Source of the DNA: Chrysomallon squamiferum
Lineage: Eukaryota; Animalia; Mollusca
NCBI GenBank assembly: GCA_012295275.1
Contig: CM022677.1
Coordinates: forward strand, 14,756,001-14,820,000
Length of the DNA: 64,000 nt
Direction of reading: 5' to 3'
The notes under the pieces were generated by a model that made no database searches, was not told where the DNA came from, and was given only the letters and a program-made list of their open reading frames with translations. Every line of letters begins with the position of its first letter. The first letter of the stretch is position 1. Of this stretch, positions 1-64,000 are shown in pieces. The translations under genes and the position numbers were made by a program.

Positions 1-304
1 AGAAGCTTGATATCATTGTTTGTTAAGCCATCGAAGAAGAGCGATCATTTTATCTCACGCGCTAGTCTAATTATGTTCAAACTGCAATCAGTGTTTAAGA
101 AATGATAGTACTTAGAAAATTGTGTTCCAGTGCTAATTACTATATAAACTTTTCTGTTGTTGTGAAATTTGCACCCGGAATCATCGAGATTGGATTAGTT
201 TTTGTTCATAACAGGATACCGATAGCTGGACGAAACTTTGAAATTGTGCAGGTTATTCTGAAATCTGTATTAGTCGAAGACTGTTTTTCTCAGAGTCCAC
301 TGTA

Positions 305-306
305 AA

Positions 307-368
<62 letters not shown>
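305..368. repeat. (AAT)n microsatellite
   Basis: Direct reading of sequence. Confidence 0.95.
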
Positions 369-370
<2 letters not shown>

Positions 371-574
371 TCAGTATTCTTGACGTAAACAATACATCTA
401 AAATATCCTAGGATAATTTATGCAATGTACAGCAAGTTACTGACATTTGTGATATTCTAATGTTATAACACATAAAAAGTAACATACTGAATCGACTGTT
501 ACATCAATGCGGTGAATTTTATACAATATTTTCTTTTTATATTTTAATTAAATAAAGTGTATAAAATATTTCTA

Positions 575-576
575 GT

Positions 577-658
<82 letters not shown>
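575..658. repeat. Compound (GT)n(GA)n microsatellite
   Basis: Direct reading; similar tracts at 3364-3460, 16063-16112, 20476-20685, 22416-22524, 22822-22951, 41796-41862, 52666-52769. Confidence 0.95.
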
Positions 659-662
<4 letters not shown>

Positions 663-1642
663 CAGTTTTTAATATAAGAGTACTTGTTTTTTGACCTCAT
701 TGTTTAACGCAACATGTACGTAATGACAATTTACATCTACAATGGACTGTTAATATATATAATTTTTAACTATTGATATTACAAATTTCAGTACATCTCA
801 AAACAGACTTGTCGACGTTTGGCTGAAATAAGTAGAAACTGGTAAGTTTAATACTTTTTAAGGAACTATCAAGTGTTAGAGGAGAAATAGTCTGTCACTG
901 ATGAAATCATAAAATAATAATAATATTTGATCAAGGCGTTTCCCTCTTTGTTGAAATAATGATGAGATGTTTGATTAAAACAAAATACTTGAATTACGTG
1001 AGAGTAAACAGTATACGGACCTAAGAGAAAATTACTTTTATTAGAAATTATTATTATAAATATTCACATACAGCATCTTTGATTAATATTTTTAATAAAT
1101 AAATAAATAAATAAAATAAATAAATAAATAAATAAATAAACACACCCATTAAAAATATATCTCCTTTTACAGTTAACACGATCTTTAATTTTAATATCAA
1201 GAACAAAGAATACAACAGTAAGCATGTTTATATCGGTTTGTCCGCATTCGTATATTTTTTGTTTGTTCTTGTTATATTCTTACTGTTGCTGTCGTTGTAT
1301 CTTATACCTAAAGACAAAGTGTAACATTTGCACTGATTCTAAGAAGTTGAAGGAACTCAAGCGACAAGAAGACGTAATCATTATATTTTGAACGAGAGTC
1401 ACTTACACAAACAGGCGTCTTTGAAAAATAATGCGGAATTAAGCAAGAAAAAAAAAAATGAACGGAAAAAAATCAATAAATATGCAATAAATAGTACTTT
1501 AAATATACTTTTTTTTTTTTTTTTTTTTTTTTTTTCTTACATAAATGCCTATGGAAAATATTTACAAACCAAAAATTAATCAGTAAGCAAGAAACCTCTT
1601 TCTAGGACCTGCGCACATTAAAAGTTATTTCATTTATTTCAT

Positions 1643-3138
1643 TTATTCTTCTGGATTTGTGGACCATGGCCGCTTGAATTCTTGACCCTTTTTTAGAAAC
1701 CAGTACGTGGCCACCCATTTAGAGCCAATCAGAACGGGACAAGCTCCATGAATTGTCATTTTGTTAGGTGAACCATTCCGATATAAATTATACCAAAATA
1801 TAGTTGCACCTGCTTTAGGTTGTATTCTTACACCAAGATGAAGAAACACTGTTGCATCTCCTTCTACATCACTCAACTAGTTTAACCACGTGGCAATTCT
1901 GTTTTCACGGCAAGAATCTGCTTTGTGGAAATAGTCAGCATGAGCCGTGAAGTACCCGCCTATTCCATAGTTTGCCACCTGAAGTCGCTCTGAAGCTTTC
2001 ATTGAAATACCTGTGATTGCTTGAATTCTTTTCTGAATTCTCAAGTCTGCTTCTATGCAACCTCTTCCTAAAAATGTATTTTTGCTCATTCTTTTCTCAG
2101 ATTTCACATGATTTCCAAAGTTATCGATTTCAGATGTTTTTAAAAGTGGCAAAGAAACTGTTGTAATGTCTTCAATTTCAGCATCACTGATAAAATCATG
2201 ATAGAGAACAATTTTCGGTGAGAAATGCAGAATCTCTTCTTTAGCAGGCTTAAGCATTAAAAGCGGACTTTTGATGTTGTAATGGTAGCGACATTTCAAA
2301 CGATGTCGCTGTCGTACTTTAATAACGTCTTCACCACGACAGAGAGCATCGAAAGTTGTTTTTTCTTTAACTCTGGCATTTTTTCTCTTTTCTTTCCTAC
2401 GTTTTGATATACTTGAATACTATTTTCTTCTGTTCGGAGCACGTTCAAGTCCACGAGCTAAAATTAACTGTTTATTTGTCAAATTTAAAACGTGTTCTAT
2501 CTGTCCCGCTAATTCTCTACCGTCTATTTCATAACCATGAAATTTTTCTGTTCTCACTTTCTCAAGACTTGTCTCCATCCAGATATGAACATATTTGTAT
2601 TTTTTCATTTTGTATGCAAGGCGACCTAATTGATAACAGTCTTCTGCTGATAATCTCTGTATATATCGTTCATGTATAAAACCGTCTGCTAATCTTGTCG
2701 CATTTAATTTGTACCTGTCCTGAAGTCGGAACAGAGCTGCAGCTGCCCCTTCTAAATCTTCGTAACTTGGAAGATGTTCACGAATTTCTTGTAGTTCAGT
2801 CAGCTCTGTCTGGGACGTAATACTTTCGTGAAAATAGGCTGCACATCTCGTTCCCAGTCCAACGTGAAACGTTTAATATATAAAAATGCACCAATTGGGT
2901 TGGCTATGTAACGATTTGGGTCTTTTAGTGCGATCGAACAGTCCTGTTCCATTTGATCTGAAATTGTTTTCAACTTTTCCAATTTAGTTCCTTGTTCATG
3001 AATGCGATTGAAATTTCTTAATGCTATTGCCAAGTCTCTTCCTGCTAGTACAGAGTTGTAGAGATGTGATACGGACGTAAACAGTTCTGAAGTCACAGCT
3101 GATAAAAGCAAAACTAAAACAATGTACTGCTGATACAT
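1643..3138 (-). pseudogene. P4HA: Intronless (processed-type) pseudogene of collagen prolyl 4-hydroxylase alpha subunit
   Basis: Signal peptide + ELFTS, NPIGAFLYIKR, (after a frameshift near 2810) LPSYEDLEGAAAALFRLQDRYKL, LSAEDCYQLGRLAY, FDALCRGE, LQVANYGIGGYFTAHAD (HxD), NRIATWLN, HGACPVLIGSKWVA. One frameshift and two in-frame TAG stops (2420-2422, 1877-1879, the latter at the conserved Tyr of WLNY). No introns; A-tract on the minus strand at 1509-1535, ~107 nt after the stop. Confidence 0.93.
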
Positions 3139-3363
3139 ATTTGAAAGTATCTACTAGTGATATGAATTCTAAATATCTGGTATAAAAATAGAGTTATGAT
3201 GATTTAATTTGAAACATATGTCAGTTTAAATTTCGCAGGTTATTAAGCTGGTGGGGGATAAAACGACACGTTTCATTATATTTCATTTTATTTGTTTATT
3301 TTATTATTTTATTATTTTTACTTTTTCTTATTTGTTGTACATTTGTTTTTGTCTTTGAGTTTA

Positions 3364-3463
<100 letters not shown>

Positions 3464-4009
3464 CTGTTGGTGTGTTATGTTTCTGTTATCCATTGATTAT
3501 ATGTATGTACCTATTTTTCTATTTGTCTGTCTCTCTGTCTACCTATATTATGGAAATTATAGAATAAAGTAATGTACAGACAAAAAAGAAAAAGAAAAAA
3601 CACTCCTCAAGAAAACACAAAAACAAAAAAAAAAACAGATTATAATGTGCATTACAGCTGTCATTTAGCGGTGGCACACCTCTCAAGTTATGAAGATTTT
3701 TTCTGAAGGGTTTTTCTGTTTCTTCTTCAAAATATATACAAATTAGATGACACCACTGATTAATCGTGTATTCAAACTGGCCATGTTAAAACATTTTATG
3801 TCATTTCTATTTTTTATTATGTTATTACAATATTTTTATTTTTTAATTTTATTTTATGAATGTGTTTGAATAAATGTCGGTTTTAATAGATACAAAATGT
3901 TTTTATACAAAATCATTACTCTTTATTTTATTTCTATTTTTATTTTTATTTTTCATTTTTCTCTGTAGACGACTATATTCTGTGAAATATGAAGAATATC
4001 TCCTCTAGT

Positions 4010-4440
4010 ATTAAGTAAATAAATACAGGATAGTAACGTGATATTACCAGACACTAAGTAAATAAATACTGTACAATAACGTGATATTAGCAGTATTCAG
4101 TAAACAAATACAGTACAATAACGTGATATTACGAGACATTAATTAAATAAATATTGTACCGTAATGTCATATTAGCAACGTTATGTAAATAAATACTGTA
4201 CAGTAACGTGATATTAGCAATATTAAGTAAATAAATACTGTACAGTCACATGAATTTAGCGTACATTAAGTAAAACAAATTACTGTACAGTAACGTGATA
4301 TTATCAGGCGTTAAGTAAATAAATAAAATACAGTAACGTGATATTAACCATCAACTCAGTTTGTGAATAGTCGCGTGTCATATTACCAGACATTATAAAA
4401 TAAAATGTCAGTAACGTCTGTCCATCATACCAGACATTAA
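4010..4440. repeat. Diverged minisatellite, ~42-43 bp unit, ~10 copies
   Basis: TAACGTGATATT-type core recurs at 4034, 4077, 4119, 4162, 4204 etc. Confidence 0.85.
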
Positions 4441-5339
4441 CATCATAAATACCCGCAGTAATTAGTTCCAAGAAATTTAGTTGCCTGTTCTGAATATGAT
4501 ATTCAGACATTAAGAAAATAAACCTCTGTGTCAGTCAATAATTTAGCGTACAATAATACTTTTACTATGCAGTAAACATGTTTAACAGTCAATAATAAAT
4601 TAATGTTATGGATTTCAACTCATCTCTATTCAGTTTGTCGTGTCGCTCGTTTTCTGAAACTGTTCGTCCATGGTCATTTAAAAGAAGATACGAAGAAATA
4701 AAAAGAAACTTACATTAAAGCCTTTCAGAATCTAAAATATGACGTCACATACATTCAAAGATACATTATTTGTGTCATTAGATAATTGTAAAGATACATA
4801 CTAAATAATATTCAAACACCCATACATATATACAAACGCAGACACTTTTTTACAGAGATACATACACTGTGTGTGTGTGTGTGTGTGTCTTTTGAAAATA
4901 CTTTTAATTTCATTTATTTTTTCGTAAAAGTTCTTGAACAAAATTCCCATTTGATTAGAACAAATATATATGGCTCGTAAACATGTATTGTGGCTGTGTG
5001 CGTATTGCTGTATTGTGTCTATCGTGTCTGTATGCATTCATGCTTGAGGGACGCATGCACGTACATTCCGAAAAAACACAAACAAACACATACAATACAA
5101 GGGATGTATGTAATATCAACTGACTCTAAGAACTGAGGTATAATTAAGAGTTTTACAACAGAATTCAGTTTGCTTTTATCGCCCATATATTAATACACTT
5201 CATTTAAATATAGATACAAAGGTTACATGTGTGGATGCAGATAAATAGTAATAATAAAAATAACAATAACAATAATAATAATAATAATTCAGAACATGAC
5301 TCAGACAGAACTTCTTGAGTATGCAATAGAGGGTAGAGA

Positions 5340-5375
<36 letters not shown>

Positions 5376-5397
5376 TATATTGTCTCTTATACCTTTT

Positions 5398-5434
<37 letters not shown>

Positions 5435-5924
5435 TTGTTGTTGTCTATTAGTCATAAGTAAATTATTATTATAATTTTATTTAAAGCTAAATGTGTCATA
5501 GAGTCAACAGATGGATTTTTGAAAGTCCGTCTACATTTCTATATAAACTGATGGATGAATGGCTAATACAATATTAAGCTGTCACGGACGTCTCTCATAT
5601 GTATAAATGAATTTCACTGTTTTAATGATGGCTGCTGCATTATGGATCAAAGACCTAATTATAGAGACAGAGAGAGACAGATCAGTGTACCTCTCTGTTA
5701 TTTAATATCTATCACGTACGTCTCTCTACCTTTTCAAATAATCATATCTCTGCCTCCCTCTCACTATTTTTTTGCATGCTCGATAATTTTAATTCTATCA
5801 CGTAAATCAGTAATTACCTTTAAAATGTCACGTACGTATCTCTACCTTTACCTCTGTCAAGAGAAAAATCTCTACCTTTATATCTATCACGTAAGAGTCT
5901 CTAAACAGACCTCTGTCACGTAAT

Positions 5925-6430
5925 AATCACCTCTCTCTACCTTTACACATCACGTCCGTCTCTCTACCTTTACCTCTATCACGTACGTCACTCTACCTTT
6001 ACCTCTGTCACGTACCTCTCTCTACCTTTACCTGTATCACGTACGTCTCTCTACCTTTACCTCTATCACGTACGTCTCTCTACCTTTACCTCTATCACGT
6101 ACGTCTCTTTACCTTTACCTCTATCACGTACGTCTCTCTACCTTTACCTCTATCACGTACGTCTCTCTCTACCTTTACCTGTATCACGTACGTCTCTCTA
6201 CCTTTACCTGTATCACGTACGTCTCTCTACCTTTACCTCTATCACGTCTCTCTACCTTTACCTCTATCACGTACGTCTCTCTACCTTTACCTCTATCACG
6301 TACGTCTCTACCTTTACCTCTATCACGTACGTCTCTCTACCTTTACCTCTATCACGTACGTCTCTCTACCTTTACCTCTATCACGTACGTCTCTCTACCT
6401 TTACCTCTATCACGTACGTCTCTCTACCTT
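5925..6430. repeat. 29-bp minisatellite (CTCTATCACGTACGTCTCTCTACCTTTAC), ~17 copies, with degenerate flanks to ~5690 and ~7280
   Basis: Near-perfect tandem units read directly. Confidence 0.95.
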
Positions 6431-9400
6431 TCTATATATCTCTATCACTTGTCTCTGTCTCGATCACGTCTCTCTACCTATACCTTGATAACTTCTGTCT
6501 CTATCATTTCTCCCTGTCTACATGTTTCAGCTTTTCGGTATCTCTATCACTTGCCTTTCTCTCTACATTATCTCTCTGTCTCTCAACTTATATCTCTATC
6601 GGTGCCTAATCTTTATCTCTATCATTTGTCTGTCTACATATATCTGTATGACTTGTCTCCTTCTCTTTACCTACATCAGTAATACTTGTCTCTGTCTCTC
6701 TATCTATATCTCTATCCCATGCCACTCTGTACCTATATTTCTATCACATATCTCTCTCCCTGCTTATACGTGTCTCTTGTCTATCTAGATTTATCTATCC
6801 CATGTATCAGCCTCTCTATCACTTGTCTTTCTCTCTACCTGTATCTCTATCATCTTTCTTTCTCTCTACCTGTATCTACCACTTTTCCCTGTCTCTTTAT
6901 TTATATCTCTATCATTTGTCTTATCTGTCTCTCGATCTCTATGCCTATCAATTCTTTTTCTACGTTTATCTTTATCGCTTGTCTATCTACCCAAATGTCT
7001 CTCACGTATGTCTCTCTGCATTTATCTCTATTACTTTTCTCTCTACCTATGTGTCTGTCACTTGTCTCTCTCTGCCAAAATTTCTATCACGTCCGTCTCT
7101 CTGGATTTACCTCTATCACTTGTCTGTCTCATTAATTATGTCTCATCACTTCTCTGTCCCATTACCTTTATCTCTATCATTTGTCTGTCTCTCTCTAATT
7201 ATATCTCTATCACCTGTCTTCCTCTCTACCTTTCTCTCTATGAATTGTCTGTTTCTCTATCTTTCGCTATCATTTGTCTGTGTCTACACACACACACACA
7301 CATATATATTTATATATATCATGTCATCTCTCTACAAGTATCACTTTAACTGAAATAATTAATAAATAATGGGTAAAACAAATTCTTAAATATCTTTTGT
7401 GGACACCATTCATATTTGTTTTCAGCAAAAACAAAATAAAGTAAGTGTTATGGGTAACAGATTACTAGTTTGTTTTGGATGAGAAAACCTGCTCTAAAAA
7501 TGTTAATGTGAGCCTGGCATTTTAGGTAATCTTTCATTAGAAACAGTAAAGGTGAAGATTTTAGGCATGACTTTGTTGATGTTTTCTTGTGAAAGAGAGC
7601 CAGATTTTCTGCAATGTTTGGTGTAGGATTTAAATCCTTAGCAACCTAAAACAATAAATGTATTGGTAATCTTTGTGTATTTGTACTTTTTTTTTATTTA
7701 TTTATTTGCATTCAGATACATGCAAACAAATAGAAGGCGATTAAAATCATTGAAGTCTAATGAAAAAATGTCCACAGTATGCAACTGATGTAATGTGTCT
7801 CAGATTACGTTTTGTAAAAAATATATTTAGTAAAATACATTAAAAAAAATGTTTTTCTTGTTATATATTATTTAAATCACACAGTAATAGTATATACAAA
7901 TAAATAAATTAATAAGCAAACAAACAAGTAATAATATATAAAACAAATAACAGGTAATTAATAAGTACATAAACCAGAAATAATATATAAAACAACCAGT
8001 CTGATAAGGATGTCAGCCACTTGCTGTTTGCTCAGAGTTGTCTACCTTTGTCTTAGATTATCAGTTTACTTCACAAACTTTCACCGGAGTTCTCTTCTCA
8101 TCACAAATCTTCGTGTACTTTGATGTACCTTCACAGTCCTGAGTACAATAATAATAATAACAATAATAATAATAATAATAATAGTAACAGCAATTATAAT
8201 AATAATAATAATAATAAATATAAAGTAATGACAAAACCAATAATAACATCAAAAAAATAATTACTATAATAATAGTAATAAATACAACAGCAACAAGAAT
8301 ATAAGAATAACAATAATAATAAATAACAATAATAACAATAATAATAATAATAATACTGACCATAGAATCAGTAACAAACTCAGCTGATGTAGAACTGTTG
8401 TCATCATCTGAAATGTTGAGTTTTCTTTTGACTCCAGGTGATGTTTCTTCTGTCAGTTTTATTTCACTTTTTATTTCTGCCAAATTTATATTCAAAGATG
8501 AATCAAAAAATAAAAACTATATTTGCTTACTGACATGAGATGTTTCACATTATGATTTGAGATTCAGTTTGGGAAATATTTTACCTGGAAACCTAAATGT
8601 TTTATATATATAAAGACTGTCAAGGTTCAGTAGAAAAAAATGTGTATTGACTTTTATTTAAATGTGTGTCATTTTTATTTGTTTTATTCAGAGACTTCAT
8701 TACTTTAGCAAAGCCTGGCTATGTAGAACATTATAATGATTTGAACAGACTATTTGTTATAGAGGAACACATTATACTGAAATAAACAATTAATTTGAAA
8801 GTAATAAAATGTATTTAGGCTAGCTGAAATATACTTCAGAAACAAACATTTTTTTTTTTTTTTTTTTATTTAATTATTATTTACATGTCAAAGCCAAGAG
8901 ATGGCAGCCATCTTATTTCGGAACAATAATTATTTATTTATAAATTTATTGATTTATTTATTTAGATTTTTTTCAAAAGACACTCGATTAATTTTTTTTT
9001 TTTTTTTTTAAATAAACTAATAAAAGTGTTGAAAGAAAATATGTTGTTTGACAGGTTGTTTTCTGTCAGTTCATTTATGATTTATTTTTTAAAAGATGTA
9101 TGTTAAATTGCTGACTTGCTCTATATATTATTAAACATAATTAAATGATTTTTTAAAACCATATTAACGGTTGTAATGGGTGGGGCCCGAAATGCTTTCA
9201 TATTATTTAACTTAAATATCTATATAGTTCTATATTAACATTAAAAACAAGTAATGACAAATACAAATTTAAGAAAAATATGATCAAGTTATTTAGACAC
9301 TGTAAAATATTAATACAATTATTTGTTATAATAATATTTAACATACACACACACACAAAAATAATTTGTAATCATAATCACAAAAGATATTAATACACTA

Positions 9401-12400
9401 TTGTTGAAAAACACTACTGAAATGATTATTTTTTTAAGTTTGTGTATATATGCCATATGTGTCTTAAATGCAAATAAAATGACTAATACTATGACATCCA
9501 AAACTATTTACATCTGTAACTACAGCTAATGGTTGATATTATTTGCTTCATCACATCTATATGTATTATAACATTTTCAACTCATACATTATAAACCTAT
9601 GAATGTACAAGGTCTAAATTCGGTCAATTCTGTGTATTTCTTATGTATTTCTTATTATTCTAAACCTAATGAAGTTTAATTTAATTTAATGTACGAAATT
9701 GCATTTTGGAATACATTAATATTTTATAACACACATTACATTTTATATCATGTACATTTCTCTCTCTCTCTCTTTCACATGCACACACACACACACAGAC
9801 ACACACACACACACACACACACACTTCCATTCATATGTGATTATTTTGGTGTACATTTCAGTACTTTAATTTAAAAGAAGAAGCATTATATTTTATGAGT
9901 ACTTTAAAATGTTTAACATTATTTTTACTAGTCTGGAACTGGCAGTAGCCAATAAAACCTTGTAGACTTTCTCACAGAGCTGTTCTTCTAGTTTGAAATG
10001 ACAAAACTGACAGAGACAGGACAGCTGCTGAATGGTTAGGAAGCAGAAAGTAAGTTTTGTGAGAGTTTTTAATTTACGTTGCAAGGCCATAATTGTAGTA
10101 AATCTTTTAACATACAAATTTATGAAATATATTTTAGTGGAAGAATTGGGTTTTGTAATATTCAGTTTCAGTGTACAGACTTTTATACATACATTTGTAT
10201 TACTTAAATGGAGGATTTCAGGCTTTAATAGATTCTTATATACTGGTCAGTATTTCATATAAAGAAAGTTAATATTAAGTGAATGCATCTGAGTTAAATT
10301 TCATCAGATAGTTTACTTTGCAGGGTTATTATTTTATTAATTCAGCATCTCTCATGTGGTAATGGGAGGTCAAGTGTCACAAAATACCACGTACCCATTA
10401 GCAACACAACAAAACATAGTTTTCACAAAACAGAGTGGCAGTTCACCAGTACTCCAGAACTAAATAAATAAAACTCTACTCAGTAAGTATTCACTTAATT
10501 CATTTTGTTAAATTTATAGTGATGGATAGACTGGCTCAGTGGTTAGATTTCTTGGTAAAGGTCTTTTGGGTTCTAGGATTAGTGCTGCATGGAGGACTAA
10601 CAAGGTTTTTTAACAATCTAGCTGATGATCCATGCCTGATGAAACATGCTGTGTATGTTCTTAAATAAAATATTTCTTCTTTATTTTAGATTTGGTGTAT
10701 TTTAGCAGTTAGTGATCAGCTTGAAGTGAGTGTTTATTAAATCAACAAATGTAATGCTGTGCTCTGTCAGACCAGTTCAGTTAATATTTAGTTAAGATGC
10801 TGTAAAGCTTCTGTTTACAGTGTAAATGTACTGTCCTAGTTATCAATAATTTGATTTAATTCTTGTAACACATCTTTCCTTTCCTAATACATTGACTTTT
10901 GTTGCTACTTAACTTTCAGCCTGAAGAATATCTCATCAGACTGATGAACATGCTGGATCCAAAAGGTGTTGTTGAAAAGAACTTTTACAAGAAATTCATC
11001 AGAACATGGATTCTAGATTGTAATAATTTAATGAAAAAAACATACACCAAAACACACACATATACACAGTTATTGTTATATTATAGAATAATGTATCTAA
11101 GTGTAAAATTAAAAATTTCTGTTAATTTTTGATTCCTGTTATTAATTTTCAGTGGAAATCACAGGATGATGCCCAGTTCCATTGGAGAATGTGGATCATG
11201 ATATTCAGTTAGTTTGAGAAGACCACTTTGATTATTTACAGGAAACTGATATTGGTGAATCATTTCTAAAATAATTGTATCTTCATAAAAATATAATAAT
11301 AATAATGATAATAAAAAAAAATTAAAACCATCAATTTTTAGCAATATTAATATTGATTTTCTTTTTGTATTTAAAACTTTAAATGAAACTCATATCTAAT
11401 GTCATTAGATTTTATTTATTGATTTTTTATTTTACTCCACTAGGGAATCACAAAAAACTAAGATGTCAAGTTTCCAGTAACAGTATATATATTACATTAG
11501 AATTATAATTAGTTTTGTCATTCTTATTATTGTTTGTTTCTTTTACCACTGTTGGTTTTTGGTCCATAATTGTGACCCACCACTATGAAATGAGTTGGAT
11601 GTCACCTTGTCTAATTGTGTGTAACAACCAAAATAAGCTCATTGGGAGTAGGTTGAGATTTTAATTTAAACTGATAGTTTATCCATTTATGTACATTTTG
11701 AGTTAAAACACATTTTGTTCTATATGCTTAAAAAATGTACTTAAATGAGATAATTCTTTGTTTTTTGTTAAATAAAACTGTGTGAAAAATTCAATATTCA
11801 GTGAATGTTTCCACCTCGGTATCGGTGGAAAGGTTTTTTTTCAGCCTTGTAAATATGCAGAGTTTGATTGGCTGAGTTTAAAATAGAAGATCAATGAATA
11901 AGAACAAAATAGGAATAGTAAACATAGGGTTATTGGGACGGAATTCCCCTTCATTCATTTGTCAAGAATATCATGTGACATAATTTCCAATGCATGTGAG
12001 GTAATTTCCAAGATGGTGTTTAACCATATGCATGCTGAAATTTTAACTAAGACTTTAAACTCTGAATGTAGGGCGAATATTTTGCATTCTATGGATTGAT
12101 TGCTTCTGAAGATGAAAGTAGCGACAGACCTCTGATTGATACAGAATTCATTTCAACACTTGAAAGTGACATTAATCAATCGTGTGATGTAATTGCTGGT
12201 AAAGAAAATGTAAAAGTTTGACTGTAATTGTAAAATTGAAACTGCCGGAGAAGGAAGGACAAAGTGTAAAACGTGATACATTTCTCAGTTTTCCTCAGAT
12301 GAAGTGCTGGAACTGAGAATTAATATGGCAGAATTCAACAAAGGTAAGAATGCATAGTTTGTAATATTTATAGATAAAGGGACTATCCTCAGTTTGTAGT

Positions 12401-12879
12401 CATTTTAATGTTTTCAAAAATTATTAAAATAACAGTTCATTTGGATTTTTTTTAACTTATAAGTTATATATTAATATCAATAGTAGCCGAGCATAGATAT
12501 TTAACATTGAATACATTTTTGGTTAGCCTAATGTTTTAGTATTAATTAGTATTAATTTTAGCCATAAAATAATTTTGTATATAATATTTCTTAAACCTCC
12601 AAAATGTATGAACTTTGAAATTTAGCAATATAAATTATAATACTGACGTATTAAAGTAAAATAGTCTTTAAAAAGAAGAGGATGTTCATTGGATGGATGC
12701 AACTTAATTAGATTAGATCACAGTACTTTGCTTGCATAATTCTCTAATACTGTGAACATATAATATATTAACTCATTATTGAATAATATAAAAATGTTTT
12801 TTAAACAACAGGTAACTGACTAAATTTTAATATAATTTTAAAAATACTTTATTTTGTGTTTTGCAACTGGAAAAGACAT

Positions 12880-14670
12880 GATTCTACTTAGAGACTGTCA
12901 ATGGAGAGATGACATGTTTAAAACCCTGCCGACAAACAGAACGTAAACTCCAGAGATTCTAAAACTGTAGAGAAACCTTCCAATTCATTGATGGGTAAGT
13001 GTGTTTTAAACCATTGATCATGAGTAGTTGATACTAAATTGCTAAATATTACTGCTAAGAATACATGATTAATTAAGAATTGAATGGTAAAATCGAAGTA
13101 TTTTTTAAGTTGTTATTTTACATTTTTGTTCAGTCATCCAATTCAGTATATATATATATTTGTTTTGTTTTTTATTGAGGAGGGGTTCTAAATTTATTTC
13201 CCCACATTCTCTTTTTAGACTAGATATACCAAAGATATTTGATTAGTATACCAATGATTATATACAAGTGTTGCTACAAAGAACAATCACAAACATTATT
13301 TTTTAGTCTCTTTATTACAGCATTAATCAGAATAAACTAACAGCATTGCTGAAGCACTACATCAGCATGGAGTAACTCCAAGACAGAAAACATGCAGTGA
13401 GAGAAAATTTAATTCCAATGTACTTAGTTCTGATGATACAGAGAGACTTGTCCAGTTTCTGCAGCATTTTGTGGAGGACCATGCATTCATCTTACCTGGC
13501 TGAGGACCAGGATTCAAGAGAAGTGATGTCAACATACTCCACAGATCTGAGATGAAGGCTTCACTTTGAGTCATTACAGAAAACTTGCTATTGCACGAGG
13601 TAAGTTGATTGTGACTTCACACAAAAGATTCTTCACCAGCACGTGCACAACCAAATAAATTATAACGATTGATAAAACTACTTTTTCCTTTCAAACTGCT
13701 CATTAATATTTGTTCCTCTCCTTGGTCCTTAGAACATCTCTTTATTATGCAAAATATTTCCACTGTGTTATGTTTTAATGAATTTGTTTTATTTTTAATA
13801 CTACATAGTTATTTGAATGAATAGGTTGATATATTTGTGGGTTTTTTATATATACCTGTATAAGGATGTGTAGATATTTTGATTTATGCATAGATGAATA
13901 TACATGTCAATATACATATATAATTTAATATGTATAAAAATCCCAACCTTTACTTCACTTCTTTATCAGGAGATGATTTAAACCAAACATTAAATTATAC
14001 TTTATAGGAAAGATGCTTCAAACAGTACACTAATTCAAATAATCGTGCAAAAAAACATTTATATTTTTACTTAATTTCTGAGTTTTAAAGTTATTGATAT
14101 TGTTACTCTTTTTATGGAAGATTAGTAATTAAATTATTTAGAAATTGTTACTTGAAAAAATTATAACAATTTGCAGTGATTGTTTTAATACTTATTTATT
14201 TGTATGTCTCTTTTTTTTTTTGTTTTAGGTCATCGTGCCATAGGGAAATCCTCCTTTATTAATCTATGGAAGCTGCAAGTTCCATTCATAGTTGTTGGAT
14301 GCCTTAGGACAGATCTGTGCTGGCAATGGAAACAAAACAACGAGATGATTCACTAAACTGCCAGTCTTCCAGAAGATGAGAAACTGCGAGTGCTTGGTGC
14401 CAGTTTATTTCCTGTACCTAGAAAATGTGGGATTTTTTGAATTTGTTGTGAGGCCCTTCCTCAGCAGATTATTTGATTGATGAAGCTATGAGTAGTAGCA
14501 AGGGGTCTAATGTGGTAATTTCTTTACTACCATTTTCTACTGAAGTTTGGCCTGGGAGAAATGAAAGTAAATTGTGACAATTGTAGTGGACAAAATAAGA
14601 ATCAATTTATGTTGTGCTATGCTGCAAGGAGGGTTATGATTGGACTCCATACAGAAATAACACTTATCAA
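12880..14670 (+). mobile_element. Decayed intron-containing DNA transposase, Sola-like (DNCxGQNKN type)
   Basis: Fragments CRETFQFIDG|..NKLTALLKHY, LVQFLQHFVEDHAFILPG*GPGFKRSDV, FINLWKLQVPFI..RTDLCWQ, PRKCGIF*ICCEALPQQ, YLIDEAMSSSKGSNVVIS, CDNCSGQNKNQFMLCY..RVMIGLHTEI; GT-AG junctions near 12995/13320 and 13600/14228; many stops and frameshifts. Superfamily assignment from recalled motifs. Confidence 0.65.
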
Positions 14671-14884
14671 CATTTTTTTTCTTTTAAAAAACAAAAACAA
14701 AAAAAGAAGCCCTGAGAAGGATTATAGTATATTATAATGTTTTCATTGATCAGTAACATATTTTGTTTTATCTTTCCTCCTTTATCATTTTTATTCCATT
14801 TTTTAAAATTTACTTTAATGTATTTTATTTGTTTTTAACTGGCATAAAATAAAAATAAATTAAAAAGAACAACATTTTTTTCTT

Positions 14885-15272
14885 TATGTTATTTAAATCA
14901 GTGGAAAGTGAAGGGTTTGCTGGGGTAATCAGTGTAAATATATTTAAAATTATGTAATTCAGAATAATTAGAATTTTTATATAATTGTTTTAAAAACACA
15001 AACAAATTTGAAATACCAAAATCCAAACCAGAAAAATAATATTTTATTTTATCTTCTTTTTCTTTACATTATTTAAATCAGGGGAAATCCAGGGTTTGTT
15101 GGGGGTTATAATTGTGAAAATATATTTAAAATTATGTAATTAGGGGTAATTAGAATTATTATATATATTCTTTTACCCTTTTTTTAATATTATTTAGATC
15201 AAGGGAAATCAAGAATTTGTTGTAAATGTAATTGAAGATTATGTAATTAGGAGTAATTGGAATTTTTATAAA

Positions 15273-15306
<34 letters not shown>

Positions 15307-15425
15307 AAAAAAAAAAAAAAACAAACAAAAATCATCTTTCCTTTTTATATAATTTAAATCGGGGAGAAAATAAATTGTTTCTTGGAGGTAATCATTGTGT
15401 GAATATATTTAAAATGTTGTAATTA
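14885..15425. repeat. Four diverged tandem copies of an AT-rich ~120-180 bp unit
   Basis: TTATTTAAATCAG(T/G)GGAAA...AAAATTATGTAATT recurs near 14889, 15069, 15190, 15352. Confidence 0.7.
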
Positions 15426-15429
15426 GCAT

Positions 15430-16057
15430 AAGAAGTGTCTATAAATTTTTTCGTTAAAGAGCAAATTAATCACAGAACCTGTAATATTAATTATCACATA
15501 ATATCTGGTAAAATGAAATAATCCATTTAATTAGAGTAATTTGGAGAGTGACAGAGACAGTAAGAAAGCCAGAGGGAAATATTTATATGTCATAACTTAT
15601 ACTTAAGTACATACACTTCTGCTATGCTCTGTTGGTCTGTCTGTCTGTCTGTATATAGAAAGAGCTTTCAAAGCAATAACACTGTATTCAAAATTATAAA
15701 AAGCAGCAATACCCTATGTATCCATCTGTTCATCCATGTTCAGTAACTATGTCTATGTACGTATATCTATTTATATATCATAATCTATCTATCTGTCTAT
15801 GTATCTAACCAATTAAATGTTATTATATTAATGTACTAATTAGCCATTCCCTTTGGAAATGTTGCCACCCCTACACCACGGTGAGGTTTAGTACACGTAG
15901 GGGATGTTAGTAATGGTTAGTATTTGTTAAATGTTAGTATTTGTTAAAGTAGTTGTTAATGGTTAGTATTTGTTAAATGTTAGTATTTGGTTAATGGTTA
16001 GTCTCTTTCACTCTGTCTCTCTCTATCTGTTTCTGTCTCTGTTTTTCTGTATCTTCC

Positions 16058-16116
<59 letters not shown>

Positions 16117-17230
16117 AAATAACGTTTAATGAACTACATAAATAGATACATAGATACATAGGTTCATAATAATGATTATTTGTATTTATGTTAGAGGATT
16201 GGTATATAACTGAATGTGTGAATAAGAGTATCTTTATATGTGTGTTAGATAGATTATAGATAAATGGCTAGACTGAGAGAAACTGATATGTAGGTGTGGT
16301 TATATGTGTTTGTGTGTTACAGAGAGAGAACAAGTATTGACCTCTGTATGAAACAGAGAAGTGTGCCCTGTGTGTATGATTTTTCAGAGAATGAGAGCTA
16401 ATTATATAAATAAATAAATAAATAAAGATAGATAGAGATAATAAAATTATTCACATAGTAGAATAAGAAAGAAATAGTTTAAGAAATAAAAACGAATAAT
16501 TGTGCAGAGATTGTGGAAAAATCACATTCTTTTATATATTTCCTGTCACCATGACCTGTGACCTGTGCCAAGTAAAAGTTATATTGATTAGACTTACCTC
16601 TCTTTAGTAATATGTGTTCACAAACATAGATTAGAGTTATGTCCCTTACGTGAGATGTACTCACTAATCTAACAAAATTATATGAGATGTACTCACTAAG
16701 CAAAGTAAGAATTATATCGATTAGTTATGTCACTAAAGGGAGATAACTAATCGATATAATTCTTACTTTGCTTAGTGAGTACATCTCATATAATTTTGTT
16801 ATCTCCCTTTAGTGATATCTCTTCACAAACATAGATTAGTTATGTCCCTTAGATGAGATCTACTCACTAAGCAAAGTAAAAATGATATCGATTAGTTATC
16901 TCCCTTTAGGGACATGTGTTCACAAATATATATTAGAGTTATCTCCCCTACGTGAGATGTACTCACTAAGCATACGTACGCTGATTATTAGGCGACTGAG
17001 ATGATAGAACAATTATTATTAGTCGCCCCCAAAAAATATTATTTGGGTGATCTGTTTTTTCTATAATAATAAGATAATAATTTTATAATAATTTTATCGC
17101 AAAAATTTAATCCCATAATAGTTCCCATGGTTCCATAATATCGGCTACGTTATTTGCCAACATCTATTTATAAACTCTACGGTAAAGAATTATCGGTTCG
17201 TTAATGGAACAAGTTATCACAGGAGATAGT
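15430..17230. repeat. Third, partial copy of the composite repeat found at ~39800-42450 (inverted) and ~52150-53400 (direct)
   Basis: 15430-16110 matches 52150-52770 including the CT tract; 16600-16980 is the AGAGTTATCTCCC satellite; 17135-17230 matches the reverse complement of 39808-39855 and 40050-40085. Confidence 0.85.
16600..16980. repeat. Tandem ~100-bp units with AGAGTTAT(C/G)TCCC / GTACTCACTAAG motifs (same family at 40750-41290 and 43195-43590)
   Basis: Shared motifs CTTACGTGAGATGTACTCACTAAGCAAAGTAA and TTATCTCCCTTTAGTGATATGTGTTCACAAACATAG. Confidence 0.9.
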
Positions 17231-17519
17231 TTGTAACTAATTGTTTGATTTATAAATGGAATTTAGTAAACTGTTGTAGTGTTTTGTTATTTAAATAATA
17301 AATCGTTGTTGTTCACGTGTTTGTTTAGGTGTGAGTTTATCAGTGTGTCAAGGGTTTTACAAGTATGATATTAGTGTAACTGGTCTCTATTTGATTGGTA
17401 GTGAAATATTATTCCTGATGTTTTTCACTATTTGTATTTTTCAAGTGTGGACTGATTTTAATTTTAGGTTGTTTCTTTTTAATTTTTTTATATTGTCTTC
17501 TGTATTTATTTATTTCCAA

Positions 17520-18250
17520 TAAGCTCAGTCCACCACTCAGTGGATATTTTGTTAGTGCAGTTTTTGGTTTTAGGTTTGTGTTCAGTGACAGCTGAGTCTA
17601 TCATGTTGGTAAGTGAAGTGCAGTATGTGTCAGTGTTGATTTTTATTTTAATATTTTTCCATGCTTTGTAGAATCCTTCTCAGTCTGCTTTGGTGAAATT
17701 TCAATTGGGTGTAAATATTGAGTTGTTGGAGAAGGTTTTCTTGCTATTGTAATTCAATTCATTTAGAACTTCTCATTGACTCAGTGCTGCAGTGTGTTTG
17801 CTGTTAGTGTTAAATCAGTGGTGAACTGGATACACTGGTGAAGGTGAATGTATCATCATTAAGAAAAACAAGAATGGAAAGACCTGTGTTAGGTGTTTAT
17901 CATGTGAGAGATATGTTTTGTGTTAATGGGGGTTCTTTTGTTGAAATTATTTATTTTTGTTTGGCCGTGTTTACAATTTTCTTCATGTAGTTGCTGAAAG
18001 TTTACATGTTTTGTGAGGTATGAGAACTGGCTGGAGTTTCTATGGTGATGGACACTGCAGTAGCTGCATGCTAATGACTTGAGTTATGTCACTGTGTACT
18101 TTTTGTTGTGTGTCTGCAGGTCTGTCAGAGGCCACACTCAGGTAACTGTGACCTCATTTCTGTGTGTTGGTAGATGTAGCTGTCAGTAGTAATTGATGTC
18201 ATGGCAGGTTTGCTGTTAAAGTAAGTGTGGTCCAGTAAGTTGCTTTTTCC
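17520..18250 (-). mobile_element. Highly decayed non-LTR retrotransposon (LINE) fragment
   Basis: Minus-strand fragments CSYCSVHH..S (ORF1 knuckle-like), ILVFLNDDTFT (APE-like), PN*NFTKAD*EGFY (WNFxKADW linker motif) and KISTEWWTE in the expected order. Confidence 0.5.
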
Positions 18251-20482
18251 TCTGTACAATGACATTAACTAGCTTGGCTTTGTTTGTGAATAAATCTCGT
18301 TGCAAAACTTTTTAGTTTTAATTCCTTATTTCTAAACTGGTAATATATTTTGTGATATATTTAAAAAGTCAGATGGGTGTTGTTGATTTTTGTTGTTGTT
18401 TTTTTCACTCATTTGGCTTCGTATTGTTGTTGTTGTTGTGCAGACTGTTTTACTGTTTGCTAAGTCAGAGTCTAGTGTAGGTAATTCCCAGTAAGAAAAT
18501 GTTGATCCCACATTTTTAAAAACATCTTTAAGAGTTTTGTGGTGATCCTGAAATACATTTTCCTTGGGTTGTTACTTTTTATGATCTGTGATGTTTTGTT
18601 GCTTATGGAGATTTATGCTTCTGTTTGGAGATTTTTTTGTTCTGTATTTGTATGCTGTGGTATATATATATATATATACACACACATTTCCCACATGTTA
18701 GGTTCACTCCCTTCATCCTCCATATCCCTACTGTTTTTATTTGTTTGATACCAAACTGTCCAAAGTTTCATTATTTTCTGTTCAGGGTTTTGTCTGTGTC
18801 AGTGTTTATTGGTGATTTATCTTGTTTTTTTATTTATCACCTTTTTGCTTCTTGTCAACGTTTTTTCTTTTTTAAAAATCAAATTTTGCCTTTTTAACCT
18901 GCTGTCTTTTGGAAATACTAACTTTCATTGCTGAATCATCTGAATTAGTGATTTTTATGTTTTCCATGTTGTGTTTTTAGAGGTTGGTTTGTTGTTATTT
19001 TTCCTGGTTCTGAATGTCTAATGTGTGTAGTTGTGTATAACTGGATGTTAAATATTTATACTTCTAATGTGTCTCCATTTACTTTAACACACACACACAC
19101 ACTGATATACATACATATATAAACATATACACACATACACACAAACACACTAATGATAACAAAATAATACATGCATACTTATGTAAATTCAAACATCCCC
19201 CACACAGATATACATGTATATAAAAATACATACATATATAAATACAAACACCCCTCAAAAACACACGCACACACGCGCACACACACACAAACACACACAA
19301 ACACGCACGCACATACACACAAACACACACACACACACAAACACACACACAGACACACACAGACCTTGCTTGCACTTAATAGAAATAATACATACAAGTG
19401 TGAAAATTGTACATAAAAGGATATAACATGAATAATTATCAACTGTACAAAGAGAAATAAGACGTTTTCAGGATACAGTTTTATACTTTATTTATTTGTT
19501 TAGTTATTTAGTTATTCTACTTTGCTATCATGTAACTTGTTTGTTTTTCTGACATTCTAGTGAACTATCCATTTTGTTCTTTTCAGTTTGCTTCAACTCA
19601 CTAAATATTCAACACTGAATAAATTATAGAAACTAATAAACTGTGTTCAGTTATTTTTGTGAAAAGAAAATATGTAATAATAACAATATTAACAGTGGTT
19701 ATGCTAAAGAAATAAAATAATTAGACTTAAACGGACATTTTTATATGTGTAAGCAGTTCCGTGAATATAATTGTATATCTAAATATATTCTGTGTTATAT
19801 ATTAACATTTCAACATATCAGCAGTAAAAACTTCCACAATGATACAATTTTAAGAGATATCATTAAAAAAAAACTGTAAATAATTTAAATCATACACAGT
19901 CATGAATCATAGTTGTATTTGTTACCAAGTAATATCCAGACACATTCCACTTACTGTTCAGAAAGTTTAAACATTTCCTGAATTTATTTGTTTGAGTTAA
20001 TAATAATAATAAAAAAAACAGTTATTAAAAACCAGTACAATTAAAGTAATAGATAACTTTATATGAGCTATTTCAAGATAACTTTATATGAACTATAATG
20101 AGCTATTTCAAGTGCGAGTAAAGTTAACAGATGTAGGTAACATAATAAAAGTAATCTAACATTGTAATCTGTATTGGTCCTTTTCATGTATCTTGTTAAA
20201 ACTTTTAAAGATTTTTGTTACTATTCTGTTTGTGTTTTTTTCCAATTTTATTAAAAACAGGTAGCTGTACAGACAGATTAAAACAATGTAAAATAGTTTT
20301 CAAATTTAAATGAAATAATGACAGAAGAATTTTATTTGTATCATATAAATATGTTTTGTTTGATTACACTGGACTATGTACAAGTGTATTTTAAATATCA
20401 CAACATTCACTGAAATAACTACTTTACAAAATAATAGAATAGTTTTGGTATGTGTGTGATTGTGTGTATGTGTATGAGAGAG

Positions 20483-20578
<96 letters not shown>

Positions 20579-20652
20579 GCAGGTATATACATAGAAGCAT
20601 TACATGGATAGACAGACAGACAGATACATTGATACTCAGACAGCAGAGACAA

Positions 20653-20693
<41 letters not shown>

Positions 20694-21404
20694 AGTAGAC
20701 ACATGTAGATATAGAGATGAACAGACTGATGGATAGATAAACAGACAATGAGATGTGTACAGGATGGTGTGCTGTGTTATGTTGAGACAGAAAGGATGAC
20801 AGAAACATGTACAAATGTATAACTGAGAGATTCTCATGTAGACAAGCAGGTTTATAGAACGATAATTGTAATGGACTTTTGAAACCAGATTTAAAAATGT
20901 ATTTAAAAATAACAGTAAATTTAGGAATAAATGATACTGCATGGATACTCAAATATTTTTAATATTTTGATATACAGAATTCTAAAAAGAAATTACGTTG
21001 AAAGACTGAGTATATTGAAATATCTTTAGTATTCTTGGCTTTTAGAAATTATTTTATTATTAATATGTCATTGATAATCCAAACAAACAGCTTTCTGTCC
21101 ACTGCTCTATCCCTATGTTCATTCAAAATAATAATGTTATCTCCAGAATGTCCTTATTGTGTCTCTCTAATATGAATTTACTTGCCTGCCAGTATGTCTG
21201 TCTCTCTATCTATCTATCTATCTATAAAATACACATATACCAACATAAGCACTCTAACTCACTTACTCATGTACAAAAACCCATCCTCTCTCTCTAACAC
21301 ATGAACTTACTAACACTTTCTTTCTCATACACATATGCCTATCAGCTTAGCTCTCTATATATCTCTGTATCTGTCTGTGTGCCTGTTATCTTATGTCTTC
21401 CTCT

Positions 21405-21895
21405 CTGTCAGTCTATCTCACTAATTATATACTCTTCTCATTATACACATCTCTCTGTATGTCTGGCTCTGTGTCTGTCAGTCTATCTCACTAATTATAT
21501 ACCCTTCTCATTACACACATCTCTCTGTATGTCCTGGCTCTGTGTCTGTCAGTCTGTCTCACTAATTATATACCCTTCTCATTACACACATCTCTCTGTA
21601 TGTCTGGCTCTGTGTCTGTCAGTCTATCTCACTAATTATATAACCTTCTCATTATACACATCTCTCTGTATGTCTGTCTGTGTCTGTCAGTCTGTCTCAC
21701 TAATTATATAACCTTCTCATTATACACATCTCTCTGTATGTCTGGCTCTGTGTCTGTCAGTCTATCTCACTAATTATATACCCTTCTCATTACACACATC
21801 TCTCTGTATGTCTGGCTCTGTGTATGTCAGTCTATCTCACTAATTATATACTCTTCTCATTATGCACATCTCTCTGTATGTCTGGCTCTGTGTTT
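21405..21895. repeat. 70-bp minisatellite, 7 copies
   Basis: CAGTCT(A/G)TCTCACTAATTATATA recurs at 21409, 21479, 21550, 21620, 21688, 21758, 21828. Confidence 0.95.
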
Positions 21896-22412
21896 ATCAA
21901 ACGTCCATCTATCTTTTCATCTATCTCTCTCTCAGAAATACATACACACTCTTGCACACACATTATGCATATATACCCATTTTCTCTCAATAATAAGAAA
22001 ACACATATTCACACACATACATACATACATATCTAACACACTTAGCTAGAGCGTAGGAGGGAGACAGGCAAATACAGATGGTCAAGGAAGGATGAAGTTG
22101 TCTTTGTCCTCCCAGTATTGGTCAATTTTGTTGACAATATTTTATTTTTTAAGAATTATCATTCACTTTAGTGTGAACACTGTCAGTATATATTTTTCAA
22201 ATTATGGGCTTATCTTGATTCACTTACCCTATACACATAATGCACTGCTTCTAAGTTAATTCTCAGTAGTCATGGATTTCATAATGGTGTTTATGGTCAT
22301 TTTATTTTAAAGAGTAATTACTGCTATTTAGAGGTTGTTTAAAAAAAAGTACAAATAAGGAGAGGGAAACAGGGAGTAAAATACTGATTTGTCTTCACAA
22401 ACATCACACAAA

Positions 22413-22527
<115 letters not shown>

Positions 22528-22819
22528 GAAAATACAGATACCTGTGTCAATCTGAACTCTGCAGTGTCTCACAAATGTGCTGGTATTTTTGATTGAAACA
22601 ATCTCTGCACCACTAATCCAGACTGCTTATTTATATAAACAAGTGTTTAGCAGGTTGATAATAACTAGCCTGATATAGACACAAAATACACAAACTGTTG
22701 AATATGTTCTGTAATACACATTCACATACGTGCACTCTTGCAGACAAACATCACAAACATACATATGCTGCCATGGTTTAGAATAGTCATGTATATTCAC
22801 ACACACACCAGCAATAATA

Positions 22820-22864
<45 letters not shown>

Positions 22865-22866
22865 TT

Positions 22867-22956
<90 letters not shown>

Positions 22957-23501
22957 CAGACACTCTATGTATCTGTTCTTTCTGATTAACATACCACCTC
23001 TTTCTATTTCTCTTTAAATTCCTGTCTTTTACAGTCAATTTTTTTATTACTTGCTTACTACTGCTTTACAGCCACAATGTAACTAAGTCTAAAACAAGTT
23101 ATACCCTTTTATATAAATATAAATCTCTCTCACACACACACACACACATACACACACACAGACACACACAAACACACACACACACACACACACAAACAAA
23201 CACACAAACACAGACACAAACACCTACACAAACACACAGACACTGGATGCGTAAAAACATTATAAATGAAAGGATAAATGAATAGAGATATAATAAAATA
23301 TTACAGTAATCACTTTTATTCTCAGATGATCTACACAGACTACAAACTAATCTGTGTTTCAGTGTAAACTGTACAGTTTTCACCTAACACTGCATGTCTC
23401 TCTATACTCTGACAAACTACTAAGTCAAAGTTTACCGTCCTACCTCTAGTTATCAATATAACATTACATCACTCCTCCTTTAATATTCTTAAAAAAGGCT
23501 T

Positions 23502-23536
<35 letters not shown>

Positions 23537-23591
23537 TATAGCAGTAGTAATAATAATGATAATGACCATAATAATAATAATAATAATAACC

Positions 23592-23631
<40 letters not shown>

Positions 23632-24129
23632 CAACAAAAAAGAGAAATAAAGAAGAAAACATTTTAAAAATTATTTTATTCAAGAAATTAATAAGGAAAG
23701 CAGATAGTTCCAACTGAATCAAACCAAATTAAACTAAAACAGTCTCATTGGTCCTGATGAAGATAAACACAAAAAAAAAAAAAAAAAAAAAAAAAACTTC
23801 TAGAGGGTTCTTGTTTTGCAGAATGATCTGGCGACAGACGTCTAGCGGCAAGGTTCAACACGTTGTCAAATAACGCGAGTCCCTTTTCTTTCTTATAAAA
23901 GCCCGGACATTTTTTTGTTAAGGATACGACAGACACGCCCGCTGACCTGTCATCTGTTTTTTTAATTTTTTTGTTTTAATTTCTCTTATATTGGTCTCTA
24001 CTATTTTAAAGCATTATTGTCCTGGGTTGTATTTTTATACGTGTTTCACTGAGCAGGCTGTTGCGCATTGTAGTTTTTTCCTGTATAAAGTTTTGCATCG
24101 AAATGGGAAACTCTTGGCAGCTGAACAGG

Positions 24130-24630
24130 TTCGAGTGATTTATATTGACACAATACGAGGCAGCAGGGATCTGTATTTTAACCAGCATACATTTCGCGTA
24201 AATAAAAATAATGGGTAGAGAACAGACTGGAAATGTGTTGTTAACTCGCAGTGCAGAACCTACGTCGTGTCTGTGGACAACATGTTGCAGACGGCAGAAC
24301 AGATGCAGCAACAACCACGAGGCCGTGACATTTCAGTACATCCAAGAAAACCGCCATGAGTAGGATTTCATTCCGCTCCTAAGACGTCAGATGTACACTG
24401 AGAGATCTGCTCACAACACTGCACGCGCTGTATTCCTCACCACACGACTCAGTCGTTTTTAGTTCCCAGTACACTCAGAGTATTTGGCGTCGTTCGCAAA
24501 AATAGGATTGGCTTCAGAATATATTGAAAACAGTGATGTACAAAAGGTGGCAAGTCGTGCTTCAGTCCTTCCGACGGTCCCGCTGAACAAAGTTGAGGAT
24601 GTTTTGACACAGTTGCCGACAGTCCCCAGA
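24130..24630 (+). mobile_element. Internally deleted Mutator-like (MULE) transposase remnant with FLYWCH zinc finger
   Basis: VIYIDTIRGSRDLYFNQHTFRVNKNNG*RTDWKCVVNSQCRTYV (FLYWCH-like), followed within ~200 nt by KIGLASEYIENSDVQKVASRASVLPTVPLNKVEDV (MULE post-catalytic GLxxxY...LPxVP motif); catalytic core missing. Confidence 0.65.
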
Positions 24631-24639
24631 ATGAAAAGG

Positions 24640-24870
24640 TAACAGAAATCCTGCGACGTAGAATTCACTTTAGCACCATTTATACAAGTTTTTCTCTGTG
24701 TCAAAGATACAATGAAGATATATTAATAACAAATTCAGCGACTTAGAACTTATTTTAGCACCATTTACACAAGTTTTTCTACGTGCCAAAGACACAATGA
24801 AGATATATTAATAACAAATTCCGCGACGTAGAATTCATTTTAGCACCATTTATACAAGTTTTTCTACGTC
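24640..24870. repeat. 85-bp tandem repeat, ~2.7 copies
   Basis: GAC(G/T)TAGAA...TTAGCACCATTTA(T/C)ACAAGTTTTTCT at 24655, 24740, 24825. Confidence 0.9.
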
Positions 24871-26049
24871 CAGGGCCATACGATGACAAATACACAATGA
24901 CAAAAATATTAACGTGGTATTTTATTGAGTTGTCTACAAATTATGTTTTTATGAATACAGTGTGTTTGATATGTAATAACGAACATTTTGTTAAGAATAC
25001 CATTATAGTGATGATTTTTACACGGCATAATGGAAAAAGAGTTTTGTAGTTTACATGATATTTTAGATATTCAGATATTTAGGATTTCTTCGCTAATACA
25101 GTTACGCATATCTAATACTACGCTGTAAATTACAATAAAAGGTGAAGCAGTAATATTAACTGAATATTTTTAAAAATTCAGCTGTTTCCAGACAAACGTC
25201 CTTTGTCTTATTAACATAACCAGATTACAGACGAGAATAAAAGTGAAAAGATGCTGGATTAGGTTGATATAAATAAGAAATTATATTGATAATTAGAGTT
25301 TATGCCGATAACTTTTATTTTATTAGCAACAGTATAGAAAAAGAAATGTAATCAAGAAGGACATTCCATAATTTAATGAAGATTCTGGGATTTTCCTAAA
25401 ATATAAAAAATTAGTATCACTAATTATGAATATATTCTGTGATGTAGATAATAAAATATAACATTAATTTCCCACGTAAACTACATACATTTTGAATTAA
25501 ATTCCGTCTTACAAAAAATTATAGTGTAAATAGCAGTATTCTTAAATAAAAATATGTTACTTTTGCACAGTCCTAAGTTATTCGTATAAAAAGTGTTTGT
25601 GTTATAAAATAAACGGGATATTTCAAGTTGAAAGTACAAACATAAATGTTAAAATAAAAAAGAAGAAAACGTTTTTTTTCATTGATTCTCAAGTTATCAG
25701 AATAGTTTATAGTTGAGTGTGTTAGGCCCTATTAACATGAGCGCAGTGCATACTTCAGTTTTCATTAATAACATAATTTATTCATTAATATTAATATCGA
25801 AGTCGTTTTTGTAGTTGTGATTATACACTGCGGTTCCATAAACAAGAGATTCTCGTGTAATTAACATGACGTGGATATAACGGAATATCACATTAAACTT
25901 TTCGTCTATGTTTAATAATTCAAAAATTTACTGAGTAACAGTACGCTGTATATTTCTCCAAATTCAGGTATTGTCCATGAGTAAATATCATTATTTTAAT
26001 CTACAGTGATTATTTTAATGATCATTTTAGTCTATAATGTAATAAAATG

Positions 26050-27690
26050 TCTTTTGTGCCTGTAAACTGCAATTGAAATGTCCTCTGTTTTGCAGTAAAA
26101 AACAAAAAGATTTTCCTGTTCAAGTAAAGACTAACTCAGTTTTCACCATTCTTTTATCAGAATCATTTTAACAATTTTTTTATTGATAAGTTTTGACCAA
26201 AAAATAACTTTATATTTTATTATGGTGAAAGCTGTTTGCCACGTATAATGGAACTGAACCACAATATTTACAGTTTATTTGCTTCAACCAGACCTGTTTA
26301 TACTAATACATTTAAATTCAGCGAAAGAACCATAATGTTTTACATTTATATATAGCTCTCTAGTTTATTCCTAGTGGAATATTAATTGTCTAATAATGTA
26401 ATTAATTTTTAGGGGAGATAATAGAATATCACTTTCTACAGTTAATTAAGAATTAATCTGTAACAGCGCAGTATATTTACAGAACTTGTGTTGTAATAAA
26501 CAAGACTCATCTCGCGCATCCTCGCCTTTTCACTTTACTTTTAATAATAAAAACGTCTATTAATGTTTCTCTGTATACTAGGCTATTCTAGGCTTAAGAA
26601 AGATGCACTTGCAAATATCAATAACATGGTGAAGTTAATTCATCTTAATCTAGCCTCTCACCTCTCAACTGCAATTCTACTATCTTAATAAAAATAAATA
26701 AAAAAAATTAAAATAAAAAAAGAGAAAATAATATGCATTATTAAACGTTGATTCATTATTCAACTTGTTAGATACGTTATATCTGTTAATGAAAAATTAA
26801 GCTTATTATTTATTTATTTATTTATTATGCAAAATAAAATTATCTTATACATAATATTACCGCTACGCCTCTGTTTACAACATAAAACATGTAACATAAA
26901 TAGTGATGGCGGTACTGAAGTTGCATATTATTTTCATAACGCCGTGTAAAATTACTCCTTCTTAGCTGTTCTTTGAAACATGTTCTGTTAATAAAATATC
27001 ACATTAGTATGGAAGCGTTCTCGATATTCTAATATAAGTCTGGCTGTGCAGACGTGTAGCTGACCGTCTGGATAACACGTGTTTCATTAAAAATGTCGCT
27101 GGCCAGTTTTGTTCTTCCAAAATAAGTGTCGAGACATGATAAAAATCGTATTTTTGAGTATTTACTGAAACACGAAACTTTGACGTACAGTGAAGTTTTC
27201 TAGACATAATTTGTGACGCTGAACAGAATTTACGTTCTATGAACAAATAAGATTTCAGTTTTATATGAATAAAGTGAGGTTCCACCAAAAATAAAATGTT
27301 ATAAATAATCTATGTCTGAAATAATCATTAAGAAACAGTAAGATTTACTTGACAGTAAAGACATTGCTATGTTTTAATAGGATGAATCAATTTCGTCTAG
27401 CTGACTAAAAACATCCTAACATCTCATAAAGCACTAGGCCAGGAGGCCAGGCATGTATTCTATGATGTAACTTAAAATTATAATATTAACTATCACGTTA
27501 TTTTCACTCAGTATGTATTTATAATATAAACGTCGCTGGTTTTATGTATGAACGTGAATTACGTCGCCTTTTTTCGAGCAGAAAACTTCACTTGACTCTG
27601 TGAATTTTAATTTTAATGTCGTTAACTATAGAAAATCAAATTTTGTGATTCAAGTAAACTGTACCTTCTCACGTGTTCAGTATTAACAGT
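26050..27690. repeat. Block duplicated in inverted orientation at 48715-50720
   Basis: e.g. CATCTCGCGCATCCTCGCCTTTTCACTTTACTTTT (~26508) vs AAAAGTAAAGTGAAAAGGCGAGGATGCGCGAGATG (~50330); TACCGCTACGCCTCTGTTTACAAC vs 49936-49960. Confidence 0.9.
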
Positions 27691-28910
27691 CATTTATTTC
27701 TGAATTTACAAATCGATTGCTCAAACATCAATGTTAACAGTGGTGCTGTTACTAAGCACGTAATTTTCACTCAGTTTATTCGTTTAAACTCCACAGCTGC
27801 ACTAAATAAAAACGTAAATTCTGTCAAGCAGTCTGAAATATTTGATATTTAAAAAAAAAAATGCGCTGATCCAAATTAAATATGATATTATACATATAAA
27901 TTAAATGATTAATCGGTAAAATATTGGTTACTGTATTTACCTTAATTTGAAAAGCTCCTCTGTATTTCTCAAAAAAGAAGAAGAAAAAAAGTATATATAT
28001 ATTTTTAGAGAGAGAGAGAGAGAGAGAGATCAATGTGGTTTTCTGTTACTTATTAATGTGATAATTACAAGCATAATATCTAGAACTACAGAGATGCTAT
28101 AAGATCAATATTCTCTTATTTAGAGATTTTAAAAGAAAATGTGTTTTATAGGAAATGGTGATGTTATACAGATAATTAATCTGAAATATAAATTTTCAAT
28201 ATGTCACTGATTAAAATTGCGTAACGCAAATAGATAAAGAAAATAACACGTTATTTTTAATCAGTCATATTTTTATTCGTATACACTTTGCCACGTATTA
28301 GAAAAATATATATATATATGTATATGATAATAATAATAATAATAATAATAATAAACATCCAAAAAATAGAGAAAAGAAACATTAAGCTTAACCAGCAGCG
28401 CAGTTTATACGTCAAAATATATTCATTTCAAAATCGTCCCATTTTCGTGTAATTTTTTTTATTTTATTTTATTTATTTATTTTTTTATACATTTATTCAA
28501 GATCAGTTTTAGATAAGGTAGACTGTGCCGTAAGCAGAAATTCATTAAAGAAATATTTCTCATTTTCTTCTTTCCAGAAAAACAAACATCTTGAGAAAGG
28601 TAATTTATTCTTTTGTCACAAAGGGCGTATGTCATTCCATTAATAGTAAATTTGTGCTAAATAATGTAATCATCTTATAAAATAAAACAAATGTTAGTTT
28701 TGTCAGCTTTCATTTTGTTTCTCAAATATTAATTAAATCTGTAAATTTGTTAAAAATAAGACAATCAATATTTTTCTCTCCCATGTACATGCTATATTAT
28801 TACATTAAAGAAACTGTAACAGCAAACATTAGTAAAATAATTAATTATTAAACATTTTAGACAAACGACTGATGGAACCACAATCAGCAGGTGCTCACTT
28901 AGAAATATGA

Positions 28911-29319
28911 TTTAAAAGACGTTTCGTTTGATGCTGACCAATAAGTTTGCACTACAGACTGATACTTTTTTTTATGTAATATTAGAGATACCCCAGGATC
29001 TCTGATACTCTCCATACACTTCCCATGTGATTTACAGAAAACTAACTAAACATCAGATAGATTCAGAATCATGTCTAGACCATCTTTCCTCTAGATACAA
29101 TAAAAACATTTTAATAGAATAATCATTTAGCAAGTATTGTTCTCTCCTTTTTTAAATTATGTGTTAGAAATGAAATTATTATAATTAAATATCGTCTCTC
29201 TCTTATTATAATAGGTATTAATAAAAAATTCTTTAATCAAAAATATAGATCTATAAAAAAAAAAGTATCAGTCAGAAGTGTAAACTCATTGGTCAGCATC
29301 AAAAGAAACGTCTTTTAAA
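28911..29319. mobile_element. Putative MITE, ~410 bp with ~60-bp imperfect terminal inverted repeats
   Basis: TTTAAAAGACGTTTCGTTTGATGCTGACCAAT... vs ...ATTGGTCAGCATCAAAAGAAACGTCTTTTAAA; no coding capacity. Confidence 0.55.
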
Positions 29320-29439
29320 TGCTAAATCATAAGTTTATTTTCATAAAGACAAGTGAAAATATTTCTAAGATAATGCAATTAAAATTAAAATAAAAGACGT
29401 TTATAAGTTTATAAAGAGCCATTTTCCATTATTTGCTGA

Positions 29440-30060
29440 AAGTATAAATAATAGTTAATAAAAAGGAACAGAATAAGCAGAAGTACACCGAGAACGTTAT
29501 GAACCACGCAGGTAAAACGGCAATGACGGCGACATTGATACAAATTACAGTAATATATTTCAGCGTGATGCACTTCCTCAGAAAGTACGGAGAATATTTA
29601 ATAAAAAGCGCTAAACAATAATTAGAAGTACTCCAACAAAGCCAGGAACAACGCCGTTACAACGGTAAATGGAAGAATTAATAAAAAAAACTCTAAAGAA
29701 TAATGAGAAATATTCGATGAAAGCTGGCAACGATATTTAATAGAAATAGTAATAATGCTTTTTAACTAAGATGTTTACACTAAGAAAGCATGAATAATAG
29801 TTAATAAAAAGCAAAAGAAAAAGGAGAAGTACACCTAGAACGTAGAGAACAACGCGGTTACGACGGTAATGACGGCGACATTAATGGAGATAATAATAAT
29901 ATATTTTAATATATGATGGGCTCAGTCAGAAAATAACAATAACAGCGAATAAAAAAAAAAAAGTAATAACGAGGAGTAAACCAGTAATGTTAGGAACAAC
30001 ACTGGTACGATGGCAACGGCGGCAACATTAATAGAAATTAATATATTTTAATAGGTGGTG
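29440..30060. repeat. Diverged tandem array (~100-130 bp unit, GAACAACGCCGTTACGACGGCAATGACGGCGACATTAAT core); second array at 44760-45230
   Basis: Core recurs about five times here and three times at 44860-45170. Confidence 0.8.
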
Positions 30061-30964
30061 AAAGTATGAGGAGTAATTATAATATCAGTAACGGAATAAA
30101 ATAAACGTTATCAGCATAATCTATAATTATCAATATAATTTCTTTTTTTATATCACTTCTGTAATCTGGTTATGTTAATAAGACAAAGGACGATAGTCTG
30201 TAAACAGCGTTTTTTTTTTTTTTTTTAAATATTCGATTAATATTATTGCTTCACCTCTTTTTGTAATTTACAGTGTAGTATTAAGATCTGCGTAACTGTA
30301 AAAAGGAATGTTATCGAAGAAATCCTAAATATCTAAATATCTAAAATATCATGTAAAATACAAAACTCTTTTTTCATTACGCCGTGTAAAAATCCTCACT
30401 GTAATAGTATTCCTAACAGAATATTCGTTATTACATTAAAATCAGCTACTAACAGTAATTTGTAGAGAACTACAGTCAAATATCACGTTAATATATTTTT
30501 ATCTTCTAAGGGTTACCATGCAGGAAGTGTATAGTGTAGATAATAGAATTAGAATTACATAACGGTAAGATTGTTAATTTAAAAAAGGACACTATAGAAG
30601 AAACACTAAAGATTTTTCAATTTATTTTACACGGCGGTGGAGCGCTGATATTAAAGTTATCTGCAGAAAATTATTCATCTTATTAAAATATCACGTTAAT
30701 GTTGTTTAGAATTAAATGTTCCCTTTTTTTCTCAGACCCCGTAACCTTTTCCTGTGCAGTCTCTACCAGTGTAATTAAAGGCACATTAACAGCGTGCAGC
30801 GGGAATCCAATCAGAGAAAATAAGTTAATAAAACTGGTTGATTTGTATTTAAATCAATAAAGCGTTTATTTTATTTTATTTTGTTTTACATATTCAAAAT
30901 ATCTTACTTTCTCGAAATATTTCTCGATACTAGGCCTTGAGTCCTTGGGGCAAACAATCAAGGA

Positions 30965-31002
30965 GTTGGCCCCGGGCATCACCAGACCACTGCACGCCAC
31001 TG
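30965..31002. mobile_element. Isolated hAT-like terminus
   Basis: GGCCCCGGGCATCACCAGACCACTGCACGCCACTG, whose reverse complement begins CAGTGGCGTG, typical of hAT TIRs; partner end not found. Confidence 0.4.
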
Positions 31003-31711
31003 CACATTAATCTGTATTTCAAGATATTTCTTAAAATAATCCTTCTCCTTTAATGATTATATGTTTATTGCGTTATAAAATATAACATCACTTCCCTCGA
31101 ACACAATCTATTTCAGTATTATGATTGCCAAAGACGCGAATTCTTAATAAAAATATCACGTAATTTTTGGATCAGTTGCTTTTAACTCAAAGATAACTGC
31201 CGTTATCTCAAGTTATGGCTGAAAATTGTCAGAATGTGATAAAGTAAGCTAGTGTATTTATAATATATTTTGTTTTCTTTATCTGAATATTAGTTTTATT
31301 GTATAAACGGCTGTAATGGTAGCAGAAGATTTTTTAAAAATAAATATGTTAAAAATTATGGAGAAATTAATGAAGTTTTCTGTTAGTTAAACGACAATCT
31401 TACAGTGATATCAAGAAATAAGAGGTTAATGTTTTAACGATATTTAACAGCATTAAAGAGTATAAAAAGAAAAAGGTTTTTATTTTGTGTTCGCCTCCGA
31501 AATGTTTGATACATGGTAGTCTTTTTTCTTTTAGATCACTTGAAACTAATATCGTAATCGAGACTCATTTCCGACTCGCACGTCACTTCGTGTGTGCTAG
31601 AAAAACATTTTAATCTTCGTTTACTATTGAATGATAACAGATCATTTTGAATTCGCTGATAAGAAATATTCACTTATTAATAATGTTAATGACATCAAGG
31701 TAGGCATCATA

Positions 31712-31749
<38 letters not shown>

Positions 31750-31887
31750 GATTGGGAATGCTCACGATTCGGAACTAAGGACCTCAAAGATTATAGTGTA
31801 TATCAGATCTCATTTTCTTAAACAACAGAAATGTAAACTCAACAAATGTTTTTTAAATTATATTTTATTAATTAATGTATTTATTTA

Positions 31888-31920
<33 letters not shown>

Positions 31921-33337
31921 TCAGAAAATTTAAAATAAATAAATAAGAATGCAATATGAAAATTAATACTGAATAATCTATGCATTTTTCATTATTAACA
32001 ATGGAAAATATATAAATTTTGATTTTTCCAAACCAGTTTCATTCATAATAAAAAATAAAAAGTTATTCAAAAAAATATGAAGTGTAATAAGAGTAAAATA
32101 ATTTTATAATCAACAGTGAAAAAAGTAAACTGAGTAAAATGTACATTCTTGAAGTCCATAATTAATAACTGAATCTGACTGAAAAAAAATTTTTTTTAAA
32201 GAGAAGCTCTGTTTTAGAATTAATTTTTAAGTGATAAACATGCTTTATTTTAACTTTAATAAAAAGTTTGTATATAAACACTGACAGGTGAACAGATGAT
32301 AAAAGATAGATTGATACATAGATGTAGATTAATTCAGTCAATTTTAACTTTTAGACAGATAGTAAAAATATAATAATAAGATATAAACAGACCATAGCTA
32401 TATTAATAGACAGGAAGAAAAGGTACAATGATAAACAACAATTTGGAAAGTGAGAAAATATATAAAATATATAAAGTTATATATAACAAACAGAAAGACA
32501 GGATGATGTAGGTTTGTAGACATAGTTAGATATGTAGGTAGGCAGGAAGTTGGGTAGATGATTGGTATATGGTTATGTGTTGGTACATGCATGAATGGAC
32601 AATATCAAAGAAAAATAGGTAAGATAGAAGAAGCAGATAGGTAGATAGATCGTTAGGTTTGAGTGTAGAGGAGGTAACTCGGCAAGTTGATGGATAGATA
32701 CAAAGAGAGAGAGAATGATGGATAGGAAGATAGGTAACTACATGTATAATGAAGTGCGAGTACATGTTTTTGATGTGCTAGAACGTGTGAATGAAAATGT
32801 GCTTGTGTTGTAAATGGACAGACATACAGAAAGACAGAGGTTGTAAGGTAGTTATGCAGGGAGGTAGCTGCAGAGATGGACAGATGATTTATGGATGGTT
32901 ATTGATGGATCAGAATGTGAACAGAGAGATCAAAAAAGAAAATGTTAGGTTGGTACATGTATATATGGCAAAGTAGAAATTGGTATTGGCATATAGGTAT
33001 GTAAGTTGAGTACATTGTTCTGTTACAGAAATGTATATATGTATGTGAAGGGAAATGTGCTTTTGTGTTTTTTGAGGGGTGGCTGTTAATTTAATGTGAA
33101 AGGAGGAGTTAATGTATATACACATATGCATGTGTAAGAAAGTTTTATTGTGCATTTTTGAGGGCCAGTCAGAGGGGATGTGCATATATATAAGAGTGTT
33201 TATAGATGGACATATATACAGTATATAGATAGGGAGATTTAATGTAAAAGACAAATAGACAGATAAAATAGATACACCATTGATAGATAAGTAGATATGT
33301 AAGCAAATCAGTCGGTAGATCAGTATGTACATAGGAC

Positions 33338-33369
<32 letters not shown>

Positions 33370-33500
33370 TGCAGGTACCTATGGTTGTGTCAGAGAAGTA
33401 TTGCTAAATATGTGAGAGTGTACTTGTGTTATAAATAGAGAGAAATACAGAAAGATAGATTTGTATGTAGTGATAGAGACACTAACACAAAGAGGCATGG

Positions 33501-33533
<33 letters not shown>

Positions 33534-36154
33534 GTGTGTGTGTGTATGTGTGTGTGTGTATATATATAGAGAGAGAGTATGGATGCATTGAAAAGGATTT
33601 AGGAATGTTTGGATGTACATGGTGTGAGTGAGTGATTTACTTAGAGTTTGATGGGCAGATAAATAGACAAATATACATACCAATGGTCTGAATTTTGTGT
33701 CTGTGTGTAATGGTATTTTAAAAACTTCTAGTTTGTTTTGTTCTTAAAAACAAGTCTGGAAGAATGAAAAAAGAAGGATGCAAGCAAGATAGAAGTGCTT
33801 TACTTGTTTAAGTGATCAAAAACTCTTCTCAGTTTCCCTTCTTTTCTTAAAATTTACTAATTGTTAATTTCAATTTATTTATTTACATTTTGTTTTGTTT
33901 TATTGTACTTCCTCCTTTTTTATCTTATTATTATTAATACTACTACTTGTTCTGAAGTAAGTAGTCTGGATATTTATTATAATAATAAATAATTATGATA
34001 ATAGTAATGTGTTTAAGTACATATGTACATATGAATGCAGGGCTTGTAATGGCTAGTCGCCAAATGCTACCAAACTTCTGTTTGGATGACTGGGATGTTA
34101 AAAAAATTATGAGTTAGTTTCTGAAGAATATTTTTAAATCTTACTTCAATACATGTTTTCCTTTATAAACTGAAATATGAATCTGGTCAACTATATATAT
34201 ATGAATTTGTTCTCAAAAGATTCTATTATGCAAAATAAGCATACATTCCTAGTCTGTGATAGGAAAAAATACAGTTGTTGAGCCAGTAAATCTAATATTA
34301 AGTTGATAGGCGTCAGATTGAGAAAATTCTTTGATATATTTCTATGTCATTTGTTATACCATTTTCCCAGTATAGTGAAAGAAACACTTACCAACAAACC
34401 ATTATTAAAATAGTCCTACTTATGACTGAGAATTTGAAGCTTGACATGTTCAAACTTGAACAGACATTTACTATTTGAAAAGTAAACATAAATAATGTAA
34501 TTACGATATGTTTATTTATGTTCTTTGGTCTGGTTACAGGATTATCCTATTATTACATACTAAGTAGATTGGATTGTAATGGTGTATAGTTTTTTTTTTT
34601 TGTTGTAGTCTGGATGATTCTAACTAATAGTACATAAGCCCAGCTGACTGTTAAGAAGTTTTGTTTGTTTCAGTGTATAGCAGAAAATTATAATTATGAT
34701 AAATTAATTAATCACATTAGAAAATTATACCGGATTTTTTAAATACTTTTTGTTCTATATTTGTTTATTTAGACAAAACTGGCTAAATAGTAGAACAAAG
34801 TGACTTGTACATCAAACCAGATAGTTGTTTAAATGTTTAAATACAGCTATCATACCACCAGCACAAACTTTGGATCTTGTGATGTCCAGCATTTCAGAGG
34901 ATTTTCTTAACCAGCTTGTAAGACCTTTCAGGTAAGTCAGACAAAAGACAGATCAGTAGATTTTATATATTTTTTATTTGTTTTAATGAAGAAAAATAGA
35001 ATTTTAAATAATTATTTAAAAATATGTAACAACAACATGAATAGTAATAATATCAGCAGCAACAACCACCACCACCACAACAATAAGAAAAAGAATAATT
35101 AAAATAAAACAAACCTGTAAAAACCAGTACTTCATTTCTTGATTCTGTTTTATAAAAATTCCACGATATTCCTGAAAAATGTACCTTCCAAATGCATAGA
35201 CATCAAGTTGGTGGTAATTATGTTATAAACTGCCATTGATAAGAAAGAAGCAGATGTAAATCCTTACAACTCTGTTTCCTACCAGTTAAAACTTTATATA
35301 TGAGATGACACAGAAGTTATTAGTTTCCTTGTCAGTGTTGCAGTATCATATGATTGTCTGAATTATTTCATTCAGGATTCAAATCTGATATATATATTTT
35401 TTTTATGAATTAATTATATCATCTCATTCAAAACACTAGCAATTTATTATTATTAATTAATTAGAATTCTCGTTATCTTTTGGGATTAAAAGATTAGTAT
35501 TGTGGATAAATTTAATGTTGTACCAGATTATTAACTTATATTTTTAATCAAATCTAAAATTAGATGTATAGAATCAGTTCTAAGAGTTCCAAAAAAGTAA
35601 TGCAGCAAGTAATCAAAATGACTGAATTCACATACCTAGTGCAGAATGACATTAACATTTTGTTATTAGAACTGAAAAGCATTGGTATCTGTTATGATAT
35701 AGTTATCATGTGTCACTGTAAATTATTTTTTAGTTCATTCTATCAAGTTCTGTCAAATTGTTGTGATTCACTAACAGTTGTCAAAGATAAACATTTGTCC
35801 TTATTGTTGGATTTTTGACAATGATTTATGATTAGCAAGTCTGGTTATACCTTCAGTTGAAATGGCTCATTGGTCATTCTCTCTAGCTTTTTTCCCTAGT
35901 TTTCAATTCTGTTTATTTAAATCATGTAGAGTTATTGCATATATATGCATTTTATTTATACTGACATTTTATATTATGCTGAGATTTCCTTATTTCAGTC
36001 ATTGCAGACATTAGTTAAATTAGTTCAGGAAACACCTTTTGTGTTCAGCAGTTCATGTTGCATCCATCATTTTCATTAACTAGCAAAATATCAGCAATAT
36101 CCAGATTTGTTTTCCCATTAGGACAGCTGTCAAAACAGTATATTTTTATTTCAG

Positions 36155-36815
36155 TTCACCAACTTATCAGATGAAGAAGTCAAAGTAAGTAAATTTCTAT
36201 TCTGTTAATGAGATCTTTCAATGTGATAAACAATACATATGTGAAAAATGATTATTTATTCAGTTAGTGTAGTGTTTTGGAGATGGTGTATGCTTTTAGT
36301 GTTTATTAAATGTAGTAATAGTTTTTCTAGTTACACATTTATCTTTAACTTATTACACTAGACAATCTTCACTCAGTTTAGTCTGAAAATGAAATAACAA
36401 GCTTATGAAAAGAGATAATTTTCCTGTTTAAAAAGCCATAGTATAGATACAAATGTTAAAAATCAAACAACACACACACTCTCACGTACACGCAGAATAT
36501 GTATCTCTTGCTCAGACTATTGGAATTTATGTTTCCTATTTACAAAATGATGTGCATCTAATGAAATGTCTGCTTATTATTTTATTAACATACTTTATTA
36601 TTTTCAGTGTAATGTGACTTGAATGTTCTTACATTAGCGTTTGATTGAATTTATATATTACAGTTTATTTTTGGTATTTTAACTAGACTAAGTTCCTGAC
36701 CTTCAAGATGGACAAATTAACTCCAGAGCAGAGAAAAGAGAGTCAAGAAAGGTCGTGGGACATTGCTGAAAAGAACATGGACCAAGAACTACATGGCTTA
36801 AGGAATGATGTTGAG
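36155..36815 (+). pseudogene. IRAG/LRMP (MRVI1-family) exon fragments, left copy (exons 36155-36184, 36687-36815)
   Basis: AG/GT-bounded exons encode FTNLSDEEVK + TKFLTFKMDKLTPEQRKESQERSWDIAEKNMDQELHGLRNDVE, resembling the IRAG coiled-coil EVExxFxxLSLxFKxDxxTLExR...ERSRDLAEEN. Confidence 0.7.
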
Positions 36816-37540
36816 GTATGTGTGAAATCAGTTCATAAAGAAAAACAGATCTATGTTAATTTTGTTGAAGATGTTTCTGAATGAAACATTCTACTTTACC
36901 TTTAATTATGTGAATCAAATTCATCTTTATTTTTATCTCTTTAGATTAGTTTTCAGTAAATAATTTGAATTGATAACTGCATCATTAAATATCATCAGAA
37001 TACAAAACAAAAGATGTAAAAAAGGTTATGTTTCAATTTTTAGTTTACTATAATTATATTGATTCATGCAGACTTAATTTATTTAATTGTTTTATAACAA
37101 GTAAATGTCAGTATTTAATCAGAATGTAATATTTTTATCAGAAGCTAATGTTAACTGTTATCTCATTACTTGCATTTTTTATTATTTTTATTAGCCCTAA
37201 TCAGATACACATTGATGAAAAAGACTGTTAATTCAGATTTTTTGTAAGAAAAAATAATGTAAATTATTTGTTGCTGAATTGAGAGCTCTTAAGAATATTC
37301 ATATCTTTGTTGTCACTGATGTACTTAATTAAGGACGGCAGTGTGTTGGCTTTTTTTTGTTGTTATTATAATTATTATTATTATTATTTTTTATTTTTTT
37401 TATTTTCTTACATTTTCCTTTCTCTGTATTTTCTTTTTTATCTTCTCAAGTCTTCCATGTCCTTGCTACTGCTGCTGCTGCTATTGTTGTTGTTGTTGTT
37501 GTTGTTGTTGTTATTATATATTTTTTTTAATTATTGACAG

Positions 37541-37740
37541 ATATAGCAACAGCTTCAGATTCCGATGATAGTCTTTCGTGTTGACTTTGTATGGACATTT
37601 TTGACAAGCTGCGAGTTCTGTATTGAGGACACTTGTTCTGCACCAAATGTCTGCAGGGCTACATAAACAACACTTACAACAACAATGAGATAAAACTGTT
37701 CTTGTCCTGTTTCCATTCTGGTGTCAGGTGCAGACAAAAG
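37541..37740 (+). pseudogene. Disabled TRIM-type RING exon, left copy
   Basis: Paralog of 55293-55495 with ATG changed to ATA and two Cys codons changed to TGA. Confidence 0.75.
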
Positions 37741-38224
37741 TAAAATTGTTGTCAGTGATTATAACAATTACTGTGTAAAAGAAACTCACTGATAGACAGA
37801 TACGATTATTTAGTGTTGATTGCAGTCTTGAATATATGCTTAAAAAGTCATTTTACATTAAACATATGTTAAAATTTAAAGTATTTTAAAATAAATAGCA
37901 TATAAAAAAAAAAAATTCATGAATAGTCAAATTTCCATCAATCATTCAGTGACTGACAAAAACAAGAAGTATTAATATCACATTAGATTTTATATTCTTT
38001 TAGTTCTGTTTTTAACAATAACATTTTGAATTAATAATGTAAAACAGGTATTTAATTTCAGTTTTCATGAATGTCCTGATATAAAAATAACAAGTATTAT
38101 AATATCACATTTCAGATGTTATATTCTTTTAGTTCTGTTTTTAACAATAACGTTTTGAATTAATATTGTAGTACAGGTAAATGATATAAGATTTCATGAA
38201 TGACCTCATATAAAAACAACCATC

Positions 38225-39365
38225 TGTAACTAGACACGATGCATTGCCTTGAACAGACTCACTGACAGGGTAGTACATACCACAGTCTGTAATATACTAG
38301 AATGATGCACTGCCATGAACAAACACACTCACTGACAGGATAGTACATACCACAATCTATAATAGACTAGACATGATGCATTGCCATGAACAAACACACT
38401 CACTGACAGGATAGTACATACCACAGTGTAATATACTGGACACGATACACTGCCTTCAACAGACTAACAGACAGGATAGTACATACCACATTCTGTAATA
38501 TATTAGACACGATGCACTGCCTTCAACACAGATACTCACTGACAGGATAGTACATACCACATTCTGTAATATATTAGACACGATGCACTGCCTTCAACAC
38601 AGATACTCACTGATATGGTAGTACATACCACATTCTGTAATATATTAGACACGATGCACTGCCTTCAACACAGATACTCACTGATATGGTAGTACATACC
38701 ACAGTCTGTAATATATTAGACACGATGCACTACCTTGAACAAACAGACTCACAGACAGCATAGTACATACCACAGTCATTAATATACTAGACACGATGCA
38801 CTGCCTTCAACAGACTCACAGACAGGATAGTACATACCACAGCCTGTAATATACTAGACACGATGCCCTGCCTTGAACAAACAAACTCACTGACAGGATA
38901 GTACATACCACAGTCTGTAATATACTAGACACGATGCACTGCCTTGAACAAACAAACTCACTGACAGGATAGTACATACCACAGTCTGTAATATACTAGA
39001 TACAGTGCAGTGCCTTGAACAGACTCACTGACAGGGTAGTACATACCAGAGTCCGTAATATACTAGACAGCATGCACTGCCTTAAACAAACAGACACGCT
39101 GACAAGGTAGTACATACCACAGTCTGTAATATACTAGATACAGGGCACGGCCTTGAACAAACAGAGTCACTGACAGGGCAGTACATACCAGAGTCTGTAA
39201 TATACTACACACGATGCACTGCCTTAAACAAAGAGACACGCTGACAAGGTAGTACCTACCACAGTCTGTAATAGATACAGGGCACAGACTTGAACAAACA
39301 GACTCACTGACAGGATAGTACATATCACAGTCTGTAATATACTAGATACAGTGCACTGCCTCGAA
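38225..39365. repeat. ~67-71 bp minisatellite, ~16 copies (inverted partner 53488-54752)
   Basis: GTACATACCACAGTCTGTAATATACTAGACACGATGCACTGCCTTGAAC core recurs at 38273, 38343, 38414, 38479, 38550 etc. Confidence 0.95.
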
Positions 39366-40749
39366 CAAGCAGTCAGCCATATTCAATTGTGGACTGGAGT
39401 TGGTGAAGAGTAAAGATATAAAATCAACATTAGTTATACCTTTCATCTTCAAATCCGAAAATAATTTTAGAAAGAAACTACATCAGAATCTTACCAAACT
39501 CAGAATCAGGTACTCAACTAATCTAAACTCAATCAAATTCAGAAACAAAACATTTTTCCAGTGAACAGATTTGCTCACAGTTCAATAAACAAGATGTACT
39601 GGCTTACCTTATTTTGCCAACATCTAAACTGAAATATCAAAATTCTTTATTAATTAAAATGCCCAGAGAAATTGAGTCCTACTTATTCAAATCAGCTGGT
39701 AATAAATTTTGAAACAAACTATTTTTTTATTATTATTATTATTCCGGATAAGTAACCGTACTGGAATTGAAAAGGAAAAGCATTGCAAAAACAAGGTTAT
39801 AGAGTTATCTCCCATGATAACTTGTTCCGTTAACCAACCGATCATTCTTTAACCTGACGGTGTAAGAGTTCGCTAGATTTGCTCGTTGGCTTCACTTTAG
39901 CGAACTAATACTTGAATTAATAAGGAAAATCAATAGCAAACTCTTGCTGATAGAGTTATAGCCTGTGATAAACTGTTTTGTTAACCAACCGATAACTCTA
40001 TAACGTTAAGGTTGGAAATGTTAGTTGGCTTCACTTTAGCATTAATGTGTATAAATAGATTTTGGCAAATACGGTAAGCCGATACGTCGAACTTATGAAA
40101 CTATGAACAATCCTTTTATGTGAAATAAATATTTGAAATAAAATTATTAACAGTGGCTCTTTTGTTATAACGTATAGAAAAAATATGGTGAAAAATGTCC
40201 ACATATATTGGATTCAAAAGATATAGCACTACAGATCCACTACATGTAACACAAGCGACATATATCATATATCATACCCCACTGTAATAGCCGTAAATCT
40301 TCCTAAACATCTCCCCGATAATGAGAACCAGTTGTTTAAACCGTAAGTGAGAATGTTGATCGAGTGATCACTTTTCTCCTTCCATTTACTTGTTGTCCTT
40401 GTAGTGAGACAGAGCGGGATGTGAATATGACACCTGATGACAGACATCATCACAAAATGTAAACGCTGCTCCTGTAAGACGCTCATCAGCATAGTAATCC
40501 TCATAACTTACACCTCTCTGCAGTTGTTGTGAAAAGTAAGTCAGAAACTCTTTCTGAAAACTCTCCTCAAACTGAGATTTCGCTCAAGTACTTTTGGCTC
40601 AGTTGCTGCTGCAGGGTAACAGAGGCAGTTCGTTACTGAGGACAGTCACATGTTCTGCGTGTGTGTGTGTGTGTGGGAGACAGAGACATGTCGCAGATTT
40701 TATTACATAATAAAAATTATTATTCAGTATTTTTATTATTATTAAATGT

Positions 40750-41290
40750 TTCACGTAAGAGACATACCTCTAATCCCTGTTTGTGAGCACATATCACTAA
40801 AGGGAGATAACTATAATCGATGTAATTTTTACTTTGCTTACTGAATACATCTCACGTAAGGGACATACTCTAAACTATGTTTGTGAACACATACCAGTAA
40901 AGGGAGATAACTCTAATCGATATAATTTTTAGTTCGCGGAGTAAACATCTCCGACTTCGGAGGACACGTCAGGGATTATGTAACGTGATTATATATATAT
41001 ATAAAGTGAATTTTCCTCAATCGTGGCATTTTTTGAGGTTCCATTTATCCCGTATGGATAATAAGCTTACGTAAGCTTAGTGAGTACATCTCACGTAAGG
41101 GACATAACTCTAATATATGTTTGTGAACACATATCACTAAAGGGAAATAACTATAATCGATGTAATTTTTACTTTGCTTAGTCTCACGTAAGGGACATAT
41201 CTCTAAACTATGTTTGTGAACACATATCACTAAAGGGAGATAACTATAATCGCTGTAATTTTTACTTGGCGGAGTAAACTCCTCCCACTA
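40750..41290. repeat. GGGAGATAACT satellite-like units, opposite orientation to 16600-16980 and 43195-43590
   Basis: Reverse complement of the same motifs. Confidence 0.9.
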
Positions 41291-41340
41291 CCGGTGATAC
41301 GTCAGGGCTTTTTATATATACATAATATTACTATTACTAT

Positions 41341-41385
<45 letters not shown>

Positions 41386-41795
41386 CAGTAGTAGTAGTAG
41401 TAGTTGTAGTATCTCTATTTGTGCATTCTTAATTTATTTCACATATTTAAAATGTTTCTTTATTAAAACCTTAATATTTTTTCATTCATGCTATTCAGAG
41501 TAAAAATAAGGTCAAGAATTTAAATTTGTTACGAAATTCCGTTTTGATACGCGAAAATTTCTATATTTTATTTATTATGATTAGAGAAAGAGAGATTTGG
41601 ATTTCACTACAACTGTCAGTTTGTTTGGTTTCATAAAAATTTCATTTCACTGTAAAAATGTAGTATAAAAATTTCAAATACATGTAAATACTGTTTTTAA
41701 GCCTTTTCATACTGACACGTTATTTAAATTTCACAGATATAATGATTTCTAGAGTGTAAAATTGTTAATTTTGTGTTGAGAGAACAGATCGAGTT

Positions 41796-41865
<70 letters not shown>

Positions 41866-42539
41866 AAGAAAGAGAAAGAGAGACAAAGAGAGAGACCAGA
41901 GAGACAGAGAGAGAGAGATTAACTACAAAGAGACCGAGAGAAATGTAACCGTTAACCAAATACTAACATTTAACAAATACTAACTATTGACAAAATACTA
42001 ACATTTAACAAATACTAACCATTACTAACATCCCCTACGTGTACTGAACCTCACCGTGGTGTAGGTGTGGCAACATTTCCAAAGTGAATGGCTAATTAGT
42101 ACATTTATATTATATTAATTGGTTAGATAGATAGATATACGTACCTTCAGAGATAGTTACTGAAGATAGATGAACAGATGGATACATAGGGTATTGCTAC
42201 TTTTTTCTAATCTCGAATACAGTGTCATTAATTTGAAAGCCCTTTCTATACACAGACAGGCCAACAGAAGTGTATGTACTTATGACATATAAATATCTCC
42301 CTCTGGCTTTCTTACTCTCTCTCTCTCTCACTCCCCGGATTACTCTAATCAGATGGATTATTTTATTTTACCAGATATTATGTGATAATTAAGTATTATA
42401 GGTTCTGTGATTAATGTGCTCTTTAACGGAAAATATTATAGACACTTCTTGGCCCCCATATTTGGTGATGAAATCAATAGTTTTGGAATTGATATAGTCT
42501 ATTCTGAGTTTTATTTACGTTTTTTGAAACAGTTGAAAA

Positions 42540-42986
42540 TCCACTGTCCATCTGGCGGGCGCGTTGTCAAACTTCAAATAAAATCAAGAGGATGAGGTCT
42601 GCCGAGGCACTGACAGAAGAAGAAAGTGTTAAGAGGTATGAAGAAGAGTTGGCAGAGAAAAAGAAGGAGGAGGAAGTAAAGGCCAAGAAAACAAATATTT
42701 TAGAGGCAAAATTACAACAAAAAAAATAGAAGATACCGAAGTGGATGCAGACAAAGAAAACGTTGATGGTGATGAGCATGAACTAGAAAACAGAGATGTA
42801 GTAGATACACAAGAAAAATGTGAATTCTGTGGCATAACTGATGATGGAATGAATTCTGAGGAGTTCATAGGATGTGACGGGTGTCCAAATTGGCATTGTC
42901 TTGATTCTTGCGCAAATCTTGAAATACCAGCTGGTGCAGACTTTAAAGATATTGTATTCTTGTGTGATATTTGTCAAGGAGTTTAG
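42540..42986 (+). pseudogene. 3' fragment of a probable pogo-like transposase: charged coiled coil + PHD-like finger
   Basis: AEALTEEESVKRYEEELAEKKKEEEVKAKK followed by CEFC..EEFIGCDGCPNWHCLDSC..FLCDIC*; stops upstream. Transposase origin inferred from the usual pogo C-terminal layout. Confidence 0.6.
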
Positions 42987-43186
42987 NNNNNNNNNNNNNN
43001 NNNNNNNNNNNNNNNNNNNNNNNNNNNNNNNNNNNNNNNNNNNNNNNNNNNNNNNNNNNNNNNNNNNNNNNNNNNNNNNNNNNNNNNNNNNNNNNNNNNN
43101 NNNNNNNNNNNNNNNNNNNNNNNNNNNNNNNNNNNNNNNNNNNNNNNNNNNNNNNNNNNNNNNNNNNNNNNNNNNNNNNNNNNNNN
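42987..43186. other. Assembly gap (200 N)
   Basis: Run of N. Confidence 1.
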
Positions 43187-43194
43187 ATGCAAGG

Positions 43195-43590
43195 GTGGGA
43201 GGTTTACTCAGCAGTAAAAGAGGCTATATTGATTACAGTTTAGTGATATGTGCTCACAAACATAGATTAGAGTTAGGTCCCTTACATGAGATGTACTCAG
43301 TAAACAAATTAAAAATTATATCGATTAGACTTATCTCCCTTTAGTGATATGTGTTCACAAACATAGATTTGAGTTATGTCCCTTATGTGAGATGTACTCA
43401 CTAAGCAAAGTGAAAATTGTATCGATTACAGTTATCTCCCTTACGTGACATGTACTCACTAAATAAAGTAAAAATTATATCGATTAGAGTTATCTCCCTT
43501 TAGTGATATGTGCTCGCAACTTTAGCCTTACGTGAGATGTACTCACTAAGCTTACGTACGCTAATTATCCATATGGGATAAATGGAATCT
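43195..43590. repeat. AGAGTTATCTCCC satellite-bearing element, inverted relative to 41040-41290
   Basis: Ends GTGGGAGGTTTACT and ATCCATATGGGATAAATGG match the reverse complement of 41273-41288 and 41041-41060. Confidence 0.85.
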
Positions 43591-43934
43591 CGTATAAATA
43601 AAATATATATGAATCCATGATGTGTGTTTACATTGGTGTGTGTTGGTGCACGCATTTGCATACAAAAACACACATACACAACAAACACATAAATTAAGCT
43701 ATGCATTTCTTTATTTATTTTTTATTTGTTTTTCATCCATTTTCCAATCCAGTGCCTCCTGCAAGCATTATTAGAGATTTTAAAAATGATTTGTGTAATA
43801 TGATTTTAAATAATTACATATATTTATCTTGTCAATCAATTTATATTTGTTAAACAGTTTACACAAATACTTTGAGGTGTAAAATAATGTTTATCAATAT
43901 TCTGCCTTATAACATGATCAGTATAACATTAATT

Positions 43935-44582
43935 CAGTGATTCTCAACCAGTGTGCCGCGGCGCACAGGTGTGCCACGAGATCTTCCTATGTGTGCCGCA
44001 AAATTTTGAACGGCACACTAAGAAAATGAGAAAAACCACGTGATCCCAAAATAAAACAAACAGTAGAATGCAAGGTAAAAACGAAAATATTCTCACTTCA
44101 ACAGACAAGTTAGTTGCCCTCAAAAAGAAAATAGTGATTTGGGAAAAAAAAGAGCAATCACTGTCAACCTTTATATGTTCCCTTTATTGCGTTCTACCTG
44201 CATTAGAGAAGTGATCCCTATTGTGTTTACTCATCTGACAGCCCTGGACGAAAGCATCAACAATAACTTTCCGTCATTAAAGACAGAAAAGTATGATTGG
44301 ATTAGAGATCCTTTCATAAATCATTCTTCCAACATTGAACTTGAGTTACAGGAAGAAGAAGAATTGGCCGCACTTTCTAATGACCTTAAAATTAAAACAT
44401 TCGATTCGGCCCATTTATTCATTTTGGATTTCAATACAAGAGGTGTATCCTATTTTATTACAATTTTCAACCGTATATATGTGAATTAGGCAACATCAAA
44501 AACATGAAGCACGAGATATTACATACAATGACCAAACACTGAGGAAATTATGAAAAAAAGCCAGGCACAAATTTCTCACTAA
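43935..44582 (+). mobile_element. Internally deleted hAT (Buster/Charlie-type) element
   Basis: 5' end CAGTGATTCTCAACCAGTGTGCCGCGGCGCAC; transposase C-terminal fragments HLTALDESINNNFP..YDWIRDPF..EEEELAALSND and terminal QAQISH*. Confidence 0.8.
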
Positions 44583-44759
44583 AAAACACAGCTATTTGAC
44601 TGATAACATTCGAAACACTGCAATAAAGTATAGCTGTGTTTTTCTTTATTTAGTTTGAGTTATTCTTTGTGTCTATGACTAGTCTGTGTATACGGTTGTA
44701 TGCCGTCTATGAGTTGCCATGTTTTTATTTTGCAAACGTTATCACTAATAATAAAGATG

Positions 44760-45230
44760 TATTAATAATATATTTTAATACAGGATGCGCAAAAATAAGA
44801 AAAAAGAATAATAGGTGATAAAAAACAAAGAAGAACAATGAGAAGCACTCTAATAACTACGTTAGGAATATGCCGGTACGACGGCAACGACGGCGACATT
44901 AATAGAAATTACAATAATACAATTTAATACTCAGAAACAATGAGTAATGACTAATAAAAAGCGCTAAACAATAATGAGAATTACAGCAACAAAGCTAGGA
45001 ACAAGGACAGCAACTATGGTGATATTAATAGAAATAGTAATAATACACTTTAGTATAGGATTTGAACGCAAGAAAAGTATATGAATAATAGTTAATAAAA
45101 AGTAAAAGGTTAGTGAGAAGTAAACGTTGAGAACAACGCCGTTACGACGCCAATGACGGTGACATTAACAGAGATAATAATATACCTTAATATTTTAAAA
45201 ACGAAAAGGAATGAGTACACCAATAACATT
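44760..45230. repeat. Second array of the repeat seen at 29440-30060
   Basis: ACGACGGCAACGACGGCGACATTAATAGAAAT and variants. Confidence 0.75.
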
Positions 45231-48200
45231 TCTTCAAAATGTACGAAGAATAATTAATATAAATTTGAATGAACTGTTACGAAAGCAATAAACATCTCTA
45301 CCAAAAATTTTGAACACATTTCTGTAACAGTAATCTGAAGAAATTTGTGAATGTTGTTTATAATTTTCATTACATTTTATTAATCTCAGAAAATCAGTGA
45401 TGTGTTGGTTAAACAAGTGCACACTTCAGCATCAAACCTATCTCTGAAAATATATCCTTTTTCACAGAACATGATTATTGTAAACACTCGTGTGAAAACA
45501 ACTGTGATTTCTTCAAGTGAGGATAATGTAAATTCTCTTAACCCACTTGATCGCTGACTGTAAATGATAAAACAAAAGACCTGAATTAATCTAAGGAAGA
45601 TGTTTTATTAGTTTGCGTACATTTCAATAACAATATTGAGTCCTTTTTTCACATTCGCAGTTTAAAAAAGGCATTTTTCTTACACTTTCATAATCACAAA
45701 ATAAATTTAAATAATTTTACATTTTTACACAGATACACCCAAAACACACACACACTGTGGTTTTATAAACGTTCACGATTTCTCATGCAAAATTAAATTA
45801 ATTATATTATAAATAAATCAATTTATGATTATTATCATCATTATTATATAATTTTATAAAAAAGAAGTGTTTAGTTTTTATCTCGACAGATACAATAAAC
45901 TAAGAATGAATCTGATTTCTCTGATAACTTTACGAAGTAATTCGAAGTAATTTTTATATCCGCACTCAGAACAGTTCTAATGAAACTAAGAGAATAGCGT
46001 CAAACATATATAGGAAGCTTCCGTTTTTACAGAAAAAATAAAATATTAAGGTGTTATTTCTGTTGTTGTTGTTGTTATTTAGCTGTTGACAAAGAGAGGA
46101 CTTTGACAACTATGGTGTCTGTTTCATTGTTGATTACTGGTGGAGGGGATATATTAATATCTAATGCAGTATGAGAACTTCAGCTATAATAAGAAATGTA
46201 AAGTATATTACACTAAACAACTTGCGCTGATGTACACATTTTAATGAATGTAATGAAAAAATTAAGTGCAGTGTAAGTTTGTCATATTTACTTAATAAAA
46301 GTTAATATTATCAAATTTAAATTGACCCTTTATTCACTACGAGAAATATTTTAATTAATCTGAAGTTCAGCAATATTTTGAAGTTTATTAAACTATTTTT
46401 ATTAGATTTATATTTCTTTCACAGGCATTATTAAAATTAGAAATAATTTTTATTACCATCAATTTATGTAGCTTTCATCGCAAATTAAATATTTTATTTT
46501 TTATTATAGAGCATTATTATTATAACATTTATTTTTATAACTCAGTGGTAAAATTATCAATTTAAATAGCGTTATCCTTAACTAAAACTGACGTGATGTT
46601 ATGTGATTTATAGCGGTATCCTTAATTAAAAATATCACCTTATTTTTACTTGTTTATAATTATGTGATGTGATTTATACTGTAAATAGCGGTATCCTTAA
46701 TTAAAACTATCACCTTATTTGTACTTGTTTATAATTATTTTTTGATTTATAGTGTAAACTGCGCTCATTTTACAAAATAAACTTCATAACTTTGTGTACA
46801 TAATGGAATATCATTTACGTTTTCTTCTATTATTTTAATAATAATAAAATTAAAATAATACAGAAATAATCCTGAATCTACACATCCTTCCATCCACCCA
46901 TTAACTTCCATCCCTTCTTCAGTCAGTTTATCATATCATTCATTCCAGACCTATATCACCTCTCTCTTTTAAAAATAAATATGATTTATGTTATAATGTT
47001 TATACAGTGTAACAAAATTAAAAAGTAATTTCAATACCCATCCCCAGCACGATTTACAGACGTTAATGTAATAAGGGCGAGTTTCGGTGACCTTTAACAG
47101 AGTAAACATAGATTACCGGTGACAAATGAAAACAGCTACTGAAATCTCTGTGTCTATAGCCCAGTTTGCATTAATTATTTCCCATTCATTTTCTAAGGTT
47201 GATTAAAAATAATGCTGATAATTACAGATATTACATTTCTAAGTTGTCTTGGAAAGCTTCTTATGTGAAAACAAATAATATTTGAAAAATATTTGAAGTA
47301 CTAGAAGAATTATTTTACTACGTTTTCACATTAAAACCGACTTTGTATATGCAAAGGGCTTAGAAAGCATCATTTTGATATAAAACATATGTATACTGGT
47401 TTGAAACTGTATGAGATATTCAGTATTCTGTTTGCCAAATGACTGAAATGAGTCTCAGATTTTTCCACAGATTATGAAGGAAAAATACCAGCAAATTTTA
47501 TTCAGATAAAAATTCGTTACTTCCTTCACATCAGTCATATCACAGATATTTTGGTGTAAATTTAATCTCCAGTTTTCTATTTTATTTTTATTTTTATCTT
47601 TTTGGGGTCATTGTATAGTTATAAGTTATATAATTTAAAAGATAATTATATTTTTGAAAATACTATTACATAGCTGCTAAATATAGTAATTTAAACGAAA
47701 AGCAAAATATAACTGATTATTCTGCTGAATGATGAATAAAAATTCAGCTAAATTTCTCCAAAAAAATAAAAATTACACTCGTCTTGTGACGTATTGTTTA
47801 ATAATTCATTTTCGATTATCTGCCCTTGAAAACTTTCCATAAAGCAGACGACGAAACATTTTACAACTAAATTACAAACATGTACTCCAAAGTATATAAA
47901 GAATATAAAAAAAAGCAAAAAACATTTCAAGAAAGTAATATTCTACCATTACCTGTATATATAAAGAAGTCAACTCTTCGTGATTCTTAGAATCTACATT
48001 TAACTGAGAAAACCATAAATAACAAACACCTCAAATAAAAGAGAAGTCGCGCCTCCACCTCGAAATAAAAAATTATATGAGAGTAATCTCCCTTCAGCTA
48101 TAGTTTCTTTCTTTCTTCTGTTTGTGGGGTTCTCGGTGTACATCATTGCACACCACAGAAAATCGCTGATAACGAAACGTCGTATATAGCTGTATAATGA

Positions 48201-48714
48201 GTAATAAATGTAAATGTGTAGGTACTTCCAGGAATATCAATTTTCATACAATATAAATGAATAATAAAATAAAACAATAAAAAATGTGTGGACGCTGTCA
48301 AAACCGGATGATTCACTGAGACCAACGTTTCCAGGAATATCAACGTGATTCCGTTTTTAGATTTTCATACAATATAAACAAATGTTAATGGACTATCAGT
48401 TGTCAGAGGATGAAAAGTCTGTCATTTATGACTCCTACGTGAAACTGATGTACGTGAAATTATCAGTAGTTTTTATGAAGCAAAATACAGGAAAATATTA
48501 TAAAACATCACGTTATTTTCACTCAGTATCAATTTATAATATAAACGTCGCTGGTTTTATGTAATCTCTTCTGCTGTTAATCAAATATTAATTTTAATTC
48601 ATAACTTAGTGACTAGATATACAGGGAAAGCCCTCTGTTGTGAACTAGTTTTCTGTTAAACTGAGTTACAATTTCTTCTCTACAACAAAATATATATATA
48701 TATATATATAAAAT

Positions 48715-50027
48715 TAATACTGAACACGTGAGAAGTTACATTTTACTTGAATCACAAAATTTCAGTTTGCAAAGCAAACGACATTAAAATTAAAATTCAC
48801 AGAGATAAGCTAAGTTTTGTTTTTTAAAACGCGACATAATTCACATTTTATATATAAAACCAGCGACGTTTATTGATACTTAGTGAAAATATCGTGATGT
48901 TTTGTTATGTTTTACCTCTATTTTGCATCATTAAAAGATACAATCTTACCTGAAGCTTTTAAAATATCAGATTAAACAGACGCCATTTCAAATACATATA
49001 TAATGATAGATACTATTAATATCCACCATCCAATATAAATTGTGCAGTCGGTATTAAAATTAAAATTATATTTATTTATTTATTTATTTATTTCAGTTAA
49101 AGATAATCAGTGTAAATAGAGGTATTCATAATATTTCAAGCTACTTTTGGTTGGATCTCAGTTTATAAAACCAAAATCTTGTTAATTTATAGAACATAAA
49201 TTCCGTCCAGCAATGTGTCCATAGAAAAATACACTGTACGTCAAAGTTTCTTGTTTCAGTAAATACTCAAATACCTGTGACTTTTGGAAGAACAAAACCG
49301 TCGTGTCTTCACAAGTTTCACTGAAACGTTTCTTCACAAAACACTCGCCGTTGTATAGGACGAACAACTACCACATTTCTTAAAATATTCTGCTTAAGTA
49401 TTAATCACCAGAAAAATGTAATTAAAAACACTGTCTATGGTGTAATTATTGAAAATCAGCTTCATCGTTCTTCTGCTTAGAAAAAGTATATTTCCTAAAA
49501 TACATATAATGCTTTGTCTGGAAGTAAAAAAAAATTATATTTTCTTCTAGTACTACTACTATCAGGAAGGGAGAGAGAGAGATAAAAAATAAAACGAAAA
49601 CAAAAATTAAGTCTTTTCTTAATAATACGAATCTGGAAATCTAACTCGCTATGTATCAACTCCACAGCTACTGTCGAAAATAGGGTACATAACTCTCTAT
49701 TTCGCATATTATGTTCTGTTTTAGATATTTAGTTTTATCTGTAATAATAATGTGATTTTTCTATAAACAGCAGTAGAATTATATGAGAATATCGAGAAGG
49801 CTTTCATACTAATGTGATATTTTATTAACAGAACTTGTTTCACAGAACAGCTAAATAGGAGTAATTTTAGACGGCGTTATGAAAATAAGATGCCACTTCA
49901 GTACCGCTATCATTATTTATGTTACATGTTTTATGTTGTAAACAGAGGCGTAGCGGTAATATTATGTATTGAAAAATAGAGGTATTGTTTTTTAATTAAC
50001 AATATTAGATACTTTTATGTTGCATAA

Positions 50028-50070
<43 letters not shown>

Positions 50071-50720
50071 AAAATAAATAAATAAATAATAAGCTTAATT
50101 TTTCATTAACAGGTATAACGTATCTAACAAGTTGAATAATGAATCGGCGTTTAATAATGGGTATTATTCTCATTTTATTTTATTAAGATAGTAGAATTGC
50201 AGTTGAGAGGTGAGAGACTAGATTAAGATGAATTAATTTCACCATGTTATTGATATTTGCAAGTGCATCTTTCTTAAATTCTAGAAAAGTCTAGAAGATA
50301 GAGAAACATTAATAGACGTTTTTATTATTAAAAGTAAAGTGAAAAGGCGAGGATGCGCGAGATGAATCTTGTTTAGTATAACACAAGTTCTGTAAATATA
50401 CTGCGCTGTTACAGATTAATTCTTAATTAATTGTAGAAAGTGATATTCTATTATCTCCCCTAAAAATTAAATTGATAGTTAGACAATTAATATTCAACTA
50501 TATATTAATAATCTACAGAGCTATATATTAATGTAAAATATTACGGTTCTTTCGCTGAATTTAAATGTATAAACAGGTCTGGTTGAAGCAAATAAACTAT
50601 AAATATTGTCGTTCAGTTACATTATATGTGGTAAACAGCGTTCATCATAATGACAAGAACAGCTTTTTGTTTATTACTGCAATATAAAGGACATTTCAGT
50701 TGCCGTTTACAGGGACAAAT
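48715..50720. repeat. Inverted copy of 26050-27690 (with insertions)
   Basis: Colinear reverse-complement matches. Confidence 0.88.
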
Positions 50721-51573
50721 ACATATATAAATATATTTATTAATATTAATATTAATATCTAAGATCCGTCAATATTTTAGGCACAAAATCTCTCCCAGTG
50801 AGATAAAATATCATCGATGCTTTATTATCAATGTTTTCTGCAGTGTTTATCATTTCTTTTACTGAAGTTTTAATTACAGCGACACCTGCACTTATCACTG
50901 TAATCTGAGAGGTAGATAGGTAGGTGGATAGACAGATAGACACACAGATAGATGGAGAGTGAGACAGACATACATATATAGAGATAAATCCATATACAGA
51001 CATACAGACACACAGAGAGATAGAAAACCCCCAAACTGAACTGAATAATTAAAATGTCCAATAAAAGAAAAGTTGTGAAAAGCGAGGTTAATGTGATATT
51101 ATATAATAATGCATGTACAAACATTTTCTTACAAGTTCATTTGCCTATAAAATGTAAAATGTCTGTCTATCTCTATATCCATCAATGTATCTATCTGTCT
51201 GTTATTTAACTATATACATAAACACCGTCTCACTGATATCAACTTACGTATATAACTATCCTCTAAGGCAAACACGTATACCAAACTATTTCTTTTCTAT
51301 GTGTGTGTGTCTATCTCTCTGTCTGTTTATTTGTTGATAATTGTTTCTTTCTTTATAATGAAGACTGTAATACTGACATAACGACATTAACGATAAAAGC
51401 AGCAACACTTATTGCAATAATACTACATAAAATGATAAACAAAAAAACAAAAAAAATTCTGAGTAGTTAGGTCCTCGAATTTATTGTACTGATTATTGCT
51501 ATATAATCATTGTTTACTACTAATAATAATTAATCCTAATCGTAATACAAGTCAGATTCAAAACTTCAATAAA

Positions 51574-52075
51574 CTAAACTCCTTGACAAATATCACACAA
51601 GAATACAATATCTTTAAAGTCTGCACCAGCTGGGATTTCAAGATTTGCGCAAGAATCAAGACAATACCAATTTGGGCACCCGTCACATCCTATGAACTCG
51701 TCAGAATTCATTCCATCATCAACTCTGCCACAGAGTTCACAATTGTCTTGTGTATTACTACATCTCTGTCTTCCAGTTCAGGCTCATCACCATCAGCGTT
51801 TTATTTGACTGCATCCACCGGTTCTGCTGTAGCATTCAAATTGAACTGCCGTTTTGACTTTCGTATCTTCTATTTGTTTGTTGTTGTAATTTTGCCTCTA
51901 AAACATTTGCTTTCTTTGCCTTTTCTTCCTCCTCCTTCTTCTTCTCTGCCGACTCTTCTTCATACCTCTTGACACTTTCTTCCTCTGTCAGTGCCTCGGC
52001 ATACCTCATCCTCTTGATTTTATTTGAAGTTTGACAACGTGCCCACCAGATGAACCATGGACTTTCAACTATTTC
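51574..52075 (-). pseudogene. Second copy of the coiled-coil + PHD-like transposase tail
   Basis: Reverse complement of 42540-42986; encodes CELC..DEFIGCDGCPNWYCLDSC..FLCDICQGV*. Confidence 0.6.
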
Positions 52076-52657
52076 AAAAAACTTAAATAAAACTCAGAAT
52101 AGACTATATCAATGCCAAAACTATTGATTTCACTAGCAAATATGGGGGCCAAGAAGTGTCTATAATATCTTCCGTTAAAGAGCACATTAATCACAGAACC
52201 TATAATACTTAATTACCACATAATATCTGGTAAAATAAAATAATCCATCTGAGTAGAGTAATCTGGAGAGTGAGAGAAAGAGACAGTAAGAAAGCCTAAG
52301 GGAGATATTTATATGTCATAAGTACATACACTTCTGTTGGTCTGTCTGTCTTTCTGGATATAGAAGGGGCTTTCAAATTAATGGCACTGTATTCGAAATC
52401 AGAAAATAGTAGAAATACCCTGTGTATTCATCTGTTCATCTATCTTCAGTAACTATATCTGTATGTAGGTATTTCTATTTATCTATCATAATCTATCTAT
52501 TTAACCAATTAAATGTTATTATATTAATGTACTAATTAGCCATTCCCTTTGGAAATGTTGCCACACATACACCACGGTGTGGTTTAGTACACGTAGGGGA
52601 TGTTAGTAATGGTTAGTATTTGTTAAATGTTAGTATTTGTTAAATGTTAGTCTGTCA

Positions 52658-52770
<113 letters not shown>

Positions 52771-53169
52771 ACTCGCTCTGTTCTCTCAACACAAAATTAA
52801 CAATTTTACGCTCTGGAAATCATTATATTTGTGAAATTGAAATAACGTGTCAGGATGAAAAGGCTGAAAAACAGTATTTACATGTATTTGAAATTTTTAT
52901 ACTACATTTTTACAGTGAAATGAAATTTTTATGAAACCAAACAAACTTACAGTCATAGTGAAATCCAAATATCTCTTTCTCTAATCATAACAAATAAAAT
53001 ACAGAAATTTTCACGTATCAAAACGGAATTTCGTAACAGATTTAAATTCTTGACCTTATTTTTACTCTGAATAGCATGAATGAAAACATATTAAGGTTTT
53101 AATAAAGAAACATTTTAAATATGTGAAATATCTTAAGAATGCACAGAAATACTACTTCTACCACTGCTG

Positions 53170-53202
<33 letters not shown>

Positions 53203-53487
53203 ATAATAATAATAATAATAGTAATATATAAAAAGCCCTGACGTATCACCGGTAGTGGGAGGAGTTAGACATATCGGCTTACCGTTAATACACATTAATG
53301 CTAAAGTGAAGCCAGCTAACATTTCCAACCTTAACGTCATAGAGTTATCGGTTGGTTAACAAAACAGTTTATCACAGGCTATAACTCTATCAGCAAGAGT
53401 TTGCTATTGATTTTCCTTATTAATTCAAGTATTAGTTCGCTAAAGTGAAGACAACGAACAAATCTAGCGAACTTTTACACCGTCAGG

Positions 53488-54752
53488 TGAGTCTGTTTGT
53501 TCAAAGCAGTGCATCGTGTCTAGTATATTACAGACTATATACAACCCTGTCACTGAGTCTGTTCAAGGCGGTGCACTGTATCTAGTATATTACAGACTTG
53601 GGTATGTACTACCCTATCTGTGAGTCTGTTTGTTCAAGGCAGTGCACTGCATCTAGTATATTACAGACTTGGGTATGTACTACCCTATCTGTGAGTCTGT
53701 TTGTTCAAGGCAGAGCATCATCTCCAGTATATTACAGAATGTGGTATGTACTATCCTGTCAGTGAGTCTGTCCAAGGCAGTGCAATGTGTCTAGTATATT
53801 ATAGACTGTGGTATATACCATCCTATCAGAGAGTCTGTTTGTTCAAGGTAGTGGATTGTGTCTAGTATATTACAGACTGTGGTTTGTACTATCCTGTTAG
53901 TGAGTCTGTTGGTTCAAGGCAGTGCATCTTGTCCAGTATATTACAGAATGTGGTATGTACTATCCTGTCAGTGAGTCTCTTGAAGAATATTACAGACTGT
54001 GGTATGTACTACCCTGTTAGTGAGATTGTTTGTTCAAGGTAGTGGATTGTTTCTAGTATATTTAAGACTGTGGTATGTACTATCCTGTCAGTGAGTCTGT
54101 TTATTGAAGGTAGTGGATCTTGTCTAGAATATTTCAGACTGTGGCATGTACTATCCTGTTAGTCAGTCTGTTTGTTCAAGGCAGTGCATCGTGTCTAGTA
54201 TATTACAGACTGTGGTGTGTACCACCCTATAAGTGAATCTGTTTTTTCAAGGCAGTGCTTCTTGTCCAGTATATTACAGACTATGGTATGTACTACCCTG
54301 TCAGTGAGTCTGCTCAGGGCAGTGCACTGTATCTAGTATATTACAGACTAGGTATGTACTATCCTGTCAGTGGGTCCGATCAAGGCAGTGCACCGTGTCT
54401 AGTATATTATAGACTGTGGTATGTACCACCCTATGAGTGAGTCTGTTTGTTCAATACAGTACATCTTGTCCAGTATATTACAGACTGTGGTATGTACTAC
54501 CCTGTGAATGAGTCTGTTCAGGGCAGTCCACTGTATCTAGTATATTACAGTCTGTGGTATGTACCACCCTATGAGTGAGTCTGTTTGTTCAAGGCAGTGC
54601 ATCTTGTCTAGTATATTAGAGACTGTGGTATGTACTACCCTGACAGTGAATCTGTTTGTTCAAGGCAGTGCCTCGTTTCTAGTATATTACTCTCTGTGGT
54701 ATGTACTACCCTGTCAGTGAGTCTGTTTGTTCAAGGCAGTGCCTCGTTTCTA
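53488..54752. repeat. ~67-71 bp minisatellite, ~18 copies
   Basis: Reverse complement of the 38225-39365 unit. Confidence 0.95.
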
Positions 54753-55292
54753 GTAGAGACAGTGTTTTTTATATCAGGTCATTCATGAAAACTTATATAA
54801 TTTACCTGTACTATATTAATTCAAAATGTTATTGATAAAAAGAGAACTAAAAGAATATAACATCTAAAATGTGATATTATAATACTTGTTGTTTTTGTCA
54901 GTCACTGAACGAGTGATGGAAATTTGACTGTTCATGAATTGTTTTTTTTATATGCTATTTATTTTAAAATACTAAATAATGCAATCAACACTAAATAATG
55001 TCTCCATATTATTTAAGTTAAAAAACTATATAACTGTTTCACATGAATAAAGTATTATAAAATGTATTACTAACTTTCACCTAGATAATAAAATTTAAAA
55101 AACCCAAGCAAATAATAAACACATCCACAAAACACATGCACACACACTGACACACAAAACACCCACCCAAGGTAAAAGTGCTTTACCATGTTAACAGATG
55201 GTGGAGAGGAAGTTTCGTATCTGTTTATCGGTGAGTTTCTTTCTAAACAAAAACATTTTACACAGTAATTGTTATAATCACTAACAACAGTT

Positions 55293-55495
55293 TTACTTTT
55301 GTCTGCACCTGACACCAGAATGGAAACAGGACAAGAACAGTTTTATCTCGTTGTTATTGTAAGTGTGGTTTATGTAGCCCTGCAGACATTTGGTGCAGAA
55401 CAAGTGTCCACAATACAGAACTCGCAGCTTGTGAAAAATTTCCATACAAAGACAACACAAAAGAATATCATCAGAATCTGAAGCTGTTGCCATAT
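55293..55495 (-). pseudogene. TRIM-type RING finger first coding exon, truncated
   Basis: Acceptor CAG then AT-ATG; MATASDSDDILLCCLCMEIFHKLRVLYCGHLFCTKCLQGYI..; final CxxC is degenerate and no B-box ORF follows. Confidence 0.75.
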
Positions 55496-55629
55496 CTGTT
55501 AATAATAAAAATTAAAATAATAATAATAACAACAACAACAGCAGCAGCAGTAGCAAGGACATGGAAGACTCGAGAAGATAAAAAAGAAAATACAGAGAAA
55601 GTGAAATGTAAGAAAATAAAAGTAAAAGA

Positions 55630-55671
<42 letters not shown>

Positions 55672-56017
55672 CATAATAATAATAATAAAAACAACAACAA
55701 AGAAAAGCCAACACAATGCCGTCCTTAATTAAGTACATCAATGACAACAAAGATATCAATAAATTCTTAAGCGCTCTCAATTCAGCAACAAATAATTTAC
55801 ATTATTTTTTCTTACAAAATATCTGAATTAACAGTCTTTTTCATCAATGTTTATCTGATTAGGGCTAATAAAAAATATAAAAAATGCAAGTAATAAGATA
55901 ACAGTTAACATTAGCTTCTGACAAAAATATTACATTCTGATTACTTTTTACCTTAATTTTTTATACAAATGTCATTATCATCTTTGTCAATTAAAGAGAA
56001 AGACAGTGTCAACTCAC

Positions 56018-57766
56018 TTGTTCTCTTCAAGTTCTGTTTGATATTTTTTGTGTGATTGTTTAATGTTCCCAACATGATTAACCATTACCTCCATTGTACA
56101 ACTGAGTCTCATCTCCTACAAAAACACACAATTATATTTGAACTGATTTTACTTGTAGAATTCTCTGGTCATTAATTATCCTTTTATAAATAAATAAAGA
56201 AATAAAGAAATAAAAAGTTAGAGTAAAGTAAAAAGAATCTTAAAATCAGACTGCCATTTCATGGCAGGTGTCTTTATAACTGAACAAATAATTAGTCCTT
56301 AGTGATTCTACGGATTCTTTCAATAAATGAGATATGTGCAGACAAAGCATCAGTATACAATAATTGCTAATCATTTTCATGATTTTACAAAAACAAATAT
56401 ATTACATTTTTATGTAAGTTGCTTAATTCACTGTAAGAAAACTATTTTGCATAGAATTTTGTGAAAGACTGAAGAAATATTTAAAACTGAAATAAAATGA
56501 ATAATGTATTTAAATACCTGCCGGACAGCACCAAATACTTCAACTCTACTGGAGACTTGAGCTGCTCTTTGTTCCAAAATGTCAGTCTGAGTTTGTATTT
56601 ATCAACAATTTCTTGAATATTTCTATCCTTAACAAGCTGATTTAACCTCTGAAAATAAACAGTTTAAATCCAGTTTAGTATATTGGTTTCTTCAGTTCCT
56701 ATAAATACATGATGAAAGATCTGAATGTCATTCAGTAAAAACTGACATTTACTTGTTATAAAACAATTAAATAAATTAAGTCTGCATGAATCAATATAAT
56801 TATAGTAAACTAAAAATTGAAACATAACCTTTTTTACATCTTTTGTTTTGTATTCTGATGAGATTTAATGATGCAGTTATCAATTCAAATTATTTACTGA
56901 AAACTAATCTAAAGAGATAAAAATAAAGATGAATTTGATTCACGTAATTAAAGGTAAAGTAGAATTTTTCATTCAGAAACACCTTCAACAAAATTAACAT
57001 AGATCTGTTGTTCTTTATGAACTGATTTCACACATACCTCAACATCAATCCTTAAGCCATGTAGTTCTTGGTCCATGTTCTTTTCAGCAATGTCCCACAA
57101 CCTTTCTTGACTCTCTTTTCTCTGCTCTTGAGTTAATTTGTCCATCTTGAAGGTCAGGAACTTAGTCTAGTTAACATACCAAAAATAAACTGTAATATAT
57201 AAATTCAATCAAAACACTAATGTAAGAACATTCAAGTCACATTACACTGAAAATAATAAAGTATGTTAATAAAATAATAAGCAGACATTTCATTAGTTGC
57301 ACATCATTTTGTAAATAGGAAACATAAATTCCCTGATAGTCTGAGCAAGAGATACATATTCTGTGTATACATGAGTGAGAGTGTGTGTGTGTGTGTTTTT
57401 TAATATTTGTATCTATAATATGGCTTTTTAAATAGGAAAATTATCTCTTTTCATAAGCTTGTTATTTCATTTTCAGACTAAACTGAGTGAAGATTGTCTA
57501 GTATAATAAGTTAAAGATAAATGTGTAACTAGAAAAACTATTACTACATTTAATAAACACTAAAAGCATACACCATCTCCAAAACAAAGAACCTACACTA
57601 ACTGAATAAATAATCATTTTTCACATATGTATTGTTTACCACATTGAAAGATCTCAATGACAAAAATTATTCTAAAAGTAACAAATAACATCTTTAAGTA
57701 AAATTCTAAGTAAATGCAGAATAGAAATTTACTCACTTTGACTTCTTCATCTGAGAAGTTGGTGAA
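56018..57766 (-). pseudogene. IRAG/LRMP (MRVI1-family) exon fragments, right copy (57766-57737, 57166-57038, 56648-56518, 56115-56018)
   Basis: Four AG/GT-bounded exons: FTNFSDEEVK; TKFLTFKMDKLTQEQRKESQERLWDIAEKNMDQEL..; RLNQLVKDRNIQEIVDK/QTQTDILEQRAAQVSSRVEVFGAVRQ (131 nt, 1-bp frameshift); EMRLSCTMEVMVNHVGNIKQSHKKYQTELEEN. Matches recalled LRMP motifs AARVASRAEMLGAINQ and ESRVSKAVEVMIQHVENLK. A further putative exon lies at 58960-59117. Confidence 0.82.
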
Positions 57767-58532
57767 CTGAAATAAAAATATACAGTCGAGACAGTTGTCC
57801 TAATGGGAAAACAAATCTGGATATTGCTGATATTTTGCTAGTTAAGGAAAATGATGGATGCAACATGAACTGCTGAACACAAAACGTGTTTCCTGAACTA
57901 ATTTAACTAATGTCTGCATGACTGAAATAAGGAAACCTCAGCATAATATAAAAAGTTATCATAAATAAAATGCATAAACATGCAAAAACTCTACATGATT
58001 TCTATAAACATAACTGAAAACTAGGGCTGAAGATATCATGTCATGTTAGATGTAATTATACATGTTTTAATCAGTTGTTTGCTCAAACCTGTATTGTGGG
58101 ATTCAGTATACACAGTGCAGACAAGATTACACAATCAGAAGACTAACCAAAAAACCCAGATAGAAATGCATTTAATACCACCTTGAAACTGAGATATTGA
58201 GCAAGGTGTAACCAGACTTGCTATAATTAGTTGTCAAAAATCCCACAATAAAGGGCAATTGAGTATTTTTGAGAAATGTTACTGAATCCCAATAATGTGT
58301 ATAAATGTTTAGAAACTAAAAAATAATTTACAGTGACACATGATAACTATATCATAATAGACACCAATGCTTTGCAGTCCTCATAACAAAATGTTAATGT
58401 CATTCTGCACTAGGTATGTGAATTCAATCATTTTGTTTACATATTGCATTATGTTTCTGGGACAGCATAGAATTCTAATTAATTAATAATAATTTATTGC
58501 TAACATTTTGCATGAGATGATATAATTAATTC

Positions 58533-58586
<54 letters not shown>

Positions 58587-59867
58587 TTAGAATCTTGAAC
58601 AAAATAATGCAGACAATCATACAATACTGCAACACTGACAAGGAAACTGAATTGATTCTGGGGCATAAAACAGAATCAAGAAAGTAAGTACTGGTTTTTA
58701 CAGGTTTGTTTTATTTTAATTATTATTAGATTTATTGTTGTTGTGGTGGTGGTTGTTGCTGTTGATATTATTACTACTCATGTTTCTATTACATATTTTT
58801 AAATAATTATTTAAAATTCGATTTTTGTTCACTAAAACCACCCCAAAGAACCATAATTAATATCCCTTCCTCTCTCCCTGCAAAAATAATAATTAAAAAC
58901 ATTTAAAAATATCAAACTACAAGTATAAAATCTACTGATCTGTGTTGTATCTGACTTACCTGAAAGGTCTTTCTGTGTCTTTTAACCCAAGCTGGTCAAG
59001 AAAATCCTCTCAAATGGTGGACATCCAAAGTTTGTGCTGGTGGTACGATAGCTATATTTAAACAACTATCTTGTTTCATGTACAAGTCACTGTTTTCTAC
59101 TATTTAGCCAGATTTGTCTAAATAAACAAATATAGAACAAAAAGTATTTAAAAAATCTGGTAGAATTTTCTAATATGATTAACTAATTTATCATAATTGT
59201 AATTTTCTGTTATAAACATAAGACTTTTTGACAGCATGCTGGGCTTATATACTATTAGTTAGAATCATTCAGACTATTACAAACTGTACATCATTTCAAT
59301 CCGATCTACTTATAATAATAGGATGATCCTGTAACCAGACCAAAGAACATAAACAAACATATCGTAATTACATTATTTATGTTTACTTTTAAAATAGTAA
59401 ATGTCTGATAACCGTTACAGTAAGTTCAAGTTTTAACATGTAAAGATTCATTTTCTCAGTCATAATTTGTTTGTGTTTTTTTTTTTTTTCCACTATACTA
59501 GGAAAATGGTAGATACAAATGAGTATATCAAAGAATTTTCTCAACCTATCAACTGAACTAAATATTAGATTTCCTGGCTTAACAACTCTATTTTTAACTT
59601 TTCCCAGACTAGGAAAAAAATGAAGAGAATGCTACATTATTTGCTAGATAGAAATTTTTTATTTCCCATTTTAATTTTTATTTAACTTAACTTATTAATT
59701 TTGTTATATTATTGCTTTGTTTATTCTTGGCATTTTATTATTTTGTTGCTGTTGGTGTTGTTGTTTATTGTTTGCTCAAAATCAATTAGCTTGATTGTTA
59801 AATAAACAGACTAGGTTTAAAATCTGCAGATAAAATATTTAAAAAAATAGATTTCCTGGCTTAACAA

Positions 59868-59917
59868 CTTAAGGTGACTAGCTCCTTCGGGCGTAGCCCG
59901 AGCCCTACGGTCATAAG
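59868..59917. other. Imperfect GC-rich hairpin, candidate viral terminal hairpin remnant
   Basis: CTTA..TGAC.TAG..TCGGGC-GTA-GCCCGA..CTA..GTCA.TAAG; nested self-complementarity in otherwise very AT-rich DNA. Confidence 0.6.
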
Positions 59918-60269
59918 CTAAAAGTACATATTGGCTTTCAAGGCCAAAAACCAAAAACCATTCGTGTTATACATTGTTTTTTCAATAATAAGCAAGAGTT
60001 GGGTTGGGATCTATCAGGTCCCAAATTGTATAACTAATATTATTATAATATATATAATTAATTATTTATTATATATGTAATATTTAATCTATATATTAAT
60101 TAATATAATTATATATTATTATGTTAATATTTACATATTACAATGATAACAAATTCATATAAACTTTAAATATTTATTTAAATAAAATATTAACATATTA
60201 TAACATTGAATTATTAACAATAACGCATTTCCGATATACACTGATTGTATATTACTGTTCATCTTTATA

Positions 60270-60275
60270 TTTATT
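60270..60275 (-). terminator. AATAAA polyadenylation signal of NS1
   Basis: Starts 9 nt after the stop at 60284; further AATAAA at 60173-60178. Confidence 0.5.
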
Positions 60276-60283
60276 AAATATGT

Positions 60284-62457
60284 TCATTTGTGTCTCAGGT
60301 ACAGTTTCATTGAACATACATTCGAAAGGTTGAAACGTTTTTCTGCTGGATTTTCTGGTTCATTGTCAACTGTAATAAACGTAGGATCCATTGATTCTTC
60401 TGATATATCTTCTATTTCTACTTCATATCTTTTACGTTTAATTCCCTTAGAATCTTGCATATCTGCTTTGAGTTTATTTTGTGACAAAATAAACATGTCT
60501 TGTGAGGGATTGTATGTATCATCATCATCCGAATCCGAAATGATAACATATACTGGATCATCCAGTTTGTTTTGAACTGAATTTATATGTTCATTATGTT
60601 GATTTGTATGTTCTACTATGGTATCAGCATGAACATTATCATCTTTGAATTAAATCTGACTGTCGTCGAAGTTATCCGTAAAATAACTGAAACGGCCTTC
60701 AAACGTATTGTCATTTATGTGAATGTTATTTGTATTATTGAAATAGTCTCTATCGTTCTCCATTGCAATGTTCATCTCGTCGTCAGACGGTTCCCTCCCA
60801 ACTGTAAATAATTTTGGATGTAAAAGATTGTAACATTGTTTCAAAACATTGCTGCGTTTTAAACCTTGAATTAAAAATAGTCGTGTTTTCATAATGCTGA
60901 TTTGGGACGTAGTAAGTCCGTCCCCAAACTTATTATTTGAGTTCAATAAACAGATGTTTCCACGACAGTAACAAGGGGTGGTACCTTTACGTTCGCACGT
61001 AGCCTTGCTACCACTCAACAAATCCTTGTATTTATCAATGTTAGTTTGATTTATAGATATTTCTTCGCCAAGAATGATTTTCTTCCCACCAAGCATTTGC
61101 CAAGGAAAATTATCCTTGGCAATTTTTCCAGCTGTAGGTACAGATTCAAACATGGAACTAGACATCATTGTTTTTCCACTATCTGAATCTCCTTGAAAGT
61201 AAACGCCTATCTTTTTTTTTCCCTTGCCTTTGAGTAATGAAACAATTAATGTGTACAGCCATCGTTCTTGTATGTCTTGCTCTCTGCACCAGGAGTTAAA
61301 AATCTTAAAACTATCGTCTGGTGTCATATAATGATCAATGTCATTGTTCATCATCTCTATTTGTTCATATGCTGACTTATCAGACTGTTCCTCCGTGTAT
61401 TTGGCTCTAGCAGCTTTAAATAGCTTATCACCAGATGAATTAGCAACGGCATTGCACAAGGCTTTGAACTCGTTACTGTTAGTATCGAATTTACCAATCA
61501 AATGATTTAATTTATTTATATCAGGAAATTGTTTTATCAATTTATAAAAAAAAATCTAATGTTTCAGCAGATTTGTTGTTGATCAGGTGTGATGGAATAG
61601 ATGCTTTGTCAATTGTATCTTTATCATTAATTGGTACATCTGCTGTATCCATGGCTTCAATGATAATATTTTTTCTTTTTTGATTTCATTTGCTGACATT
61701 CCGATAACTGTATTTACTGATTCTTCTTTAGACGTAGTTCCATTATCTTTTCTTATAGGTTCTCTAATTTTTGATGTTGTTAATGTTTTATCTAAATGTT
61801 TTGATCCAGATGCATCAAAGAAATCATTAAGGATGTTCCAGATATCTTTGTCATCATCATGAATTTCTTTTTCCATTTCATTCCATATGTTCAACATTGA
61901 TTGATCGGTCGTGCCTAAAAATAGTTTTTCAGAGTCATTCATTAGATATTTCATGTATTCTTGAACAGATGTTCTCTGTGGATCCTTTAGTTTCAGTATT
62001 TTTAAGTATCCATTCTCATTTAGAACGGCTCGATGCAAGCGGCGATATTGCCTGTCTTGCGAGGGTGTTTTCAGAGTCGTCTTCCAAATAATATGGCAGT
62101 GAGTTCCATATGTAGGATGATTTGAAATAGCCTGACATTCTTTTTGGTGATAAACCATTAATGTCTTCCATGATTTATTTCTCAAAAACGCTTTTAATTC
62201 GTTTATCACACGGTCTTGACCCTTTGAAAGGTACTCATAGTTAGGCGTGGCCCAATGGTCAACAGTTTTAATATTTCCTGATTATCCATCTGGTATGACT
62301 TGATGAAATTCTTACCAGTCGCATATATAAATTTCCCTTCTTTATCTTTTGCGAGACACCGAGGAACCAGATATTTCGGGTGAACCATGTCATAATTGAC
62401 ATGACCCACCAAAACACTGTAATATGTATCTTCTGGAAGATCAACGAACCTATCCAT
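60284..62457 (-). pseudogene. NS1: Parvoviral NS1/Rep (HUH endonuclease + SF3 helicase), ~720 codons when reassembled
   Basis: HUH GTHCHIIW and YMKYL; Walker A GDSDSGKT, Walker B IILGEE, B' KDLLSG..ERKG, motif C LLNSN, RLF. ORFs 62206-62463, 61583-62209, 60650-61540 and 60284-60496 join via frameshifts near 62280, 61670 and 61550 and an in-frame TAA at 60650-60652. Confidence 0.92.
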
Positions 62458-62477
62458 TTCCAATAATGTATTTTCAT
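62268..62477 (-). CDS. Small ORF overlapping the NS1 start (possible accessory NS protein)
   Basis: First ATG after the predicted transcription start, 20 nt before the NS1 ATG; no recognisable domain. Confidence 0.25.
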   Translation of the reverse strand: MKIHYWKWIGSLIFQKIHITVFWWVMSIMTWFTRNIWFLGVSQKIKKGNLYMRLVRISSSHTRWIIRKY

Positions 62478-62513
62478 ATAATATGTTCTTTACGTTAAGA
62501 GATAACAGTAACG

Positions 62514-62582
62514 ACTGAAAACTTTTGAACGTTTCTTTATTTATAACGTTTAAAACATTACGTCATATATATGACGTCATAT
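62514..62582 (-). promoter_or_regulatory. Putative NS1 promoter: CRE-like sites, TATA box, initiator
   Basis: TGACGTCA 62572-62579 and TGACGTAA 62558-62565; TATAAAT 62545-62539; TCAGT 62518-62514 with its A 29 nt from the TATA start. Confidence 0.65.
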
Positions 62583-62649
62583 GGTGTACGTGACAAAATG
62601 AACGTAACGTTATTAAAAGACTAATCACTGTATTCATACGCTTAATATT

Positions 62650-64000
62650 TTATAATGGATATGACCAGTCATTTCCATTCCCCATAGTTTCTAATGTTCT
62701 ATCACCATATGCACCATGTAATGGCCATAATTGTCTACGTCTATTTCTACGTTTATTCCAATTATCCCATATGGGTGGAAACGTTCTCATTTTCCATGTT
62801 GTATTTATTCTTTCTTTATATTTAGCAGCATCTTCACCTAAAAATTGATCTTGTTCAGGATGTTTAACATTATCTTTATTACCCATTGGAGTAGTATCAT
62901 CTTTTTTAAATATTAAACCTTGCATAGTACCAGGACATCCTCCTAATCCTATTGGAATATATTTTGGACACATGCCAGTCCGTACAATAAATTCAATCTC
63001 ACTATAATATGTTATCTGAATGTTAGCATGATAATTGAAAAATAATGTATTTCCTCCACTTGTTTTCTCAATGTCAGGATATAATCCAATTAAGAACATA
63101 GGAGGTCTGTTACATTGATATGTACGTCTATGTGAGCCATCTTTACAAACATCAATATTAGGATTATTTGCATTATTATGCATAACTCCTTGATTACTCA
63201 TTTTTGTCCCTCCATCATCTACCATAGATGGTGCACCAAGTACATTAGATGCCTTATTTTGAAAACAAGCTGTATAATGTATACGTCTGTATTGATGATT
63301 AAAATAACAACATATTGCAGTTCCCATTGGATGTTCTGTAGTATTGGTAACTACTATATCATGTGTTGGCCAAACCTCTAAATTACCTTTATTTTCGTTA
63401 GCACATTGATATTTAGATTTAATACATAATCCAGATATATCTGTAAAGTTAAGTGTATGTGATGTTTCTGATGGAAATAAAACGGTTGGTGAGTCTTTAC
63501 AGGTATAATCTAATGCAAAACCCCTGAACTAATTACAGTTTCTCTGTATCCATCATGTTTTTTCATGTCATATATATAATTAGGAGAGAATGTTTTATAT
63601 TCTAATCCATCACCTGTCCATGCATGATTTAATAATTGCATAGCCATATCACTTGGTAAATATAATTTTCTATCTGGTTGAACAGGTATACTTCTGTTAC
63701 TAATATCATCCATACATTCTTCATCTTTAAAATAGTAATTATGTGATAAATTTAATTTTTTTTCAGGCAAACCATAATCATTATTTACATCTGTAAATGT
63801 CCACACACGAGAATTTGGTGGTGCCATTACAGGTACTTCATTAGGATCAGATTTATTATTGTTTAAAACATGAACAATCATATTATTTATATTAAATCCT
63901 ATTCGTTTTACTCTATAACCCATAAAATCATCAGGTAAATTCCAATCATTAGCAGTAGTACTAGCTGCTTTATACCAATATGGTATTATATGCCCTCCAT
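62650..64000 (-). pseudogene. Parvovirus-like capsid (VP) gene, 5' part outside the window, one frameshift near 63520
   Basis: Open from the window edge: GGHIIPYWYKAASTTANDWNLPDDFMGYRVKRIGFNINNM (betaC-alphaA-betaD-like), FTDVNNDYGLP, RPPMFLIGLYPD..YHANIQITYYSEIEF (betaH/betaI-like), basic KRRNRRR near the C-terminus; the shifted frame is open from ~63520 into ORF 62650-63327. Confidence 0.75.

Follow-up and report, generated by a model that had tools for sequence, protein, structure and literature searches.

A broken parvovirus-like element with a likely capsid gene ahead of NS1 on the same strand in Chrysomallon squamiferum

NS1 and the gene upstream of it

The window, that is, the whole stretch of 64,000 nucleotides analysed here, carries on its minus strand a capsid-like gene, a 192-bp spacer, NS1, a polyA signal, an AT-rich tail, a hairpin and then host DNA. 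The first-pass annotation had described this succession, and all of its parts were located on that strand. NS1 runs from an ATG at 62,457 to a stop at 60,284 and comprises about 720 codons, interrupted by three frameshifts and one in-frame stop. The ATG of its N-terminal piece (62,206-62,457) aligns with residue 1 of relatives, and the piece shows 48-55% identity to the related proteins P0002, P0025, and P0115 over their initial ~60 residues. The nuclease region (61,545-62,281), with frameshifts near 62,270, 61,690, and 61,550, contains an HUH motif at 62,101 and a candidate catalytic tyrosine at 61,948; the His-x-His and the tyrosine are invariant columns in an alignment of 30 sequences. The SF3 helicase region (60,650-61,555), with Walker A at 61,192, B near 61,070, and C near 60,945, ends at the in-frame stop. 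This piece matched the Pfam family Parvo_NS1 (PF01057) with an E value of 8.7e-9 and 35.2 bits (cut-off 20), as did 29 of the 30 aligned NS1 relatives. It is 67% identical to P0001 and 54% to P0002, and identity over the helicase region is 32-37% to P0015, P0018, and P0022. Alignments to P0001, P0002, and P0025 cover all three NS1 pieces as far as 60,650. Behind the stop, 121 codons remain open in the same frame and encode an acidic tail (60,284-60,649), which gave no significant match in protein searches. In the frame of this tail, 10 of the 13 listed differences to related copies lie at third codon positions. The best matches of the NS1 family profile among solved structures were AAV Rep (E 1e-13) and another parvoviral NS1. 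By its motifs and the Pfam match, the protein combines an HUH endonuclease with an SF3 helicase, as expected of Parvoviridae. The initial reading of the locus as an endogenous parvovirus-like element is supported.

The broken sequence was found identically in read contigs of runs from two studies. In run X1, which is possibly the source of the assembly, difference-free contigs spanned the capsid frameshift and all three of those in NS1; in run X2 such contigs spanned the first NS1 frameshift. The in-frame stop at 60,652-60,650 was bridged by no contig piece among those listed. Thus, where they can be checked, the breaks are not assembly errors. We conclude that the element is real and probably endogenous. 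It has likely been inherited through the germ line: in the assembly it is flanked by a duplication of host DNA, the junction being seen at the assembly level. None of the listed holders of the element sequence was an RNA sample, and Rfam yielded no match in 57,000-64,000.

The capsid-like (VP) gene extends from 64,000 to 62,650, has one frameshift near 63,520, and runs off the window edge. Its upstream piece (63,510-64,000; ORF 63,998-63,510) encodes 162 residues and is open at the 5' end. The downstream piece (63,528-62,650) is an ORF of 292 residues in another frame with a basic patch near the C-terminus. A hand count revealed 34 of 74 residues of the upstream piece to be identical, gapless, to the VP of Parvo7324. 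The downstream piece has RPP-x-F and PIGLGG-type motifs in common with the C-terminal parts of the VPs of Parvo6835, 7226, 7324, and 7825. Pfam gave no capsid match for these pieces. A PDB sequence search returned nothing for one of them and three matches at chance level for the other, none of them significant, and protein searches with the 292-residue piece found no relative among longer or similar-length proteins. Leads from the ESM Atlas, to CUB-domain clusters at 0.89 and to hypothetical and tail proteins of phages at 0.92-0.94 with low shared-feature counts, were set aside because they were unaligned and conflicted with the direct motif match. A structural check of the capsid assignment had been proposed at the outset; single-sequence predictions of both pieces were too low in confidence for it (pLDDT 28 and 30), and the assignment rests on sequence comparison. 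The earlier identification of this ORF as a capsid gene holds in this form: judged by its likeness to proteins annotated as VP, it is likely the capsid protein of its lineage and not an NS2-type protein. For the single jelly-roll fold of a T=1 capsid, what was observed is this likeness to VPs as annotated by Buck et al.

The spacer and the NS1-proximal end

The 192-bp spacer between VP and NS1 (62,458-62,649) is dense in motifs. It contains two CRE-type sites (62,579-62,572 and 62,565-62,558), a TATAAA (62,545-62,540) that overlaps an AATAAA (62,541-62,536), and a TCAGT at 62,518-62,514, all of them candidate promoter or polyA elements. The tetranucleotide ACGT occurs 8 times in the spacer versus 209 times in the whole 64 kb. 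The spacer thus looks like an internal NS1 promoter that overlaps a possible polyA signal of VP. The fold of this region (z -0.87) gave no hairpin of telomere size, in agreement with the first-pass annotation, which had noted the absence of a large hairpin between the two genes. Because the spacer is promoter-like and free of such a hairpin, the capsid-first order is probably native and not a concatemer junction.

Directly after the NS1 stop, a polyA signal (AATAAA, 60,275-60,270) opens a very AT-rich tail (60,040-60,283), whose GC content falls to 4-10% at 60,051-60,200. A GC-rich hairpin with a 6-bp stem (59,901-59,887) lies 382 bp from the NS1 stop, and is followed by a gap of 5 nt, CTAG, and a T at 59,877 (feature 59,878-59,901, minus strand). 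Three folds of that stretch gave z values of -0.75 to -1.55 against shuffles, which is not unusual. Since it is no more stable than shuffled sequence, the hairpin is weak evidence for a viral telomere. As to the linear single-stranded DNA with terminal hairpins typical of parvoviruses, this small hairpin at the NS1 end (z about -0.9) is what the window contains; the left end lies beyond it. The previous argument that a hairpin after NS1 favours a native order is therefore weak: the hairpin exists, but its stability is ordinary and the end also fits another type. Helitrons end in a short GC-rich hairpin followed by CTRR and insert before a T, between A and T. The succession of hairpin, gap, CTAG, and T at 59,901-59,877 would fit such a terminus no worse than it fits a viral telomere. 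A generic rule of hairpin plus CTRR-T had this site as its sole match on both strands of the 64 kb, and gave one match in 12 shuffled windows.

The adjoining DNA (58,203-59,869) is host flank, not part of the element, and belongs to an inverted duplication of host DNA, in which 58,924-59,615 matches 34,967-34,246 at 78%. Within this flank, 59,842-59,869 repeats 59,560-59,587. The host repeat next to the hairpin site contains CTAGTC as well. When compared with the paralogous host segment near 34,000, the hairpin region (59,870-60,040) scored at background (22 versus a mean of 19, sd 2.3), so a likeness between the two was rejected.

Relatives and further copies

An NS1 phylogeny, suggested as a check by the first-pass annotation, was derived from helicase regions. 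In the resulting tree of 87 rows, which included no classified virus and from which 30 of 116 proteins without a Walker A match of enough flank were left out, the NS1 of the window belonged to a clade of 37 rows with support 100/98. The clade includes P0015 and P0018, which agree in start and length with the NS1 proteins of Parvo6835 and Parvo7226, and P0022, which matches the NS1 of Parvo7324 in its start and helicase. Within this clade, P0001 and P0002 share a sub-branch of their own with the window NS1. The genomes of the same type are Parvovirus sorex6835 (BK066838), apodemus7226 (BK066305), anser7324 (BK066733), and anser7825 (BK066677), all deposited as linear with 6.8-7.9 kb (Buck et al., 2024, bioRxiv 10.1101/2024.03.25.586562, PMC11071296). 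Their protein lists, which give no strand, have the order extra ORF, VP, NS1 in all four cases. The extra ORF is Cah, 6p3, or NSx, and its counterpart in the element would fall beyond 64,000. Two of the four records are labelled Cah. The first ORF of Parvo7226 is on the plus strand and begins ~140 nt into the genome, counted from a left end that by eye is hairpin-like. Inspection of the relatives' VPs by eye revealed no PLA2 motif. The element shares with these genomes the supported NS1 clade and, by the hand count and the downstream motifs, the VP type. Parvovirus octopus5722 was rejected as a parent; it also lists VP first, but by eye its VP and NS1 are of another type. Viral contigs, metagenome contigs, and phages were searched as well and contained no related loci.

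Read contigs contained many diverged relatives of the element in all four runs examined, with 175-323 contigs per run on the element, mostly less than 95% alike. Five further samples, X3 and X4 among them, contained 5-6% of the element's words. Among the best-supported 40 of 753 differences, 27 of the 37 listed in coding sequence were at third codon positions (p about 1e-6). This bias fits independent viral strains better than the passive copying of one broken cargo. From the read contigs, the host genome seems to contain numerous other copies that descend from distinct, selected strains of the virus, and the lineage appears to have been taken into the animal's genome many times. Two other copies show VP or spacer sequence linked to NS1 without a change of strand, one in X1 (62,608-62,695 and 61,599-62,534) and one in X4 (61,957-62,697), each joint being represented by a single contig of 85% likeness with short sides (28-75 nt).

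Gene order and comparison with known systems

We consider it probable that the locus is a broken, likely germ-line copy in which a presumed capsid gene immediately precedes NS1 on the same strand, and that it keeps the layout, structural genes first and NS1 last, native to an unclassified lineage of large parvoviruses. Of the two readings put forward initially, a native swapped order and an integrant from a circularised or concatemeric genome, the former is the better one, as the relatives list VP first and the spacer lacks a hairpin. The capsid-first order is probably native to a little-studied lineage so far mainly known from sequence deposits. A left-hand promoter, presumably beyond 64,000, would serve VP and possibly one more ORF in the parent virus; the VP transcripts would terminate within the spacer, whose internal CRE/TATA promoter would in turn drive NS1. 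Replication by NS1 from terminal hairpins is established for Parvoviridae; in this lineage, the HUH nuclease and SF3 helicase of NS1 would presumably replicate the genome in the same way.

It is unlikely, by contrast, that VP-then-NS1 merely marks the point at which a circle was opened, the parent genome being circular or having integrated through a circular or concatemeric intermediate. Buck et al. (PMC11071296) report a possibly circular genome for most of their Cah-bearing parvoviruses, some such records were deposited as circular (coelastrea5797 and haliotis6016), and no clear telomere is seen at the NS1 end of the element. All four relatives of the same type, however, are linear records with one common order, Parvo7226 starts with its hairpin-like end, and the spacer shows no joined-telomere trace of a concatemerized ordinary NS-VP genome.

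We regard it as doubtful that a Helitron-type rolling-circle transposon carries or spreads the element, with hairpin and CTAG as its 3' end and capsid-NS1 as cargo or engine. The window's one match to the hairpin rule does lie just past NS1, and the many diverged contigs per run would fit such spread; yet a single junction is concerned, the rule is a generic one, CTAGTC recurs in the flanking repeat, and the third-position bias speaks for independent strains. This possibility concerns the end and the spread of the element and is compatible with a native capsid-first order. A virus-transposon hybrid may even be envisaged, although we give it little credence: the capsid-first lineage would be a recurrent germ-line coloniser with a Helitron-type hairpin-CTAG terminus, inserted by rolling-circle chemistry and present in tens of copies, the genes of which diverged while under coding selection.

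That the relatives are ordinary ambisense genomes drawn reversed, with the same-strand order in the window due to rearrangement at or after integration, is very improbable: although their protein lists do not show the strand of NS1, and ambisense densoviruses are described in the excerpted text of PMC9896142 with an upstream ORF and VP facing the NS gene, an inversion would have to move NS1 with an intact promoter to a position 70 bp past the VP stop, and other diverged copies have the same order and strand. The clam records Parvo7277 and 7906, of a related group, likewise argue against it, since an overlapping ORF, judged from list order, suggests that NS1 runs rightwards behind VP.

The parvoviral ground plan is usually taken as NS before VP or as ambisense. 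If the capsid-first layout with an internally promoted NS1 is real, rolling-hairpin replication does not dictate the order of the cassettes, and such a lineage would require an early/late control of its own. The deposited relatives stem from shrew, mouse, and goose metagenomes and may be dietary; a germ-line copy would assign a definite animal host to one branch of the lineage, and the multi-copy family would offer material for dating it.

The family Parvoviridae comprises six subfamilies (PMC13426907, introduction). With its classified members the element shares two main cassettes and an NS1 with HUH nuclease and SF3 helicase. Their described layouts are NS-then-VP or ambisense, whereas in the window VP, not the NS cassette, lies upstream on the same strand; the literature searched contained no capsid-first order on one strand. 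The proposed link to hamaparvoviruses, made by eye, was not supported: according to PMC13426907 (section 3.3), VPs of Hamavirinae begin at strand beta-B, whereas in the relatives, on which this comparison rests because the window does not reach the VP start, 200-300 residues precede the shell region, the matched region starting near residue 300 behind a glycine-rich stretch. The SwaBA megaparvovirus group and its beetle EVEs are likewise large unclassified parvoviruses with extra cassettes and a host group assigned through EVEs, but are set apart by their description, with the order PLA2 ORF, unknown ORF, NS1, VP and a Hamavirinae-like VP (PMC13426907, section 3.3). Helitrons resemble the element in its 3' terminus; their RepHel joins HUH to an SF1 helicase, in contrast to the SF3 helicase of NS1, and the element has one such terminus, in a single occurrence, with neither a RepHel gene nor a 5' end identified. 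Closest in NS1 are P0001, P0025, P0115, and P0116 from ENA and P0002 from Logan. In the helicase piece, P0001, P0002, and P0025 show 54-67% identity; P0025, P0115, and P0116 are truncated proteins encoded on contigs of 61-452 kb, which would be expected of endogenous copies. The first-pass annotation had called the lineage undescribed, but relatives with VP listed before NS1 were already deposited with Buck et al. (2024), whose searched text (PMC11071296) does not discuss this order. Those four share the NS1 clade, the VP type, and the listing of VP before NS1, and are apparently whole genomes with NS1 proteins of 930-1,090 residues. The copy described here is endogenous and broken, with a shorter NS1. 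The lineage was thus known from these deposits.

Layout of the element and its host surroundings

The parvovirus-like element occupies 4.1 kb of the minus strand at the end of the window. Its upstream gene, of capsid protein (VP) type, enters from beyond position 64,000, is split between two frames by a frameshift near 63,520, and terminates at a stop at 62,650. After a spacer of 192 bp, the gene for the replication protein NS1 extends on the same strand from an ATG at 62,457 to 60,284. The first-pass annotation had proposed a capsid gene upstream of NS1 on one strand, and both order and strand are seen directly in the window. Within NS1, the HUH motif lies at 62,101 and the putative catalytic tyrosine at 61,948; all three Walker motifs (A, B and C) are present as well. 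Its helicase piece matched the Pfam family Parvo_NS1 with a score over the cut-off, and also solved parvoviral NS1/Rep proteins. Three frameshifts, near 62,270, 61,690, and 61,550, and one in-frame stop (60,652-60,650) interrupt the gene. On its 3' side come, in order, a polyA signal, a tail very rich in AT, and then a small hairpin. We consider it likely that the element is a real, decayed endogenous copy of an unclassified parvovirus group, in which the structural genes probably preceded NS1 natively.

The flank of the element is host DNA, lying within an inverted duplication that carries RING-finger genes. This animal DNA is AT-rich (about 30% GC) and contains many microsatellites. The duplication is large (51,500-59,615 versus 43,000-34,246, 78-90% alike), and the viral element is located a short way past one arm. 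Each arm holds a RING-finger exon (55,296-55,511 and 37,525-37,740; proteins 87.5% identical) and a tandem array (38,229-39,372 and 53,480-54,755); the two arrays are related and have repeat units of about 69 bp. A 200-N assembly gap is located at 42,987-43,186, where one arm ends. At 1,877-2,872, the minus strand contains two adjoining intron-less ORFs with one stop between them, the upstream of which matches prolyl 4-hydroxylase alpha domains, as would be expected of a processed pseudogene.

Relatives of NS1 and identity of the upstream gene

A search for NS1 relatives among 1.84 billion protein representatives yielded 110 proteins with E values no higher than 0.001, 31 of them at 1e-30 or below; the 22 whose records were consulted are all unnamed. 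The helicase tree comprised 87 rows, namely 86 of 116 proteins and the window piece, none of them from a classified virus. The window NS1 paired with protein P0001 (support 99/92) and next with P0002 (100/98), and all three were nested in a 37-row clade (100/98). The close relatives P0025, P0115, and P0116 are truncated and lie on contigs of 61-452 kb, which suggests that they are endogenous copies in another assembly. Together with P0001, these close relatives, several of them truncated, occur on ENA contigs of 8-452 kb and are likely a second endogenous family in another genome.

Motif searches located NS1 proteins of the window type in supplementary files of Buck et al. 2024 (PMC11071296). 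Of the database proteins, P0015 and P0018 correspond to Parvo6835_NS1 and Parvo7226_NS1, respectively, in start and length. By eye, P0022 agrees with Parvo7324_NS1 in its start and helicase and with Parvo7825_NS1 in its tail, and would be either a recombinant or a chimeric assembly. The lineage of the window NS1 is already in GenBank, but it seems to be uncharacterised. Each of the four Parvo records (6835, 7226, 7324, and 7825) has a protein list, giving order rather than strand, that runs from an extra ORF (NSx, 6p3, or Cah) to VP and then NS1. The genomes, found in metagenomes of shrew, wood-mouse, and goose, were deposited as linear, with 6,835-7,913 nt. Inspection by eye of the initial 400 nt of Parvo7226 suggests a hairpin-like end, and its first ORF lies on the plus strand. 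According to the same paper, most Cah-bearing parvoviruses may be circular; no discussion of gene order was found in the text searched. VP is also listed before NS1 in mollusc-associated parvoviruses of other types, namely Parvo5722 (octopus) and Parvo6935, 7277, 7597, and 7906 (clams), with Parvo6935 judged from its first list entries only. A layout with structural genes first may thus extend beyond the window's clade.

Residues 5-78 of the upstream piece were identical to Parvo7324_VP at 34 of 74 ungapped positions (hand count), and further on the relatives' VPs share the motifs YDMK-x-H, RPP-x-F, and PIGLGG, in unchanged order. Judged from its sequence, we identify the upstream ORF as the VP of the Parvo6835/7226/7324/7825 group, the name VP being the annotation of Buck et al. 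(PMC11071296) and the protein a presumed jelly roll. Database searches with the VP piece gave no match. In Parvo7324_VP the matched region starts near residue 300, so several hundred VP bases should lie beyond 64,000, perhaps with a further ORF. The long VP N-terminus of the relatives argues against the hamaparvovirus affinity initially guessed from the helicase spacing (criterion from PMC13426907).

Spacer and 3' end

The spacer contains 8 ACGT words in 192 bp, versus 209 across the whole window, and two sites that we take to be of CRE type. A presumed TATA box overlaps the first AATAAA, presumably a termination signal, behind the VP stop. Another motif, TCAGT, lies 27 nt behind the TATA start and is assumed to be initiator-like. 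The spacer folded no better than shuffled sequences. Such interleaved termination and promoter signals, with no telomere remnants, fit an internal promoter and hence a probably native gene order rather than a concatemer junction. VP or spacer was also joined to NS1 on one strand in other copies, in single contigs from sequencing runs X1 and X4 (one contig each, 85% likeness).

The 3' hairpin has a stem of 6 bp, and 5 nt behind it come CTAG and a T. Nothing else in the window fits a generic rule for Helitron ends, which 12 shuffled windows matched once. The hairpin can also be represented as one of the ears in a small branched hairpin, whose fold was no better than shuffles. CTAGTC was found again in a flanking host repeat. 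With one junction to judge from, the 3' end could be left over from the virus, belong to a short Helitron that abuts the element, or be the terminus of the element itself.

Copy family and relation to described parvoviruses

At least half of the element's words were present in two of the seven listed samples (two studies), and run X1 may be the source of the assembly. Read contigs placed on 60,300-64,000 numbered 192 (X1), 175 (X2), 323 (X3), and 213 (X4), most of them less than 95% alike to the element. Up to 8-11 different contigs occurred at one position, and the same loose ends appeared in several runs. The summed depth, which is no copy number, was far greater for VP and the core of the helicase than for the remainder of NS1, a pattern that fits many diverged copies with both genes. 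Among the 40 best supported of 753 differences, 37 fell in coding pieces, and third codon positions account for 27 of these (p about 1e-6). This excess indicates that the copies diverged while their genes were functional; the simplest account is that they were separate viral strains before they integrated.

Literature searches covering few subscription journals, on octopus with endogenous parvovirus NS1, on reversed or VP-upstream order, and on the four Parvo record names, retrieved no description of either the order or the lineage. A search on Helitron with parvovirus gave nothing relevant by title or abstract start. Mollusc sequences outside known genera are reported in PMC5013282, and the portions of PMC11357303 and PMC9896142 consulted describe only the usual parvovirus layouts. 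New here are the directly seen same-strand order, the likely germ-line host, and the apparently large copy family.
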